IMG/VR virus record: IMGVR_UViG_3300044691_000566
Location: 95,747-159,746 of that record
Strand: one strand, 5' to 3'
DNA from: a virus
Length of the DNA stretch: 64,000 nucleotides
In this document: in pieces, positions 1 through 64,000 of the stretch
Numbering within the stretch: the first letter of the stretch is position 1
Layout: each line of letters begins with the position of its first letter
The notes under the pieces: model-generated
Databases searched by the model: none
Told to the model about the DNA's origin: nothing
Seen by the model: the letters and a program-made list of their open reading frames with translations, nothing else
Translations under genes and position numbers: made by a program

Positions 1-2118
1 ATCCACCACTGGGACCTGGCCTCCCCCGAGGAGAAGGCACAGGGCAAGCGCTGGTACCCCGACGCGCACCTGGTGGCTCGATCCATTGCCCGACTGGACA
101 CCCGCATCAAGACCGACAAGGAGGCCGCCCACAAGGGCGGCGGGGTCCTGAGCGCGTACAGCCCGCAGCAGAACTGGTGGGCCAACCAGCACAACGCGGC
201 GCGGTCCTTCCACGAGCAGCGGGCCCTGGGCAAGGGCGAAGGCATCATGATCATGGCCAGCCACGCCAAGGCGGCCCAGCGGATCATGGACGGCGAAGAC
301 AGCCAGAAGGTGCTGAAGGGGCCGAAGACCTCCGACTTCGCATCCCTGATCGAGCACGGCGGCAACGACGAGCACGGCAACCCCTCGCAGAAAGTCGTCG
401 TCGACCGGCACGCCCTTTCGGTGGCCGCCGGACGCCGCCTGAAGGCCGACGACGTCAACGGCTTCCCCTCCCAGAGTCGGCACTACTACGAGCACGCCGC
501 CGAGCACTACCGCCGCGCGGCAGCCGTCATCTCCGACCGGGAGGGACGCACCGTGCCCCCGCACGAGGTCCAGGCCACCACGTGGCTGGTGCGCCAGCGC
601 CTCAACGCCGAACAGGACAGCTCCCCCGGCCAGAAGGGGCGCGACTCCCTCCAGCGCAAGCACAAGGACGAGTGGCAGGGCCTGACCCATGAGCACGCCC
701 CGGAACTGCACGAGCCGCCCACGAACTCTCATGTGGCCGGGGCCAACGGGGACCTTCCGGAGGGTCTGCACTTCACTTACCACGGTGGACCGGACTACAA
801 GTACCACGTACTGCGCGCCCACACTCCTGATTACAAGCAGGCCGGGAAGTTGGAATGGACGAAGAAGCGTGAAGAGTACTGGGACGAGAAGGGGCCCGCC
901 GACTTCCAGCCCGACAAGCAGTGCGACCACTGCAACATGAACGGTCACGGCGATTCCTGGCACGTCAAGCCCGCCGGTCACATCAATTGGATCGGCGTGG
1001 TCCCTGAATATCAGCGTCGGGGGGTGGCTTCGGCCATGCTGGATCACGCTGCGGCCAATTACGACCCGGCTCCGGTGCACACTGCGCACACCACCGACAG
1101 CGGCAAGGGCCTCCAGCAGAGCCGAAGTGCCGTCCTGCCGAACGACTCCCAGCGCCTGCTGGGCCGCAAGCTGGCCTACGGCGAGCAGCGGGCCCCCGAA
1201 GACGTCGACACCCTGCGTGAGGACGCCTGCCCGGTGTGCGGCGACCGTGACGCCTTCAACGGCGCCACATGCCAGGTGTGCGGCTACGTCGCGCCCCCGA
1301 AAATGTTCCAGGACCCGGACTTGGAGAAGGCCCGGCAGATGGACCTGCGGAAGGACATCGCAGAGTTCAACGATCCGGCCAGCCCCGACCAGCTCGGACC
1401 CGACGGCCAGCCCGTCGCCAACCCGATGGACCCGGCAGCCCTGGACGAGAACGGCAACCCGGTCAACCCCGACGCTGCGGACCAGCAGGCGCAGCCCGGC
1501 ACGCTCCCCGGTGAGGTACAGGCCGAGGTGCAGCCGGGCGGTGACCCGATGGGCGGAGGATCGCCCATGGACCCCGACGCGCTCGGGCAGGACGGCCAGA
1601 TCCCCGAGGAAATGGGTGCGCCGGTCGATCCGGCCATGCTCGGGCCCGACGGCCAGCCGCTGCAACAGCCCGGCCAGCAGCAGATGGTCGGACCGGACGG
1701 GATGCCCATCGGTCCGCAGGCGCTGCCGCCTGACGCGACCACCAGTGAAGGCCAGCCGTTCACCCCGGGGCCCGACATGCCCCAGGGACCGGGCCAACCG
1801 GCAGGACCCCAAGGCCCGGCCGGGCCCGAGGACCTGGACCAGGACGGACAGATCCCCAACCCGGACGCGGGCCAGGGAGTCCCCGGAACCCCCGGGGACG
1901 GTGTACCGGATCTCCAGTGCCCGGCGTGCGGCTTCACCGTGGACGCCACCGCGCCGGTCTCGGTGGACATGGACACCTCGATCATGCCGCCGAGCGGACA
2001 GGCCACCCCCGACGGCGTCCAGGCGGGCGACGTCTGCCCCAACTGCGGTACCGCACAGCTCATCAGCCCCGCCGAGGGGCAGGGCGAAGTACCGCCTCCG
2101 ATGCCCGCACAGATATGA
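1..2118 (+). CDS. 5'-truncated multidomain head-region protein: HhH/glycosylase-like domain, GNAT acetyltransferase, zinc ribbons, P/G/Q-rich linker
   Basis: Frame open from base 1; motifs VVVDRHA...PHEVQATTW, GNAT motif A (VVPEYQRRGVASAML), CPVC/CQVC and CPAC/CPNC; lies upstream of scaffold and capsid genes. Confidence 0.6.
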   Translation: MHHWDLASPEEKAQGKRWYPDAHLVARSIARLDTRIKTDKEAAHKGGGVLSAYSPQQNWWANQHNAARSFHEQRALGKGEGIMIMASHAKAAQRIMDGEDSQKVLKGPKTSDFASLIEHGGNDEHGNPSQKVVVDRHALSVAAGRRLKADDVNGFPSQSRHYYEHAAEHYRRAAAVISDREGRTVPPHEVQATTWLVRQRLNAEQDSSPGQKGRDSLQRKHKDEWQGLTHEHAPELHEPPTNSHVAGANGDLPEGLHFTYHGGPDYKYHVLRAHTPDYKQAGKLEWTKKREEYWDEKGPADFQPDKQCDHCNMNGHGDSWHVKPAGHINWIGVVPEYQRRGVASAMLDHAAANYDPAPVHTAHTTDSGKGLQQSRSAVLPNDSQRLLGRKLAYGEQRAPEDVDTLREDACPVCGDRDAFNGATCQVCGYVAPPKMFQDPDLEKARQMDLRKDIAEFNDPASPDQLGPDGQPVANPMDPAALDENGNPVNPDAADQQAQPGTLPGEVQAEVQPGGDPMGGGSPMDPDALGQDGQIPEEMGAPVDPAMLGPDGQPLQQPGQQQMVGPDGMPIGPQALPPDATTSEGQPFTPGPDMPQGPGQPAGPQGPAGPEDLDQDGQIPNPDAGQGVPGTPGDGVPDLQCPACGFTVDATAPVSVDMDTSIMPPSGQATPDGVQAGDVCPNCGTAQLISPAEGQGEVPPPMPAQI

Positions 2119-2126
2119 GGAGAGGC

Positions 2127-2360
2127 ATGCCCAGGCCGATCGACGCAGAGCTGAACAGCTCACCGTTCCGCATCAACTTCGAGGTCACCCTCGCCGACGG
2201 CACCAGCGTGGCGTCCCGGGGCTTCATCCCGGAGGAGAGCTGGAACGCCCTGAACGACGAGCAGCGTCTCGCCGAGGTGAGGGCCGGTCTGGAGGCCACC
2301 ACGGCGGCCATCTTCGCTCTGGTCGAGAAGCACGGCTTCCCGGACGTGACCGTCGGATGA
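2127..2360 (+). CDS. hypothetical protein (77 aa)
   Basis: RBS GAGGAGAGG before ATG 2127; high-GC3 codon usage. Confidence 0.65.
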   Translation: MPRPIDAELNSSPFRINFEVTLADGTSVASRGFIPEESWNALNDEQRLAEVRAGLEATTAAIFALVEKHGFPDVTVG

Positions 2361-2575
2361 GCGGCGACATGGCGACCACGGCCGTGATTACGGTCGAAGG
2401 CATCGAGTACTACCCGTGGGACGTCTGCGGTGCCCCCGACGGCTGCGTGATGGGCCGCGAGCGGGGCTACGTCAAGAACGGCGTGATTCACGTGCGGGCG
2501 GACATTCAGCCGCCCGCCGAAGGCTGGGGCGAGCACATCTGTTCGGGCACCTGCTCTCGTCCTGTCCTGGTGTGA
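2357..2575 (+). CDS. small Cys-containing hypothetical protein
   Basis: ATGA overlap with the previous stop; typical codon usage. Confidence 0.55.
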   Translation: MSGDMATTAVITVEGIEYYPWDVCGAPDGCVMGRERGYVKNGVIHVRADIQPPAEGWGEHICSGTCSRPVLV

Positions 2576-2596
2576 CCCAGGCCCCGTAAGGGGTGA
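2563..2596 (+). promoter_or_regulatory. bipartite late-promoter motif TGTC-N20-(G/T/A)AAGRGGTGA
   Basis: One of 9 copies with exactly 20-nt spacing, all upstream of virion genes. Confidence 0.7.
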
Positions 2597-2646
2597 AGAC
2601 CACCGCCCACGGCCTCCGTGAGCCCGCATCCGAGGAAGTACATCTC

Positions 2647-3567
2647 ATGGCATCTGGTAACCGCCCGCTCATGCAGGCCATGGCGTCCCAGCAGAAGACG
2701 CTGGAGGCCACCCGCCAGCACATGGCCAGGGTCACTGCCCGCAACGCCGAACTGGAGCGTCAGTTCGCCATCCAGGGCCTCCAGCTCGCGTACGTGGCGC
2801 GGCTGGCGGGGGTGACGAAGGAGGTCGAGGCGATCAAGCGCCAGGCCGACATCGACAACCCGGCGCAGCCCGTGCCCAACCCGCCCTCGGAGGCCCCGGT
2901 GGAGACCACCGAGCAGGCCGCCACCCCGGAGGCGTACGACAACCCCAACCAGATCGGGCAGACCCCCGGAGCCAACCAGGGCGTCGCGGCCGAGACCACC
3001 GCCACGCCGATGGACCCGGGCGTGACCCTGCCGACCGCGCCGTACAACCAGCTCCTCAACGTCTCCGCCCCGGTGGCCGGAACCGAGACCCACACCCCGC
3101 CGGACACCACGCGCATCGAGACCGACGTCCGCGTGGGCGACCCGATGAACCCGGAGACGGCCTACCCGCTCAACCCGGCGTTCGGGCCGTCCGCGCAGCA
3201 GGGCACCACCCCGCCGCGTGACGGGGAGATGAGCCAGACCGGTTCCCGCAACCGGACCCTGGCCTCCATGCGCCTGGCCCGTCACCGGATCACCGCCGGT
3301 CTGGTCCGGGGTGACGAGTTCGCGGTGGCCGCCTCCATCGAGGGCGACCAGAACCTGAGCGACGCGATGATCCGCCACGAGATCGCCACCCTGTCGCAGG
3401 TGACCAAGGCCGCCGCGCGGCAGGCCCGGCCGCAGGGCCTGGTGCCGCGCTCGGCTTCCGGTGTGCAGCGCACCACGCCGTCCCTGGTGACGCAGCCCGC
3501 CCCCATCACGTCGGTGGCGGGGTCCGTGGGCGCCTACGACGAGGACGCCGAGAGCCTTTTCGACTAG
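2647..3567 (+). CDS. putative capsid scaffolding protein
   Basis: N-terminal coiled coil and P/T-rich low-complexity body; directly upstream of decoration and major capsid genes; RBS GAGGAAG. Confidence 0.55.
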   Translation: MASGNRPLMQAMASQQKTLEATRQHMARVTARNAELERQFAIQGLQLAYVARLAGVTKEVEAIKRQADIDNPAQPVPNPPSEAPVETTEQAATPEAYDNPNQIGQTPGANQGVAAETTATPMDPGVTLPTAPYNQLLNVSAPVAGTETHTPPDTTRIETDVRVGDPMNPETAYPLNPAFGPSAQQGTTPPRDGEMSQTGSRNRTLASMRLARHRITAGLVRGDEFAVAASIEGDQNLSDAMIRHEIATLSQVTKAAARQARPQGLVPRSASGVQRTTPSLVTQPAPITSVAGSVGAYDEDAESLFD

Positions 3568-3583
3568 GGTCTCTCCTCGGATC

Positions 3584-3617
3584 GCAGCCCCCTCACAGCG
3601 CTATGGGAGGGGGCTGC
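3584..3617 (+). terminator. hairpin after the scaffold gene
   Basis: GCAGCCCCCTC...GAGGGGGCTGC followed by ATGTTTT. Confidence 0.5.
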
Positions 3618-3641
3618 GGCATGTTTTCAGGCCCTTGATCC

Positions 3642-3675
3642 TGTCTTCCCCGGCCCGAGCCCTCGAAAGGGGTGA
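3642..3675 (+). promoter_or_regulatory. late-promoter motif TGTC-N20-AAAGGGGTGA
   Basis: Motif copy upstream of the capsid operon. Confidence 0.7.
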
Positions 3676-3747
3676 GAAGGGCCTGTCTCGTATCGGACAT
3701 CGAGCAGACGGCCCATATGTCCGAATAGACGAGATGGGAGGGAAAGC

Positions 3748-4272
3748 ATGCTCCGTACCCGTATGGCGACTTCGTACATCAAGCGTACGATTCGACCGCT
3801 TTATGGTTGGACGCAGGCGACGCCCGCTTCCTGCTTCCTGGACGCAGCTTGGGACCGTTCCGTCCCGATCTGGCCTGGAATGGTGTTCATGAAGACCGCC
3901 GGGGAGAACGTGTCCCTGATAGGCGCGACCAGCAGCATCCCCTACGGCCTGGGCGCCCTGTACGTCGGCGGCGACGGCATCGACGAGCCGCTGGACTCGG
4001 GCATCAACACCTTCTCGGTGTGGAAGCTCGCCCCCGACGCCGAGTTCGAGATCCTCGCCCCCGCCTTCGACACCACTCAGGCGTGGGTCGAGCCGGGCGA
4101 CGGCACCGAACAGCTCATCTACGGTGCCGCCACCGGCACCGGTCGTGGCAAGCTCGCGCTCGCCACCAACGGGTCGGTCGTGACTGCGCTCACCGTGCAG
4201 CCGGTCGCCCGCCTCCTGAAGGTCAACTCCGCGACGAAGATCACCATCGGTGGACTTCGTCAGAAGTACTAG
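3748..4272 (+). CDS. capsid decoration / minor capsid protein
   Basis: 174 aa immediately upstream of the major capsid gene, the position of the decoration protein in Bxz1-like phages. Confidence 0.6.
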   Translation: MLRTRMATSYIKRTIRPLYGWTQATPASCFLDAAWDRSVPIWPGMVFMKTAGENVSLIGATSSIPYGLGALYVGGDGIDEPLDSGINTFSVWKLAPDAEFEILAPAFDTTQAWVEPGDGTEQLIYGAATGTGRGKLALATNGSVVTALTVQPVARLLKVNSATKITIGGLRQKY

Positions 4273-4285
4273 GAGCTGACTGACG

Positions 4286-5275
4286 ATGACGACTCAGACT
4301 CTCGCCGCCACCTCGTCCCTGCGCGGCCGTATCGCGCGCAAGTCCGACGACTACGCCAACGCCATCATGGAGCGCCGCAAGAGCAACGCGCCGCTCACCC
4401 ATGAGGCCAAGGTCAAGAAGATGGCGTTGATCCTCTCCGACGAGACCAGCGGCATCCGCCGCCTGGGCGTCGGGATGGTCGGCCCCATCCAGCTCAAGCT
4501 GCGCTACCAGGGCATCACCAGGAACGTGCTGGTGGAGGACCCGGTTACCCCGGGTACCCCCGTCGAGTACGACGTCTGGGATGATCTTGGTCAGGCGTAC
4601 ATCATGTCCGGCACCGAGGGCGAAGTCCGTGTGACTCCGTTCGAGGGCAAGCGCGTTCCGGTGCGGTTCTTCCGTATCGCCTCGCGCCCGGCCATCCGCA
4701 AGGAGGACCTGTTCTACCTGCGTATCAACGCAGTTGAGCAGGCCCAGGACGAGACCAAGCAGGCCATCCTCAAGCAGGAGGACACCCGCCTGCTCGTCCT
4801 GCTCCAGGCGGCGCTGACCGACTACGCCACCCGGCCGGACCACACGGTCACCCCGAACCACAACATCACCGAGGCGTCGGGCTACCTGACGCCGGGCTCG
4901 CTGTACTCGGCCGTCGCCATGACGGACATGCACGAGTTGCAGAGTGCCAGGATCTTGATCAACCCGTTCGACTTCCGGGACCTCTACCGCTGGGACATCA
5001 ACCAGACCGGCTGGGCGTTCAAGGACCGGGTCGTCGCGGGCGAGACGATCACCTCGTTCGGCGAGTTCCAGATCCAGCGGTCGATCATCGTGCCGCAGGG
5101 CAAGGTCTTCCTCACCCCGGAGCCCAACTTCTTGGGCGTTTTCCCCGTTTTGTACTCCTTGGACGTCGAGGAGAACCACATGGTGGAGGCGTTCTGGAAG
5201 GGCTGGGTGTTCGACGAGATGGTGAACATGACCATTTTGAACGCAAGGGGAATTGCCACGATTACCAAGGCTTAG
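4286..5275 (+). CDS. major capsid protein (Bxz1/cluster C-like)
   Basis: GPIQLKLRYQGITRNVLVED, DDLGQAY, GEVRVTPFEGKR and FRIAS closely resemble the cluster C mycobacteriophage MCP as recalled. Confidence 0.9.
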   Translation: MTTQTLAATSSLRGRIARKSDDYANAIMERRKSNAPLTHEAKVKKMALILSDETSGIRRLGVGMVGPIQLKLRYQGITRNVLVEDPVTPGTPVEYDVWDDLGQAYIMSGTEGEVRVTPFEGKRVPVRFFRIASRPAIRKEDLFYLRINAVEQAQDETKQAILKQEDTRLLVLLQAALTDYATRPDHTVTPNHNITEASGYLTPGSLYSAVAMTDMHELQSARILINPFDFRDLYRWDINQTGWAFKDRVVAGETITSFGEFQIQRSIIVPQGKVFLTPEPNFLGVFPVLYSLDVEENHMVEAFWKGWVFDEMVNMTILNARGIATITKA

Positions 5276-5290
5276 TCCCTGGTGTCCGGT

Positions 5291-5827
5291 TTAGCCCAAG
5301 TGGCCCCACCGGGCACCAGTGACGAGTCGGGAGATCGCGCCCTGGCCAACCCCGTAGACGGCGGCGAGAGCCCTCTGGCTTTCGCCGCCGTCGGCGTATC
5401 TGCGGCGTATCTCCAGAACCTGCCACTCCTCCAGCTTGGCGGCAGCGTTGCCTGACCCTCGTGAAGAGGTGCCGTGCAGGATCTTGTCAGCTTCGTTCTC
5501 CCCAGAAGTGCCCCAGACGAGGTTCTCCTGCCGGTTGTCCGTAGAGTCACCGTTCAGGTGGCGCCCCTCCTGGCCCGGCTCCGGAAGACCCACAAAGGCC
5601 CCCAGGACGAGCTGGTGGACCAGGCGCTGGGCTCGGACACCGTCGATCGACATCATGATGTTCAGGTAGCCCCCGCCGTGACGGCCGGGCTTGAGTATGC
5701 GGCCCTGGACGTAGTGCCGCCGGGTCTGGCGCGACAGACTGCGCACGCGGCCAAGCGACGACACCTCGTAGAACTCATCGAACTCCGGTATGGGGACCGG
5801 CTTCCACTCTTCAGTCATGCGAGGCAT
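5291..5827 (-). CDS. NUMOD4-HNH homing endonuclease
   Basis: EEWKPVP...YEVSSLGRVRS (NUMOD4) and VHQLVLGAF...RHLNGDSTDNRQENLVWGT (HNH_3), with a C-terminal HTH. Confidence 0.9.
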   Translation of the reverse strand: MPRMTEEWKPVPIPEFDEFYEVSSLGRVRSLSRQTRRHYVQGRILKPGRHGGGYLNIMMSIDGVRAQRLVHQLVLGAFVGLPEPGQEGRHLNGDSTDNRQENLVWGTSGENEADKILHGTSSRGSGNAAAKLEEWQVLEIRRRYADGGESQRALAAVYGVGQGAISRLVTGARWGHLG

Positions 5828-5866
5828 CTTGTAGTACAGGACTTGACATCGTCAACTCCAAACGAA

Positions 5867-5970
5867 GGCCCCCGGATTTAAAAATCCGGGGGCCGTTCCC
5901 CTGCCCAGCCATGCCACGCCCAGCCAAACCCCACCGTGCCGGGCCATACCATGAGGCCCTGACTCTATCA
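5867..5970 (-). ncRNA. GGY/NN repeat RNA unit A5 (candidate guide)
   Basis: TGATAGAGTCA leader; NN = AT AT CC AC GG TT TG GT AT TG AG; hairpin GGCCCCCGGATTTTTAAATCCGGGGGCC. Confidence 0.75.
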
Positions 5971-5982
5971 TCTCCAACGACT

Positions 5983-6078
5983 GAGGGGCTCCCCGTAGGA
6001 AGCCCCTCCCATGCCTTGCCACGCCGAACCGGGCCCTGCCTTGCCCTGCCAGGGCATGCCAGGGCCTTGACCCTGTCA
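5983..6078 (-). ncRNA. GGY/NN repeat RNA unit A4
   Basis: TTGACA-N17-CAGGGT; NN = CT AT CT AG AA AG CC TC GT AA AT (one GCC triplet); cUACGg hairpin. Confidence 0.75.
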
Positions 6079-6104
6079 TCTCCAATGGCACCTGTCAAAC
6101 GACT

Positions 6105-6207
6105 GAGGGCGCCACCCCGAAGGATGACGCCCTCCCATGCCCCGCCTGGCCCTGCCAGACCTCGCCACGCCGAGCCTCGCCCAGCCCCGCAAGACCTGAC
6201 TCTGTCA
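6105..6207 (-). ncRNA. GGY/NN repeat RNA unit A3
   Basis: TTGACA-N17-CAGAGT; NN = GG TG GA TC GT GA CT AG CA GG AT; cUUCGg hairpin. Confidence 0.75.
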
Positions 6208-6231
6208 TCCCTGCCCGCATCTGTCAAAGCT

Positions 6232-6324
6232 GAGGGCGATCACCCGTAGATGATCGCCCTCCCATGCCCTGCCCGGCCAAGCCGAGCCGCGCCATGCCTA
6301 GCCCTGCAAGACCTGACTCTATCA
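6232..6324 (-). ncRNA. GGY/NN repeat RNA unit A2
   Basis: TGATAGAGTCA; NN = AG TA AT GC TC TT CG AG AT; cUACGg hairpin. Confidence 0.75.
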
Positions 6325-6335
6325 GCCCCAATGAC

Positions 6336-6436
6336 GAAGGGGCCCGAAGGACCCCTTCTCCCTGCCCTGCCCGGCCTAGCCCCACCGCGCCAGACCTTGC
6401 CCAGCCGTGCCTAGCCACGCGGCCCTGACTCTATCA
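6336..6436 (-). ncRNA. GGY/NN repeat RNA unit A1
   Basis: TGATAGAGTCA, whose TGA is the upstream ORF's stop; NN = GT TA AC TG AA CT GC GG TA CG AG AG; cUUCGg hairpin. Confidence 0.75.
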
Positions 6437-6748
6437 GGACTTCTCCGGCGTCGGCTTGGGCGTGTGGATGCCGGTCTTCCGGACCCACCCGGCCTCGAAA
6501 TCCTCCACCTGGTCCTTCGTCCACATGCGGCCCATGCGCAGCACCCGCCAGGGCTGGCCCAGGCGCCCGGTGGCCAGCTCGTCGGCCCGCTGCTTGGTCA
6601 CGCCCCAGCGGTCGGCCAGCTCGGCGAGCCCGAAGACCTGCATGTCCTCCAGGAGTTCCGCCACCCGCTGGAGGACCACGTCCTCGGCCTGCTCGCTCAG
6701 GTGGTCGTCGAAGGTGGGGGTACCCGGGAGTTCACGCTGATCGTTCAT
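6434..6748 (-). CDS. small HTH DNA-binding protein (AlpA/excisionase-like)
   Basis: FGLAELADRWGVTKQRADEL...GRMWTKDQVEDF pattern; the start could instead be 6778. Confidence 0.7.
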   Translation of the reverse strand: MNDQRELPGTPTFDDHLSEQAEDVVLQRVAELLEDMQVFGLAELADRWGVTKQRADELATGRLGQPWRVLRMGRMWTKDQVEDFEAGWVRKTGIHTPKPTPEKS

Positions 6749-6902
6749 ACGTCCAGTGGAACACATACGCCTTGACATCGTCTACCCCATCGTGCCACGC
6801 TCCATCTGCACGAGAGGGCCTTGCTCCGCCCCCACGGACCCCGGTCCGTGGCCCCTCGTCGCCGAAAGACCCCGGCTCGGACCCCCTGGCCGGGGTCTTT
6901 CC

Positions 6903-6936
6903 TGTTGGACCGGCAGCGACTCCGCGTAAGGGACGA
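6903..6936 (+). promoter_or_regulatory. variant late-promoter motif TGTT-N20-TAAGGGACGA
   Basis: Same spacing as the other copies; upstream of gene 6962. Confidence 0.5.
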
Positions 6937-6961
6937 GAACCCCTCACGAACGGAGACCCCC

Positions 6962-7501
6962 ATGCCTGTCGGCGGAACGATCGTCGCGCGCAACCGGATG
7001 GACAGCATCACCGTCCTCGCCTCGGACATCAAGGGCACCCACTCGGTGGAGTGGGCCGCCTACAAGGACCCTTCCGGAGATGACATTCAGTTCATCCCCG
7101 AGGAGGTCCTGGCCTCCGTCGCCTTCAAGAAGGCCCTCGCCAGGGGCGTCGTGGAGCTGCTGGAGGACGAGTCCGACCCCGAGGTGGTGCTGGCCCTGGG
7201 CAAGCAGGTCGACGCGTTCAAGCGCCGCCAGGAGGGCGCCAAGGAGACCGCCGAGGCGCTGATCGAGAAGCCGACCACCCGGGACACCGTCCGCGCCTTC
7301 TGCGTCGGACCGGACACCCGGGGCACCGGTACCTGCGAGGAGGCGGTGGCCATCTCGGAGAAGCTCCTCAAGGACGTGCCGCCCCTCTGCACCCGTCACC
7401 AGAACCTCGCGCACCAGTACGTGCCCGAGGTCGACACCAAGGGCGACGAGACCAAGACGAAGTGGGTCCGGGTCATCATCGGGTCCCGCGAGCGTGACTG
7501 A
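6962..7501 (+). CDS. conserved head-region hypothetical protein (C-terminal Zn-binding motif)
   Basis: RBS GGAG; CVGP...TCE...LCTRH. Confidence 0.7.
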   Translation: MPVGGTIVARNRMDSITVLASDIKGTHSVEWAAYKDPSGDDIQFIPEEVLASVAFKKALARGVVELLEDESDPEVVLALGKQVDAFKRRQEGAKETAEALIEKPTTRDTVRAFCVGPDTRGTGTCEEAVAISEKLLKDVPPLCTRHQNLAHQYVPEVDTKGDETKTKWVRVIIGSRERD

Positions 7502-7514
7502 GAAGGGCGGACAG

Positions 7515-7859
7515 ATGACCGAGCAGGAGACCGGCCAGGTCCCCGAAGCCGTGGAGGACGACACCCCCGTGGCCTCCACGCACGTCCCGGACCCGACCGC
7601 CATGTCCGGCACCCTGGAGACCTCCGGGACCGGTGGGGGCCGCAACGAGCGCATCACCGGCACCACCAACATCTTCGGCCGGATCGAGCGGGACATCGTC
7701 GCGGTGCGCAACGTCGTCCTCAAGGACGGCGAACGCGTCGTGGAGACGGTCGAGCACGTCCTGCGCAAGGAGCCCGACCCGCAGGAGGACGCCGGGAAGG
7801 CGACGGCGGCCGACGGCAAGCAGGCCGGGAAGACCACCCCGGCCGCCAAGAAGAAGTAG
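7515..7859 (+). CDS. hypothetical virion protein
   Basis: Typical codon usage; SGTLETSG motif also echoed in the next gene. Confidence 0.65.
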   Translation: MTEQETGQVPEAVEDDTPVASTHVPDPTAMSGTLETSGTGGGRNERITGTTNIFGRIERDIVAVRNVVLKDGERVVETVEHVLRKEPDPQEDAGKATAADGKQAGKTTPAAKKK

Positions 7860-7883
7860 CCGAGCAGAGAGAGAGCAGCACCC

Positions 7884-9278
7884 ATGACGACACCGCCCGG
7901 ATACTCGGGGCAGGAGATCGACACCGAGGGCGTATACGGCAACGCGGGTGCTGCTCCTCGGGGTACCCAGAACCTGGTCTCCAACACGGAGACCGCCACC
8001 CCGGCCGGTGCCGCATACGGTGGCGGCGCCAACGTCGTGACCGGCGGCACCCTCACCGGCACCCCGGACACCGAGGGGATCGGCACGGGCGCCAACGGCC
8101 CGTACGTGCCCAACCCGCCGCCGCTGCTCACCGGCACCCTGGACACCCAGACCCTGGGCTGGCCGCTGACCTCCGGGGTCACCCAGGCGTACCGGGCCCC
8201 CAACACCACCATCGGCCTGGTCGGTGCGGCCGGTGCGTTCGACACCACCCGCACCGACACCCCGATCACCGACGGCTCGATCCGCAACGACTACCAGCAG
8301 AACCTGAGCGGCACCCTGGAGTCGGGCAACATCGGCGCCATCGGCCCCGTCAGTGCCCTCGTGCCGGTCGCCCCCTCCGGCACCCCCACGGTGGCCGCAG
8401 GCGCCCGTACCGCGACCGTGACGTGGTCCACGGTGGCCGACCCGGACGCCACGGCGCCCGTGCTCGGATACGTGATCATCGGCTCCACGGGCGGCACCAC
8501 GTACACGGGCCGGGGCGTCACCACCGCCGTGGTGACCAACCTGGTCCCCGACCTGCCGTACTCGTTCCAGGTGCTGGCCCGGAACCGCAACGGCAACGGC
8601 CCGCTGGGCACCGCCTCCGCCACGGTGACGCCGTACAACCCGGACGAGCCGGACGTCGGCAAGCCCGGCGGCCTGGACCCGTACTGGGCCCAGAACCCGA
8701 TCTACGGCCCCGACGGCACCGTGAAGGCGGGCTCGGGCCTCGCGGGACGCCCCGCCGCGCCCACGAGCGTCGTCCTGACCGGCAATGGCACCGTGGGCGG
8801 CGTGGTGGCCACCTGGGTTGCCCCGGCGACCGGCGGCACCGTGAGCAGCTACACCGTCACCCTGTCCTCGGGACAGACCAAGTCGGTGTCGGCCAGCACC
8901 CTGACGACCACCTTCACCGGGGTCGCCAACGCCACCGCGATCACCGCGACGGTCACCTCGGTGGGTTCGGTGGCCAACGCCACCTCCACGGCTTCGGCTG
9001 TCTTCGGCAAGCCCACGGCCCCGGCGGCTCCCACCGCCACCAGCCCGTCGGCGGGCACCATCCACGTGGTGTGGACCGCCCCGACTTCGGGCGCCCCGAT
9101 CAACTACATCGTCACCCTCGCCGGTCAGGACACCACCTCCCACACGGTGGCGGGCACCATCTTGACCAACGACTTCACCGCCCTGACCACCGGCCACGTC
9201 GACACCGTCACGGTGGGGGCGCAGGGGTCGGTGTCCACCACCACCTCGGCCGCCTCCGGCAACGTCACCGTCACCTGA
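7884..9278 (+). CDS. fibronectin type III repeat virion protein
   Basis: Three Fn3-like repeats (ATVTWS...YSFQVLARNRNGNG; VATWVAP...SYTVT; VVWTAP...NYIVT). Confidence 0.8.
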   Translation: MTTPPGYSGQEIDTEGVYGNAGAAPRGTQNLVSNTETATPAGAAYGGGANVVTGGTLTGTPDTEGIGTGANGPYVPNPPPLLTGTLDTQTLGWPLTSGVTQAYRAPNTTIGLVGAAGAFDTTRTDTPITDGSIRNDYQQNLSGTLESGNIGAIGPVSALVPVAPSGTPTVAAGARTATVTWSTVADPDATAPVLGYVIIGSTGGTTYTGRGVTTAVVTNLVPDLPYSFQVLARNRNGNGPLGTASATVTPYNPDEPDVGKPGGLDPYWAQNPIYGPDGTVKAGSGLAGRPAAPTSVVLTGNGTVGGVVATWVAPATGGTVSSYTVTLSSGQTKSVSASTLTTTFTGVANATAITATVTSVGSVANATSTASAVFGKPTAPAAPTATSPSAGTIHVVWTAPTSGAPINYIVTLAGQDTTSHTVAGTILTNDFTALTTGHVDTVTVGAQGSVSTTTSAASGNVTVT

Positions 9279-9286
9279 TCCGGCCG

Positions 9287-9321
9287 CGAGGAGCCCCGTA
9301 CACCGCGTACGGGGCTCCTCG
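9287..9321 (+). terminator. hairpin
   Basis: CGAGGAGCCCCGTAC-ACCGC-GTACGGGGCTCCTCG perfect stem. Confidence 0.6.
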
Positions 9322-9352
9322 TACCGCTGCCGGTCGTCGCATCATGCGGTCC

Positions 9353-9386
9353 TGTCGGGCGCCCCCGGTCCCCCCGGAAGGGTTGA
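9353..9386 (+). promoter_or_regulatory. late-promoter motif TGTC-N20-GAAGGGTTGA
   Basis: Motif copy. Confidence 0.65.
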
Positions 9387-9415
9387 AGGCCACCACCCAG
9401 CGGATCGGGAGCGGA

Positions 9416-10063
9416 ATGTCCACCACCAGCCAGCACGTGGGATACAAGATCCCGGATGGGTCGGACCCCTTCCTGCGGACCGACTTCGTCCAGAACCTCA
9501 ACCTCCAGGACCAGTACACGGGCGACTGGATCTGCACGAGCACCACCCGACCGGCCTGGGGCAGCGGCCAGGCGGGCATGAAGATCGTCGAGACGGACAC
9601 CCGCCGCACCCTGATGTGGACCGGCACCACGTTCCGGGAGATGCTCTACGGCCCCGCCGTCTGGTGGGGCTCCATCCGCCCCAACGCGACCATCTCCCAC
9701 GGCACGGTGGTGTCCTACACCGTCGGCACGTTCACCGTGAACCGCCCCGGCACGCTGCTCGGGTTCGCCAACACCGAGTACGCGATGCCCAACACCGGCT
9801 ACATCGGCGCCTCCACCCGCGTCACCATCGACGGCGCGGTGGCGAGCTGGGACACCTCCGGCGTCGACTTCATTGAGACCAACTTCCCCAGCGGCGGCAC
9901 CGACTTCTGGGGCGTCACCATCCCGGCCATGGGCGTCCGCAACATATCCGCCGGAACCCACTCGGTCGGCATCCAGATCCTGGGCACCGTCACCGGCACC
10001 AACACCCTCAAGATCGTCTCCAACCGCACGCTGGCCATGTTCGTCAACGCGACCGACCGCTAG
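9416..10063 (+). CDS. virion fibre-like protein
   Basis: RBS GGGAGCGG; CTSTTRP...GMKIVETDT motif typical of actinophage minor tail/fibre proteins. Confidence 0.65.
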   Translation: MSTTSQHVGYKIPDGSDPFLRTDFVQNLNLQDQYTGDWICTSTTRPAWGSGQAGMKIVETDTRRTLMWTGTTFREMLYGPAVWWGSIRPNATISHGTVVSYTVGTFTVNRPGTLLGFANTEYAMPNTGYIGASTRVTIDGAVASWDTSGVDFIETNFPSGGTDFWGVTIPAMGVRNISAGTHSVGIQILGTVTGTNTLKIVSNRTLAMFVNATDR

Positions 10064-10072
10064 GACCGCCAC

Positions 10073-10942
10073 ATGGCGCTCTTCTGGAACGACCGGCAGT
10101 ACGTCTCCCAGTACGCGGTGGACGTGGTGGGCATCCACCTGCTCCGCAACCAGGTCCCGGTGGACGCCGACTCCGGCGTCGCCCTCACCATGGTCTCGGA
10201 GAACACCGGCAGCGAGGTCTTCTCCCGCGCCGCCACCCACAACGCGACCGGCGACTACTCGGCGTCGTTCAACAGCGTGGAGACCTCTGTCCCCGGGTCC
10301 TACACGCTGGCGTGGACCTACGTCCTGACCGGGCAGCCGGAGTACCTGGAGTCCGGCATCGAGGTCGGCCCGGCTGCCCCCTCGTACGACAATCTCGCGC
10401 CGGGGATGAAGGACATCGTGGAGGGGGTCATGATCCGCATCGCGGACACCATCGACTCCCCGGGCGGTGGCCCGAATTTGTTGACATATGTCCAGAGCAA
10501 GTTCGGCCGGGGCCGGATCGCCGAGCTGATGCGGATCGCCCTGGGCCGCCTCAACACGGTCGCCCAGCCCCATCAGACCTACACCCTGGACGGCAATGGG
10601 GGCGCCACCTTCCCCTTCGCCCAGTGGGGTCCGCTGCTGGAGGCCGTGACCTGGGCGGAGACGCTCAAGCATCTGATCCGCAGCTACAACGAGCAGCCGA
10701 ACTTCATCGGCTCCGGCAACATCTCCCGCCTGGACCGCCGGGACTACGTCCAGCGCTGGCGCGACTCCCTCATGGACGAGGAGGCCGCGATCAAGGGGCA
10801 GCTCGATGTCTTCAAGATCGCGTCCATGGGCCTGGGCCGACCGGCTGTGCTGATTTTCGGGGGCGTCTATGGTCGGTACGGGCCCACTCGCATGTCGGGT
10901 AGCGTGGCCGCGCGGCCCCGTTACTGGACGAGATTCTACTAA
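10073..10942 (+). CDS. putative head-to-tail adaptor
   Basis: Position, and motifs LKHLIRSYNEQP and LDRRDY.QRW reminiscent of cluster C adaptors. Confidence 0.55.
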   Translation: MALFWNDRQYVSQYAVDVVGIHLLRNQVPVDADSGVALTMVSENTGSEVFSRAATHNATGDYSASFNSVETSVPGSYTLAWTYVLTGQPEYLESGIEVGPAAPSYDNLAPGMKDIVEGVMIRIADTIDSPGGGPNLLTYVQSKFGRGRIAELMRIALGRLNTVAQPHQTYTLDGNGGATFPFAQWGPLLEAVTWAETLKHLIRSYNEQPNFIGSGNISRLDRRDYVQRWRDSLMDEEAAIKGQLDVFKIASMGLGRPAVLIFGGVYGRYGPTRMSGSVAARPRYWTRFY

Positions 10943-10960
10943 AACCGGACATTACGGCCA

Positions 10961-11065
10961 TGATAGGGTCAGGTCCTGCAAGGCACGGCAGGGCTAGGCG
11001 AGGTCTGGCAGGGTACGGCTGGGCACGGCAGGGGGAGGGCGATCACCTACGGGTGGTCGCCCTCC
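10961..11065 (+). ncRNA. GGY/NN repeat RNA unit B1
   Basis: TGATAGGGTCA; NN = AA AC AG TA GA CT AG AC TG AC AG; cUACGg hairpin. Confidence 0.75.
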
Positions 11066-11089
11066 GTTGTTGACAGATCCAGTAGGACA

Positions 11090-11185
11090 TGACAGAGTCA
11101 AGTCGTCCTCATTCACCTGGGGCGGGCGTCGGTCGATCCGTGGTGCTCCCTTTCGCAACAAGGGCACGGATTGACCGACGTCTTT
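11090..11185 (+). ncRNA. non-repeat hairpin small RNA inside array B
   Basis: TTGACA-N17-CAGAGT leader, then an 18-bp stem GGCGTCGGTCGATCCGTG/CACGGATTGACCGACGTC with two G.U pairs and a TTT tail. Confidence 0.55.
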
Positions 11186-11204
11186 GTACTCCCGTCGGTA
11201 ACCC

Positions 11205-11288
11205 TGATAGAGTCAAGTCCTCGGCACGGCTAGGTAGGGCAGGGTTTGGTAGGGCAGGGAGAAGGGGTCCTCTACGGAGGACCCCTTC
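11205..11288 (+). ncRNA. GGY/NN repeat RNA unit B3
   Basis: TGATAGAGTCA; NN = TC AC TA AG AG TT AG AG; cUACGg hairpin followed by GTTTT. Confidence 0.75.
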
Positions 11289-11344
11289 GTTTTGCCCCCG
11301 CAGGCCCGGTAGAGTCCGGCCTCCACCGTCAGAGAGGACCCTCA

Positions 11345-11554
11345 ATGCCCGACAGCGAGATCATCAGGGACTGGTACACCTCCAGCGCCTGCGGGGCGAA
11401 CAACTCCTGCCTGGAGGCCCGCACTTACGCCGACGGGTCGGTCGAGATCCGCAACTCCCAGGACCCGAAGGGCACCCTCCTCCGGTTCACCGAGGACGAA
11501 TGGTCCGCCTTCCTCGTGGGCGCCCGCGCCGGGGAGTTTTCCACCGGGGCATGA
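11345..11554 (+). CDS. DUF397-family protein
   Basis: WYTSSACGANNSCLEA...VEIRNSQDP...LRFTEDEWSAFL matches the actinobacterial DUF397 consensus. Confidence 0.85.
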   Translation: MPDSEIIRDWYTSSACGANNSCLEARTYADGSVEIRNSQDPKGTLLRFTEDEWSAFLVGARAGEFSTGA

Positions 11555-11556
11555 CC

Positions 11557-11640
11557 TGATAGAGTCAAGTCCTCGGCTAGGCATGGCGGGGCTCGGCTTG
11601 GCACGGCAGGGAGAAGGGGTCCACTACGGTGGACCCCTTC
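11557..11640 (+). ncRNA. GGY/NN repeat RNA unit B4
   Basis: TGATAGAGTCA; NN = TC TA AT GG TC TT AC AG; cUACGg hairpin. Confidence 0.75.
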
Positions 11641-11656
11641 GTCGTTGGGAGGACGG

Positions 11657-11836
11657 ATGCGCATCGGTCAGGAGCCGCCCCGGCGGGAGAAGCTGCGGGG
11701 CTACGTGATCACCGGCTGCATCAAGTGCGGCGGCCGGTCCAAGTGGATCCGGCGTGGACCGCACGACTGCTGCTTGCGCAAGGACATGAGCCGGGCCCGG
11801 GAGAAGCAGGAATGGCGCCGGACCCTCAGGGATTGA
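11657..11836 (+). CDS. small basic Cys-rich protein (59 aa)
   Basis: RBS GGAGG; CIKC...HDCC; its stop is the TGA of the next leader. Confidence 0.6.
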   Translation: MRIGQEPPRREKLRGYVITGCIKCGGRSKWIRRGPHDCCLRKDMSRAREKQEWRRTLRD

Positions 11837-11932
11837 TAGAGTCAAGTCCCTGGCAAGGCTGGCCAAGGCCCGGTAGGGCACGGCTTGGCCCGGCAGGGCA
11901 GGGAGAAGAGCCCCACTACGGTGGGGCTCTTC
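11834..11932 (+). ncRNA. GGY/NN repeat RNA unit B5
   Basis: TGATAGAGTCA; NN = CT AA TG AA CC AG AC TT CC AG AG (one GCC triplet); cUACGg hairpin. Confidence 0.75.
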
Positions 11933-11956
11933 GTCGTTGACGGACCCCGCAGTTCA

Positions 11957-12070
11957 TGACAGAGTCAAGTCCTGCATGGCCGGGCGGGACGTGGCGCGGT
12001 GTGGCATGGCTAGGTAGGGCCGGGCAGGGCATGGGCTGTGGAGATGGGGCCTCTTTCGGGAGGCCCCATC
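11957..12070 (+). ncRNA. GGY/NN repeat RNA unit B6
   Basis: TTGACG-N17-CAGAGT; NN = AT CG GG GT GC GT AT TA AG CG AG AT (one GAC triplet); UUCG hairpin. Confidence 0.75.
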
Positions 12071-12074
12071 GTCT

Positions 12075-12172
12075 TGATAGAGTCAAGTCCCTGGCTGGGC
12101 TTGGTATGGCTGGGCTTGGCGTGGTGAGGCATGGCAGGGGGAGAGGGCCCGGATTTTTAAATCCGGGCCCTC
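12075..12172 (+). ncRNA. GGY/NN repeat RNA unit B7
   Basis: TGATAGAGTCA; NN = CT TG TT AT TG TT GT GA AT AG; hairpin GAGGGCCCGGATTTTTAAATCCGGGCCCTC. Confidence 0.75.
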
Positions 12173-12182
12173 CGCCATATGG

Positions 12183-12212
12183 TTGACACTCCAGGAATCC
12201 TTGGAGTACAGT
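12183..12212 (+). promoter_or_regulatory. sigma70/HrdB-type promoter with a palindromic operator in the spacer
   Basis: TTGACA-N18-TACAGT; spacer holds ACTCCAGGAATCCTTGGAGT. Confidence 0.7.
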
Positions 12213-12250
12213 CACCTTCGCCAGAGAACGCCGAGCCCCAGGGAGGGCCC

Positions 12251-12829
12251 ATGCAGGTCCGTTTGACTCTTACCGGAACCACATCGCTGCTCATGCACAA
12301 CGCGCGGCTGTCCGACCCGTTGGACCCCTACACCAAGATGCTCAAGGCCATCTCCTCCAAGCGCACCAAGACGGAGGACGACCACGACGACATGGCGCGC
12401 GTCGAATTCCTCGGCGGCCTGTACTTCGACCCGGAGGCCGGGCCGTACGTTCCCGGCGTCAACGTCCACCGCTGCCTGGTGGAGGGCGCCAAGCTCAACA
12501 AGCTGGGCCGCCACGTGGAGCGCGGCATCATCGCCCTGGACGAGATCTGCCCGCTGGGCTACGCGGGGCCGCGCACGGAGGAGGCGCTGTGGAAGGACAA
12601 AAACTTCGTCTCCCGGCTGTCCGTCGGCGTCACCACCTCGCGCGTCATGCGCACGCGCCCCGAATTCCCGGTGTGGGGCCTGGAGGCCGACATGCTGGTG
12701 GACACCGGCCAGCTCGACCTGGAGCAGGTCCGCACCATCGCCGAGAAGTCCGGACAGATGATCGGTCTCGGCGACTACCGTCCCCGGTTCGGGCGATTCA
12801 CCGTCGAGGTCGTCGAACTCCAGGGCTGA
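12251..12829 (+). CDS. stand-alone RAMP / Cas7-like RNA-binding protein (Vipr-like effector candidate)
   Basis: 192 aa; N-terminal strand VRLTLTGTTSLLMH, PYVPGVNVHRCL, RTRPEF..W and C-terminal G-rich loop IGLGDYRPRFGRFTV are RAMP hallmarks; adjacent to the GGY/NN array; RBS GGGAGG. Confidence 0.8.
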   Translation: MQVRLTLTGTTSLLMHNARLSDPLDPYTKMLKAISSKRTKTEDDHDDMARVEFLGGLYFDPEAGPYVPGVNVHRCLVEGAKLNKLGRHVERGIIALDEICPLGYAGPRTEEALWKDKNFVSRLSVGVTTSRVMRTRPEFPVWGLEADMLVDTGQLDLEQVRTIAEKSGQMIGLGDYRPRFGRFTVEVVELQG

Positions 12830-12868
12830 TCCCGCCAGAATCTGTACCACCGAACAGAAGGAGGACGA

Positions 12869-13432
12869 ATGGCCGCCAAGCCGTTCGAGCCCAAGGGCGA
12901 TGTCGCCCGCTGGGTCCCCGTCTACGAGAATCTGCGCGACCTGGAGCCGGGGGTGCTGGTCACGTACGAGCAGCTCTCGGAGTGGGCCGGAGTCGATGTC
13001 CGGCGCGACCGCAGCCCCCTCGTGCAGGCCGAGGACAAGCTCCTGAAGGAGCACGGGCGCGGCGTCGCCAACGAGCGGGGCGTGGGGTACCGGATCATGC
13101 TGGCCTCCGAACACGGTGAGGCCGCCCGGCGCCAGACCCGGAAGGCCGACCGCCGGATCAGGAAGGCCATAACCCTTCTGACCGTGGCCGACCGCAATCA
13201 CCTGACCCCGCAGCAGCGGCAGAAGTACGAGAGTCAGGCCGGGGCTCTCCAGGCCGTCCGGGACATGACCAACCGCCTGGCGCGGCGGACGGCCGCGCTG
13301 GAGGAGGGTCTGAAAGCGGTCCGTCGGGAGACCAAGGAGACCACGGCCGGTCTGTCCGACCGCTTGGAGCGGCTGGAGGCCCGGTTCGCGAACGTTCCGG
13401 GCGATGCCCCGGCGGACAGCACCACGACCTGA
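12869..13432 (+). CDS. winged-helix plus coiled-coil protein, co-transcribed with the RAMP gene
   Basis: VTYEQLSEWAG...NERGVGYRI wHTH-like N-terminus and long helical C-terminus; RBS GAAGGAGG. Confidence 0.7.
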   Translation: MAAKPFEPKGDVARWVPVYENLRDLEPGVLVTYEQLSEWAGVDVRRDRSPLVQAEDKLLKEHGRGVANERGVGYRIMLASEHGEAARRQTRKADRRIRKAITLLTVADRNHLTPQQRQKYESQAGALQAVRDMTNRLARRTAALEEGLKAVRRETKETTAGLSDRLERLEARFANVPGDAPADSTTT

Positions 13433-13507
13433 TAAGGTCACCCCCATCGGGATTTTAAAATCCCGCACAGACGACAGGCCCGTTCATGGGGAACGGGCCT
13501 GTCGTCA

Positions 13508-13541
13508 TGTCCGGAGTCCTCCAAGCCCGGCGAAGAGGTGA
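13508..13541 (+). promoter_or_regulatory. late-promoter motif TGTC-N20-GAAGAGGTGA
   Basis: Motif copy. Confidence 0.7.
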
Positions 13542-13563
13542 AACCGCACCTCTGGAGGACGTC

Positions 13564-15336
13564 GTGCCGTACACCGTCACCCTCAACCCCGGGCTGGTCG
13601 ATGTGGCGCTGCCCGGCGGCGTCCTGGCCCAGGGCAGCCACTCCTACACCTTGACGGACGAGCAGTTCCTGATGCTGAGCCCCACGGCCGCAGCAGTGCT
13701 GTTCTCCGCCTCCGGCCAGACCGGCGGGGGCTCGGCCTGGTCGATCGACCCCACCGCCTACGGCGCCAAGGGGGACGGCAAGATCGTCACCGACGGCGCC
13801 ATGACCTCCGGGTCCGCTGTCCTGACTTGCGCCACGTCGACCCCTTTCGTCTCGGCGGATGCCACCGCAGGCAAGCTGGTCATGGTCAAGGGCGCCGGGC
13901 CCAACGGCGTGACCTGCCTGATCACCACGGTCAAGACCTTCACCGACTCCGGGCACGTGGTGCTCAACGCCAGCGCCGCCACCACGATCAGCAACGCCCT
14001 GGTCATGTGGGCCACGGACGACACGGTGGCCTTCCAGGCGGCCATCGACGCCGCCGTGGCGTACGGCCTGGCGCACAGCTACACCGCGACCATCAAGGTC
14101 CCGGCGGCCACCGGCCGGTTCTACGGCATCGGCGGGGCCCTGAAGACCGGCGGCGCCACCAAGGGCAACAGCCAGCTCACGCTGCCGGTGGTGCCCACCA
14201 CCGGGGACAAGCTGACCATCGTCTTCGACGGTCCGGGGGACAGCTCCGCCGTGCAGCACTGGCAGCAGCTCGTCCCGCAGACCGGCGGCGCCACCCTGGT
14301 CAGCTTCTTCGTGCACGCCTCGTCGTCGGCGCAGATCACCAGCATCAACAACGGCGGCAACTCCGCTGTCATCGGCGGCCCGTCCCAGCCGGGCGGCTTC
14401 GGCGTCAACCCGGGCGTCTACACCAACGTCAACGCGGTCTTCCGCAACCTCTCGATCCTGACCAGCCACAGCGCCTTCGGCCTGACCCTGAGCGCGCTGG
14501 ACCTGTCCGGCATCGCCAACGCCAGCCTGGAGAACTTCGCCTACGGCACCGCCGGATCGGTCACCGGCACCGACTACGTGAGTCCCGGGGTCTTCGCGAC
14601 GGGCCTGTCCATCGGCCTGTTGATGCCCGCCTCCGGCAACAACGACAACTGCGTGGTCCGCAATGTGACCTGTCACGGCGGGTTCACGTACGGGTTTTTC
14701 GCCACCGAGCACTGCGACATCTCCGCGATGCGCATCCTGTACTGCTGGGCGGCCTTCTGCCCGGTCGGCACCTACTACAGCTCGGTCGGCTCCACGCACG
14801 CCATCGTCGCCACCAATCTGAGCATCGAGTCGTGCACCTACGTCCTCTACGTCATCGGCGCGGGCGGTGGCGGCCTGGGGCCCTTCCTGCACCTGAGGAT
14901 CGACACGGAGACCTCCACCCCCCGGTTCGGCGACAACAACGGTGGTGTCGGCCTGGCCGCCGCACGCGGGGACGTCTACCTGAGCGGCCTCTACACGGCG
15001 GCGTCGCTGACCCTGGACAACCCGGTGGGCTTCGACATCATCGACGGCCAGCGGTCCTACCCGGTGATCTCGGTCGCGGCCAACTACGCCGTGCTGACCA
15101 CCGACGAGGTGATCCAGGTGGACTGCACGGCAGCCGCCCGGACCGTCACGCTGCCGACGGCCGTGGGCCGCAACCGCCGGATCCTGATCACCAAGATCGA
15201 CTCCAGTGCCAACGCGGTGGTCGTCGCCACCACGGGGGGACAGACCGTCAACGGTGCTGCCCCGGCGACCATCACCGGTCAGTGGACCTCGAAGGAGTAC
15301 TTCCCCACCCCGGCCGGGGTATGGATCGCCCGATGA
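13564..15336 (+). CDS. beta-helix (pectate-lyase-like) spike/fibre protein
   Basis: YGAKGDG...TDDTVAFQAAIDAA motif; RBS GGAGG before GTG 13564. Confidence 0.75.
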   Translation: MPYTVTLNPGLVDVALPGGVLAQGSHSYTLTDEQFLMLSPTAAAVLFSASGQTGGGSAWSIDPTAYGAKGDGKIVTDGAMTSGSAVLTCATSTPFVSADATAGKLVMVKGAGPNGVTCLITTVKTFTDSGHVVLNASAATTISNALVMWATDDTVAFQAAIDAAVAYGLAHSYTATIKVPAATGRFYGIGGALKTGGATKGNSQLTLPVVPTTGDKLTIVFDGPGDSSAVQHWQQLVPQTGGATLVSFFVHASSSAQITSINNGGNSAVIGGPSQPGGFGVNPGVYTNVNAVFRNLSILTSHSAFGLTLSALDLSGIANASLENFAYGTAGSVTGTDYVSPGVFATGLSIGLLMPASGNNDNCVVRNVTCHGGFTYGFFATEHCDISAMRILYCWAAFCPVGTYYSSVGSTHAIVATNLSIESCTYVLYVIGAGGGGLGPFLHLRIDTETSTPRFGDNNGGVGLAAARGDVYLSGLYTAASLTLDNPVGFDIIDGQRSYPVISVAANYAVLTTDEVIQVDCTAAARTVTLPTAVGRNRRILITKIDSSANAVVVATTGGQTVNGAAPATITGQWTSKEYFPTPAGVWIAR

Positions 15337-15338
15337 CC

Positions 15339-15424
15339 TGATAGAGTCAGGGCCTCGGTATGGCTGGGCCGGGCTCGGCTGGTCGGGGCATGGCAGGGGA
15401 GGCCCCCACTTCGGTGGGGGCCTC
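15339..15424 (+). ncRNA. dispersed GGY/NN repeat RNA unit C
   Basis: TGATAGAGTCA; NN = TC AT TG CG TC TG GG AT AG (one GTC triplet); cUUCGg hairpin. Confidence 0.7.
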
Positions 15425-15429
15425 AGCCG

Positions 15430-15463
15430 TGTCCGGGGTCCGGCGAGCCCGGTGAAGGGGTGA
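15430..15463 (+). promoter_or_regulatory. late-promoter motif TGTC-N20-GAAGGGGTGA
   Basis: Motif copy. Confidence 0.7.
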
Positions 15464-15490
15464 AGAGATCCCCTTGACCCGGAGGCCGAC

Positions 15491-15916
15491 GTGGCGCGGT
15501 GGCTGTTCCCCTCTGACCGTCTGGTCTTCCGGTACGGCACGCCCGGAACTCCTCTGTACTCGCCTGCGGCCGAGAGGGTCGTCATCTGCACCGACTCGGC
15601 CGGAACGGCCCTCGCGGGCATCCAGGCGCCCGACGGGACCACGATCGACGCCACCTTGAGCATCGGCCAGGACTGCCTGATCCCCGAGTTCCTGGGCCCC
15701 GACGGCCTCACCACGCTGTACGCCAGGAACAGCGCCGGGATCGTCTCCAAGCTGTACGCACAGTCCGGCCAGTTCTTCGCGGGCTCCGCGATCAACCTGC
15801 CCAACGTCACCGCGCCCCCGGCCACCCCGACCGGCGGCGGTGTGCTCTTCGTCCAGGCGGGAGCACTGAAGTACAAGGGCAGCTCCGGCACGACCACCAC
15901 CATCGCTCCGGCCTAG
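15491..15916 (+). CDS. virion fibre-associated protein
   Basis: C-terminal PTGGGVLFVQAGALKYKGSSGTTTTIAPA, common in actinophage fibres. Confidence 0.7.
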   Translation: MARWLFPSDRLVFRYGTPGTPLYSPAAERVVICTDSAGTALAGIQAPDGTTIDATLSIGQDCLIPEFLGPDGLTTLYARNSAGIVSKLYAQSGQFFAGSAINLPNVTAPPATPTGGGVLFVQAGALKYKGSSGTTTTIAPA

Positions 15917-15924
15917 GAGACACC

Positions 15925-16632
15925 ATGCCCCTGGGGATCCCGCAGCCGAGCGGCATGGTGCCGCACAGCCGCAGCACCATGCAGCCGTACTACATTCGCG
16001 AGCCCCAGCGGTGGGCCGTCGACCAGGAGCGCCAGCGGCACCTCCAGGCGCTGTACTCGGTCGGCGAGTGGACCATCTTCTGTCTCATGTGGCACCTGGA
16101 GGACTTCCAGAACGGCCTCGTGACGCGGTGCTCGGTCTGCTACAACCGCTTCTCCCAGGCGTACAAGCAGGGCGAGCGCAACAAGTGCCCGGACTGTTTC
16201 GGGACGACTTTCGAGGGCGGCTTCAAGGCGATCATCGTGCGCCCGGCGATCTTCGGCGACACCGACGAGGCCACCAAGTACCAGGCGCGTGGCGTCGTGG
16301 ACTCCGACGACCTGGACATGGAGTCGACCCCCGACTTCCGTGTCCGGAGCGGGGACTACTGCTTCCGCTCCACGGGCCACAGGTTCTTCCTCCGGGTGCC
16401 GGAGCGCGTGACCCTGCGGACCGGCTTCGCCACCCCGTACCAGCGCTCCATGGCCGTCGGCTACAACCACGCGCGGGCCTCCCTTGAGGACCGCAGCGCG
16501 GTGGCCTACACCATCCCTCCCAACGAGGCCGACCTGATCCAGATCCTCAGCGTCGCGGTCACCGAGCCGGTGTCGTTCGGGGCTTTCGAAGTGATCAGAA
16601 GCCCCCTGATCCCCATCGACGACCTCGCGTAA
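15925..16632 (+). CDS. putative neck / head-closure protein with Zn ribbon
   Basis: RCSVC...KCPDCFGTTFEGG; position in the neck region. Confidence 0.55.
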   Translation: MPLGIPQPSGMVPHSRSTMQPYYIREPQRWAVDQERQRHLQALYSVGEWTIFCLMWHLEDFQNGLVTRCSVCYNRFSQAYKQGERNKCPDCFGTTFEGGFKAIIVRPAIFGDTDEATKYQARGVVDSDDLDMESTPDFRVRSGDYCFRSTGHRFFLRVPERVTLRTGFATPYQRSMAVGYNHARASLEDRSAVAYTIPPNEADLIQILSVAVTEPVSFGAFEVIRSPLIPIDDLA

Positions 16633-16642
16633 GGATTTTAAA

Positions 16643-17401
16643 ATGTCGCTGCTGTATGCCCGGGTACGCCGGGAGGCCATGGCCTGGCGCAATGAGAGTG
16701 GCGAGCACCACCCCGTGGTGCATCCCGTCAAGCACGTCGGGTTCGCCGGGCACGTGGGCCAGTCCCCCGAAGGCCGTGAGGAGTGGGGGATGGGGGACGA
16801 GGACGAAGACGAGGATGAGGGCGGCTTCGACGAAGACCTTCGCGACAGTGTGCGGCCCGAGCCGACGCCAGAGGAGGAGGAGCACAACGACCTCCACGGG
16901 GAGTACCCGGAAAGCTTCTACGACCGGCACGACGAGGCGTACGACCACGCCCTGGACCAGCGGCAGCGGAAGAACCATGAGGAGAACCGTCCTGACGATA
17001 CGGACGACGAGCTGATGGACTTCATCGGCAATCACGGCACCGACAAAGAGTTCTGGCACAAGCACGCCACCCACGGACCCGTGGACATCAAGCAGCCGGT
17101 CTACGCCACCCAGTCCCACGTCTCCCAGACCCACCTGGACAAGTACCGCCACGCCCCGAATGCCCCCACCCACCGGGACAAGGGCGACGACAGCTACCTG
17201 GGCGACGAGTCCCCGCTGATGGTCACCCACCGAGGCGCCCTGCACACCATCGAAGGCCATCACCGGGTCGCTGCCGCTCTCCAGCGCGGCGACAGCCACA
17301 TACCCGCCTGGCACTTCAATGCCGACGAGCACGGTGGCCTGCCGGACTCCGAGGGCCACATGCCGGACCACGAGGACTACGAGGAGCACTGGAGCGCATG
17401 A
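16643..17401 (+). CDS. acidic His-rich protein with a ParB/Srx-like C-terminal domain
   Basis: YATQSHV...IEGHHRVAAA motif. Confidence 0.7.
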   Translation: MSLLYARVRREAMAWRNESGEHHPVVHPVKHVGFAGHVGQSPEGREEWGMGDEDEDEDEGGFDEDLRDSVRPEPTPEEEEHNDLHGEYPESFYDRHDEAYDHALDQRQRKNHEENRPDDTDDELMDFIGNHGTDKEFWHKHATHGPVDIKQPVYATQSHVSQTHLDKYRHAPNAPTHRDKGDDSYLGDESPLMVTHRGALHTIEGHHRVAAALQRGDSHIPAWHFNADEHGGLPDSEGHMPDHEDYEEHWSA

Positions 17402-17877
17402 GCACCCTGTGGGCTCAGGCGGCCTGGGTCCAGGACGACGCCGAGGACGAGTCGACGCACCCCGAGGTGCGGCCGGTGGAGAAGGCCGGGTTCGCCGGGT
17501 GGGTGACCTCCCCCGGGATGGAGGAGGAGGGCGACCAGCCCCACCACCACAACGAGCCGCTCATGGACCACCTGCTCTCCCACGGCGGGGATGAACTGAG
17601 GGAGATGTCCCAGCACGGCCGGATCCCCCTCAACGAGCCCGTGTACGGCACCCAGAGCCACGTGACCGAGCGGGGCCTGGCCAAGCACGCCTTCCCCGCC
17701 AAGCACGTCCCCGCCGAGCAGAAGCCCCGCTTCATCCGGCACCAGGGGCGCCTGTACGTGGACGACGGCCACCACCGCGTGGGGGCGGCCCTCCTGCGCG
17801 GGGACCCTTCGATCGAGGGCTACTACTTCAACGCCGACAAGAAGGGCTTCCCGGAGCCCGAGAACAGGTGGTGGTGA
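17398..17877 (+). CDS. ParB/Srx-like domain protein, paralog of the previous gene
   Basis: YGTQSHV...VDDGHHRVGAA. Confidence 0.7.
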   Translation: MSTLWAQAAWVQDDAEDESTHPEVRPVEKAGFAGWVTSPGMEEEGDQPHHHNEPLMDHLLSHGGDELREMSQHGRIPLNEPVYGTQSHVTERGLAKHAFPAKHVPAEQKPRFIRHQGRLYVDDGHHRVGAALLRGDPSIEGYYFNADKKGFPEPENRWW

Positions 17878-17879
17878 GC

Positions 17880-18623
17880 ATGAGCTTGCTGTGGAGAACT
17901 GCCATGGTCCGTACCGCCTCCTGGGAGCCCCAGGACTCCGAGGAGCATATCCACCCCGGGGACATGGAGGGCGACAAGATCCGGTACGAGCTGAACGACA
18001 AGCACATCGAGGACCTCGCGTCCTCGATCAAGCAGCACGGCTACAGCCCCGAGAGGCACGGCCAGCTCGGGATCAACGTCACCGACAACGGCGAGAACCT
18101 CTACACGCACTCGCGCGGGACCGAGGCCCACCCGGACCACCCGAACGACCACCACGAGCACCTGTTGCACGCCCTGCGCGACGCCGGGCACGGCGAGGTG
18201 CCGGTACACATCCACGACCAGTCCTCGAACGAGTCCGGCACGGCCCCGACGTACTACCACGGCACCACGGAGGAGGATCTGGATCAGGTCTATCCCAACC
18301 ACGGCACCCGGGGCACCTTCGGTAACAACGGCGGCATTCATGAACCCGGCTACGCCTACGCCACCAGTCGGAAATGGGCCGAGCACTACGCCGACCGTGC
18401 AGCCGAAATGCGTGATGGCGTGCGCCCCCACGTCTACCAGGTCGAGCCCAAAGGGCCAGTGGAAGACGACCCTTCCCGCGACGTCCACGGCAACCTGCGA
18501 GGCAACTTCGCCGAGGACATGCGGTCCAAACACGGCTTCCAGGTTGTCGGCGAGGAGGACCTCGGCCATGACGACAACTACGAGGACGAGTGGGGCGAGC
18601 ACGACCACGAGCATGAGGACTGA
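17880..18623 (+). CDS. degenerate ParB-like domain fused to an Arr-like ADP-ribosyltransferase domain
   Basis: IEDLASSIKQHGY; YYHGT...AYATS...YA...VYQVEPKGPVEDDP. Confidence 0.6.
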   Translation: MSLLWRTAMVRTASWEPQDSEEHIHPGDMEGDKIRYELNDKHIEDLASSIKQHGYSPERHGQLGINVTDNGENLYTHSRGTEAHPDHPNDHHEHLLHALRDAGHGEVPVHIHDQSSNESGTAPTYYHGTTEEDLDQVYPNHGTRGTFGNNGGIHEPGYAYATSRKWAEHYADRAAEMRDGVRPHVYQVEPKGPVEDDPSRDVHGNLRGNFAEDMRSKHGFQVVGEEDLGHDDNYEDEWGEHDHEHED

Positions 18624-18628
18624 TCGCA

Positions 18629-19336
18629 TTGTTGCTCGAATCGGCCGAGATGAGGCTGTGCGAGACGCCGGACCGGATCATCATGGTGGTGGCCGGACTG
18701 ACCCCGGGCCGTGCCCGCTCATGCGCTCTGGCGGCCGTACGCGAGTGCCGCAGGAAGATGCCCAAGATGAGCGGCGCCTCAGCGGCCCGGCTCCAGCCCC
18801 TGTACGGCAAGGGCTACTTCGGGATCTGGTGGGCGGACAGCTACGTGTTCTTCCAGGACCACGGCATCCGGCCTTTCACCATGCGGTCCCTGGCGGGCAA
18901 GATCATCCCCATGTGGATCGACGACCCCACCGGCAAGGAGCGGTCCAAAAACCCCAAGGCCAAGGTCCGCACCACGATGTCCGGCAAGATCCAGGTGCTG
19001 ATCTTCCGCAAGGCGGCCAACATCGGCCAGCGGGTCACCAAGTACGGCCGGGACGCGGGAGGCAACCGTGTCGTCGTCTCCGACAAGCCCGCGTCCTATC
19101 CGGGTGCCCCGGGCCGGATCGGCGTGCGGGAGGCCGGGAGTCCCAACACCCGGGCGGGCAAAGCGGGCGGCCAGATCGCCAAGGGCAACGTCGGTGTGCG
19201 CTGGCGGCACCCGGGCACCGCACCCCGGCTGTTCCTCAACAACGCGCTGACGCTGGCGGCGCAGTGGAACGGCATCCTCCCCATCCGCGTATACCTGTGC
19301 GACCGCACCTGGCGGTTGCAGGTGAAGGTGAGCTGA
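18629..19336 (+). CDS. basic neck/tail-joining morphogenesis protein
   Basis: Position; WRHPG..PRLFL motif; the start may be 18650. Confidence 0.5.
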   Translation: MLLESAEMRLCETPDRIIMVVAGLTPGRARSCALAAVRECRRKMPKMSGASAARLQPLYGKGYFGIWWADSYVFFQDHGIRPFTMRSLAGKIIPMWIDDPTGKERSKNPKAKVRTTMSGKIQVLIFRKAANIGQRVTKYGRDAGGNRVVVSDKPASYPGAPGRIGVREAGSPNTRAGKAGGQIAKGNVGVRWRHPGTAPRLFLNNALTLAAQWNGILPIRVYLCDRTWRLQVKVS

Positions 19337-19340
19337 CCCC

Positions 19341-20003
19341 ATGTACGTCGCCCCACTGAAGACGCTGCTGAACGAGGCGCTCAACCTGACCTTCGACGGT
19401 CAGTACCCGGTGCCGGAGTTCCGGGGCATCCACATCGGCCTGGAGTACCCGGTCGACCAGCAGATGTACCCCTCGGTGTGGATCGACTTCGAGGACACCC
19501 AGCCGCTGCTGCGGGCAGGCATCGGGCACCTGGAGTACGTCAACCCCAGCGACGGCGTGACCCCGGTGGCTCCCTTCACCCGCTGGCGTTTCACGGGGTA
19601 TGTCTCCCTCACCGCCGTGGCCCTGACCTCCCTGGAGCGGGACCGGCTGTACGACGAGCTGGTCCGGGTGGTGGCCTTCAGCAATGAGGACGGCGTGGTC
19701 GGCCGCTTCAAGACCACCATCGCCAGCAACGACCTGATCGCCGCCACACTCAACACCGACAAGATCGAGGCCCGGGGCAACGCGGCGGCTCCCGGCACCC
19801 CCTGGGGCACCGACGAGATCATGTACGAGAAGTCCCTGAACCTGGAGCTGATCGGGGAGTTCGTGCCGGATCCGGCCACCGGGACCCTGGTCAGCCTCTC
19901 CCGGATCGTGATGATCCCGACCGAGGAACTGCCGGGCCACCTCACCTACGTCCCGGACAACGGCGTGGATCTCTCCTCCGGCCAGTTCTCCGAGTGGCAC
20001 TGA
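19341..20003 (+). CDS. tail terminator/completion protein
   Basis: Directly upstream of the sheath gene; EYP...YPSVW motif. Confidence 0.55.
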   Translation: MYVAPLKTLLNEALNLTFDGQYPVPEFRGIHIGLEYPVDQQMYPSVWIDFEDTQPLLRAGIGHLEYVNPSDGVTPVAPFTRWRFTGYVSLTAVALTSLERDRLYDELVRVVAFSNEDGVVGRFKTTIASNDLIAATLNTDKIEARGNAAAPGTPWGTDEIMYEKSLNLELIGEFVPDPATGTLVSLSRIVMIPTEELPGHLTYVPDNGVDLSSGQFSEWH

Positions 20004-20009
20004 CCCTCC

Positions 20010-20043
20010 TGTCCTTCGGGACCCCGCTCCCCGGAAGAGGTGG
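20010..20043 (+). promoter_or_regulatory. late-promoter motif TGTC-N20-GAAGAGGTGG
   Basis: Motif copy upstream of the sheath gene. Confidence 0.7.
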
Positions 20044-20082
20044 AAGCACGATCTGACCACCGTTCCGGAGGGGTGGAACACC

Positions 20083-21648
20083 TTGCCCGACTTCACCAGT
20101 TACGTCCCACCGGGCGTATACGTCCAGGACACCTCGCAGCCGGTGGTGACGCCCACCACCGTTGCCACCAACGTCGTGACGGTGATCGGCCCGGCGCAGG
20201 GGTACCAGACCCAGACGGACGCGGTCCAGGTCTACTGGAACTCGAACACTCTGCTGACCCAGCGCGGGGCCTTCGTGACGGCGGTGACCGGTCCTCCGGT
20301 CATCGGTGCCCCGGTGGTCAAGAACGCGGCCGGGCTCGTCATGACCTACGCCATCGACTACACCTTCATCGTCGACTCCTCGGGCGGTGGGGGCGCCGCC
20401 AACGCGGTGACCTACATCAAGCGCCTGGGTACCAGCGGGAGTCCGTCGGCGACCTCCCCCAACGGCCTGGTGGACGGCGCTGTCGTCTTCGTCACCTACA
20501 GCTACGCGGACGCGGACTACTTCACTCCGCAGTCGTTCACCGACCCGAGTCAGATCTCTGCCACCTACGGGGCGGCTCTGACCAGCACGGCGCCCGCCAA
20601 CCCGAACAGCTCCCAGGTCCTGTGCGCCCTGACCCTGGCCGCCCAGCTCGCCATGGCCAACGGGGCCAGCACGGTGCTCGCCCTGGCCACCAACCCGGCC
20701 GACGGCCCGATCCGGGACCAGTTCGTCGCGGCATATGCCAAGCTCCAGGCGAAATACCAGGCGTCCCTGCTCGTCCCGCTGTTCGTGGACGGCTCGCCGC
20801 AGGCCAGCGGGTCAGCAGACGCCCACAGCGCGGACGCGGTCCTCGCCCTCATCCAGGACGTCAACGCCCACTGCGTGAACGCGTCGGCCGACGGCTACGG
20901 CCGGATGGCCTTCGTCGGCGTGGAGACCAATTACGACGCCACCACGCGGCCGTTCAGCACGGTGGCCACCACCGTCTCCTCCAAGCGGACCGTGCTGGCC
21001 TACCCCAACCAGCTCAGCTTCTACAACTCGCTGCTGGCGCAGACCACCACGGTCTCCGGCTACTACCTGGCAGCGGCCATGGCCGGGCGTCTGGCCGGTG
21101 GCGATGTGGAGCGCGGCCTGACCAAGATCTCCGTCACCGGGTTCAACGGTCTGCCCGCCGTCCTGGCGCAGCAGCAGACCAAGGCGTTCAAGGACTCCCT
21201 GTCCAAGGCGGGCGTCTCTGTCCTGGAGCAGATCCAGTCCGGGGCCCTCCAGATCCGCCACGGCGTGACCACGGACATGTCGGGCCTGACCACCCGGGAG
21301 ATCTCCCTGGTGCGTGTGGGCGACGTCCTGTTCGAGCTGGTGCAGACCGGCATGGACTCTGCGGGACTGATCGGGCAGCCGATCGACGCGGACATGACGA
21401 CCAAGGTGAAGGGCGCCCTCACCGGGGTCCTGGAGACGGCCGTCAGCAACAACGTCATCGACTCGTACGGCAACGTCGTGGTGCGCCAGCAGCCACTGCC
21501 GAGCGGTGACCCCTCGATCATCGAGGCCCAGTTCGCCTACGCCCCGGCAATTCCCGCGAACTACATCACCGTCTCGTTCGCCATCGACCTGACGTCGGGC
21601 GCGTTCACCAACACCACCGACACGACGACCACCCCGACCTCCGGCTGA
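20083..21648 (+). CDS. tail sheath protein
   Basis: Y.PPGVYVQ N-terminus, IRHGVTTD, REISLVRV and YAPAIPANYITV sheath motifs. Confidence 0.9.
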   Translation: MPDFTSYVPPGVYVQDTSQPVVTPTTVATNVVTVIGPAQGYQTQTDAVQVYWNSNTLLTQRGAFVTAVTGPPVIGAPVVKNAAGLVMTYAIDYTFIVDSSGGGGAANAVTYIKRLGTSGSPSATSPNGLVDGAVVFVTYSYADADYFTPQSFTDPSQISATYGAALTSTAPANPNSSQVLCALTLAAQLAMANGASTVLALATNPADGPIRDQFVAAYAKLQAKYQASLLVPLFVDGSPQASGSADAHSADAVLALIQDVNAHCVNASADGYGRMAFVGVETNYDATTRPFSTVATTVSSKRTVLAYPNQLSFYNSLLAQTTTVSGYYLAAAMAGRLAGGDVERGLTKISVTGFNGLPAVLAQQQTKAFKDSLSKAGVSVLEQIQSGALQIRHGVTTDMSGLTTREISLVRVGDVLFELVQTGMDSAGLIGQPIDADMTTKVKGALTGVLETAVSNNVIDSYGNVVVRQQPLPSGDPSIIEAQFAYAPAIPANYITVSFAIDLTSGAFTNTTDTTTTPTSG

Positions 21649-21665
21649 TCTGAGGGGATTTTAAA

Positions 21666-22172
21666 ATGCCGCAAACCAAGGTGAGGGTCGTCGGCTCGGG
21701 CTACACGACCTTCTTCTACAAGGGGAAGGCCATCGCCTTCTGCGAGGGCGTGGAGGACTCCGGCCAGCGGGCCTTCTCCGACCTCGGCCAGCCCTACCAG
21801 TTCATCCAGCCCCTGGGCGCCACGCATCCGGTGGAGATAGCCACCTCGCGTGTCCTCCAGGGCGGCACGCTGATGCTCACCATCCGCGAGCTGTGGAACA
21901 CCCTCGTGTGGGAGCAGCTCTCCGGTCTGGCCGGGACCAAGAACATCGTCGACATCTTCGCGGTCCTGGCCAACGACCCGAACTACGTCACCTGCCAGTT
22001 GGTGATCAAGCCTCCGGGCACCCAGAACAACCCGGGCGCGTGGCGCGGCAAGAACTACCACAACTGCGTCGTCGTAGACATCAACGACGGCGACACCATC
22101 ACGGTGGGGTCACTCGCTGTAACCAAGGGGATCACTGTGGCCTATACCCATACGAGTGCGCTCAACAAGTAG
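21666..22172 (+). CDS. tail tube protein
   Basis: 168 aa directly after the sheath; GTLMLTIRELW. Confidence 0.8.
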   Translation: MPQTKVRVVGSGYTTFFYKGKAIAFCEGVEDSGQRAFSDLGQPYQFIQPLGATHPVEIATSRVLQGGTLMLTIRELWNTLVWEQLSGLAGTKNIVDIFAVLANDPNYVTCQLVIKPPGTQNNPGAWRGKNYHNCVVVDINDGDTITVGSLAVTKGITVAYTHTSALNK

Positions 22173-22635
22173 CGAAGCGGTCGGAGCTGAGTAGACCCCG
22201 GTTGCGCAGCTCCATGCAGGTGCGGCAGCGGCGGCTCCCGTCGGAACGGATCATGGTGTTGGAGGAGGTGAAGGCGTGGCCACGCAGACAGTGCGTCTTG
22301 CGCGCGTTGAGCGCGCACACGCCGTTGCCCCGTATGACGTTGACGGTCCCCGGCACGATCTCCATGTGGGCCGTGAAGTTGACGCAGTGCTTCATGGTGC
22401 AGCCCCAGGCCCGCACATGGTCGATCGTCATATGATCCGGGACGGCCTTGACGAAGTGGTGAAAGCCCCAGCGGTGGGCGGGCCAGATGCGGCCCTCCAC
22501 CCGGAACTGGCCGTACCCCCACCGATCGGTGCCCGCCGTCCACGGCCAGCACTCGGTGCTTCCGCGCCGGTCCACATGGGACCAGAAGCGGGCTTCGTCG
22601 TCTCCTTTGATGAAGGCGCGCGAGAGCTTGGTCAT
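22162..22635 (-). CDS. HNH homing endonuclease
   Basis: RFWSHVD...CWPWT...GYGQF...AHR...IDH..C...CVN..H...N; KTHCLRGH...RRCRTC. Confidence 0.9.
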   Translation of the reverse strand: MTKLSRAFIKGDDEARFWSHVDRRGSTECWPWTAGTDRWGYGQFRVEGRIWPAHRWGFHHFVKAVPDHMTIDHVRAWGCTMKHCVNFTAHMEIVPGTVNVIRGNGVCALNARKTHCLRGHAFTSSNTMIRSDGSRRCRTCMELRNRGLLSSDRFATC

Positions 22636-22670
22636 AGTCGGATGGTTACCACATATATGCGGAGCGTGAG

Positions 22671-23204
22671 ATGAATTCGGGACCCACGTCCTACGATCCG
22701 ACGACACTGGGGGCCCAGTCGGAGGACGAGCCGGGCACGCTCCGGGATGATCAGGGCAACGTTCTGCCGACGTTCGACCCCAAGCATGCAGAGTCCTTCA
22801 CCGGCTTGCTGTACCTGGGGGCCCTGTCGGACACCTTCGACTGGCTCGGGCACACCTTCAGCATCCGGACCCTGCGGGACGGCGAGAAGCTGGCCGTCGC
22901 CACGATCATCAAGCCGTACGTGGAGACGATGGGCGCCGACCGGGCCTACGCGGACGCCATGGTCGGCATGTGCGTCACAGGCGTGGACGGCGACGACCTC
23001 CCCGTCCCCATCGGCGAGACCAGGCGGGCCCACGAGTGGGGGTACCAGCGCTTCGAGTACGTCAAAGACAACTGGTTCTCGTACACCACCGACGTGGTCT
23101 TCAACCGGTATCTGATGCTCGAAGACCTGGCCCGTCAGGTTCTGGACGCCATGGGAAAAGCATCGGCCCCCGAGGACTCGAACCCTTCGTCGAACGGCAT
23201 CTGA
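22671..23204 (+). CDS. tail assembly chaperone (G-like)
   Basis: Between tube and tape measure genes; ends with slippery GGGAAAA. Confidence 0.8.
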   Translation: MNSGPTSYDPTTLGAQSEDEPGTLRDDQGNVLPTFDPKHAESFTGLLYLGALSDTFDWLGHTFSIRTLRDGEKLAVATIIKPYVETMGADRAYADAMVGMCVTGVDGDDLPVPIGETRRAHEWGYQRFEYVKDNWFSYTTDVVFNRYLMLEDLARQVLDAMGKASAPEDSNPSSNGI

Positions 23205-23668
23205 GACTCGCTCAGGCCCGGGGGCTCCTCAGCGGCGACAACTTGTCGGACGTCGCTCTGCTCGGGCTGGACTATCTCGCTTTCGCCGACGGCCTGGTGG
23301 CGGCCGACCTCCGGGCGCAGGCGGATGCGCGGCAAACGGCCCTCCTGAACACCATCGTGCGCGGGGCGCTGGTCGCCTCCGGCAACTACGAGGAGAAGGT
23401 CCTCTTCGAGGACTACTTCCCGGCGCCGGAGATCCCCGACGGCATCGCCACCACCAGCGATGCGGACGTGGATCTGGACTACAGCGGTGTCGACTTCGGG
23501 ACCCCGGACGAGAGCGAGATGGAGATCCTCCAGCGCATGCTGGCCGACACCATGGTGACCGTCTCCGGAGTGGACGGGGCGGACGAGTCGGAAGCTCCCG
23601 CATCAGGTCTTCCGGCGCCGCGTGAGATCGCCCTCGCGGACATCGAGCAGGACAGGGAGTGGGTGTGA
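23153..23668 (+). CDS. -1 frameshift extension of the tail assembly chaperone (GT-like)
   Basis: G GGA AAA at 23153-23159; the -1 frame is open to 23668 with coding-like codon usage. Confidence 0.75.
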   Translation, partial: GKSIGPRGLEPFVERHLRLAQARGLLSGDNLSDVALLGLDYLAFADGLVAADLRAQADARQTALLNTIVRGALVASGNYEEKVLFEDYFPAPEIPDGIATTSDADVDLDYSGVDFGTPDESEMEILQRMLADTMVTVSGVDGADESEAPASGLPAPREIALADIEQDREWV

Positions 23669-26196
23669 TGGCGCAGGGCGAACCGGACAACGGCGTCAAC
23701 GGCAATCTGGACCTGGGACGGCTCTTCGAGCTGATGATCCGCAGCCAGGAGGCCCAGACGCGGATCCTCAACGACATGCGGGACTCCGCCCAGCGCAACC
23801 TGCACATGGCCCAGACCTTCATGACGTCGCCGGGAGCCGCCCAGCAGGCCCAGCAGGCCCGTTACGGCATGAACGGCGACCCGCGTGCCGGGCAGACGAC
23901 TGCCCCGGGCGGCAACAACCGCGTCTGGAACGTCACCTCCCAGGGGGAGGCCGCCCCGGGGCAGCCGCAGGGGCTGATCGGCACCCCCGTCCAGCCGCCG
24001 GGACCTCCGGTGGGGTCCACCACGACGGGGGGCGACGGGGAGGGCCTCACGATGGCGGGAGCGCCCGCGAGCTTCTCCACGATGAGGACCGAGACCTCCA
24101 AGCAGCTCCGCAACTCGGTCCGCAACGCCGCCTTCGGGGTGTGGTCCTCCTCGTGGCAGGCCGGAGGGGGACGCGGGAACGGCGGTGGCCAGGGCGGGGG
24201 AGGGGGCGGCGGTGGCGGCGGCCAGATGGGCCCCGGGCCCTACGGCATGGGTCCGCAGGGGCTGCCCCCCAACCCGATCTACATTGGCGGCCCCGGCTCC
24301 CCCCTGGGCCCCTACGGTCCGTACGGCCCCTACGGTCCTGCCGGACCCGGTGCGGGCGGCGGCCTCGGCGGTGGCGGCCATGGCGGCGGCCATGGCGGCG
24401 GTCACGGCGGTGTCGCGGCCGGAGGAACCTATGGCGGCCTCCAGAGCGGTGGTGGCGGAGGTGGCGGTGGTCAGGGTGGCCACGGCGGCGGTGGTGGCTC
24501 CGGCATCGGCGGCTGGCTGAGTAGGAACGTGCCCTTCGTGGGTCTCGTCACCTCGGGACTCGCCGAGATGAGGAGCCAGCGGGACAAGAACGCCTATTAC
24601 CAGAACGTGGAAGGCGGCTCGAACTTCGCCGGTTTCGGCGAGCGTGCGCACGAGGAGGCGTACGCGGCGTCGACCGGTGCCGTCTTCAGCGGCGACGAGG
24701 CCCGGACCGCCTTCAAGGGCGTGACCCGGCTCGGCTTCAACGGCCGGGTCGACCCCGTCTTCTCCCGTCAGGGCGGCCGTCAGAATGCCCTGGATTTCGC
24801 GTATCACGCGAAGACGTCCTACGGCGCCTCGGTCAACGAGTCGCTGAGCACCTTGGAGAAGGTCTCCCAGAATTCGACGTTGAGCCTCAACGGCCTCAAC
24901 AAGGCCCTCAAGGACATCTCCGACACGGCGGGCAAGGCGGGCGTCAACGCTCAGATGGCCCGTGCGCAGTACATGGCGCTGCTCCAGCAGGGGGTGCAGG
25001 CCGGATACGGCGCGGGCGCGGTCCCGACCGCCCAGAACATTCAGATGGGCAAGACCAGCCTGGGCCGGTCGTACCAGGACGTCGACCTCAGCGGCCAGAT
25101 GTCCCAGCAGTACACGTACATGGCGTCCTCCAACATGGGGATGACCTACAACCAGTACACCGCCATGCAGACCACCAACCCGCTGGCGGCGGCGCAGGGC
25201 CGCGCCGGGGAGAACCTGGCGCTGCTGTCCCAGATCTTCTCCCAGGAGGAGATCAACTGGGTCAAGGACAAGGCCAACTCCCTCGGGGGCAAGCTCGATC
25301 CGGACTCCGCGCTGAGCATCGTGCCGGAGTTCCTCCAGAAGTTCCCGAACCACAACATCTCGGTCATCCAGCAGCAGCTCTCCGCCTTCGGGATCGTCAC
25401 CACCAGCGACCCCCAGAAGGCCCTCGCGTACGCCTTCAACCTGATCGGCGGCAACAACGGGGACCTGGCCAACGCGCAGAAGACCAGCGCCAGCACGGCC
25501 CCCATGTCCGCCTCGGCCGCCAAGGCCGCATCGGCCAACTCCAGCAGCGGTCTGATCAAGGGCTTCAGCACCAAGATCGACAACGGCTCCAGCGTCGCGG
25601 CACAGATCGGCGGCACCCTCCTGGGCGTGGCCACGGGCGGCCTCGACCGCAGCGTGGGCAACGACAAGGGCGACAGCTCGGCCATGAAGAGCTACAAGGG
25701 CGTCGTCCAGGGCAACAAGGGGCAGCGCAACCCCGTCATCGAAAACCTGCTCCAGAGCGTCAAGGATCCCGACAAGGCCAAGGTCGTCGTGCACACAGGC
25801 GGCGGCCAACGGGTGATGAGCCTGTCCGACGCGATCAAGAGCCACTCCACGGAGCTGTCCTCCGGCTCGGTGTCCTTCGTCTCCGGCGACGAGACCGGCA
25901 AGTCCATCGCGGACATCGTCGGCACCGGCAACGTCAACACCTCGGCCGACTGGACCAGCGAGGCGTCGGGATCCTCCGGCAAGACCGGGCAGGCGCTGAC
26001 CGACTGGCAGAAGACCCACAAGACCGACTCCACGGCCGGGACCGGCTCCGGTACCGGCGCCAACGGCCAGGTCGTGGTGGACCTGACCGACGCGGCCAAG
26101 CAGCTCCTGAAGATCAGCTCGGCCACCGGCATCGCCGGGGCCAACGGCGAGGGCGCCCCGCCGCTGAACTCCTACAACTGGAATGCGAGCCGCTGA
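23668..26196 (+). CDS. tape measure protein
   Basis: Follows the chaperones (TGATG overlap); A/G/Q/S-rich helical sequence with a poly-Gly segment. Confidence 0.75.
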   Translation: MAQGEPDNGVNGNLDLGRLFELMIRSQEAQTRILNDMRDSAQRNLHMAQTFMTSPGAAQQAQQARYGMNGDPRAGQTTAPGGNNRVWNVTSQGEAAPGQPQGLIGTPVQPPGPPVGSTTTGGDGEGLTMAGAPASFSTMRTETSKQLRNSVRNAAFGVWSSSWQAGGGRGNGGGQGGGGGGGGGGQMGPGPYGMGPQGLPPNPIYIGGPGSPLGPYGPYGPYGPAGPGAGGGLGGGGHGGGHGGGHGGVAAGGTYGGLQSGGGGGGGGQGGHGGGGGSGIGGWLSRNVPFVGLVTSGLAEMRSQRDKNAYYQNVEGGSNFAGFGERAHEEAYAASTGAVFSGDEARTAFKGVTRLGFNGRVDPVFSRQGGRQNALDFAYHAKTSYGASVNESLSTLEKVSQNSTLSLNGLNKALKDISDTAGKAGVNAQMARAQYMALLQQGVQAGYGAGAVPTAQNIQMGKTSLGRSYQDVDLSGQMSQQYTYMASSNMGMTYNQYTAMQTTNPLAAAQGRAGENLALLSQIFSQEEINWVKDKANSLGGKLDPDSALSIVPEFLQKFPNHNISVIQQQLSAFGIVTTSDPQKALAYAFNLIGGNNGDLANAQKTSASTAPMSASAAKAASANSSSGLIKGFSTKIDNGSSVAAQIGGTLLGVATGGLDRSVGNDKGDSSAMKSYKGVVQGNKGQRNPVIENLLQSVKDPDKAKVVVHTGGGQRVMSLSDAIKSHSTELSSGSVSFVSGDETGKSIADIVGTGNVNTSADWTSEASGSSGKTGQALTDWQKTHKTDSTAGTGSGTGANGQVVVDLTDAAKQLLKISSATGIAGANGEGAPPLNSYNWNASR

Positions 26197-26897
26197 TGGG
26201 AGTCGCCTCGATCGGCTTCCCCCGGGGAGCGTCGCGCACGTTCCGGATCGACCCGGACTCGATCGACTACAACGTCACGGTGCACACGTCGGTGCAGCAG
26301 ACGGTGGGCGGCCGGGTCATCCAGATCCTGGGCACCTCCATCTCCGACGTCATCGTGCGGGGCTCCATCGGTGAGTCGCACACCCTCGGCCGGGACACCG
26401 ACGGCGAGCACAAGGGGACGTCCTGGAAGCTCGCCGTCGACTTCTTCCTGGCCATGCAGGGCTTGCAGCAGCTCCAGTCCAGCGGTTCGGCCACGCCCGG
26501 TCCCGCCACGAGGTCCGCCTTCCTCCAGCCCCTGACCTTCATCTACGCGCCGAAGAGCCTGCGCTTCCAGTGCTACATCAAGTCCATCGTGGACGCCGAC
26601 GGCGACGGAACAGCCGGTGTGGTGCACAAGGTGGGAAGGGCCAACTACCGGTACACCCTGACCCTGTTCCCGGTGCAGGAGGGCTCCACCAACCTGGTGA
26701 AGGCGGGGACGTCCAACGGTGTCCTGGACAAGGCCCGAGCCGCTGCAATCGACGCGTATATCGGACGTATATCGCAGGGTATCGGCTGGAAGTTCACCGC
26801 CTACAACGGCGGTTCCACTCCCGATGCCTCGTGGAACTCCGACTTCCAGAAATCGAACACGACTGTCACTCCGAATTCGACATTGGGGGGGGCATGA
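26196..26897 (+). CDS. baseplate/tube-initiator protein
   Basis: FRIDPDSI...QTVGGRVIQI; position after the tape measure gene. Confidence 0.55.
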   Translation: MGVASIGFPRGASRTFRIDPDSIDYNVTVHTSVQQTVGGRVIQILGTSISDVIVRGSIGESHTLGRDTDGEHKGTSWKLAVDFFLAMQGLQQLQSSGSATPGPATRSAFLQPLTFIYAPKSLRFQCYIKSIVDADGDGTAGVVHKVGRANYRYTLTLFPVQEGSTNLVKAGTSNGVLDKARAAAIDAYIGRISQGIGWKFTAYNGGSTPDASWNSDFQKSNTTVTPNSTLGGA

Positions 26898-27112
26898 CCG
26901 AGCCCACGCACTGGGGCGCCGACGTACCGATCTCCCTGCCTCAGCCGCTGACCGCCGACAACCCGGGCATCATCCCCATGGACGGCTTCTGCTTCACCTC
27001 CAGCGGGCTGTTCTTCGACCTCTCGGACGCCGACTACCAGCGGATCGCGGTGCCCGCGTACGCCCCGGCGCAGCCCAAGCACCAGACCATCCGCTACGAC
27101 GAGGGGCTGTAG
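26894..27112 (+). CDS. small hypothetical tail protein
   Basis: ATGA overlap; typical codon usage. Confidence 0.55.
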   Translation: MTEPTHWGADVPISLPQPLTADNPGIIPMDGFCFTSSGLFFDLSDADYQRIAVPAYAPAQPKHQTIRYDEGL

Positions 27113-27799
27113 GTGGTCCGGCTCGGGCTCAACACGAGCCTGACCTACCAGTACGGGGGCAAGAACTACGCCTTCAGCGTGCGCACCGCCGAGGTCGACT
27201 TCGGCTCCCAGATGGTCGCCGACGAGGCGCAGGCCCGCACCCGCAGGGCGTTCTACCCGCACACGGTCTCCGCCGTGCCCTTTTCCCTGGTGGTGATCAT
27301 CAAGGGGTACCGGGAGCGTGTGCAGTTCAGCAACTTCCTCAACGACTTCGTCAGCCGGACCCTGGACCCGTCCCTGTCGGTGAGCAGCTTCCCGACCATG
27401 CGCGTGCAGGTGGCCAGCCGGAACTTCATCCGCTGGGGGATCCCGCTGAGCGGCCTGGAGTGGGGGGACCACATCGGCTCGATGGTCTGGACGCCCCGGG
27501 TGGTGTTCGAGACCCACGTGGACCAGAGCCTGGGGGAGACCGTCAAGGACTACAAGTGGGTCTCGTACTTCCAGCTCGACGCCTCAGCCGTGCAGGCGTC
27601 GCCGCAGATCAAGTACTTCTACCCGAGCGGAGTCCAGCTCTCGGGCAGTCAGGTGCCGGACGCGGGGGCCTTTGACAAGGTCACCTCGATCCAGGACATT
27701 CAGAACATCATCAACGGGGGTACCAGCGGCGGTTCCGACGTCGGGTCCGTGGACCCGGTTACCGGGGTCAATCCCATCAACAACGGAATGCCGAGGTAA
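27113..27799 (+). CDS. minor tail/baseplate protein
   Basis: Operon position and codon usage. Confidence 0.55.
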   Translation: MVRLGLNTSLTYQYGGKNYAFSVRTAEVDFGSQMVADEAQARTRRAFYPHTVSAVPFSLVVIIKGYRERVQFSNFLNDFVSRTLDPSLSVSSFPTMRVQVASRNFIRWGIPLSGLEWGDHIGSMVWTPRVVFETHVDQSLGETVKDYKWVSYFQLDASAVQASPQIKYFYPSGVQLSGSQVPDAGAFDKVTSIQDIQNIINGGTSGGSDVGSVDPVTGVNPINNGMPR

Positions 27800-27802
27800 C
27801 CG

Positions 27803-30352
27803 GTGGCCTCCTTCCTGTACGCCCCACAATTGCAAGTCCTCATAGAGACCGGTGGCAACCTCAACCGGGGGAGCACCAAGACCACCGTGCTGGACGTCTC
27901 GGACGACCTGGTCGGCGGTCAGATGACGAGGCGGGTCGACGGCGTCTCCGACTTCTCTTTCACGCTGCTCAACCCCCGCAGGAAGTACGACGAGGTCTTC
28001 ACGCCGAACGACCGGATCACCGTGCTGATGAAGCGCGTGACCTGGGTCCGGGTGTTCACCGGGTATCTCAACCGGGTCCCGCTGCTGACCGCGTGGCCGC
28101 GCAACGTCACGCTGACGGCCTCGTGCTCCCTCAAGCGTCTCCAGTACTGGTACTGGGACCCGGAGTCGGCGTTCACCCAGCAGATGATCATGAACGCTCT
28201 GTCGGCGGCCTCCGGGACCGGGCAGACGTCCGACGGCGGCATGACCAATGTCGTCCTGTCGATTCTGAAGAACGTCGTCGGCTGGCCCGAGTCGAAAGCC
28301 CACATCGCCAAGATCCCCGACGACTGGTTCAAGGTCGCCTACAAGATCGCCGAAGCGGTCAACAAGACGGCCGCCGAGAGCGACCAGCTCGCCCAGCAGT
28401 TCTTCCAGTCCCTGGGGGGCGCCGGGACGGTGGGAACCAACGGCGGCCAGTCCTCTTCGGGCTCTCTCACCGGCAACTACGGCGAATTCAACGGGGCCGA
28501 CCAGAAGACCAACGCGGCCACCATCTACAACACCGGTCGCTCCATGGGCGCCACCGACCGGGACAACATCATCGCTCTGATGACGGCCATGCAGGAGTCC
28601 ACCCTGCACAACCTGACCCACGGCGACCGGGACTCCATCGGCCTGTTCCAGCAGAGGCCCTCCCAGGGCTGGGGCACCGTGGCGCAGATCCTCGATCCCG
28701 TCTACGCCTCCAAGCGCTTCTTCACCGCGCTGTTCAACATCGGCAACCGCGATCAGATGACCACCTCCCAGGCGGCCCAGGCGGTGCAGCGCTCGGCCTT
28801 CCCTCAGGCATATGCCAAGTGGGAGGGTGTCGCGACCCAGATGGTTGCCGACCTGAAGAAGTCCGGCGGCATCAACCCGATCACCTCCTCCGGGGTCCCG
28901 GGCGCCAACGCCATCGGCACCACCTCCAACAAGCAGATCGTCCAGGTCGCCAAGGACCTGGTGACGACCTACCCGACCATCCCGTACACCGAGAAGTACG
29001 GCGGCACCCAGGTATCCATCATCAGCATGAATCCCCCGCCCGGCCTGGACTGCTCGTCCTTCCAGCAGGCGGTGGTCCTGCGGTCCCTGGGCGGCTTGTA
29101 CGGCTTCCCCAGGACGTCGGAGACACAACTCCCCGCCTGCCGCGAGATACCCGTGGACGTGGCCCTCAAGACGCCGGGAGCGCTGCTCTTCAAGGGGTCT
29201 CCGCCGTTCCACGTGGAGATGTCCATCGGGGACGGCAAGAACGCGGTGGGGGCCCACCACACCGGGACGTTCGCCTCGATCGAGGCCACCTCGGCGGCCT
29301 ACTGGGACCACGGCGGCCTGATCCCCCGGGTGGACTACGGGAAGCTGGGCCAGGGGGACGGATCGACGGGCGGCGGCCTGACCACCGGCACCCCTGGCTC
29401 CAGCGCGGCCAACAGTTCCAGCATCTACACCGATCAGTACAGCAACACGCCCGGCTACAACCCGAACGACCCCTTCGACCGTCTTTTCGGGGACACCGCC
29501 TGGGGAGCCCTGGCCGCCCAGAAGAGCGACCCGGCCTACATCATCAGCCAGTCCCTGACCGGCGTGAAGAGCCTGCTCAACGACCAGCCGCTGCTGCCCT
29601 ACCTCAAAAACCTGTTCAGCTCCGGCATGCGGTCGTTCTCCTCGGCCCCCAACGGGGACCTCATCTCATGGTTCCCGGACTACTACGGCCTGTGGGGGAC
29701 CGCCGCGACGATGACCCTCCAGCCGATCGAGATCAAGGACTTCTCCGTCGACTGGGACGACAGTTTCTTCGTCACCCACCAGTTCACCGCGACCACCCCG
29801 CAGGGCGGCGCCGGGCAGAACGTGCTGGACCTGTCCACCGGCCAGGTCTCCTCCCAGGCGAGCGCGGCCCTGGATCCGCTGGTGGTGGCCCAGAGCCTGA
29901 GCTACACCCGGGGCATCGCCTCGATCGACATACCGGCCCTGATGTACGCGCTTTTTAAAATCTCCCCGACGACGGCCCAGGCCGCCAACTTCGCCAAGTT
30001 CATCTACCAGCGCTTCGGGGCCCGCCCCGACTTCCAGAGCCTCCCCAACCTGGTGGGCCCCAGCGCCCAGTTCTTCGCCGCGATCTACTTCTTCATGCGG
30101 CAGTGGGCCTACCAGTACAACGCCGATATCCCGCTGACCTTCATGCCCGAGCTGTTCCCCGGCATGCTGGTCAAGATCCCGGCCTTCTCCTTCCAGGCGT
30201 ACGTCAACCAGGTCACGCACACCTTCCAGATGGGCGACGGCGGCTACTTCAACACCACCATCAACATCTCGGCCCCGGCCAAGCTCAACGACACCGGGGC
30301 AGCGGCCAACGTCCTCATCGGCCTGCCCCGTGCGGGCGGACTGCTCGGCTGA
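27803..30352 (+). CDS. baseplate hub with lysozyme-like and NlpC/P60-like peptidoglycan hydrolase inserts
   Basis: IALMTAMQES...DRDSIGLFQQRPSQGWG...AAQAVQRSAFP; GLDCSSF...HVEM; C-terminal FMPELFPGM hub motif. Confidence 0.8.
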   Translation: MASFLYAPQLQVLIETGGNLNRGSTKTTVLDVSDDLVGGQMTRRVDGVSDFSFTLLNPRRKYDEVFTPNDRITVLMKRVTWVRVFTGYLNRVPLLTAWPRNVTLTASCSLKRLQYWYWDPESAFTQQMIMNALSAASGTGQTSDGGMTNVVLSILKNVVGWPESKAHIAKIPDDWFKVAYKIAEAVNKTAAESDQLAQQFFQSLGGAGTVGTNGGQSSSGSLTGNYGEFNGADQKTNAATIYNTGRSMGATDRDNIIALMTAMQESTLHNLTHGDRDSIGLFQQRPSQGWGTVAQILDPVYASKRFFTALFNIGNRDQMTTSQAAQAVQRSAFPQAYAKWEGVATQMVADLKKSGGINPITSSGVPGANAIGTTSNKQIVQVAKDLVTTYPTIPYTEKYGGTQVSIISMNPPPGLDCSSFQQAVVLRSLGGLYGFPRTSETQLPACREIPVDVALKTPGALLFKGSPPFHVEMSIGDGKNAVGAHHTGTFASIEATSAAYWDHGGLIPRVDYGKLGQGDGSTGGGLTTGTPGSSAANSSSIYTDQYSNTPGYNPNDPFDRLFGDTAWGALAAQKSDPAYIISQSLTGVKSLLNDQPLLPYLKNLFSSGMRSFSSAPNGDLISWFPDYYGLWGTAATMTLQPIEIKDFSVDWDDSFFVTHQFTATTPQGGAGQNVLDLSTGQVSSQASAALDPLVVAQSLSYTRGIASIDIPALMYALFKISPTTAQAANFAKFIYQRFGARPDFQSLPNLVGPSAQFFAAIYFFMRQWAYQYNADIPLTFMPELFPGMLVKIPAFSFQAYVNQVTHTFQMGDGGYFNTTINISAPAKLNDTGAAANVLIGLPRAGGLLG

Positions 30353-30363
30353 TCGGAGAAGGC

Positions 30364-31086
30364 ATGTACCAGTCCGTTCTCGCCAAGCGACAGGGTTCCG
30401 GGTCCTCCGCCGTCGGTTTCGCCTTCACCCTGGTCGACGTCAGCGAGGTCCACCCGGACACGAACATCTGTCTGGTCTCGGACGTGCAGACCGGCGCCTT
30501 CACCCAGGTCGGCCTGGACAAGCGCGACTCCATCGCGTGGCCCCAGGTCGGCGACCGGTGGATCATCGACCGCTCCCTGGGTCACTGGGCGCTGCGCTGC
30601 AAAGTCACCGCGACAGCCCCTCCGGTCATCACCGGATCCCGGAACTCCATCGGCGCCTCGGCCCAGATGCTCCTGGACGCCCTGGAGGAGTTGGGCCTGG
30701 TCAACGACCAGACCACCCCGGCAACGCTGCCGGTCGGCGTCTGGCAGGTGGTGGGCTCCGGCGCTCCGGTGGCCCCCTTCACCGCCCCTTGGGCCAACTA
30801 CGACGCGACGACCTACCAAGGGGCCCGCTACATGATCGAGACCAGCGGGATCGTCCGGGTCGAGGGACTGGCCAAGACCACCGCAGCCGTCAGCGGCGCC
30901 TCCGAGATCTTCGTGCTCCCCCCGGGGTTCCGGCCTCTGAAGCACCAGGAGTTCTGCGTCTTCCGCAACGGCGGCTTCGCCCACCAGTACGAGATCTTCA
31001 GCACGGGATCCGTCCAGCTCGCCAACGTGCCCTCCTCCACCACCGTGGGCTACGTGAACTTGAGCGCCGCGTTCTCCACTCTCTGA
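30364..31086 (+). CDS. baseplate spike-like protein
   Basis: WPQVGDRW OB-fold motif; IFVLPPGFRP C-terminal domain. Confidence 0.6.
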   Translation: MYQSVLAKRQGSGSSAVGFAFTLVDVSEVHPDTNICLVSDVQTGAFTQVGLDKRDSIAWPQVGDRWIIDRSLGHWALRCKVTATAPPVITGSRNSIGASAQMLLDALEELGLVNDQTTPATLPVGVWQVVGSGAPVAPFTAPWANYDATTYQGARYMIETSGIVRVEGLAKTTAAVSGASEIFVLPPGFRPLKHQEFCVFRNGGFAHQYEIFSTGSVQLANVPSSTTVGYVNLSAAFSTL

Positions 31087-31120
31087 TGTCACCGCCACCC
31101 CCTCCCCGCTGAAGGGGTGA
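31087..31120 (+). promoter_or_regulatory. late-promoter motif TGTC-N20-GAAGGGGTGA
   Basis: Motif copy. Confidence 0.7.
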
Positions 31121-31124
31121 GGAG

Positions 31125-31556
31125 GTGGCCGTGGAGACGTTGGCCCTGTCCGGTGGCGACCTGGTTGTGGGGCCCGGCGGATTGCAGATGCAGAACGGCA
31201 CGGCGAAGATCCGCCAGGATCTCGCGCTTGCCCTGGGGGAGGACTACGGTGCCGACCCGTACCACTCCGGCTGGGGCTCCGTCCTGGGGCAGTATCTGGG
31301 GGAGCCGGTCACCACCGACACCCCCATGCTCGTCCAGGCCGAGGTCAACCGGATCCTTCAGCAGTACATGGGCGGGCAGCAGCAGCAGCTCGCGGCAGCA
31401 GCGGCGAACAACTACCAGCACACCATCAGCACGGCCGAGATCATCCAGACCGTCAACTCTGTGGACGTCTCCGTACTGTACGACTCTGTTCGGGTCGTCA
31501 TCAGCCTGACGACCATGGCAGGCCAGAGCCTGAAGATCTCCCGGACGGTGAGCTGA
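31125..31556 (+). CDS. baseplate wedge gp25-like protein
   Basis: KIRQDL...DPYHSGWGS.L motif. Confidence 0.75.
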   Translation: MAVETLALSGGDLVVGPGGLQMQNGTAKIRQDLALALGEDYGADPYHSGWGSVLGQYLGEPVTTDTPMLVQAEVNRILQQYMGGQQQQLAAAAANNYQHTISTAEIIQTVNSVDVSVLYDSVRVVISLTTMAGQSLKISRTVS

Positions 31557-33386
31557 GTGGCGACCACCCAAGCAGACATTTTCTCCCAGTTGAAGGCCGC
31601 CCTGGCGGCCTCGATGCCGGAGATGGACACCTCCATCGGCACGCCGATGGCCAAGATCATGGATTCGCTGGCGGCCACCATCGCCGATGCGTACGTGGAG
31701 AACCAGCTCCAGACCTACACCTACGACATCGACAGCAAGACCGGCGCGGATCTGGACGGCTTCTGCCAGCTCTTCGGCATCGCCCGGCTCCCGGCCAAGC
31801 GGTCCTCCGGCACCGTGACCTTCACCCGGGGCTCCAGCAACACCGACGCGATCGTGTTCATCCCGATCAACCTCCAGGTCACCAGCAGCACGGAGACCCC
31901 GATCATCTTCCAGACGGTGACCGGCGCGACCATGAACGTCGGGGTCCTCTCCACCACGGTGCCCATCCAGGCGGTCAACGCGGGCCCGGCGGGCAACATC
32001 GGGCCCAACCTGATCACCAACCTCTCCTCGCCCGTCCAGGGCGTAGCGGCGATCACCAACGTCTCGGCCACCTCGGGCGGCCTGGACCAGGAGACCGACA
32101 CGGCCCTGCGGGCCCGCTGGAAGGCGACCGTGTTCCGCAACATGGCCGGGACCCAGGACATGTTCCTGGGTATCGCGCTGAACGATGCCGACTGCTTCGC
32201 GGCCAACGTCGTCACCGCGACCAAGCCGGTCCGCGAGCAGATCCAGGTGGCCTCCGGGGCCGCGACCAGCACGGTGAACGACGCCAAGTACGTCTTCGGC
32301 ACCCCGGTCAGTTTCGGGACCGACATCGACAACGGCGTGATCTTCGTCGGCGGCCACGACTACACCTTCAACGCGACGATCCCGCCGACGATCACCGTGA
32401 ACAACAGCGGGGCGATCCCCAACGGGACGATCGCCGACCTGGAGTACCAGTACACCCCGGTGTCCAGCCGGTCCGATCCGTCCACGGGCATCGTGAACAG
32501 GATCGACGTGTGGTGCGCGGGGTCCCGGGCGGTCTCCGCGCAGCAGTCCATGGTTTTTAAAAACACGAAGCTGTTCGCGGGTTCCGGCACCTACAACCTC
32601 ACCAATTTCGTCCGGCCGGACGGTACCCACCCGGTCAGCGGCAACGTCTTCATCCCGCTGGCCTTCGGGCCGGTCCTCACCGTCTCGCCGACCATCCTCA
32701 TCGGTCCCACGACGTACGGCCTGGCCACGGTCGCCAACCCTCTGGGCACCGTGACCGGCGGGGTCACCTACGCCTACCAGATCGTCCATGACAACACCGC
32801 CAGCGGCTGGACCCCGCAGTCGATGTTCGGTCTGGAATGGAACGCCGCCAACCTTCCGGCCAACAACGCGGTTTTCACCGTGGGTTCCGACGGCGCCTAC
32901 ACCTACAACCAGGTGCCGACCTCGATCCAGCGGGAGATCGACTCCTGGCGGCTGGCCGGTACCGACGCCCTGGCGCACCAGGCGCAGACGGTCCTGCTCC
33001 GTTTTTCGCTGGCCGTGATGTACGACCGGATCTCCTACCCGCCGCAGGTCAACCAGGCCATGGACGCGGCCCTGTCGGGCTGGCTGAACAGCTTGGGCAT
33101 CAACTCCCAGCTCCAGGTCTCCGACGCGATCAAGGTGCTGCACGGCGTGCCCGGCGTGGACAACGTCCGGTTCCTCAACGGCTCGGACTGGCCCGGCTTC
33201 ACCTTCGGCGGCGCCAACAGCTACCAGGTGGGGATCCAGCAGCTCTCGTCCACCGGGGCGGTACAGACCTCGTACGTCGACAGCTCGGGCCGACCCCATG
33301 ACGTCCTCTTCACGGACTCCCAGGTGCCCCAGTTCGGCGCCTCGCTGTACCAGCAGAAGGCCCAGAACAGTTTCGGCAGCTACTGA
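31557..33386 (+). CDS. baseplate J-like wedge protein
   Basis: GADLD...FGIAR; VPIQAVNAGPAGN; SGGLDQETDTALRAR. Confidence 0.9.
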   Translation: MATTQADIFSQLKAALAASMPEMDTSIGTPMAKIMDSLAATIADAYVENQLQTYTYDIDSKTGADLDGFCQLFGIARLPAKRSSGTVTFTRGSSNTDAIVFIPINLQVTSSTETPIIFQTVTGATMNVGVLSTTVPIQAVNAGPAGNIGPNLITNLSSPVQGVAAITNVSATSGGLDQETDTALRARWKATVFRNMAGTQDMFLGIALNDADCFAANVVTATKPVREQIQVASGAATSTVNDAKYVFGTPVSFGTDIDNGVIFVGGHDYTFNATIPPTITVNNSGAIPNGTIADLEYQYTPVSSRSDPSTGIVNRIDVWCAGSRAVSAQQSMVFKNTKLFAGSGTYNLTNFVRPDGTHPVSGNVFIPLAFGPVLTVSPTILIGPTTYGLATVANPLGTVTGGVTYAYQIVHDNTASGWTPQSMFGLEWNAANLPANNAVFTVGSDGAYTYNQVPTSIQREIDSWRLAGTDALAHQAQTVLLRFSLAVMYDRISYPPQVNQAMDAALSGWLNSLGINSQLQVSDAIKVLHGVPGVDNVRFLNGSDWPGFTFGGANSYQVGIQQLSSTGAVQTSYVDSSGRPHDVLFTDSQVPQFGASLYQQKAQNSFGSY

Positions 33387-34732
33387 TGACGACGCCGATC
33401 TTCCAGCAGAGCACGAGCTTCTTCGACGTCTCCTCGGCCCCCAACACCGGCTTGATCCCCCTCCAGTCCGACCCGGCCGGACCGCTGGTCTCCGGTATCG
33501 ACCGGGCCACCAACATGCTGCTGCCGGACGCCCCGACCATGCAGCAGCTCCGCAACTTCCCCGAAGACCTGTACGACCTGCGCGAGTCCAGCCACCTGGT
33601 GCGGCTGATGAAGGTTCTGCTGGGGGACTCGGGGGCCGGACAGCTCCGCAAGCGCACTCTGGTCGCCCGGCTGGGGGCATCGCTGAGCGGTGCCAACTTC
33701 TTCGACCTGGACCGCTTCTACGGGGCCCTGTTCGGGGCTCTGCGCAGTCCGGCCGAGGCCCTGGCCATCAACCCCATGGACTCCACGGCCACCCCGGACG
33801 AGTGGGACGCCATCATGGCGGCCGACGCCTCCTACCGGGAACGCATCGCCGAACTGGCCAAGGCCATCGCCATGGGCGGTACCGTCCCGGGCCTCCAGCA
33901 GGTCGCTGAGGCCATCGTGCAGGCCCCGGTGGACATCTACGAGTCCTGGCAGCTCCTGGACTCCTACGGCTCCCTGGTGCTCTCCCCGACCAACACCTGG
34001 AGCGACGTCCAGACTTTGTTCCCGACGTGGGGCTCCTTCGCGCCCAGTGACACCTGGAACCACGTGGAGGGGACGATCAGCGTGGGGCGCACCAACACGC
34101 AGACGCGCTCCGAGATCGTCATCAGGCCCCGCAAGGACTACTCCTCCATGCCCGGGGCGGTCTCCGATCTGCCCCGGGACGAAAACGCCCTGATCCGGGT
34201 GCTCCAGAAGCTGCGCCCGGCGGGGACGATCATCACGGTGGACCCGAATCTGGGCAGCCCGCATGTGGCCTACCCGATTTCGGGTCTGGAGGCCGACAGC
34301 GAGTACTGGGAGATCGCCCCCAAGGTGCAGCCGAAGGGCTCGCTCACGGGAGGGATCGCGTCGGTGTACCCGATTTCGGTCAGCCAGGGGGTTTTCGGCG
34401 TCGATCCCATGACGCGCCGGGTGCTGCCCCGGCCGCCGTTCGCCGGGGTGCAGGGCAGCGCCTGGACATACAACCCCCAGATCTCTGCGGCGACTTCGTA
34501 CACCTTTCCTGCGTCTGATCCGCTCAACTCTGTGGCCCCGCAGGACGGGACGCCCTCCCCGTTCGCCGACGACCAGATAGTGGTCTACCGGGACGGAACA
34601 GAGATCCGCTACACGGCCAAGAAGGGCGCCCTCAGTGCCCAGCACGCGCTGGCCGCCCAGGTGGTCTCCGACGGCGCCCTGGTGGCCCATCCGTACACCG
34701 GGGACCGCAAAGCCGTCCCCGGCCACGACTGA
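33386..34732 (+). CDS. baseplate wedge protein (I-like)
   Basis: Follows the J-like gene; YRERI...GGTVPGL, KLRPAG. Confidence 0.6.
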   Translation: MTTPIFQQSTSFFDVSSAPNTGLIPLQSDPAGPLVSGIDRATNMLLPDAPTMQQLRNFPEDLYDLRESSHLVRLMKVLLGDSGAGQLRKRTLVARLGASLSGANFFDLDRFYGALFGALRSPAEALAINPMDSTATPDEWDAIMAADASYRERIAELAKAIAMGGTVPGLQQVAEAIVQAPVDIYESWQLLDSYGSLVLSPTNTWSDVQTLFPTWGSFAPSDTWNHVEGTISVGRTNTQTRSEIVIRPRKDYSSMPGAVSDLPRDENALIRVLQKLRPAGTIITVDPNLGSPHVAYPISGLEADSEYWEIAPKVQPKGSLTGGIASVYPISVSQGVFGVDPMTRRVLPRPPFAGVQGSAWTYNPQISAATSYTFPASDPLNSVAPQDGTPSPFADDQIVVYRDGTEIRYTAKKGALSAQHALAAQVVSDGALVAHPYTGDRKAVPGHD

Positions 34733-34741
34733 GAGGGGCAC

Positions 34742-37700
34742 TTGGTGACCACCCCCACCGGGATGCCGGGAGACACCGGTCTCCCCACGCTGTCCACGCT
34801 GTATGTGAACGGCTCGCCCCTGGACGCCCTCAACAACGCGTTGCGGCTCAACACCTCTCTGGTGGCCAGCCAGCGCGAGAGCACCGAGCAGCAGTTCTTC
34901 TCCACCCCTACGCGGCCCAACGGGGACACCACCCGGGACGTCTTCGCGGTGTCGCTGTCCACCGCGCAGCGGGTGAACCTGCTCGGTTTCTCCCTGGCCC
35001 ACTTCCCGCAGCGGGCCTGGGTGCAGTACCTGGCCGCCAACGGCGTGTGGACGACCTGCACCCAGCAGAACGGTCTGGCGGCCGAAGCGTCCATCCAGGA
35101 CTGCATCCCGCAGGTGATCTCCTCCGGCGTCTCCGACAACAGCCACCTGCATCCGCAGCATTTCGGCGCCGGGCACTGGACGCCCTACCTTTTTAAAATC
35201 GCTCCGGTCACGGCCTCCCGCTTCCGGATCGTCATGACCCGGATCTCCTCGGAGAACGTCCCCGTCTCCTCCCTGAGCAACCCGGTGGACTACTCCCTGG
35301 GCGTCAAAGACTTCAACATCGGCTACCAGGCCACCACCCGGGCCGACATACCGGTGGTCACGCGGGCCGACAGCGTGGTGACCGAGACCGCCACCATCGC
35401 CTCCTCCGCCGACCTGCTCGGCTCCTCTGTGGAGTACGCGGTCCGGGAGAACCGGGCCACCGACCTCCTGGCCGGTACCGGCGCCATCTGGAAGTGCGCC
35501 CCGCAGCCGCTCGCCTCGGCCGTGGTGAACCTGTACGCCGACACCCGGGACCCCTCCGGGCGCCCGCAGGTGATCGAGAAGTTCTACCTGGAGCCCCTGC
35601 ACACCGGCTCCACGGTGAACATCTACTACTCCCTGGACGTACCCGACCCACTGGTCTTCACGGCCTCCCAGACCCCGCTGGTCTTCCCCGCCACCCGGCC
35701 GTTCGGTGCGGCCCTGCCGCAGGCCGCTGCCGACGGGATCCTCTTCCCGGGGACCCCCTCGTTCCTGGATCTCGACAACACGGTGATCCAGTTCGACTCC
35801 ACCCAGCCGTTCCAGGTCGGCATGCTCGTCCAGCCCCAGTTCCCCTCCACCTCGACCACCCCGGCGGTGGTCTATGACGACGGGGTGCTGAAGGTCTTCT
35901 TCGGCCCGGACCCCCTGGGCACGGTCGGCGGCGCCCTCCTTCAGGCGTCCTTGGGCACCATGCTGCTGAGCTGGCCCGGCCTGACCTTCGACTTCAACAC
36001 CCAGCTCCGGTTCGTCCTGGTCTACGACGGGGCCAGCCTGATGCTGTACGCCCCGGTGCAGACCCTGGGGGACAACACCAACGAGGCCGTCCCCCCGGCG
36101 CCCTACCAGGTCGTCACCGCCATGTCCGGAGGGATCGTCCCGGGCACCAATCCGCCGTCGGTGCTGCGGATCGGGGGGTCTCTCACCGCCGCTCCCCAGA
36201 ACTCGGTCCCGGCCAACTCGCGGCTGGTGTCGCTGTACGTCAAGCAGGGCACCCCGGACGGCCCGGACGTCATAGCCCAGTACTGGAACGCCCCCTCCGC
36301 CTTCGTGGTGACCCCCGAGTACCCCACGGGGCCGCAGACCACCGACAACATGCTGCTGAGGTACGACCCCCGGCAGCAGACCACCGGTCCCGACTCGCTG
36401 AACCCCTACGGGTTCCTCGGTGGACCCGGGGTGGTCTACGAGGATCTGAACTGGACCCCGATCGGCCGGGACTACCAACTCAAGAAGGGGTTCTACGACT
36501 TCCACCCGACCAAGGCCCGGTTCTTCAAGTTCGAGTTCTCCAACCTGATCGCCGAGCCGTACGAGACCGACTCGCCGATGGTCACCACGGCGAAGATCTT
36601 CGCCCAGAACGCCCACGCGCCCACGGCGGCGGCCCAGGCCGCAGCGCAGTCCTCCAACACGGGCGGCTCGGGTGTCCTGACCAACGTGGCGCTGGCGGCG
36701 GTCAACCGGTACGACGACCAGAACCGGCTGACCGCCACGGGCAGCGCGGCGGTGAACACCAACGCGGGATCGAGCACCACCTACCTGCCGACCGAGGCCC
36801 AGTTCGTCACCGACCCTCAGGGCGCCGCGCGGATGGCGCTGGCCGCTCCGTACTGGAACTTCTCCCGGCACCAGGCCAGTCCGACGATGCCCCGGCAGTC
36901 GGCCACCGGCAAGCACTACTACGAGTACGTCACCGTCGCGGCGACTAAGCGCCTGGCATATTTCGTCGGCCTGTCCAAGATCCAGATGTACCGGACCAAC
37001 GTCCAGATCGCCGACGACACCGACGTCTACCTGGAGCTGTTCCACGACGCCGCCAACCTCGTCTACGACCCGGCCATCCCCAACTGGGCACTCCACGACG
37101 GCCTCACCACGCCGCCGTCCCTCAACGTCCCCCTGACGATGACCTCGAAGCCCTACAACAGCTTCCGGACGGTGCGGGCCGTCCAGTTCGCCACCACCCA
37201 GTCGCCGCCCAAGCAACTCCTGCTGGACCCGGACTTCGACGACACCTCGCTCCAGTACTGGCGTCCGCTGGGGGACACCACCATCACCCCGGACCCGTTC
37301 TTCAACACCGAGGTGGGGTCCCTGGTCCGGGTCAACCGCGCCGGAGCCCCCGTGACGTGGTCCTCGATGGAGGAGTTCCCCACCTGGAACGCCATCGAAG
37401 ACTCCGACCCCAACCCGTACGCGCCCACGTGGGACATATTGGAGGGCACCGTCAGCCAGACCTCCCTGGGCGGCATCCAGTCGTTCCAGGCGGTGGAGGT
37501 CTCGGCGATCGGGAAGCTCTACGCGGCGGCCCGGGTGCTGTCCGCCGAGACCCTGGCCGCTCCGCTGATCCTCCAGCTCGTCAACGGGGACGGCACGGTC
37601 CTGGCCGAAGAGTCCGCGAACGTGTCGGCCGGGCAGATCGCCGAATGGTTCATCGAATACGACATCGGCTCGGGCGGCATCCCCACCGGAGTGCGTACCT

Positions 37701-38371
37701 GGAACACCGTGGAGACCCTGGGCACCTGGAACGCCCTGGAGGCCGTCGGCACCTGGAACGACGTCGCCCAGATCCCGGTCGTGGTGGACGTCCACGACGT
37801 CACCGTGCAGCTCTTCCAGAACCAGGCCACCGACGACGTCTGGTACGTCGACAACCTCTCGATCTTCAACGACGCCGTCATGTGGGAGTTCAGCCGGGAC
37901 GGCGGCCAGACCTTCTGGCCCGTCTGGGATATCCGCAACGATCCCCACGGCGTCTTCCAGTTCCCCAACGAGGACGCGGCGATCCCCGGCGGAGGCGCCT
38001 CGATCGTCTGGAGGGTGACCGGAGCGGCACCCGACCTGAGCGTGAACGCGATCCAGGTCCGGCCCTGGTTCGATTCGGTGATGCCCGGCAGTCCCGGCAA
38101 ATACACGGTGCAGCGCGGCGGACCGCACCTGACCCCGCTGGACCAGACCCCGGCGATCGAGGACGACCCGATGTTCCGGGCCTGGCACAACGTCATCCCC
38201 CAGGACTGGTGGTTCATCTACCGCCAGGCCATCCGGCAGAACGTGCAGACGCCGCTGATCACTCAGCGCTCCTACCTGCCCGACACTGTGCCCGAAGGTG
38301 TCGACGAGGGCACTCCGGCCGCCCCGCAGTCCCTGGTCACCCCGCCGTCCGTCGTCTACACCGGTTCCTGA
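34742..38371 (+). CDS. large baseplate/minor tail protein (1209 aa)
   Basis: Long ORF in the operon with TWN repeats and beta-rich domains. Confidence 0.65.
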   Translation: MVTTPTGMPGDTGLPTLSTLYVNGSPLDALNNALRLNTSLVASQRESTEQQFFSTPTRPNGDTTRDVFAVSLSTAQRVNLLGFSLAHFPQRAWVQYLAANGVWTTCTQQNGLAAEASIQDCIPQVISSGVSDNSHLHPQHFGAGHWTPYLFKIAPVTASRFRIVMTRISSENVPVSSLSNPVDYSLGVKDFNIGYQATTRADIPVVTRADSVVTETATIASSADLLGSSVEYAVRENRATDLLAGTGAIWKCAPQPLASAVVNLYADTRDPSGRPQVIEKFYLEPLHTGSTVNIYYSLDVPDPLVFTASQTPLVFPATRPFGAALPQAAADGILFPGTPSFLDLDNTVIQFDSTQPFQVGMLVQPQFPSTSTTPAVVYDDGVLKVFFGPDPLGTVGGALLQASLGTMLLSWPGLTFDFNTQLRFVLVYDGASLMLYAPVQTLGDNTNEAVPPAPYQVVTAMSGGIVPGTNPPSVLRIGGSLTAAPQNSVPANSRLVSLYVKQGTPDGPDVIAQYWNAPSAFVVTPEYPTGPQTTDNMLLRYDPRQQTTGPDSLNPYGFLGGPGVVYEDLNWTPIGRDYQLKKGFYDFHPTKARFFKFEFSNLIAEPYETDSPMVTTAKIFAQNAHAPTAAAQAAAQSSNTGGSGVLTNVALAAVNRYDDQNRLTATGSAAVNTNAGSSTTYLPTEAQFVTDPQGAARMALAAPYWNFSRHQASPTMPRQSATGKHYYEYVTVAATKRLAYFVGLSKIQMYRTNVQIADDTDVYLELFHDAANLVYDPAIPNWALHDGLTTPPSLNVPLTMTSKPYNSFRTVRAVQFATTQSPPKQLLLDPDFDDTSLQYWRPLGDTTITPDPFFNTEVGSLVRVNRAGAPVTWSSMEEFPTWNAIEDSDPNPYAPTWDILEGTVSQTSLGGIQSFQAVEVSAIGKLYAAARVLSAETLAAPLILQLVNGDGTVLAEESANVSAGQIAEWFIEYDIGSGGIPTGVRTWNTVETLGTWNALEAVGTWNDVAQIPVVVDVHDVTVQLFQNQATDDVWYVDNLSIFNDAVMWEFSRDGGQTFWPVWDIRNDPHGVFQFPNEDAAIPGGGASIVWRVTGAAPDLSVNAIQVRPWFDSVMPGSPGKYTVQRGGPHLTPLDQTPAIEDDPMFRAWHNVIPQDWWFIYRQAIRQNVQTPLITQRSYLPDTVPEGVDEGTPAAPQSLVTPPSVVYTGS

Positions 38372-38380
38372 GGAGGCCCC

Positions 38381-39157
38381 GTGCGCGCCCACTACACCCG
38401 TCCGGTCACCGATCAGCAGGGCAACCTCCTGCCGAACGCCCAGATCAACCTGTACGACCCGGCCACCACCAATCCGATCACCCCGGTCGTCTACTCCACG
38501 GACACCGGAAGCAACGTGCTGTCCAATCCGTACGTCTCGTCCACGGGACTGATCGACTTCTACCTGGACGTTCCCGCCCGGGTCCGGATCGGCATCGTCC
38601 AGGGCGGTCTGCCCATGCAGTTCTTCGAGGACGTGGACGTTCTCATGGCCGGATCGGACTCCCAGCACATCGGGACCGGTGCGTCCTCCCTGGTGATCGG
38701 AGTCGGCGCCACGTCGGCGGGTACCACCTCGGCCGCGCTGGGACCGGCGGCCACCTCGGGCGGCAACAGCGCCCTGGCCGTGGGCCCCACGACGAATGCC
38801 CTCGGCGACTACTCGGCCGCCATCGGCTCCGGGGCGGCCACCTCCGGCACAGGGGGCACCGCCGTGGGCCGCAACGCCCAGGGGACGGGCCCGGCGTCCA
38901 CCGCGCTGGGCAACGGCGCCCAGGCGGCAGCACAGAGCGGCGTGGCCCTCGGTGACGGCGCGGTGTCGGCATCCCCCCACTCTTCGGCGATCGGTCCGGG
39001 AGCCCTGACCACCCAGTCCAACCAGGTCATGCTGGGCACCACCGTAGACATCGTGGAGCTGCCGCCGGGCTCGGCCCTGGTGATGAGCGACCCCGGCGGG
39101 ATCCGCTGGCAGATCACCATCAACGCCGACGGGAGCCTGAACACCGTTCTCGTGTGA
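38381..39157 (+). CDS. tail fibre protein with YadA-head-like repeats
   Basis: ~14-residue repeats SAALG/ALAVG/SAAIG/STALG. Confidence 0.7.
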   Translation: MRAHYTRPVTDQQGNLLPNAQINLYDPATTNPITPVVYSTDTGSNVLSNPYVSSTGLIDFYLDVPARVRIGIVQGGLPMQFFEDVDVLMAGSDSQHIGTGASSLVIGVGATSAGTTSAALGPAATSGGNSALAVGPTTNALGDYSAAIGSGAATSGTGGTAVGRNAQGTGPASTALGNGAQAAAQSGVALGDGAVSASPHSSAIGPGALTTQSNQVMLGTTVDIVELPPGSALVMSDPGGIRWQITINADGSLNTVLV

Positions 39158-39191
39158 TGTCGCTGAGTCGTCCTCACCGCTGAAGAGGTGA
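39158..39191 (+). promoter_or_regulatory. late-promoter motif TGTC-N20-GAAGAGGTGA
   Basis: Motif copy. Confidence 0.7.
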
Positions 39192-39206
39192 GGACGAGGA
39201 GGATCC

Positions 39207-42011
39207 GTGGCCCGAGCACACCTGTTCCGCCCCATCACCGACCGTGAGGGGAATCTGCTCTATGGCGCAACGGTGACGGTGCGGGAGACGAACTTCGCCA
39301 TCCCCATCGGCCAGAGCCTGTTCAGCGGGCCGACGGCTCCCGACACCCTGGCCAACCCCTTCACCGCCGACAACGGGGTGATCGACTTCTGGGTGGACGA
39401 GCCGCAGCGTGTCTCGCTCCTGGTGCAGTCCCCCACGGTGGCGGACATTCTGGTCTACCTCGATGCCCAGCCGCCGCCGGAGCAGATCGTCACCACCGAC
39501 TCCCCCCTGGAGATCGTCAACGTCCCCACCACCTCCGGCCAGGTGCTGCTCAGCACCAGCACCCCCGGACAGGTGCAGTGGGGCAACCCGCCCTCCGGTA
39601 CCGGCCTGACCCCGGTGGTGGTGGTCTCCTCGCAGAACTTCTCCACCGGGGGCGACCCGGTGGGCTGGACCTTCGTACAGACCAACGGCGCCGGGCACAG
39701 CTACGATCCGCTGACCGTCCCGCCGGGGACCAACTACCCGCGCTCCCTGAAGATGGTCCAGTCGGCGAACTCCGGCCTGCTCACCCTGACCGGTCCCACC
39801 TTCACGCTGCTGGAGTCCGGGCGCGTCTCGATGTGGATCAAGACGGACATCGCCCCCACCGAGACGTTCACCGTCAAGATCGTGGACGCCTCCTCGGTGC
39901 AGACCACCCTGGCCACCATCGTTCAGGACCAGGACTGGGGGTTCTACTCCTTCAACCTGGCCGCCGGGACCTGGCATCCGCTGCTCACCTACACGGGCGC
40001 CGCCAGCTACAGCGGCACCACCCCGCATTCGGTGTGGACAACCGGCTACATCGCCCAGTACGGCGCCAACATTCCCCCGCACAGCCACAACGGCACCGGC
40101 ACCAATTCGGTGGCCCTGGGCACCGGCTCTACCGCCACCGCCACCGGCTCCACGGCCGTGGGCGCCACGGCGCACGCCACCGGTACCAACGCGACCGCCT
40201 TCGGGTACAACGCCGTGGCCGCCGGGAACAGCGCCGTGGCCGCCGGGTACAACGCCAGTGCGTCCACCGATTTCTCCCTGGCCGTCGGCTCCGGCGCCAC
40301 CGGCAGCGGCACGGCCACCGCGTGGGCCGCCGTGGGCTACAACGCCAACGCGGGCGGCCTGGAGGCCGTGGCCGTCGGCAAGAACGCCACGGTGGGCTCC
40401 GACTACGGCGTGGCGGTCGGCTCCGGCACCACGGTGGGCGCTTCGGCCAGTGCCGCCGTGGCCATCGGCGCGGGAGCCCAGGCCCAGGCCCCCAACTCCC
40501 TCGCGCTGGGCACCGGGGCCTTCGTCCCGTCCTCCCACAACAACTCGATCGCCCTCGGCGCGAACGCGGCCACCAACAGCGCCAACCAGATCATGATGGG
40601 CAACGACGGGGCGATCACCACCGTGCTGGGGTCCCTCCAGAACTACGGCATCGCGTCCCTGGGATCCCCCTCCTCCCGGATCGGCTTCTACGGCTCCCCT
40701 GGCAACATTGCCCAGACCGTGTCCGGCTCCGACGACGGCAACGTGACGCTGAGGACCCTGGTCCAGGCCCTGGCCAGCATGGGCCTGATCGTCAACAACA
40801 GCCTCCAGCAGCCCGCCCCGTTCCGGTCCCCGGTCGGCGTGATCGACTTCTTCTACCACCAGGACCCCGGGGACGGCTCCCTGGGTGTGGCCGACTTCGA
40901 CTTCCAGCCGTACGCCTACGCCCCGCTGGCCTACTCCAGCAAGAACCCCTACCCGTCGGGTCCGCAGTGGTTCGTCGGCGCGGACCACAACGGGTACAAG
41001 GGCTTCGCCACCGGCATCGGCGTGCTGAAAAACATGCTGACCACCAAGCAGAGTTTCGCCTTCGGTATCGCCACTGCCGGTACCGGTAACAGGCTCTGCC
41101 TGGCGCTGCGGCACACCGGGGCGGCCGGGAACGCGGCGGCGGCCGGGTACGTCCTCCTCGACCAGGCGGCCAACACGATCAGTTTCGCGGTGAAGGCGGC
41201 CGGGGTCGATTCGGACACCTTCACGGTCATCGGATCCCCGGTCGACCTCACTTCGATCGGCTCCACGCCCTTCGACGGCAACACGCACACGCACTTCGTC
41301 TCCGCCTCCGGCAACAACGTGATGTGGGCCGACGGGGCCTCCGGCATGCCGATCACGTGGTCCACGGGCACCCTCAACAACACGGGCACCTACATGGGCG
41401 TCGACTTCGCCCAGACCACCACCAAGCTCAACAACGTGTTCTTCCGCCCGCAGGAGACGTGGGACGCCTTCCAGACGACGGGCGCCCTGGTCAACGCGCC
41501 GTCCGGCGAAGCATGGTGGCCGGTGCTGTCCGGAGGGGGGACGACCGCCACCGTGAACACGGCGGCCAACCTCCAGCTCACCGGGGCGACCAGCGGCTCC
41601 GCCATCGCGTACGTGCTGACGGGGACCAACACCACCGGCAAGTGGGCGAACCTCCGCTGGGCGCCCGGTACCACCCCCACCACCGGGATGGGCATGGTCG
41701 GCCGGTACGTCGATCCCAACAACTACTTCTTCATCAACAACAGCCAGATCACCCGGGTCCTGTCCGGCACTCAGACGACCCTGCTCACCCTCAGCCAGAC
41801 CTTCATCGCCGGGGACCGCATGCAGGTGTTCTTCAACGGCACCACGGGCCTGATCCAGGTCTACCGCAACAACAATCTGATCGGCACCACCACCGATACG
41901 AACTTCCTGACCAGCAACCGGTTCGGCCTGGGGATACGCGGCGCCGGTACGGCGAACTTCGGCTATCTGTGGGTCTACGACCAGTACAACCTGGCGGTGA
42001 CGTACAAGTGA
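39207..42011 (+). CDS. tail fibre protein with YadA-head-like repeats and a C-terminal lectin-like domain
   Basis: NSVALG/STAVG/ATAFG repeats; N-terminus paralogous to gene 38381. Confidence 0.75.
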   Translation: MARAHLFRPITDREGNLLYGATVTVRETNFAIPIGQSLFSGPTAPDTLANPFTADNGVIDFWVDEPQRVSLLVQSPTVADILVYLDAQPPPEQIVTTDSPLEIVNVPTTSGQVLLSTSTPGQVQWGNPPSGTGLTPVVVVSSQNFSTGGDPVGWTFVQTNGAGHSYDPLTVPPGTNYPRSLKMVQSANSGLLTLTGPTFTLLESGRVSMWIKTDIAPTETFTVKIVDASSVQTTLATIVQDQDWGFYSFNLAAGTWHPLLTYTGAASYSGTTPHSVWTTGYIAQYGANIPPHSHNGTGTNSVALGTGSTATATGSTAVGATAHATGTNATAFGYNAVAAGNSAVAAGYNASASTDFSLAVGSGATGSGTATAWAAVGYNANAGGLEAVAVGKNATVGSDYGVAVGSGTTVGASASAAVAIGAGAQAQAPNSLALGTGAFVPSSHNNSIALGANAATNSANQIMMGNDGAITTVLGSLQNYGIASLGSPSSRIGFYGSPGNIAQTVSGSDDGNVTLRTLVQALASMGLIVNNSLQQPAPFRSPVGVIDFFYHQDPGDGSLGVADFDFQPYAYAPLAYSSKNPYPSGPQWFVGADHNGYKGFATGIGVLKNMLTTKQSFAFGIATAGTGNRLCLALRHTGAAGNAAAAGYVLLDQAANTISFAVKAAGVDSDTFTVIGSPVDLTSIGSTPFDGNTHTHFVSASGNNVMWADGASGMPITWSTGTLNNTGTYMGVDFAQTTTKLNNVFFRPQETWDAFQTTGALVNAPSGEAWWPVLSGGGTTATVNTAANLQLTGATSGSAIAYVLTGTNTTGKWANLRWAPGTTPTTGMGMVGRYVDPNNYFFINNSQITRVLSGTQTTLLTLSQTFIAGDRMQVFFNGTTGLIQVYRNNNLIGTTTDTNFLTSNRFGLGIRGAGTANFGYLWVYDQYNLAVTYK

Positions 42012-43909
42012 CGCGCTCCCACCTGCATCTTCCTCTGGTCAACAGCGCGGGGACGATCTTTCCGTACGCCTCGGTGACGATCACCGACGACTCCGGGGGA
42101 CCGCTGCCCGTCGCCACCTTCGTCCAGGCCAGCGGCGGCAATCCGGTCCCGTTCCCGCTGTTCGTCGACCCCGGCGTGATCGACGTGTGGCTGGACGGCC
42201 CGGCCCGCGTGCGGATCGTCGCCGAGGTGTCCGACAACGTCCGGATCGTGCTGGACGGCATCGACGTCCTGCCGCCCCCCGACGAGATCGTGCAGGCTCC
42301 CGCGCCTCTCGCGATCACCGGGGCCGCCACGTCGGTCTACCAGGGCGTGCTGATGTCCTCGACTCCCGGCGGAGGCGCCTTCCGGGTGGCCGACCCGATC
42401 GGCACCCACCAGCACCGGGGCGACTCGGTGGGCTCGGTGGTGCTCACCGGGGAGGACGCGACCGACTTCAACCCGTACCAGTCCTGGATCGGCTACCACG
42501 CCGGGGAGAACGCTGCGGCCAGCTCCGCCGGGTCCTCGGCTCTGGGCCCGCACGCGGCTGTCTACGGCGCCTCCGCGACCCTTCTGGGCGTGGGGGAGGT
42601 CGCCGCCCAGACCTCCACGGGAATGGCGGGGGACACCGCCACCGTGCTGTCCTCCGAGGACAGCAACGCCACCGCCAACTCCACGGCCGTCGGTGCGGCC
42701 AACCTGACCCAGCAGGGCCGGGACATGACGGTCCTGGGCTCCCTCAACGGCCCCTCCACCTCCGGCTCGGTGCCCAACAGCTCCACGGTGATCGGGCCCG
42801 GCAACATCATCGGAGCGGCCGGGGCCCTCAAGATCGGTGCCAACCACCCCACCTCCGGCGCCGGGAACAACCACACCGCCATCGGCGTGGGCAACACGGC
42901 CCAGCAGAACGGCCTCCCATGGGCCGGGGTGCAGACCCCCATCGCCCTGGGAGCCAACAAGACCCTGGCCGGAGACCCCTCCGACGTGACCTCCACCGAC
43001 GACTGGTTCGGCGGGACCGGCCCCCTGGCCGTGGGGACCAACAGCCCGGCCTTCAACCCGTCCCTGATCACGGTGGGGGGCAACATGGCCACCCAGGTTG
43101 CCCTGCGGGTGAACGGCGACACGATCGTCAACGGCCACCGCACCTACTCCAACACCGCGACCACCCTGGGGTTTTTCGGGGCCACCGGTACCGCCCGCCC
43201 CCAGGTGGCCATCAACTCCGGGGACGTCACCAGCACCATGCTGTCGGCCCTGCTCGGCTACCTGTCGAAGCTCGGGCTGATCTACACCACGGCGACCCCC
43301 GTCCTCACCGAATCGGGCACCCACCCCGACGGCGCAGCCCTGGAATTCGCCGAGACCGGCCAGGCCCTCCAGTGGAAGCTCCCCCCGACCTCCGTGGACT
43401 ACCGGGCGGTCAACGCCTTCACGGTGGCCTCCAACAAGGTGGTGCTCAACTCGGCTCTCGCGCCGTTCCCGACCAACGGCCTGCCCGCCTTCTACTCCTG
43501 CGGCCGGGCCGACGTGACGGTTCAGGGGCGTTTCGGTTACAGCGCGGCCACCTCGGGGTTCCCCACCGGGGACCTCTACACGGGCCTGATGGTCCGCTCG
43601 TACCTGGCCACGTCGATCGTGGGCGGCCAGACTGTCGCCGTGCCCACCGGATACCTGGTGGGCCGCTCGGCTGTGTACTCGGTCACCGGCAACACCATCG
43701 GCGCCACAGTGGCCACCCTCAGCGCCTCTCCCGCTGCCGGTGACCTGCTTCAGGCCGACTGCTCCGGCACCTCCGTGACGGTCCGGGTCAACGGGTCCTC
43801 GGTGGCCACGTTCACCGACAGCACCCTCACCACCCGCGTGAAGCACGGGTTCCGGATCCTCGCCAGCACCTCGGCCTGGGCGTTCCAGGTCTCCCCCTTC
43901 GGGTTCTGA
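42008..43909 (+). CDS. third paralogous tail fibre protein
   Basis: GTG overlapping the previous stop; TRSHLHLPL N-terminus paralogous to ARAHLFRPI and RAHYTRPV. Confidence 0.7.
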   Translation: MTRSHLHLPLVNSAGTIFPYASVTITDDSGGPLPVATFVQASGGNPVPFPLFVDPGVIDVWLDGPARVRIVAEVSDNVRIVLDGIDVLPPPDEIVQAPAPLAITGAATSVYQGVLMSSTPGGGAFRVADPIGTHQHRGDSVGSVVLTGEDATDFNPYQSWIGYHAGENAAASSAGSSALGPHAAVYGASATLLGVGEVAAQTSTGMAGDTATVLSSEDSNATANSTAVGAANLTQQGRDMTVLGSLNGPSTSGSVPNSSTVIGPGNIIGAAGALKIGANHPTSGAGNNHTAIGVGNTAQQNGLPWAGVQTPIALGANKTLAGDPSDVTSTDDWFGGTGPLAVGTNSPAFNPSLITVGGNMATQVALRVNGDTIVNGHRTYSNTATTLGFFGATGTARPQVAINSGDVTSTMLSALLGYLSKLGLIYTTATPVLTESGTHPDGAALEFAETGQALQWKLPPTSVDYRAVNAFTVASNKVVLNSALAPFPTNGLPAFYSCGRADVTVQGRFGYSAATSGFPTGDLYTGLMVRSYLATSIVGGQTVAVPTGYLVGRSAVYSVTGNTIGATVATLSASPAAGDLLQADCSGTSVTVRVNGSSVATFTDSTLTTRVKHGFRILASTSAWAFQVSPFGF

Positions 43910-43925
43910 CCCAGAAGATCGCGCG

Positions 43926-43973
43926 TAGACGGGGATTGTTCCAGGTAGCTAATATCCTGTTAGGAACAATCCC
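43926..43973 (+). promoter_or_regulatory. promoter candidate overlapped by an 11-bp inverted repeat at the late/early boundary
   Basis: TAGACG-N18-TAATAT; GGGATTGTTCC...GGAACAATCCC. Confidence 0.45.
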
Positions 43974-43983
43974 TGGAGGAGTC

Positions 43984-44295
43984 GTGACACTCGACATGAT
44001 GGCGGCGCAGATCGTGATGCGCGCCCGCCAGATCGAGCGCGCCCTGCACGATCCCGGACCCTGGACCATCAGGAACCACGGCCACACCTACCCGGCGCGC
44101 AAGGTCATCGGTGACGACCACGTGACCTTCTATGCCGTCGTGGACATTCACCACCCGGTCCTGGAGCTGTGCGCCGGAGAGCGGTCGATCCAGAACGGGG
44201 GACTGGTGGCCTTCAAGACCGTGGAGAACGTGGAGGGCCCGACCCAGGTCTCCTGGGAGTTCCTGGTGGCCAATTTCGAGCAGGTTGCCGCATGA
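43984..44295 (+). CDS. hypothetical protein
   Basis: RBS GGAGGAG before GTG 43984. Confidence 0.6.
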   Translation: MTLDMMAAQIVMRARQIERALHDPGPWTIRNHGHTYPARKVIGDDHVTFYAVVDIHHPVLELCAGERSIQNGGLVAFKTVENVEGPTQVSWEFLVANFEQVAA

Positions 44296-46880
44296 CGGCT
44301 ACGGCGACCGAGGCCCCCTCCGGCCAGTCGCCGGAGGGGGCTCTCTACTTTTCGCCTCGCGGTCTGTACCCGTTCCAGGCCGACCACATAGCGCGGATCT
44401 ACCTGGGCATCCAGTCCGGCATACCGGAGTGGATGATCGTCTGGGACACCGGGCTGGGGAAGGCGGAGCCCATATCCGAGCCCGTGCTGACTCCGGTTGG
44501 CTGGGTTCCCATGGGCGACTTGCGAGTGGGACATCAGGTCATCGCGGCGAACGGCCGACCGGCGAAGATCCTTGCTGTGCACCCGCAGGAGTCCCGCGAG
44601 GTGTACCGAGTGGCCTTCTCCGACGGCTCCTGGACCAGGTGCAGTCCCGAACACCTGTGGACGGTCTCCTACTGGGGACCTGACCGATCCTCGGGCAAGC
44701 AGGTTCGGGTCCGGCGGAGCAAGACCGTCACCTTGCGCCAGCTCATGGCTGAGGGGGTCACCACTCCGAAGGGGCGTCGGAAGTTCTCCATCCCCATGAC
44801 CGCCCCGGTGCAGTACCCGGAGCGCAATCTGCCCATGGACCCGTATGCCCTCGGGGTCGTCCTCGGCGACGGCAATGTGAACCCTCGCGGATATGTCTCG
44901 CTGACCACCGACAAGGAGATCATCGACGCCTTGGCCGTCCCGGGGTCCCGGTACGAACACCGTTCTGCTGGCGTGGCGGTCCTGAACACCAACGCGTGGA
45001 GAGAGGTCCTGACGGGCCTCGGACTGGCCGGACGCCGGGCCTGGGAGAAGTCCGTCCCAGAGATCTACCTGCGAGCCCCAGAGGACAGCCGCAGGGCCCT
45101 CCTGGCCGGTTTGCTGGACACGGACGGGTCGCCGATCGAAGAGGGCGGAGTCGAGTTCTCCACGACCTCAGAGGCCCTGCTGGACGCGGTGATCGAGCTG
45201 ACCGAGTCGCTCGGCGGACAGGCCCGCAGCAAATCGTCTCGGTTCACGACCTACACGCACAACGAGGAGACGAAGCGGGGGCGCAAGTCCTGGCGGGTAA
45301 ACGTCAAGCTCAACGAGCAGCCGTTCCGTCTGGCGCGCAAGATGATCCGCTGGACCGAGCCGACTAAGTACCCGGTCCAGCGAATCATCGAGTCCATCGA
45401 GCGCGTGGAGGATGAGGATTCGGTCTGCATCACCATCGACCGCTCAGACGGCCTCTACCTCACCCGCAGCCACATCGTCACGCACAACAGCCATGCCGCC
45501 ATGCGGCTGACCACCCTCGGCTTCGAGGACGACGCGGTGGACTTCGTGCTGCTGGTGTGCGAGCGGGGGAAGCTCAAGGAGTGGCAGGCGGACTTCGAGG
45601 AGTTCACCACGCTCGACACCCGGATCCATCACGGGCCGTCCCGGAACGGGAAGCTGGCCAAGCTCGGGCTACCTCAGGTCTTGATCACCACCTTCGAGAC
45701 CGGCAAGGCCGATCTGGTGGTGATGGAGAAGACCGGCCGCAAGCGGCGCACGTTCGAGACCGGTCCGCTGCTCACGCGGATACTCGAACACTCCAGACGT
45801 CCCATGATCATCTTCGACGAGGCCGACCGGCTGAGCAACCGGTCGGCCGCAAACTATCGGGCGTATGAACACGTCCTCAGGACCTTCCGTAAGGTTTTTA
45901 AAATCCCCGTCCTCATGCTGACCGGGACTCCGATCCGGCGGGACTGGGAGGGCTCATTCAACCAGCTCCGCCTGCTCCGACCTGCATCAATGCCTCTCGT
46001 AGGGGAGTTCGAAAAGTACTTCGTACGGGGGAGGGACGACTACGGCCGGGCCCGGTACCACGACTACCGCATGCCGGAGTTCGCCAACCTCTGCTCGCCC
46101 ATGCTGCTGGCCAAGTCCAAGACCGACCCCGACGTCATCGCCCAGTTCCCCGTGTCGACCGAGGAGGCGTTCTGGGTGGACCTGGAGGGGGAGCAGAGGA
46201 AGTTCTACGATTTTGTCGCGGAGCTGGACGCCCCGGGTCAGATGGCGGCTCTCCGGCAGATCTGCGCCCACCCGGCGGCCCTCCTCCACTCGGCCACCGA
46301 GGGCAAGTCCAAGCTGGCCAGGGCCCTCGTGGACGAGTTCGGCGAGGACTACATACGCTCGCTGCCCTCGGCGAAAACCGACGCCCTGGTCCGCTACGTG
46401 GAGCCGATCGTCAAAGGTCAGGACGCCAAGGTTCTGGTCTTCACCTTCTTCGGCCCCTCGGTGATACCGCACCTGCGCGCGGCACTGACCGCCCGGCACG
46501 TCCCGGTCTTCACCCACGACGACGAAGACGGCATCGAGAATTTTAAGAAGCACCCGGGGGGTGGCGTCCTGCTCGCCTCCGACGCGGTGGCCCGGGGGAT
46601 CAACCTGCCCGAGGCCAGCTACCTGATCGAGTACGACGTGGCTTCGACGTTCGGCCTGCGGACCCAGCGGCTGAACCGGGCCTCCAGGATCGGCAAGGGC
46701 GGCCCCACACTCACCATCCGGACCATGCTGGCGCGGGAGAGCCTTGAGATCGCGCTGCTGCACAACATGCTGGAGGGCAACGCCCAGGCCGACGCCCTGC
46801 TCGGTCACGGTGTGGACGGCTCGGAGTTCATGACGGCCGCCATGCGGCGGAAGATCCTCACCGAGGGCATGGGGGAATGA
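44292..46880 (+). CDS. SNF2-like SF2 helicase interrupted by an intein
   Basis: LYPFQ, DTGLGK|S (split by the intein), FDEAD, LTGTP, ARGINL, QRLNRASRIG. Confidence 0.85.
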   Translation: MTATATEAPSGQSPEGALYFSPRGLYPFQADHIARIYLGIQSGIPEWMIVWDTGLGKAEPISEPVLTPVGWVPMGDLRVGHQVIAANGRPAKILAVHPQESREVYRVAFSDGSWTRCSPEHLWTVSYWGPDRSSGKQVRVRRSKTVTLRQLMAEGVTTPKGRRKFSIPMTAPVQYPERNLPMDPYALGVVLGDGNVNPRGYVSLTTDKEIIDALAVPGSRYEHRSAGVAVLNTNAWREVLTGLGLAGRRAWEKSVPEIYLRAPEDSRRALLAGLLDTDGSPIEEGGVEFSTTSEALLDAVIELTESLGGQARSKSSRFTTYTHNEETKRGRKSWRVNVKLNEQPFRLARKMIRWTEPTKYPVQRIIESIERVEDEDSVCITIDRSDGLYLTRSHIVTHNSHAAMRLTTLGFEDDAVDFVLLVCERGKLKEWQADFEEFTTLDTRIHHGPSRNGKLAKLGLPQVLITTFETGKADLVVMEKTGRKRRTFETGPLLTRILEHSRRPMIIFDEADRLSNRSAANYRAYEHVLRTFRKVFKIPVLMLTGTPIRRDWEGSFNQLRLLRPASMPLVGEFEKYFVRGRDDYGRARYHDYRMPEFANLCSPMLLAKSKTDPDVIAQFPVSTEEAFWVDLEGEQRKFYDFVAELDAPGQMAALRQICAHPAALLHSATEGKSKLARALVDEFGEDYIRSLPSAKTDALVRYVEPIVKGQDAKVLVFTFFGPSVIPHLRAALTARHVPVFTHDDEDGIENFKKHPGGGVLLASDAVARGINLPEASYLIEYDVASTFGLRTQRLNRASRIGKGGPTLTIRTMLARESLEIALLHNMLEGNAQADALLGHGVDGSEFMTAAMRRKILTEGMGE
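44463..45488 (+). mobile_element. class 3-type intein with a LAGLIDADG homing endonuclease (342 aa)
   Basis: Starts AEPISEPVLTP, ends IVTHN|S; EHLW (block B Trp), SVCITID (block F Cys), LLAGLLDTDG. Confidence 0.85.
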
Positions 46881-46881
46881 C

Positions 46882-46968
46882 GAAGAGGTCCTCCGTAGAG
46901 GACCTCTTCTCCCTGCCGTGCCTGGCCTCGCCTCGCCTAGCCATGCCCCGCAAGACCTGACTCTATCA
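46882..46968 (-). ncRNA. dispersed GGY/NN repeat RNA unit D
   Basis: TGATAGAGTCA; NN = GG AT TA GA GA CA AC AG; cUACGg hairpin. Confidence 0.7.
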
Positions 46969-46983
46969 GCCCCAGGAGACCCC

Positions 46984-47268
46984 GTGGTGGACCTCGGTCC
47001 TCTCGACGATCCGGCCTACCAACCCGTTCACGCGCCGCAGGACGGCCGTGTGCCGCCCGTGGTGGCCCGCTGGGGGAAGAACTCCCAGCTCCGCTGGTTC
47101 AGGCGCTTCGGGGCCAAGCTGAAGCTCCGGGAGAACGAGGTCTCCGGGTTCTGGGTCTGGTCCGAGCACCATCGGGGGTCTCACTGCGGAGCGTGCCTCA
47201 ACGAGGAGTACGAGGGCACCGGAGTGATCATGGACGGCTGGTGCTGCTGCCGGGACAGCCGAATGTGA
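46984..47268 (+). CDS. small Cys/His-rich hypothetical protein
   Basis: RBS AGGAG; HHRGSHCGAC...WCCCR. Confidence 0.6.
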   Translation: MVDLGPLDDPAYQPVHAPQDGRVPPVVARWGKNSQLRWFRRFGAKLKLRENEVSGFWVWSEHHRGSHCGACLNEEYEGTGVIMDGWCCCRDSRM

Positions 47269-47269
47269 T

Positions 47270-47900
47270 CGACTTGCTACTACGGCATTCGTTGGAGTAG
47301 CGTCTTCCACGTCAGCCCGAGCCGCACTTGGACGCAGCTCGGTAGGGCGATGCACAGCATGACGGCGGCCAGGGGTCTGAGGAAGTCCCCGGCCGCCCAG
47401 AAGCTCCCATGAGATCAGTCCGACTAGGTAGTTCCGCTGATGGGAAGGCGGGGCGTAACGAATCCGGACCCCTGCGGGGAAGCACGGTCTCATGGGCTCC
47501 CAGGCGCTAAAGCTGAGGTCCAGCCCACCTTGCGCCGAAACGGGTAGGTCGGGACACCTCTATGAGGTGTACAGCTCCTGGTCAGCCCCACCAGGGACCG
47601 CAACGGGGCACCTATACGCACGCGGGGCCAGTCGTGATCGAGCCGGTGAATCGACTGGTCCCGCGTGTCCTCGACCGGTATGGCCTCGTTAGGCCATCCG
47701 CGCGACGGGTCAGCCCCACCCGTGGTCGGAAACGGGGCACCCTGGATCCGCGTCGGTCTCCGTTCCGGCGTGACCGGGTAGATCCGGTTTCATCCCTACC
47801 GGATCAGAAACGGTGAGCCGCGTCCTCTTGCCAGCCCGGAAACAAGGACGTAGGGGAGAGCGCACCAGTTCTAGGATCCCCTTCCGTGCAGGCGGAGGGG
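47270..47900 (+). ncRNA. large structured non-coding RNA candidate
   Basis: No ORF with phage codon bias; many stems with G.U pairs and GNRA-like loops; duplicated hairpin/pseudoknot module; boundaries approximate. Confidence 0.6.
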
Positions 47901-47952
47901 GATGGTGCGGGGCAACGACCGTACAGCCCGAACGGCCCCGGATCGGGCACAA

Positions 47953-47991
47953 AGAAGGGCCTGGACAACTCGTGGAGTCCGGGCCCTTCTT
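47953..47991. terminator. hairpin between convergent units
   Basis: AGAAGGGCCTGGAC...GTCCGGGCCCTTCT. Confidence 0.55.
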
Positions 47992-48019
47992 CATGCCCGG
48001 GAACGAGAGGTCCAACAAC

Positions 48020-48121
48020 GAAGGGGACCACCCGGAGGTGGTCCCCTTCTCCCTGCCAAGCCAAGCCCCGCCACGCCATACCCTGCCGCGCCTCGCCATG
48101 CCTCAAGACCTGACTCTATCA
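48020..48121 (-). ncRNA. dispersed GGY/NN repeat RNA unit E
   Basis: TGATAGAGTCA; NN = GA AT GA GC AG AT GT GG TT TT AG; cUCCGg hairpin. Confidence 0.7.
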
Positions 48122-48128
48122 GCCCCCA

Positions 48129-48344
48129 TTACACGGGCGGGTGCGAGTGCAGATGGTTCGTACGCTTCCTGCCGCCGCAGGAGTCCCGGTTCTGGCAGAA
48201 GGCCCCGACACCCCGGCAGTGGTAACAGGTGCTCTCGCCGGGGAGTTCGCTCGTCGGCAGCATCCCCACGTAGTGCTTGCCCTCCGCGACGCGCCCCTGG
48301 CCGAAGCACCCCTGGCAGTGCAGATGGGGTCCGGGACACAGCAT
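48129..48344 (-). CDS. small DnaJ-type CxxCxGxG zinc-finger protein
   Basis: CQGCFGQG and CYHCRGVG. Confidence 0.6.
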   Translation of the reverse strand: MLCPGPHLHCQGCFGQGRVAEGKHYVGMLPTSELPGESTCYHCRGVGAFCQNRDSCGGRKRTNHLHSHPPV

Positions 48345-48514
48345 CAGCGGCTACCGCCCCGGACCTGTCCGGTGCCCTTGCAGGTGTCGCAGCGCTCGGA
48401 CTGGACGATGGTCTTGCCGTCTGTGTTCTGCCGCTCGACCATGTTGAAGCCCCGGCCCTCGCAGGATCCGCAGTCCTGGAAGACCTCGGATTTCTTGCCG
48501 CGTCTGAATCCCAT
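48344..48514 (-). CDS. small DnaJ-type CxxCxGxG zinc-finger protein (56 aa, absent from the ORF track)
   Basis: MGFRRGKKSEVFQDCGSCEGRG...RCDTCKGTGQV; RBS GAGGGGG; TGATG overlap with the next gene. Confidence 0.65.
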   Translation of the reverse strand: MGFRRGKKSEVFQDCGSCEGRGFNMVERQNTDGKTIVQSERCDTCKGTGQVRGGSR

Positions 48515-48537
48515 GTGTGCCCCCTCGGGCCTCGTCC

Positions 48538-48555
48538 GTGGACCTGACTCTATCA
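48538..48555 (-). promoter_or_regulatory. leader/promoter TGATAGAGTCAGGTCC without a GGY tract, upstream of the zinc-finger genes
   Basis: Same leader as the repeat units, followed directly by an RBS and ATG. Confidence 0.6.
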
Positions 48556-48585
48556 GGGCGTGTTGGTCGCGTCACGCAGAATGAC

Positions 48586-48686
48586 GAAGGGGCACCCCCG
48601 TAGAGGTGCCCCTTCTCCCTGCCGTGCCAAGCCCTACCCTGCCCTGCCATGCCAGGCCGAGCCATGCCAAGGACTTGACTCTATCA
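48586..48686 (-). ncRNA. dispersed GGY/NN repeat RNA unit G
   Basis: TGATAGAGTCA, whose TGA is the antirepressor stop; NN = TT AT TC CT AT AG AG AG TT AC AG; cUACGg hairpin. Confidence 0.7.
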
Positions 48687-49565
48687 GGACTTGCGCCCTA
48701 TCGGGATCACGTCGGCGTTGCGGTCCGGCACCGCGCTCAGGGCCGGGCGCTGCTGCTGCTGGCGCAGACGCTGCTGGATCCAGACCAAACCGTCCGGAGT
48801 CACCCTTATCTCCGCAAATCCGCTGGGATTGATCCGGAGCCGGAGATGGATCAGGTGCTCGCTGTACGGCACCGGCTGGCCGTCCCTGCGGCGGTAGACC
48901 ATGCGCACCTCCTCGATCCACCTGAACAGCCGTCCAGGCCCGGTGGAGATCCCCGGGTCCCGGTTGAGGATCGCGGCGGCCTCGGCCACCGAGCAGTCCC
49001 CTTGACCGGCCGCCAGGGCGTTCCACGCCTCCGCCGGAGGCCGCAGCTCCTCCACGAGCTGCTCGGCCCTCTGTTGGGCCTCCAGGGCATCCGCCCAGCC
49101 CCTCAGGGCCTCGGCATGGCTCGGCATCTGCGGAGCCGGGGGAGCAGGCGCGGGAGGGGCGTTCAGGGCCTCCTCGATGGCCTCCATACGCATGGTCTTG
49201 ACCACGAAGTACTGCTGGGCCAGGGCGATCTGGGATTTTTTCACGTCGCCGCTCATGGCGGCGAAATAGCACGCCGCCCGGGTCAGCCGGAAGTCCACGG
49301 AGGGGCGTCCGCCCTGGTCAGGGGTTTGTGTCGGTTTGCCGACATTAACCTCCGGGGTCCGCTTGATCAGCCGGAAGTGGTCCCGGACGTCGTACAGGGA
49401 GTCGGTGCTCATCGCGGTGCGGGCCTTGCCGATCACCCCGTTGAAGTGCCGCCACTGCGTGTATCCCATCAAACCGGCCAACTCCCGGGCGAACCAGTAC
49501 TCTCCGTCGTCGTCCACGTACTTGATCGTGTCGAAGGGGGATGACGCTCGTCTCTCAATTGCCAC
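48684..49565 (-). CDS. phage antirepressor (BRO-N/DinD-like N-terminus, KilA-C/ANT-like C-terminus)
   Basis: EYWFARELAGLMGYTQW, DFRLTRAACY, IALAQQYF; AEALRGWAD...SVAEAA...VTPDG. Confidence 0.85.
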   Translation of the reverse strand: MAIERRASSPFDTIKYVDDDGEYWFARELAGLMGYTQWRHFNGVIGKARTAMSTDSLYDVRDHFRLIKRTPEVNVGKPTQTPDQGGRPSVDFRLTRAACYFAAMSGDVKKSQIALAQQYFVVKTMRMEAIEEALNAPPAPAPPAPQMPSHAEALRGWADALEAQQRAEQLVEELRPPAEAWNALAAGQGDCSVAEAAAILNRDPGISTGPGRLFRWIEEVRMVYRRRDGQPVPYSEHLIHLRLRINPSGFAEIRVTPDGLVWIQQRLRQQQQRPALSAVPDRNADVIPIGRKS

Positions 49566-49668
49566 GTATGCTCCTCAGCGGTTCCCACAGGGCCATCAGG
49601 TGCGGTCGTCCCCGAAGTCCGGAGGGGGCGGCCGTCCTGCTTTCCCGGGATCCTAGGCCCCCAGGCCC

Positions 49669-50754
49669 TTACGCGGTCAAGGGCTGCACCATAAAGGGCT
49701 TCAGCTCCTCGTAGATCAGGTCCTCGGCCTCCCACCGGGTCAGGCCGTCCCGGCGGGCCTCCCGCTTGGACTTCCGGCTGAGGATCCCGACCAGGCGGTC
49801 CCAGCACTGGTTGGTGCCCAGGTCCTCGATCCAGTCCTTCAGCATCCGGACCTCCACGATCCGGTCCCGCCACATGTCGCGGACGGTCCGGCCGACCACG
49901 GTCCCCAGGCGCTTGAGCGCGTTGTGCTCGTGGTGCTGGATCAGGGCCTTGACCGCGCGGCGCCCGAACTTCAGGAAGCTCTCCCGGTGGTCCTCGTGGA
50001 CCATCATCGAGAAGTCGACGGTGACCAGGACCCGGCGGCCCTCCTTGGCCCGGCGGGCGAAGCCGTAGTCCACCAGGCCGCCGACGATCCGCCGGAGCTG
50101 GCGTTCCCCCACACGGAGGATTTTCTCCAGCTCGTCCAGGCCGAAGGTCTGCGCCCTCATCCCCGTCACCATGGCCAGGACCCACCCAGCGTCACCGAAA
50201 TGCTGTCCTCCCCCGTTGTGCTCCGAGGGGTTGGACCAGAGGTCCATGCCCGGGTCCAGGGCCTTCAGCACCTCCGGGGGGATACCGGCCGGATGCCGAG
50301 CACCTCTGGTCTTCTCCTCTTCTTCTTTCAGTACTACTAGCTTTTCAGCACCTATCTCCTGGTCTTTTTTAGAGGTACTTCTAGTAGTAGACCAAGGGTG
50401 CTCGACGTCCGACCGGTACCGCCTGACGTGCAGGGACATGGGCCTGCGCTCGGTCTCGTCGGGGGAGAACTGCCCACGGTTGGTGCAGGAGAGCAGGACC
50501 GTCCCGGCCCCGGCCTCGGGGATGACCTTCAGGATCGTGTCGTCGCAGAGTCCGGACGCCAGCTCGATCTGCCGCAGCCCCTGGGGGTTCTGCATGACCA
50601 GCCCGAGGGCGATGCGGGCCTCGGCGGCAGTGACCGCTCCGTCACTCAGCGCGTGGGCGATGGCGTAGACCGGATGGTCGGTATTGACGACGTCAGGACC
50701 ATGATCGACGTGACTCGTCGATTCGCTTCCGCTACGGTGATCGAACAACTTCAT
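49669..50754 (-). CDS. HTH-containing protein, possibly a replication initiator
   Basis: 3' part of the 1003-aa track ORF; ELEKILRVGERQLRRIVGGLVDYG wHTH; internal AT-rich linker; start uncertain. Confidence 0.5.
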   Translation of the reverse strand: MKLFDHRSGSESTSHVDHGPDVVNTDHPVYAIAHALSDGAVTAAEARIALGLVMQNPQGLRQIELASGLCDDTILKVIPEAGAGTVLLSCTNRGQFSPDETERRPMSLHVRRYRSDVEHPWSTTRSTSKKDQEIGAEKLVVLKEEEEKTRGARHPAGIPPEVLKALDPGMDLWSNPSEHNGGGQHFGDAGWVLAMVTGMRAQTFGLDELEKILRVGERQLRRIVGGLVDYGFARRAKEGRRVLVTVDFSMMVHEDHRESFLKFGRRAVKALIQHHEHNALKRLGTVVGRTVRDMWRDRIVEVRMLKDWIEDLGTNQCWDRLVGILSRKSKREARRDGLTRWEAEDLIYEELKPFMVQPLTA

Positions 50755-50947
50755 TGGGCGGTTCCCGGGATTAGAGATCGGACGGGGGCCGCAACAGGGC
50801 GGCTCTCGTAGGGGGAGCAGGCCCTGGAGGATGCGGGATTGCCGTCCCAACTCCTTGACCTGTGACAGGGATCGTACACGCGAGTGTCCCCTGGACATGA
50901 ACCCCCCGGACCGTCTGGTCCTGGGGGTTTCGGTTTTTAAAATCCCT

Positions 50948-50977
50948 CTTCCACTCCAAGGATCCTTGGTGTAGTCT
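50948..50977 (+). promoter_or_regulatory. promoter with operator ACTCCAAGGATCCTTGGTGT
   Basis: Palindrome CCAAGGATCCTTGG followed by -10-like TAGTCT; homologous to the RAMP-gene promoter spacer. Confidence 0.6.
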
Positions 50978-50982
50978 GGTGC

Positions 50983-53145
50983 ATGCCAGAGAGCGACACC
51001 GAGGAGGGCCCTATGACCGTTGTGGACACCGTGACCCAGCTCCCGCACATACCCGAGAACTTCTCCGTCGTGGAGGGGGCCTTCGCCGCGCACCTGCCGG
51101 GCTACGAGCCCCGCAAGCCGCAGCAGGCCATGGCGAGCGCGATCGAGGTGGCCCTGGCCGACAGCAGGTCCCTCTACGTGCAGGCGGGCTGCGGTACCGG
51201 CAAGTCCCTCGGCGGCATGGTCCCCGCGCTCCTCCAGGCCCTGCACCAGAAGACCCGCCTCATCGTGGCCACGGCCACCAAGGCCCTCCAGGAGCAGTAC
51301 GCCAACAGCGACATTCCGTTCCTCCAGGAGCACTCCGGCATCCCCTTCACCTGGGCGCTGGTCAAGGGCCGCAGCAATTACACCTGCCAGGTCAAGCTGA
51401 ACAGCGACGACATGGAGCACGACGCCACCGCCCAGGCCGTCAAGGCCGAGCTGGCCGCCGACGAGGAGCACTCCGGCGACCGCGAGCACTTCGGTGTCCA
51501 GATCGACGACCTGGCCTGGCGGAAGCTCTCCAGCGGCAGCAGCGAGTGCCCGGGAAAATCCCAGTGCCCGTTCGGCGAGGTCTGCTACGCCGAGAAGGCC
51601 AAGAAGAAGGGCAACGAGTCCGACCTGGTGATCACCAACCAGGCGATGCTCGCCACCGACCTGGTCATCCGGGAGAAGACGCGGAGCGAGAACAGCGACG
51701 GCATCGCGATGCTCGGCGACTACGGCATCGTCCTCCTGGACGAGGGCCACGAGTGGCCGGAGATCGTGGCCAACACGCTGGGCAACGAGTTCACCCCGCG
51801 CGGGGTGCCCTTCCTCCTGCGGGACGCGCTGTCGTTCGTCTCCCTGCACGGCGGCAACGGGGACGACGAGAACCCTGCTGCGGCGGCCATGCAGCAGCGG
51901 GTCGACGAGTGCTCGAAGATCATGAACCAGCTCGACGAGCTGGCCCTCCCGCTGGTCGGCGAGGCCCTGACCCAGAGCTGGTTCGTCGACCACTACGGCC
52001 CCTTCGCGGACCTGAACGACCTGCTCAAGTCGGTCTACCTGGACCTGCGGGGCGTGAAGGTCCGCAACGACGTGGACCGCCAGCAGGGCAAGCTGAAGCT
52101 GCTGCTGACCCGCATCGAGAACACCCTCAAGGTCCTGGAGGAGCTGCTGTTCTCCGAGGACCACGAGCGCGTCCGCTGGGTCGATGGCTACAAGGTCCGC
52201 GAGGAGGACCACTGGCGCCTGAAGGTCGCGCCGGTCGACGTGGCCCCGTTCCTGACGAAGATGCTCTGGGAGGAGACCCCCACCATCGTGATGTCCGCGA
52301 CCCTGTCGGCGGGCAAGGACCGGAACGGCAACGCGGACTTCGGCTACATCAAGCGGACCTCGGGCCTGGAGGACGCCGGGACGGTGGACGTCGGCACCCC
52401 GTTCGACCTCCCGAAGCAGGCCCGCATGTTCGTGCCCGCCCCCACCCAGCCGTCCCCCAAGGAGTACGGCGCCTGGTCCGGCTACGCGATCCGGACGACC
52501 CTGGAACTGGTCGACGCCGCCAAGGGCGGGGCGCTGCTGCTCTACACGAGCCGCAAGGCGATGGAGGCCGCGCACGAGGACCTCAAGGACCGCCTGGAGG
52601 ACCGGGGGTTGACCGTGCTCATGCAGGGCGACGGCCGGAGCAACAAGGAGCTGGCGAAGATCTTCAAGGCGGACACCCACTCGGTGTTGTTCGCTCTGAA
52701 AAGTTTTTTCGTCGGAGTGGACGTCCCCGGTGACGCCTGCCGCCTGGTCATTGTGGACAAGCTGCCTTTTCCGGTCCCTTCCGACCCGATCTTCCAGGCG
52801 CGTGCCCTGGCCGAGGAGCGGGCCGGACGCCGGTCCTTTTCGACCCTGAGCATCCCGATGATGACCCTGTCGCTGGAGCAGGCCGTCGGCCGCCTGATCC
52901 GGACAAAGACCGACAAAGGCGTGGTTGCGATCTTGGACAGTCGCCTGACCAGCACCCCGTACGGCCGGGGCATCGTCACCGCCCTGCCGAACTTCCCGGT
53001 GACCACCAAGATCAGCGACGTCCAGGAGTTCTACGGCGGCCAGACGACTTCCGACCGCCCGGAGTCCACGCTCGCCGACCTGGCGGCCGGGCCCCAGGCG
53101 ACCGTGGGAGAGGTCACCACGGCTTGGAAGAACGGCCTCCGGTGA
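50983..53145 (+). CDS. dinG: DinG/YoaA-family helicase
   Basis: GYEPRKPQ, QAGCGTGKS, TATKALQEQ, KGRSNY.C, FeS cysteines, LDEGH, SATL, GVDVPG, DKLPF, QAVGRLIR. Confidence 0.9.
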   Translation: MPESDTEEGPMTVVDTVTQLPHIPENFSVVEGAFAAHLPGYEPRKPQQAMASAIEVALADSRSLYVQAGCGTGKSLGGMVPALLQALHQKTRLIVATATKALQEQYANSDIPFLQEHSGIPFTWALVKGRSNYTCQVKLNSDDMEHDATAQAVKAELAADEEHSGDREHFGVQIDDLAWRKLSSGSSECPGKSQCPFGEVCYAEKAKKKGNESDLVITNQAMLATDLVIREKTRSENSDGIAMLGDYGIVLLDEGHEWPEIVANTLGNEFTPRGVPFLLRDALSFVSLHGGNGDDENPAAAAMQQRVDECSKIMNQLDELALPLVGEALTQSWFVDHYGPFADLNDLLKSVYLDLRGVKVRNDVDRQQGKLKLLLTRIENTLKVLEELLFSEDHERVRWVDGYKVREEDHWRLKVAPVDVAPFLTKMLWEETPTIVMSATLSAGKDRNGNADFGYIKRTSGLEDAGTVDVGTPFDLPKQARMFVPAPTQPSPKEYGAWSGYAIRTTLELVDAAKGGALLLYTSRKAMEAAHEDLKDRLEDRGLTVLMQGDGRSNKELAKIFKADTHSVLFALKSFFVGVDVPGDACRLVIVDKLPFPVPSDPIFQARALAEERAGRRSFSTLSIPMMTLSLEQAVGRLIRTKTDKGVVAILDSRLTSTPYGRGIVTALPNFPVTTKISDVQEFYGGQTTSDRPESTLADLAAGPQATVGEVTTAWKNGLR

Positions 53146-53426
53146 CCCGGCCGGTGCTGTACTTCGTGCTCGCGTGCTCCCGGCACCAGTCCATGGACTG
53201 GTGCCGGGAGCACGACGTTCGCCCTCACCGGCCCGGGGTCTCCATCGATAATCGCGAGGAACCGGTGGCGCTCCACGTCACAGACATCCAGCGGCTCCGG
53301 GGCCTCCAGGGGTCCGGCCCCATTGAGGTCGTCACGACGGGGAACTGGTATCACCTCCGGGCTTCCGGAGAACTGCTGGAGGTCGCCGAGCGCATTGCCC
53401 AGGTCGCCAACGAGGACAGGTCCTGA
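53142..53426 (+). CDS. hypothetical protein
   Basis: GTGA overlap with the dinG stop; its stop is the TGA of the next leader. Confidence 0.55.
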   Translation: MTRPVLYFVLACSRHQSMDWCREHDVRPHRPGVSIDNREEPVALHVTDIQRLRGLQGSGPIEVVTTGNWYHLRASGELLEVAERIAQVANEDRS

Positions 53427-53532
53427 TAGAGTCAGGACTACATGGTGCGGCTTGGCCTGGTGAGGCGTGGCTAGGCAGGGCAAGGCATGGGTATGGACAG
53501 TGGCTCTCCTCCGGATGGGGGAGAGCCACTGT
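53424..53532 (+). ncRNA. dispersed GGY/NN repeat RNA unit H
   Basis: TGATAGAGTCA; NN = AT GC TT CT GA GT TA AG AA AT; hairpin ACAGTGGCTCTCC...GGAGAGCCACTGT. Confidence 0.7.
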
Positions 53533-53545
53533 TGCGTTTTGGGGG

Positions 53546-53574
53546 TAGAAATACTCCAAGGATTCTTGTAGCAT
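53546..53574 (+). promoter_or_regulatory. promoter with operator ACTCCAAGGATTCTTG
   Basis: TAGAAA-N17-TAGCAT containing the third operator copy. Confidence 0.55.
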
Positions 53575-53614
53575 GGCGTCTAACGCCAGAGATCGTTACC
53601 ACCAGGAGGCACCG

Positions 53615-54358
53615 ATGACCACCACTGCTCTCGTCCCCGTCAGCCGGACCATGCGGACCAAGCTGAGCGACGCCCCGATCGAGGACCTCGCCCAGGAGCT
53701 GCTCGGCGGCATACCGCAGGACGACGCGCCGACGGAATTCCCGGAGGTGCCGACGCCCCTCACCGCGTCCAAGGAGATCCGCGACGCCCTGAAGGTTCTG
53801 TCGGCCAACTTCAACCGGGTGACCCCGGAGGGGCGCCGGAGCTGGACCGACGATGAGACCACTGCCCTCGGCACCGAGCTGTCCGCGATCCAGCAGGTGG
53901 CCAAGCTGATCACCGCCCGCGAGAAGCAGATCAAAGAGCTGGCCCGGATCCACCAGGACGTCGAGGCAGAGGAGCAGGGCCGGGCGTTCCCCAAGGACGT
54001 CTACCTCAACGGCAACCTGGTGGCCTCGGCGACCCCCCGGGACGCCAACGGGCACTACATTCTGGCGGCCCCTGAGGTCTCGCAGGACACCCCGGTCCCC
54101 GGCACGACTTTGCGGTTTTCGAACCAGTTCGTGACCGGCAAGATCACCCGCGACCTGGGGGCGATCGACCGGGCGTTCGCGGCCGGGGAGATCGACGAGA
54201 GGACCTACAAGGCGTGCACCGTCGTCAAGCGGGTGCCGGACCCGGACCGGATCCGCACGTACGTCCTGCGCTCCGGGGACGCCAGCCTGCTGGCGCGGAT
54301 CGTCAAGCGGGGACGGAACTCCTGCTCGATGTACCTGCGCCCGCTGAAGAAGAACTAA
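53615..54358 (+). CDS. hypothetical protein
   Basis: RBS AGGAGG; typical codon usage. Confidence 0.7.
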   Translation: MTTTALVPVSRTMRTKLSDAPIEDLAQELLGGIPQDDAPTEFPEVPTPLTASKEIRDALKVLSANFNRVTPEGRRSWTDDETTALGTELSAIQQVAKLITAREKQIKELARIHQDVEAEEQGRAFPKDVYLNGNLVASATPRDANGHYILAAPEVSQDTPVPGTTLRFSNQFVTGKITRDLGAIDRAFAAGEIDERTYKACTVVKRVPDPDRIRTYVLRSGDASLLARIVKRGRNSCSMYLRPLKKN

Positions 54359-54428
54359 TCGACCGCACAGGAGCCGGGGGAGCCCACCATGGGCTGCCCC
54401 GGCTCCCGCACGTAGGAGGAGCACAGTC

Positions 54429-54887
54429 ATGACGGACACCGGCAACGGCGGACCGCAGGTGACGTTCACCCTGGACAAGATCGAGTCTTTCGGGCTCCGG
54501 CCACAGAAGGATCCCCGGTACGGGATGAGTTTCTACTTGTGGGACCACATGTTCCCCCGGGACGGATCCGGAATGTTGCGCCCCGTCTACACGGTGCAGG
54601 AGACGGCCAGGCTCTTTTTCGGCAAGGGGTCGGACTGGCTCCGCTGGCGGTACCGGGAGGCCCCGCATTACCCCCACGGCTACTTCGTGCTGCGGGGCAT
54701 CCAACTGGAGCCCAAGCGCACGGAGAAAGACAACCGGTACTACACCCTGGCCGACATCGAGCGCATGGCGTACGCGCTGGTCGAGAACAACGCCATCGAC
54801 GGCGACCACCTCTCGGTGATTCTTCAGATCGTGCTGCTGGAAGCGCGGCTCTACCACATCATCGGCGAGCCCTTGAGGGAGAACTAA
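54429..54887 (+). CDS. MerR-like HTH DNA-binding protein
   Basis: YTVQETARLFFGKGSDWLRW...NRYYTLADIE. Confidence 0.7.
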   Translation: MTDTGNGGPQVTFTLDKIESFGLRPQKDPRYGMSFYLWDHMFPRDGSGMLRPVYTVQETARLFFGKGSDWLRWRYREAPHYPHGYFVLRGIQLEPKRTEKDNRYYTLADIERMAYALVENNAIDGDHLSVILQIVLLEARLYHIIGEPLREN

Positions 54888-55886
54888 GTGGTTGAGAAAT
54901 ACAACAAGCCGGAGCGCAGCCCGGACGCGGAGACCTATGTCGCCAAGGCCGTGGGGGACAACGACCCGAAGAAGATCATCCTGGCGGGCGACACCCACGG
55001 GGACGCCAACCACGTGAAGACCCTGCTGGAGAAGGCCCGGGACATCGAGGCCGACGCGGTCTTCGTCCTCGGCGACTTCGGCATCTGGGACCACCTGGAC
55101 GGCGGGAAGTTCACCGACCAGGTCTCCGTGTTCGCCAACCGGTACGGGATCCCGGTGCTGTTCCTGCCGGGCAACCACGACAACTACGACCTGCTGTTCG
55201 AGTGGGAGGCCACCTACCCGAAGACGGCCGACGGTTTCCTGGAGGTCAAGCCGGGCCTGTTCTACTCGCCCCGGGGCCACCGTTGGACCTGGAACGGCGT
55301 GAAGTTCCTGTCCCTGGGCGGCGCGTACTCGGTGGACAAGGAGTGGCGGGTCCACGATGACGAGGCCAACGTGCGTCGGGCCGAAATGCGACACGACCGG
55401 AACATGATGCTGACGCCCAAGGAGCGTTACTTGCTGCGGGTCGGCCAGTGGTCCTGGTGGTCCCAGGAGGAGATCTCCGAGCAGGAAATGCGGGACGCCA
55501 TGAAGGGCGGCCCGGTGGACGTCATGCTCGCCCACGACAAGCCGCGCGACGCCGTGCCGGGCTGGAACCGCAAGGACCTGACGGAGTGCTGGCCCAACCA
55601 GGAGAGGCTCCAGGCCGTAGTGGCCGCCACGCTGCCCCGGCTGTACGTCCACGGGCACCTGCACTACGCGTACGAGACGACCCTCCCCCGGACCGAGACG
55701 TTCGTGAAGGGCCTGGACTGCGACCCGTCGGCGTCCAAGTCCTCGGGCGGCTCCGGTAAGGCGAACCAGTCGTGGGCCGTCCTGAGCATTCAGGACCACG
55801 ACTACAAGCTGGACTGGCGGGGCAAGGACGGCAGCAGCCATATCGGCAAGGACTTCATCCCGGACCGCGTGGAGCAGGGATCATGA
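54888..55886 (+). CDS. calcineurin-like metallophosphoesterase
   Basis: GDTHG, LGDFG, PGNHD, LAHD, VHGHLH. Confidence 0.9.
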   Translation: MVEKYNKPERSPDAETYVAKAVGDNDPKKIILAGDTHGDANHVKTLLEKARDIEADAVFVLGDFGIWDHLDGGKFTDQVSVFANRYGIPVLFLPGNHDNYDLLFEWEATYPKTADGFLEVKPGLFYSPRGHRWTWNGVKFLSLGGAYSVDKEWRVHDDEANVRRAEMRHDRNMMLTPKERYLLRVGQWSWWSQEEISEQEMRDAMKGGPVDVMLAHDKPRDAVPGWNRKDLTECWPNQERLQAVVAATLPRLYVHGHLHYAYETTLPRTETFVKGLDCDPSASKSSGGSGKANQSWAVLSIQDHDYKLDWRGKDGSSHIGKDFIPDRVEQGS

Positions 55887-56296
55887 CCCTCTCCCTCGCG
55901 AATCGGACCAAGCTCCTGGGCCGGGGCATCCTCATCTGTATCAAGTGCGAGGAGCCCAAGAAGGTCGAAGAGTTCGCGCCACAGCGCAGTGGTCCTGGTG
56001 GGTACCGACCCCGTTGCAAGGTGTGCATGGTCGAGGACCAGTTGAAGTACAACCTGAAGTACCTCTACAACGTCTCGCTGGAAGAGTTCCGGGAGATGGA
56101 GCAGCGCCAGGGTGGTCGTTGCGCGCTCTGCGAGAATCCCCCGGAGCCCAAGGAGGATCGGCTGGGCGTTTTCCTGAACCGGAAGACGAAGGCGTTCCAG
56201 GCGCTTCTGTGTGTGAACTGTGTCCAGGCTCTGGGGAAGTTCGGTCATGACCCGGAGCAACTGCGGGTAGCTGCTCGCTTCCTGGAGTCGGGATGA
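55883..56296 (+). CDS. endonuclease VII-like protein, possibly inactive
   Basis: CIKC...CKVC, YNVSLEEF..M...QGGRCALC...ALLCVNC; the usual VDH.H motif is replaced by VFLNR. Confidence 0.7.
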   Translation: MTLSLANRTKLLGRGILICIKCEEPKKVEEFAPQRSGPGGYRPRCKVCMVEDQLKYNLKYLYNVSLEEFREMEQRQGGRCALCENPPEPKEDRLGVFLNRKTKAFQALLCVNCVQALGKFGHDPEQLRVAARFLESG

Positions 56297-57186
56297 TCTT
56301 GCTGGTCGACGCCAACAACCTCTTCATGAGGGCCTGGTTCGCCACCCAGCACGAGGCGATGACGGCCGACGGGGAGTCGACGGCGGCCATGGTGGTCTTC
56401 GTCAACACCCTGACCCGGCACCTGCGTGAGGAGCGGCCGGAGCGGGTGGTGGTGTGCTGGGACGGCGGGGGATCGGACTACCGGCTCCGGCTCTCGCCGT
56501 CCTACAAGGCCAACCGACGGGAGAAGGCCGAGGACTCCCGGGCCTCCCGCGAGCGCAGGACGATCAAGGAGTTCCTTTCCCTGGCCAACATCTTCCACGT
56601 GGAGCGGCCCGGGGTGGAGGCGGACGACCTGATCGCCAAGTACTGGCACGACGCCGACGAGGACGTGGTGGTCGTCTCGGAGGACAAGGACTTCCTGATG
56701 TTGGCGGGACCGACACCTCGTGGGTCTCTTGTGGAGGACGGGGTTTGCAAGATTCTCCGGTCCACCGGAGAGCGATGGGACGAGGCTGACGTTCATCGCA
56801 AGATGGGGGCCCCGCCGCAGCATCTGCCGTCCGTCATGGCCCTTACGGGCGACACCTCGGACAACGTCATCGGGGTGCCCGGGATAGGGCCTGTGCGGGC
56901 CGTACAGCTCCTGGAGGAGGCCGGGTGGTACCTGCGGGCCATCGAGGACCCCAGGGTCCGGGAGATGCTCCCTCAGGTCCTCACCAACCGGGTCCTGGTC
57001 AACCTCCGACTGCCGCTCCCGGGCCTGGAGTTGGCCGCTCCGCCGTACTTCGCGCCGACCCGCAGCCACTCGGCCCTGTACCCGGAACTTCTGGCCTTCC
57101 TGGACCGCTATCAGTTGAAGGGGTTGACGGCAAGGCTGCTCACGACCACGCTCTGGGACGATGGCTCACGGACTGTCGATGGGTAG
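56293..57186 (+). CDS. 5'-3' exonuclease (PolI N-terminal/FEN family)
   Basis: LVDANNL, YKANR, EADDLI, SEDKDF, LTGDTSDNVIGVPGIGP. Confidence 0.9.
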   Translation: MILLVDANNLFMRAWFATQHEAMTADGESTAAMVVFVNTLTRHLREERPERVVVCWDGGGSDYRLRLSPSYKANRREKAEDSRASRERRTIKEFLSLANIFHVERPGVEADDLIAKYWHDADEDVVVVSEDKDFLMLAGPTPRGSLVEDGVCKILRSTGERWDEADVHRKMGAPPQHLPSVMALTGDTSDNVIGVPGIGPVRAVQLLEEAGWYLRAIEDPRVREMLPQVLTNRVLVNLRLPLPGLELAAPPYFAPTRSHSALYPELLAFLDRYQLKGLTARLLTTTLWDDGSRTVDG

Positions 57187-57438
57187 CGTTTCAGGTGGTC
57201 AGGGCATGTCGGAGCGTCCGGCCACTTGATACGATCCGGGGGGTCTCCACCCCCTCCGGTCCGCCAGACGAGAGGCGCAGACATAATGCGCCCCGCCCCG
57301 CCTGATTCGACCTCAGGACGGGGCGGGATTTTAAAACTTGAGGGGGTTTCAGTGAGAGTCGGTTCAAACGTCCACGAGCTGGTCACGGACGGTCCGGGGA
57401 AACTCCGGGAGTCACGCAAGAGGACCACCGGGTCGGCC

Positions 57439-57771
57439 ATGTCGGACAAACAGGTGGCCCGAGCGGCCGTGAACGGCCAGATGATCGTCTTCCGTACGGG
57501 GCTCTTCGTCCCGGTGGAGGGCTACATCATCGTGGAGGGCTACGTCGTCGGGATGGACGATTACCACTGGCTCGTGGCGACTCCGAGCGATGACCGGCTC
57601 CCGGTCCAGACGGTCCTGGTACACAAGACCTGTCCCCTGGTGACGTTCATAGATCAGCACCTGGCGGACGAGACCGAGGACGACCGCAAGAAGATCCAGA
57701 CGATCGGCAACGCGTTCTGGGATTACTGCGTCACCACCGGACTGACCCGGTCCGTCCCTGCCACCGCTTAG
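57439..57771 (+). CDS. hypothetical protein (Sm/SH3-like)
   Basis: VEGYVVGMDDYHWLV; RBS GAGG. Confidence 0.6.
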   Translation: MSDKQVARAAVNGQMIVFRTGLFVPVEGYIIVEGYVVGMDDYHWLVATPSDDRLPVQTVLVHKTCPLVTFIDQHLADETEDDRKKIQTIGNAFWDYCVTTGLTRSVPATA

Positions 57772-57782
57772 GAGCGCAAACC

Positions 57783-58184
57783 GTGATCGATTTCGACGCC
57801 ATCCGCCGGGCCGCCGCCGGGGAACAGCCGGTGGTGAAAACGACCCCCGCCGCTCCGGTCGTCCAGGAGACCGTCCGCCTCACCCCGGTGGCCGGGGCCG
57901 CCTATCTGATGAAGCCCGACGGGTCCTGGTCCTGGGAGGACCTGAGGGACTACGCCGTGGGGCAGATCGTCATGTACCACGGACCCCAGGTCCGCAACTC
58001 CGTCAAGGAGGCGGCGATCTTCAAGGGGTTCCTGGCCCGGTACGGCGCCAAGGCCGTCCCCATCGCCCGCTTCGCCTTCGAGCAGCAGCGCGGCATGTGG
58101 CAGCGGGCCCCGATCTCGGTGACCCGCTTCGCCAAGGGGTCGGACCCGTACTTCGCCGACATCATCGCCAAGCGCCTGCCGTAG
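57783..58184 (+). CDS. hypothetical replication-operon protein
   Basis: RBS AGGAG; upstream of the DnaC-like gene. Confidence 0.7.
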   Translation: MIDFDAIRRAAAGEQPVVKTTPAAPVVQETVRLTPVAGAAYLMKPDGSWSWEDLRDYAVGQIVMYHGPQVRNSVKEAAIFKGFLARYGAKAVPIARFAFEQQRGMWQRAPISVTRFAKGSDPYFADIIAKRLP

Positions 58185-58236
58185 TTGTTCCACGGTCCGA
58201 CCCGCCACGGACCTAAAGAGATCTCTGAGGAGCTCA

Positions 58237-59085
58237 ATGCCTCGCTTGCCCGATTTCAGTCCCCAGTGGGTGCTGGAAGACCCTGATTCGCAGCGCCTGA
58301 AAGCTCAGCACAAGAAGTTGTGGGCCGACCCCCGAACGTCCTGTATCACCTGCCATTTCGAGCGCAGGGCGGACGGGTCGCGGACGTTCCGGTGGTGGAA
58401 CAAGTCGCGTACGGACATTGTGGAGTGGCAGTGCAACTGCACTGCCCAGTGGGTCATGTACCGCTACATGCTCAGCAACGGCATCGGCAAGAACTACCAG
58501 CGGCTTTCCTGGGACGACGCCTCCGACGTACCCAGGGACACCCAGCTCCAGGTGATGACCTACCTGGACAGCTCCGACGCCTACACCGAGCGCGGCATAA
58601 ACCTGATCCTGAACTCGCCCGACGCGGGCACCGGCAAAACCCTGATGTTCATGCTGGGCGCCAAAGGATTGATGCTCCGTCACCACGACGTGTTCGTGGC
58701 CCAGATGAACGACATCGTGGAGATGTACACCTCCGGCTGGCGGGACAAGGCCGCCCAGGACTACTTCGAGTACCGGATCATGAACTGCGGGGTCCTGTGC
58801 ATCGACGACCTCGGCAAAGAATCCGGCGAGAAGGGGATCGACTTCATCGACAAGCTGCTGGACCGCGTCTTCCGCCACCGGGTGGGCGCCGCCGCATCCA
58901 CGTGGGTGACCACCAACCGCACGCGCGAGCAGCTTGAGACGGGCTACGGCAAGTACGTGGCCTCCCTCCTGACGGAGTCGTGCATCCTCGTGGAGACCTC
59001 CGGTCGGGACTGGCGCCCCAGGGCCATGCTCCGCACCCAGGACGAGATCTCGCGGGGCCTGGTCCGGCCCCTGGTGATGCAGTGA
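58237..59085 (+). CDS. DnaC-like helicase loader (AAA+)
   Basis: AGTGKT, LCIDDLGKE, WVTTN; N-terminal Zn motif. Confidence 0.85.
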   Translation: MPRLPDFSPQWVLEDPDSQRLKAQHKKLWADPRTSCITCHFERRADGSRTFRWWNKSRTDIVEWQCNCTAQWVMYRYMLSNGIGKNYQRLSWDDASDVPRDTQLQVMTYLDSSDAYTERGINLILNSPDAGTGKTLMFMLGAKGLMLRHHDVFVAQMNDIVEMYTSGWRDKAAQDYFEYRIMNCGVLCIDDLGKESGEKGIDFIDKLLDRVFRHRVGAAASTWVTTNRTREQLETGYGKYVASLLTESCILVETSGRDWRPRAMLRTQDEISRGLVRPLVMQ

Positions 59086-60386
59086 CCACGTCCCGCTCCG
59101 AGGACACCCTCTACTCCTCCCTGACCGATGTGGACGCCCTGGAGCGGATCTTCCAGATCGGACTGAACCTCAAGGCCGTTCCCACCATCGAGATGCGGCC
59201 GGTCGTCCAGTGGGCGATCGACTACTTCGAGCGCTCCGGACAGGCCAAGGCCCCGTCCCGGGAGGCCCTGATGGAGACCTGGGGCCAGGCGATCGAGGAC
59301 GCCGAGGTGGAGATCGCCGAGGACGACGTCGAACTGGACCAGGTCGAGTGGGCCATCGACGCCCTGCACGCCCGCTACGTCGACTACATGTTCCAGAAGT
59401 GGAACAAGGAGTCCGCCATCGCCATGTCGGCGTCTTCGACCATGGATCGGCTCAACGTACTGGAGATGCAGGTCCAGGAGCTGAACGCGCTGCTGCTGTC
59501 CCTGCGGGACAAGACCCTGGAGGTCGAGGGGGTCGACGGTTTCCAGCGCTCCCTGACGGAGTACCACCACCGTGCGGAGACCGCCCAGACCCACCGGGGG
59601 CTGGCGTTCGGCATCCCCGAGATCGACGCGTACACCTACGGCATCCACGAGGGCGAGCTGGCCGTCCTGGCCGCCGGGCCCAAGGTGGGCAAGAGCGTCG
59701 CGCTTGCGTACGTCCTGGACAAGGAGTGGAAGCAGGGGCGCCTGGCCACCTACTACACGCTGGAAAATTCGGTCCGCATGTCCTACGACCGGCTGGTGTG
59801 CATCCGCCTGGGTGTCGACCACGACCGGTACCGGATCGGCGAGTGCATGCCGGAAGAGGTCGACCGCGTCCAGACCTTCATCCACGAGCACGGCGAAGAG
59901 CTGAGAAACCTCATCCGGATCGTCCAGCCCCAGCGCGGCAACCGCACCGTGCAGTGGATCACGCGCCATGCCCGCAGCATCGGTACCCAGTCCCTGCTGA
60001 TCGACCAGCTCACGTTCATGGAGCCCTCCCACCGTTCCCTGAGAGGCCCCGACAAGATCACCGACGTCATGCACGACCTGAAGGACGCCATCGGCGGCCG
60101 GGCCCCGATGTCCGCCCTCCTCGCCCACCAGATTAACCGCGAGGGCATGAAGGAGGCCAAGAAGAACGGGATGCTGGAGATGTGGATGCTCGCCGAGGGC
60201 AGCGAGGTGGAGCGCACGGCGGACTGGGTCTTCAGCCTCTACGCCTCTGCGGATGAACGCCGGGCCCAGATGGCCAAATGGCAGACGCTGGCCACCCGCC
60301 GGGGATCCCGGAACCTCAACGTCCGTCTGGCGTGGCGCCCCTGGCTGAACCAGGTCGAGTTCCTGGACGAGATCGGAGAGGTATGA
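59082..60386 (+). CDS. dnaB: DnaB-like replicative helicase
   Basis: AGPKVGKS, TLEN, LLIDQL, HQINR, SEVERTAD. Confidence 0.85.
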   Translation: MTTSRSEDTLYSSLTDVDALERIFQIGLNLKAVPTIEMRPVVQWAIDYFERSGQAKAPSREALMETWGQAIEDAEVEIAEDDVELDQVEWAIDALHARYVDYMFQKWNKESAIAMSASSTMDRLNVLEMQVQELNALLLSLRDKTLEVEGVDGFQRSLTEYHHRAETAQTHRGLAFGIPEIDAYTYGIHEGELAVLAAGPKVGKSVALAYVLDKEWKQGRLATYYTLENSVRMSYDRLVCIRLGVDHDRYRIGECMPEEVDRVQTFIHEHGEELRNLIRIVQPQRGNRTVQWITRHARSIGTQSLLIDQLTFMEPSHRSLRGPDKITDVMHDLKDAIGGRAPMSALLAHQINREGMKEAKKNGMLEMWMLAEGSEVERTADWVFSLYASADERRAQMAKWQTLATRRGSRNLNVRLAWRPWLNQVEFLDEIGEV

Positions 60387-60691
60387 GCAACGTGGACGAG
60401 CCCGAAGAGCCGGGTGACGGCGGGGCCCTCCAGTTCGGGCTGCGGCCCTTCCAGCACGAATCCATGTGCCCCAAGTGCGGCTCCACCGGCATCCGGGCCG
60501 TCTACCATCCCTGCGTCGTGCTGACTCTCGGCGACGGGCAGTTCCCCTGCGCGTCCTGGATGCTGTCGGGGATTCTGACCCCGGAGGTCAGCCAGCACCT
60601 GTGCCTGCGGTGTGCGCGCTGCGGCTACGGCTGGCCGACCAAGACCGCCGACGTGGCCCCCGTGGAGGGTCTGGAGGAGGATCTGGGATGA
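60383..60691 (+). CDS. zinc-ribbon protein
   Basis: CPKCGS...HLCLRCARCGYGW. Confidence 0.7.
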   Translation: MSNVDEPEEPGDGGALQFGLRPFQHESMCPKCGSTGIRAVYHPCVVLTLGDGQFPCASWMLSGILTPEVSQHLCLRCARCGYGWPTKTADVAPVEGLEEDLG

Positions 60692-61821
60692 GCTTCTTCG
60701 AGGCGGCAATGCTTCCCGATGCCAGCAAGCTGGCCCTGTGCCAGGAGCTGCTGGCGGAGTTCGGGGCCAACGTGCAGCGGATCAACGACCGGTCCGGTGA
60801 GATGATCCACGGCTGTCTGGTCTCACCGGGCCTGCACAGGGACCAGGACACCAACCCCACCGCGTCGCTGAACTACCAGAAGCTGACGTACAACTGCCTC
60901 GGTTGTGGATCTTCAGGAGGTCTCCTGTGGTTCATCGCCACCTGCCGGGGAGAGTCCTCGCTGGAGGCGCGGCGGTGGCTGGAAAGGGTGGCGGGGCTCG
61001 GCGGCCAGGTCATGGAGCTGGATGCCCTGCTGCGGTTCCTGGACGCCGTCTACGCCCGTCCGGCGGCCACCCCCATCCCGACGTACTCCGAGAAGCTCCT
61101 GGGCGCCTGGGCGTACAGCCACCCCTATCTGCTGGAGGACCGGGGGATCTCCGAGGAGATGTACCAGCGGTTCCGGCTGGGGTGGGACCCTACGACCGAT
61201 CGGGTGGTCCTCCCGCATTTCTGGCGGGGCAAGCTGGTCGGCTGGCAGACTCGCAAGCTGCCCTTCGAGTGGCGCTCGATGTCGGTCGGCGACGACTCTC
61301 CCCTGATCCACTCGGGGATGGCCAACGCGCCGAAGTACCACTCCAGTCCGGACTTCCCCAAAGACTCCACGATTTTCAACTACCAGCCGGGAGCGTCAAC
61401 TGTCGTCATGGAGGCCGCGCTCTCGGCGATGACCCACGAACCCGTCTTCCACTGCGAGGCCGTCTTCGGGGCGACGGTCACGGACCTTCAGATCCGGCGC
61501 CTGGTCAAGCACGACGAGGTCATTCTGTGGATGGACAACGACCGGGCCGGGTGGGATGCGGTGCTGGGACACCCGGAGGAGAAGCCGACCAAGGAGAAGC
61601 CCGAGGGCAAGGAGCGCGTCCCGGGCATGGCCGAACTCCTCTCTGCCTACACCGGGGTTCGGGTGGTGGACTCCCCGTGGCAGCAGGACCCGCAGGCCCT
61701 CCCGACCGACGCGGCAGCGGAGTTGAAAGACGCGGCGGTCCCCTGGAGTATCTGGAGACCCCCCAAGCAGCTCTACTGTTTCGAGTGCAAAGGTCGGGCC
61801 CATTCCGGACCTTGCCCCTAG
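60688..61821 (+). CDS. DNA primase (Zn-binding plus TOPRIM domains)
   Basis: H.DQDTNPTA...YNCLGCG, DRGI, LVGWQTR, KY, VVME, WMDNDRAG. Confidence 0.85.
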   Translation: MSFFEAAMLPDASKLALCQELLAEFGANVQRINDRSGEMIHGCLVSPGLHRDQDTNPTASLNYQKLTYNCLGCGSSGGLLWFIATCRGESSLEARRWLERVAGLGGQVMELDALLRFLDAVYARPAATPIPTYSEKLLGAWAYSHPYLLEDRGISEEMYQRFRLGWDPTTDRVVLPHFWRGKLVGWQTRKLPFEWRSMSVGDDSPLIHSGMANAPKYHSSPDFPKDSTIFNYQPGASTVVMEAALSAMTHEPVFHCEAVFGATVTDLQIRRLVKHDEVILWMDNDRAGWDAVLGHPEEKPTKEKPEGKERVPGMAELLSAYTGVRVVDSPWQQDPQALPTDAAAELKDAAVPWSIWRPPKQLYCFECKGRAHSGPCP

Positions 61822-61825
61822 CTGG

Positions 61826-61863
61826 TGCAGAGTTAGTTACACCCAGGAGTAACTAACTCTGCA
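61826..61863. repeat. perfect 15-bp AT-rich inverted repeat
   Basis: TGCAGAGTTAGTTAC-N8-GTAACTAACTCTGCA. Confidence 0.8.
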
Positions 61864-61890
61864 AGATCAAATCCAGAGGTCGGAGGACCT

Positions 61891-62043
61891 ATGAGGAAGT
61901 ACGGCAGCGCCAACCCCATGGAGCTGGACGACGACGGCAATCCGGTGCCGCTCCGGCGTACGGCTTCGCGTCCCTTGACGTCGGATGACGTCTCCGACAT
62001 CGAGTACGAGGACGGTCCGGCCGTCCAGGAGCCGGAGGAGTAA
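61891..62043 (+). CDS. small acidic protein (50 aa, absent from the ORF track)
   Basis: RBS GGAGG; MRKYGSANPMELDDDG...QEPEE. Confidence 0.6.
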   Translation: MRKYGSANPMELDDDGNPVPLRRTASRPLTSDDVSDIEYEDGPAVQEPEE

Positions 62044-62910
62044 GTGCCCGCACGATCCCCGCTGGACCTGTTCGGCATCCTCCCGCAGTACAAACTGTTC
62101 GCTCCGGCCACGCCGGAGCGGTCGATGGTGCCCGATGACCAGGATTCGGGTCTGTGCTTCCAGGTCCCGGTCCGGCGCGGCATGGGCCCGGATCTCTGGT
62201 CCACCTCCACGGCGTTGGTCCCGGTCCAGCGCATCTGCCATGACGTCAACGGCTATTACCGCGAGCTGGGGGTGAACTGGCGGGCCACCCGCAGAGAGTT
62301 GGCCGTGGCGTACATGGCCCGCAACGGCATGGCCTCTTCCCGGCTGACGTACATCTTCAAGCAGCTCCTGAACCCCAAGGTCCGCGAGGCGTACGACCGT
62401 ACGGGGCCCGGGGGAGAGTTCTTGGACGACTACACCCAGACGGACTTGAAGCGCCGGGCGTCCGATGAGGCTGTCCGGCGGTCCACGCTGGGGCAGACGG
62501 CGTCGGCCGACGACATCATGGACGAGTGGGGGTATGTGACGGTCCCCGAGGATGGAATTGACAGCGTCAGCCCCATGGGGAAGGATCGGGGGCAACGCCG
62601 GAACGGCCCCTGGAATTACTCCTATTACGCCTGGAAGACCAGCGGCTACCTCCAGAACGAGGAGCGGCTCCAGCAGTGGCAGGAACTCCTTTCCATGGCG
62701 GCGGCCCGGCAGCGTGTGGCACCCGTGTTGGCCATCGGCCTGACCGCGATGTCAGACCGTCCCTTCATGCTGGAAGACATCAACGGCAAGCCGGTGGTCT
62801 TCTTTCCTGAAGAATCTCAACCCGATCTCTCGGTCGCGGAAGATGCGATCGAGCATTCTCTCCAATTCTCCCCGAATCCCCTCGAATCCTCCGAAAGTGA
62901 AATCTCGTGA
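62044..62910 (+). CDS. J-domain-like protein lacking HPD
   Basis: GYYRELGV...ATRREL..AY...LLNPKVREAYD. Confidence 0.6.
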   Translation: MPARSPLDLFGILPQYKLFAPATPERSMVPDDQDSGLCFQVPVRRGMGPDLWSTSTALVPVQRICHDVNGYYRELGVNWRATRRELAVAYMARNGMASSRLTYIFKQLLNPKVREAYDRTGPGGEFLDDYTQTDLKRRASDEAVRRSTLGQTASADDIMDEWGYVTVPEDGIDSVSPMGKDRGQRRNGPWNYSYYAWKTSGYLQNEERLQQWQELLSMAAARQRVAPVLAIGLTAMSDRPFMLEDINGKPVVFFPEESQPDLSVAEDAIEHSLQFSPNPLESSESEIS

Positions 62911-63836
62911 CGATAGACCAGATCATCGAGAGCGACGACGATCTCATTGAGCGTGGCGACGACGACGAGCGCAGCGCCAGCTACCGGCAGGTCCCCTGGT
63001 GGTACATCAAGAACGAGGGCGACACCGCGATCCTCCGCCTCCTGGAGGAGTCCCCGGACTGGCGCAAGGTCCTCACGCACCGGTTTTTCCCCACGAAGCC
63101 GGAGCCGGAGGGCCACGAGGGCAAGTGGCCGGACATGATGCCCGCCACCTGCCGTGCGGGCGGCAAGATCGGCCAGCGGTACCCGCAGGGCTGCGCCATC
63201 GACCGCTCGGGCTACAAGGGCAAATACGGCAAGGGCTCCACGGCCGAGATCGTCCACTACACGATGGCCGTGGAGCGTGAACGGTACGAGGACGCCAACG
63301 GTCGCCGGAGGTACCGGGACAAGTCGATCCAGGTCCCGGCCTTCGACGACGAGGGCAACGAGATCGAGGGCCAGACCCTGGAACTGCCGTCCATCGTCCT
63401 GATCGGCGAGACCATGTTCCGGATGATGAGCAGCGTCAAGGGGACCGGTGAGGCCCTGAGCAGCCTGCGCACCCAGGACCTCCAGATCAAGCTGATCAAG
63501 AATCCCAGCGGCAAGAACGGGCTGATCGCCCAGGTCATCCCCCTGGACAAGGACCCGTCGATCCAGCCGGGCACCGAGCACTGGGAGATCTACCAGCACG
63601 CCCAGCAGCTCTGGAAGCCGGGCGGCCTCGTCCTCAACCGCGAGATCCTGAGCCGCGCCAGCGAGGAGTACTGGAACAGGTTCTTCCTGCTGCCCGACGG
63701 CAAGACCTTCGCCCAGCACCAGATCGAGCGGGGTGCCCCGGCGGACCTGCCCACCGCCACCGCTTCGGCCGCCTCGGTGCAGACGCCGGACGCCGACAAG
63801 CTCGCGGCCATGAAGGCCCGCATCACCAAGAGCTGA
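62907..63836 (+). CDS. single-stranded DNA-binding protein (gp32-like)
   Basis: IKNEGDTAILRLL, H...TC...C Zn site; position in the replication cluster. Confidence 0.55.
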   Translation: MTIDQIIESDDDLIERGDDDERSASYRQVPWWYIKNEGDTAILRLLEESPDWRKVLTHRFFPTKPEPEGHEGKWPDMMPATCRAGGKIGQRYPQGCAIDRSGYKGKYGKGSTAEIVHYTMAVERERYEDANGRRRYRDKSIQVPAFDDEGNEIEGQTLELPSIVLIGETMFRMMSSVKGTGEALSSLRTQDLQIKLIKNPSGKNGLIAQVIPLDKDPSIQPGTEHWEIYQHAQQLWKPGGLVLNREILSRASEEYWNRFFLLPDGKTFAQHQIERGAPADLPTATASAASVQTPDADKLAAMKARITKS

Positions 63837-63851
63837 CCTCCTTGCCCCTGA

Positions 63852-63886
63852 CGGCCGCCCACCCGATCGTGGAGTGGGCGGCCGTC
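63852..63886 (+). terminator. hairpin after the SSB gene
   Basis: ACGGCCGCCCAC...GTGGGCGGCCGT. Confidence 0.55.
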
Positions 63887-63908
63887 CTGATCGTGCTCGG
63901 GGGGACCC

Positions 63909-64000
63909 ATGCGCATCATCGAGTCGTACGCCAGTCATGGTCTCGTGATCGAGATGGACGGCCGCACGTATCCGTGCCCGGCCCTCCTGGAGGACGACGA
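63909..64000 (+). CDS. 3'-truncated hypothetical protein
   Basis: ATG 63909 after GGGGGA; open to the window end. Confidence 0.5.
   Translation, partial: MRIIESYASHGLVIEMDGRTYPCPALLEDD

What the first reader, a model, noticed from the sequence alone, without database searches (positions are those of the whole stretch)
52534..53532. Guide H decodes to the neighbouring DinG motif LLYTSRKAM, but the phage's own DNA differs at the Leu/Ser/Arg codons
Seen: unit H (53424-53532) has NN = AT GC TT CT GA GT TA AG AA AT. The reverse complement with one skipped base per pair is ATn TTn CTn TAn ACn TCn AGn AAn GCn ATn, which can be read as (I/M)-L-L-Y-T-S-R-K-A-M. The dinG gene ~900 bp upstream reads CTG CTG CTC TAC ACG AGC CGC AAG GCG ATG = L-L-L-Y-T-S-R-K-A-M (52534-52563), in frame. 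The first pair comes from the unit's constant 3' end and is set aside. The other nine residues are all compatible, 14 of 18 specified bases match, and the mismatches fall only in Leu (TT/CT), Ser (TC/AG) and Arg (AG/CG). These are the only residues whose first two codon bases can change synonymously. Inference: the guide pairs with codon positions 1-2 and skips the wobble base. It would target dinG of a related competitor phage while this phage escapes by synonymous recoding.
Basis: partly seen in the sequence, partly recalled or inferred. Interest (0 to 1): 0.93.

Follow-up and report, generated by a model that had tools for sequence, protein, structure and literature searches.

The report
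VIPR guide RNA aimed at rivals' dinG
Unit H is a guide-RNA gene of a VIPR system (a CRISPR-related, phage-borne DNA silencer first described in 2026 preprints); its code matches a conserved stretch of the dinG helicase gene in related phages better than in its own phage, so it is a well-supported new example of a known kind of inter-phage weapon.

Summary
Unit H has ten YNNGG repeats.

The GGY/NN units are not new. This 160-kb soil phage encodes a Vipr protein with a Cas7-like fold, 38% identical to that of phage SUSP1, a vap-like gene and 20 vrRNAs.

At nucleotide level the self match is background. Related phages' dinG reaches 16-18/20 in at least 20 contigs. It is the only hit in whole genomes, and 0 of 6000 shuffles reach 18. 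One close relative carries the predicted Ser TCC and Arg AGG. No exact target exists in the three collections, and no site-specific recoding signal was found.

Two sibling phages show the same design: a guide lies beside its own copy of the gene it hits in the sibling.

This scan has noted VIPR in at least 82 other genomes.

The parts
53423..53440 (+). Promoter-like box of unit H (TGATAGAGT extended -10 type, inside a short palindrome)
   Evidence: The same box precedes all 20 vrRNA units and at least one protein gene. A generic sigma-70 scan finds nothing, so promoter function is inferred from conservation and position.
53441..53490 (+). Guide tract of vrRNA H: ten exact YNNGG repeats
   Evidence: Period 5, with GG plus a pyrimidine fixed and NN variable.
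53491..53545 (+). 3' tail of vrRNA H: a 17-bp GC-rich hairpin, then a U-rich run. It probably serves as terminator and tail.
   Evidence: -57.3 kcal/mol, z = -5.55, and 0 of 200 shuffles fold as well. The tail sequence differs from the other 19 units.
51013..53145 (+). dinG (XPD/Rad3-type SF2 helicase; 710 aa as called, with an in-frame ATG also at 50983)
   Evidence: PF00270 and PF13307. 333 relatives were found, and many lie on contigs of about 150 kb.
52534..52563 (+). Own-genome counterpart of the guide H target. It codes LLLYTSRKAM and matches guide H at 15/20 NN bases (75%).
   Evidence: The block GGALLL-[YF]-TS is invariant in 40 aligned relatives.
52633..52661 (-). Site in this phage's dinG (coding GRSNKELAKI) predicted to be hit by the vrRNA of a related phage (contig G6/L135) at 17/20
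53124..53426 (+). Small ORF (100 aa) between dinG and unit H. Most relatives read have an 80-99 aa gene at this position; three (L235, L239, L241) have none called.
   Evidence: No family was found.
12251..12829 (+). vipr: 192-aa minimal RAMP (Cas7-like) protein, the effector that loads vrRNAs
   Evidence: phrog_4652, E = 1e-57. 38-39% identity to the array-flanked genes of phages SUSP1 and wV8, E = 3e-42 and 1e-50. The AF2 model has pLDDT 94, and its listed PDB matches are chains of type III (Csm/Cmr, III-D) and type VII CRISPR effector complexes, Csm3 among them.
12869..13432 (+). vap-like accessory gene (187 aa; N-terminal part plus a coiled-coil C-terminus)
   Evidence: Syntenic with wV8 gp94 and with Gordonia phage MakoManhole gp77 ('DNA binding protein'), at 26-27% identity, E = 5e-6 and 1e-7. 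phrog_5926.
10962..12175 (+). Cluster of six vrRNA units just upstream of vipr, each with its own box and hairpin
5850..6435 (-). Cluster of five vrRNA units
15340..15440 (+). Solitary vrRNA unit (one imperfect repeat)
46860..46967 (-). Solitary vrRNA unit. It lies beside the end of an SF2 helicase gene (about 45486-46871).
48005..48120 (-). Solitary vrRNA unit
48575..48685 (-). Solitary vrRNA unit

Best explanation
Unit H is an independently promoted gene for a VIPR guide RNA (vrRNA).

How it should work, by homology with the characterised SUSP1 system: copies of the phage's 192-aa Vipr protein line up along the RNA. Each copy holds one GGY triplet and presents the neighbouring NN pair. The filament then binds double-stranded DNA whose sequence pairs with the NN dinucleotides while every third base is skipped, and this blocks transcription.

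The ten NN pairs of H spell, in codon register with the wobble base skipped, the block that codes (M/L)LLYTSRKAM at the start of the second helicase domain of DinG. This block is among the most conserved in that gene family. Related phages of about 100-160 kb from soil metagenomes match at 80-90% of the read bases and are the likely targets. Silencing a replication or repair helicase of a co-infecting relative would favour the carrier.

The carrier's own dinG encodes the identical peptide but matches only 75%, no better than random sites in its genome. The shortfall against the best targets comes from Ser AGC instead of TCC, Arg CGC instead of AGG, and Leu instead of Met at the first codon.

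Shown here: the anatomy, the homology of Vipr, its fold, and the statistics of the matches. Inferred from the published system: RNP assembly, DNA binding, repression, and the idea that 75% is too low to act on.
For: System identity:
- 20 units share one architecture: box, 8-12 YNNGG repeats and a hairpin.
- The pattern gives 117 matches against 3 expected.
- The Vipr homologue was confirmed by sequence against SUSP1 and wV8, both flanked by GGY/NN arrays, and by fold.
- A vap-like gene lies next door.

Target:
- Own-genome amino-acid match of 9/10, against at most 8/12 for the other 19 guides. It is rare in shuffles.
- 18/20 in L146, L149, L173 and L212, and 16-17/20 in at least 17 more dinG loci.
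- In five whole related records the only hit with 3 or fewer mismatches is dinG, with zero control hits.
- In complete genomes G2 and G4 the next best site is 13-14/20.
- 0 of 6000 shuffled guides reach 18/20 on G2; the maximum is 17.
- In 1.8 Mb of fetched loci, H has 21 hits at 85% or more, all of those listed being in dinG loci. No other guide with k of 10 or more has any.

Self versus non-self:
- Own site 15/20. No guide has an above-chance self hit.

Independent replicates in sibling phages:
- The G6 guide lies just downstream of its dinG. It hits the dinG of sibling G7 at 18/20, ours at 17/20 and its own at 16/20.
- The G7 guide lies about 90 bp from its own SF2 helicase gene. It hits the G6 copy at 19/20 and its own at 14/20.
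- Both of these guides have the sense of the coding strand, so they cannot pair with mRNA. This fits DNA targeting.
Against: - No perfect target was found in IMG/VR, JGI metagenome contigs or GTDB genomes. The best are two mismatches short.
- The gap between self (15/20) and the targets (16-18/20) is only one to three bases. The mismatch tolerance of this clade is unknown, and the structural paper's main text does not mention mismatches.
- H has a tail unlike the other 19 units, so loading by Vipr is assumed.
- There is no expression data: no RNA run is listed.
- The host is unknown, so co-infection with the predicted targets is assumed.
- The family-wise significance of the own-genome match alone is only about 0.04-0.13.
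Confidence: 0.75

Rival explanations
1. Autoregulation. H acts on the phage's own neighbouring dinG, for example to shut it off late in infection. The better matches in relatives would then be a by-product of homology.
For: H lies about 280 bp downstream of dinG. All three guides with identified targets lie beside their own copy of the targeted gene. The own site still matches 75%, and the tolerance for mismatches is unknown.
Against: A self-regulator should match self best. In all three cases the self score is lower than the sibling score (15 versus 18, 16 versus 18, 14 versus 19). The own site is no better than random sites in the genome. The papers find no self hits at 80% or more.
Confidence: 0.1
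2. Chance. The resemblance between the NN string of H and the dinG motif is a coincidence picked out from many possible readings.
For: The nucleotide-level self match (15/20) is ordinary. The family-wise p of the amino-acid match in the own genome is only about 0.04-0.13. No exact target exists anywhere searched.
Against: 18/20 in codon register on a conserved motif is the unique hit in whole related genomes. 0 of 6000 shuffles reach it. The nineteen other guides serve as decoys and give nothing comparable. Two sibling phages show the same design.
Confidence: 0.05
3. H is a decayed or non-loaded guide: a relic whose original target has drifted, or an RNA that this phage's Vipr does not use because its tail differs.
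For: The tail sequence is unique among the 20 units. Two mismatches remain against every known target.
Against: All ten repeats are perfect YNNGG. The box and the strong hairpin are intact. Experimentally active SUSP1 guides average 89% on their natural targets, the same level as H.
Confidence: 0.08

Closest known systems
VIPR systems, especially type II of Escherichia phage SUSP1 (bioRxiv 10.64898/2026.04.26.720920; structures in 10.64898/2026.04.26.720927)
   Same: Minimal RAMP protein (38% identical here), an adjacent small DNA-binding-type accessory gene, vrRNAs of GGY/NN repeats followed by a structured 3' end, targets read with one skipped base aligned to codon wobble positions, rival mobile elements as targets, and no self hit at 80% or more.
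   Different: The phage is a high-GC, 160-kb soil phage. Its 20 vrRNAs are scattered over the genome, each with its own promoter-like box and a simple hairpin of varying sequence, not the conserved pseudoknot tail. The target is an essential helicase gene that the carrier also has, with the same peptide. Type assignment by phylogeny was not done.
Solo vrRNAs of VIPR-null SUSP1-like phages that target relatives' vipr or vrRNAs and score lower on self (bioRxiv 10.64898/2026.10.15.759431)
   Same: A guide aimed at close relatives, wobble-aligned on a coding sequence, with a self score below the non-self score. The guide sits at the locus of the targeted gene.
   Different: There, self-immunity comes from deletion of the target gene. 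Here the target gene is kept and is essential, and the self/non-self difference lies in codon-family choice (Ser, Arg) or, in the G6/G7 pair, in amino-acid changes.
CRISPR class 1 Cas7 backbones (type III Csm3/Cmr4, type VII)
   Same: The RAMP fold of the protein, and one protein per fixed step of guide RNA with periodic unpaired positions.
   Different: There is no CRISPR array, no other cas genes next to it, a 5-nt step with only 2 read bases, and a target step of 3.
Free-standing homing endonucleases of T-even phages that cut relatives' alleles next to their own resistant allele (marker exclusion). From my own knowledge, not tested here.
   Same: The weapon gene is linked to an immune allele of the gene it attacks in co-infecting relatives.
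   Different: RNA-guided binding rather than a protein nuclease. No evidence here of cleavage or gene conversion.

Membership tests
VIPR | vrRNA made of tandem 5-nt units with fixed GGY and variable NN (9-16 units in the paper) | tested here: met
   H has 10 exact units. The 20 units of the genome have 8-12.
VIPR | NN hypervariable between related elements while GGY is kept | tested here: met
   vrRNAs at the same slot downstream of dinG in L135, L212 and L214 have unrelated NN strings.
VIPR | Conserved structured 3' tail after the repeats | tested here: inconclusive
   Every unit ends in a GC-rich hairpin. For H, z = -5.55. The tail sequence varies within this phage, and no pseudoknot was examined.
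VIPR | Vipr protein: a minimal RAMP homologous to the described Vipr | tested here: met
   E = 3e-42 to the array-flanked gene of SUSP1 and E = 1e-50 to wV8 gp95. The AF2 model has pLDDT 94, and its listed PDB matches are chains of type III and type VII CRISPR effector complexes, Csm3 among them.
VIPR | vap accessory gene next to vipr | tested here: met
   A 187-aa gene lies directly downstream. It is weakly similar (26-27% identity) to the genes in the same position in wV8 and MakoManhole.
VIPR | Targets obey the 1-nt skip rule, mostly with the skipped base at the codon wobble position | tested here: met
   The hits of H, of the G6 guide and of the G7 guide are all in frame with the skipped base at position 3. 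Other skip lengths were not compared.
VIPR | Natural targets at 80% NN match or more on competing mobile elements, and none on the carrier's own genome | tested here: met
   80-90% on dinG of related phage contigs. Own-genome best scores are at shuffle level.
VIPR | vrRNA is expressed and co-purifies with Vipr, and the RNP binds dsDNA and represses transcription | not testable with these tools
   No RNA run holds the stretch. This needs bench work.
CRISPR-Cas | Array of direct repeats of 20 nt or more separated by unique spacers, with a cas operon | tested here: not met
   Only 5-nt periodic units were found. The neighbours of vipr are vrRNAs and one small gene.
TRAP-type protein-binding leader or sponge RNA | Triplet repeats with non-informative spacers that bind a ring protein | tested here: not met
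   The spacers carry information: they spell in-frame gene motifs of relatives far beyond shuffles. The associated protein is a RAMP.

The most novel reading that the evidence does not exclude
In these phages, a guide and a resistant allele of its target travel as one linked cassette, like a poison-antidote pair. Each vrRNA sits beside the carrier's own copy of the essential gene it silences in sibling phages. Recombination during co-infection therefore cannot separate the weapon from the immunity. Where the peptide is invariant, as at the dinG block, immunity can rest only on Ser, Arg or Leu codon-family choice. All three guides whose targets I could identify follow this layout: H, the G6 guide and the G7 guide.
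Probability: 0.35. Interest if true: 0.65.

Novelty: new member of a known kind. Interest (0 to 1): 0.45.

Why it matters
This case extends VIPR, so far characterised in E. coli and Pseudomonas phages, to a family of large high-GC soil phages. It is a clean natural example in which carrier and target share an essential gene with an identical peptide.

The published argument is that skipping the wobble base closes off synonymous escape. This case shows the remaining loophole: six-fold-degenerate Ser, Arg and Leu codons. It also shows that this loophole is what separates self from non-self here.

The recurring placement of a guide next to its own resistant allele, seen three times out of three, suggests how such weapons stay safe for their carrier. 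That idea is testable with simple reporter assays.

Tried and rejected
- **TRAP-like ring-protein binding site, sRNA sponge or G-quadruplex RNA.** These were my first readings. I dropped them once the literature search found VIPR and the NN strings proved informative.
- **Rfam.** No family matched in the window.
- **Megablast of the region against GenBank phages.** No match.
- **The search for related loci with the single DinG protein.** Nothing found. An alignment was needed.
- **Exact nine-pair gapped pattern.** 0 hits in IMG/VR. There were 7 hits in metagenome contigs and 5 in genomes, all low-GC and unrelated, and 8 of the 12 carry an in-frame stop.
- **Site-specific recoding signal.**
  - The motif Ser is TCN in 31 and AGY in 12 of 43 relatives, needing at least 7 switches on the tree.
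  - Other invariant Ser columns show 34/8 and 35/8.
  - Among the seven closest relatives, 12 of 15 invariant Ser, 4 of 19 Arg and 10 of 39 Leu columns mix codon families.
  - So nothing singles out the target site.
- **Other 19 guides.** No target found in the own genome, in two complete and two partial related genomes, or in 1.8 Mb of loci.
- **Guides at the dinG slot in L212 and L214.** They do not hit dinG in the available loci.
- **Single-sequence AF2 of Vipr.** Useless, pLDDT 32.
- **Generic sigma-70 and terminator scan.** Nothing found around H.
- **Sequencing runs.** No RNA holder is listed; read laying was not used.
- **Whole records of L212 and L214.** These are not held, so they could not be scanned.
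Full report
**What is in the sequence**

Unit H occupies 53423-53545 on the + strand. It has three parts:
- a conserved box of the extended -10 type;
- ten exact five-base units (pyrimidine, two variable bases, GG) at 53441-53490;
- a 17-bp GC-rich hairpin followed by a U-rich run. The folding z-score is -5.55, and none of 200 shuffles folds as well.

The upstream ORF (50983/51013-53145) is a DinG/XPD-type helicase with Pfam DEAD and Helicase_C_2 domains. It reads LLLYTSRKAM at 52534-52563, in frame. The counts of 14/18 bases and nine compatible residues are correct, and all ten pairs give 15/20.

**The unit is one of a family**

A five-base-period pattern occurs 117 times in the window, against 3 expected. 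The window is the last 64 kb of a 159,746-bp IMG/VR phage with terminal repeats and about 67% GC.

The genome holds 20 units of the same build: box, 8-12 repeats and a hairpin. Sixteen lie in the window, and six of those sit directly upstream of a small gene pair. The same box also precedes a protein gene, so it is most simply a phage promoter. That is an inference; a generic sigma-70 scan finds nothing. Rfam has no match. More than 120 IMG/VR contigs, with GC from 0.40 to 0.71, carry such arrays.

**It is a known system**

A full-text search for the repeat formula found three bioRxiv preprints of 2026 on VIPR systems. They report the following:
- vrRNAs consist of 9-16 YNNGG repeats plus a tail.
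- A minimal RAMP protein, Vipr, polymerises along the RNA. It holds each GGY and presents each NN.
- The complex binds double-stranded DNA in which every third base is skipped. Either strand can be bound, there is no PAM, and transcription is silenced.
- The skipped base usually falls on the codon wobble position.
- Natural targets lie on competing phages, prophages and satellites.
- The working cut-off is 80% of read bases. Active SUSP1 guides average 89% on their satellites.
- No guide hits its own contig at 80% or more.

**Membership was tested here**

- The 192-aa gene at 12251-12829 matches phrog_4652 over its full length (E = 1e-57).
- It is 38-39% identical to the gene flanked by GGY/NN arrays in phage SUSP1 (E = 3e-42) and in the Felixounavirus wV8 (E = 1e-50).
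- With an alignment of 35 homologues, AlphaFold gives pLDDT 94. All listed PDB matches are chains of type III (Csm/Cmr, III-D) and type VII CRISPR effector complexes, Csm3 among them.
- The next gene (12869-13432) is weakly similar to the genes in the same position in wV8 and in Gordonia phage MakoManhole, where it is annotated as a DNA-binding protein.

**Is the H-dinG match more than chance?**

At nucleotide level in the own genome it is not. Random guides of ten pairs usually find a 14-15/20 site somewhere in 160 kb.

At amino-acid level it is unusual. A score of 9/10 compatible residues was reached by 0 of 600 order shuffles, 4 of 600 guides drawn from the pooled NN, and 1 of 600 uniform guides. 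The other 19 guides reach at most 8/12. Over 20 guides this is only borderline.

The decisive evidence comes from relatives:
- The block GGALLL-[YF]-TS is invariant in 40 aligned DinG relatives.
- I read the codons of 50 related dinG genes, fetched from IMG/VR and other public assemblies.
- Four contigs reach 18/20, and at least 17 more reach 16-17/20.
- In three contigs the first codon is Met.
- In five whole related phage records, the only site with three or fewer mismatches is dinG, and a reversed control pattern gives none.
- In two complete genomes the next best site scores 13-14/20.
- None of 6000 shuffled guides reaches 18/20 on one of those genomes.
- In 1.8 Mb of fetched DNA, guide H has 21 hits at 85% or more, and all of those listed lie in dinG loci. 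No other guide of ten or more pairs has any.

**Self versus non-self**

Ten phages form the closest clade. All encode LLLYTSRKAM, apart from a Met at the first position in L239. Their scores range from 15 to 18 of 20. The differences come mostly from Ser TCC versus AGC and Arg CGN versus AGG, plus the first codon (Leu TTG in L212 and L240, Met ATG in L239).

The own phage, with AGC and CGC, is at the bottom with 15. L212, with TCC and AGG, is at the top with 18.

The prediction fails for Leu. No relative has a TTR codon at the position concerned, so that mismatch is common to self and targets.

The exact nine-pair pattern is absent from IMG/VR. In JGI metagenome contigs and GTDB genomes it occurs only in 12 unrelated low-GC sequences, about the number expected by chance.

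**Was the own gene 'recoded' to escape?**

I found no sign of that as a process.
- On a tree of 43 DinG sequences, the Ser codon family at the motif switches at least seven times. However, two other invariant Ser columns are similarly mixed.
- Among the seven closest relatives, 12 of 15 invariant Ser, 4 of 19 Arg and 10 of 39 Leu columns carry both codon families.
- Codon-family differences therefore abound throughout the gene.

The simpler reading is that fast-changing guides exploit differences that already exist.

**Independent replicates**

A related phage (G6, locus L135) has a vrRNA at the same slot just after its dinG. Read in the sense direction, it spells GRTNKELA, another conserved DinG block. 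It scores 18/20 on its sibling G7, 17/20 on this phage's dinG (52633-52661) and 16/20 on its own gene.

G7 carries a vrRNA about 90 bp from the end of its SF2 helicase gene. That guide matches the G6 copy of the gene at 19/20, next to helicase motif III. Its own copy differs by three amino acids there and scores 14/20.

So all three guides with identifiable targets follow one layout: the guide sits beside the carrier's own copy of the targeted gene and scores lower on it than on the sibling's. This argues against autoregulation and suggests a linked weapon-plus-immune-allele cassette.

The two sense-oriented guides cannot pair with mRNA, which fits DNA targeting. The two complete target genomes, G2 and G4, showed no array of five or more repeats in my scan.

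**Limits**

- There is no expression evidence; only DNA runs from soil metagenomes hold the stretch.
- The host is unknown.
- Mismatch tolerance is unknown for this clade.
- H has a tail unlike the other units.
- The targets of the other 19 guides were not found.

**Verdict**

The system is already described, so this is a new member of a known kind. Its instructive feature is self/non-self discrimination on a shared invariant peptide through six-fold-degenerate codons.

This scan has noted VIPR-type arrays in at least 82 other genomes, including one case of a guide beside a recoded target.

Noticed in passing
window 11958-12070 (+): The vrRNA unit here, read antisense with one skipped base, spells M-L-R-L-Y-M-T-A-T-P-R-M, which resembles helicase motif III. 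This is another first-stage note, and I confirmed the decoding. It has no good match in the own genome (16/24 at best) or in the related genomes fetched.
   Followed up: partly
window 52633-52661 (-): This phage's own dinG is a predicted target (17/20) of the vrRNA of a related phage (IMG/VR contig behind L135/G6). These phages appear to aim at each other.
   Followed up: yes
G6 (L229-L231) about 8233-8262; G7 (L232-L234) 26789 and 26879-28756: Sibling contigs G6 and G7 target each other. The G7 guide hits the G6 SF2 helicase at 19/20. The G6 guide hits G7 dinG at 18/20. Each guide lies beside its own, lower-scoring copy of the gene.
   Followed up: yes
window 45486-46967: A solitary vrRNA (46860-46967, minus strand) sits next to the end of this phage's homologue of the helicase targeted in G6. 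This is the same slot as the G7 guide. Its own target was not found.
   Followed up: partly
window 11091-11205 (+) and 48554 (-): The promoter-like box also precedes a stretch of about 110 nt without GGY repeats (11091) and a protein-coding gene (48554). A related longer palindromic box recurs at least seven times in the part of the genome before the window.
   Followed up: no
DinG alignment of seven close relatives (OWN, L212, L214, L235-L238): Twelve of 15 invariant Ser columns carry both TCN and AGY codons at only about 70% protein identity. I could not tell whether this near-saturated switching is ordinary for such phages or related to VIPR pressure.
   Followed up: partly
loci L009-L128 (IMG/VR): GGY/NN arrays occur in more than 120 viral contigs. 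Architectures vary: units joined by short constant linkers (for example L012, L034), or arrays ending directly at the ribosome-binding site of a gene (for example L025, L033, L038). L047 is a false positive, a simple GGCCC repeat.
   Followed up: no
G2 and G4 (L194-L209): The two complete related phages of about 155 kb that H matches best showed no array of five or more YNNGG repeats in my scan. I did not search them for a vipr gene.
   Followed up: partly
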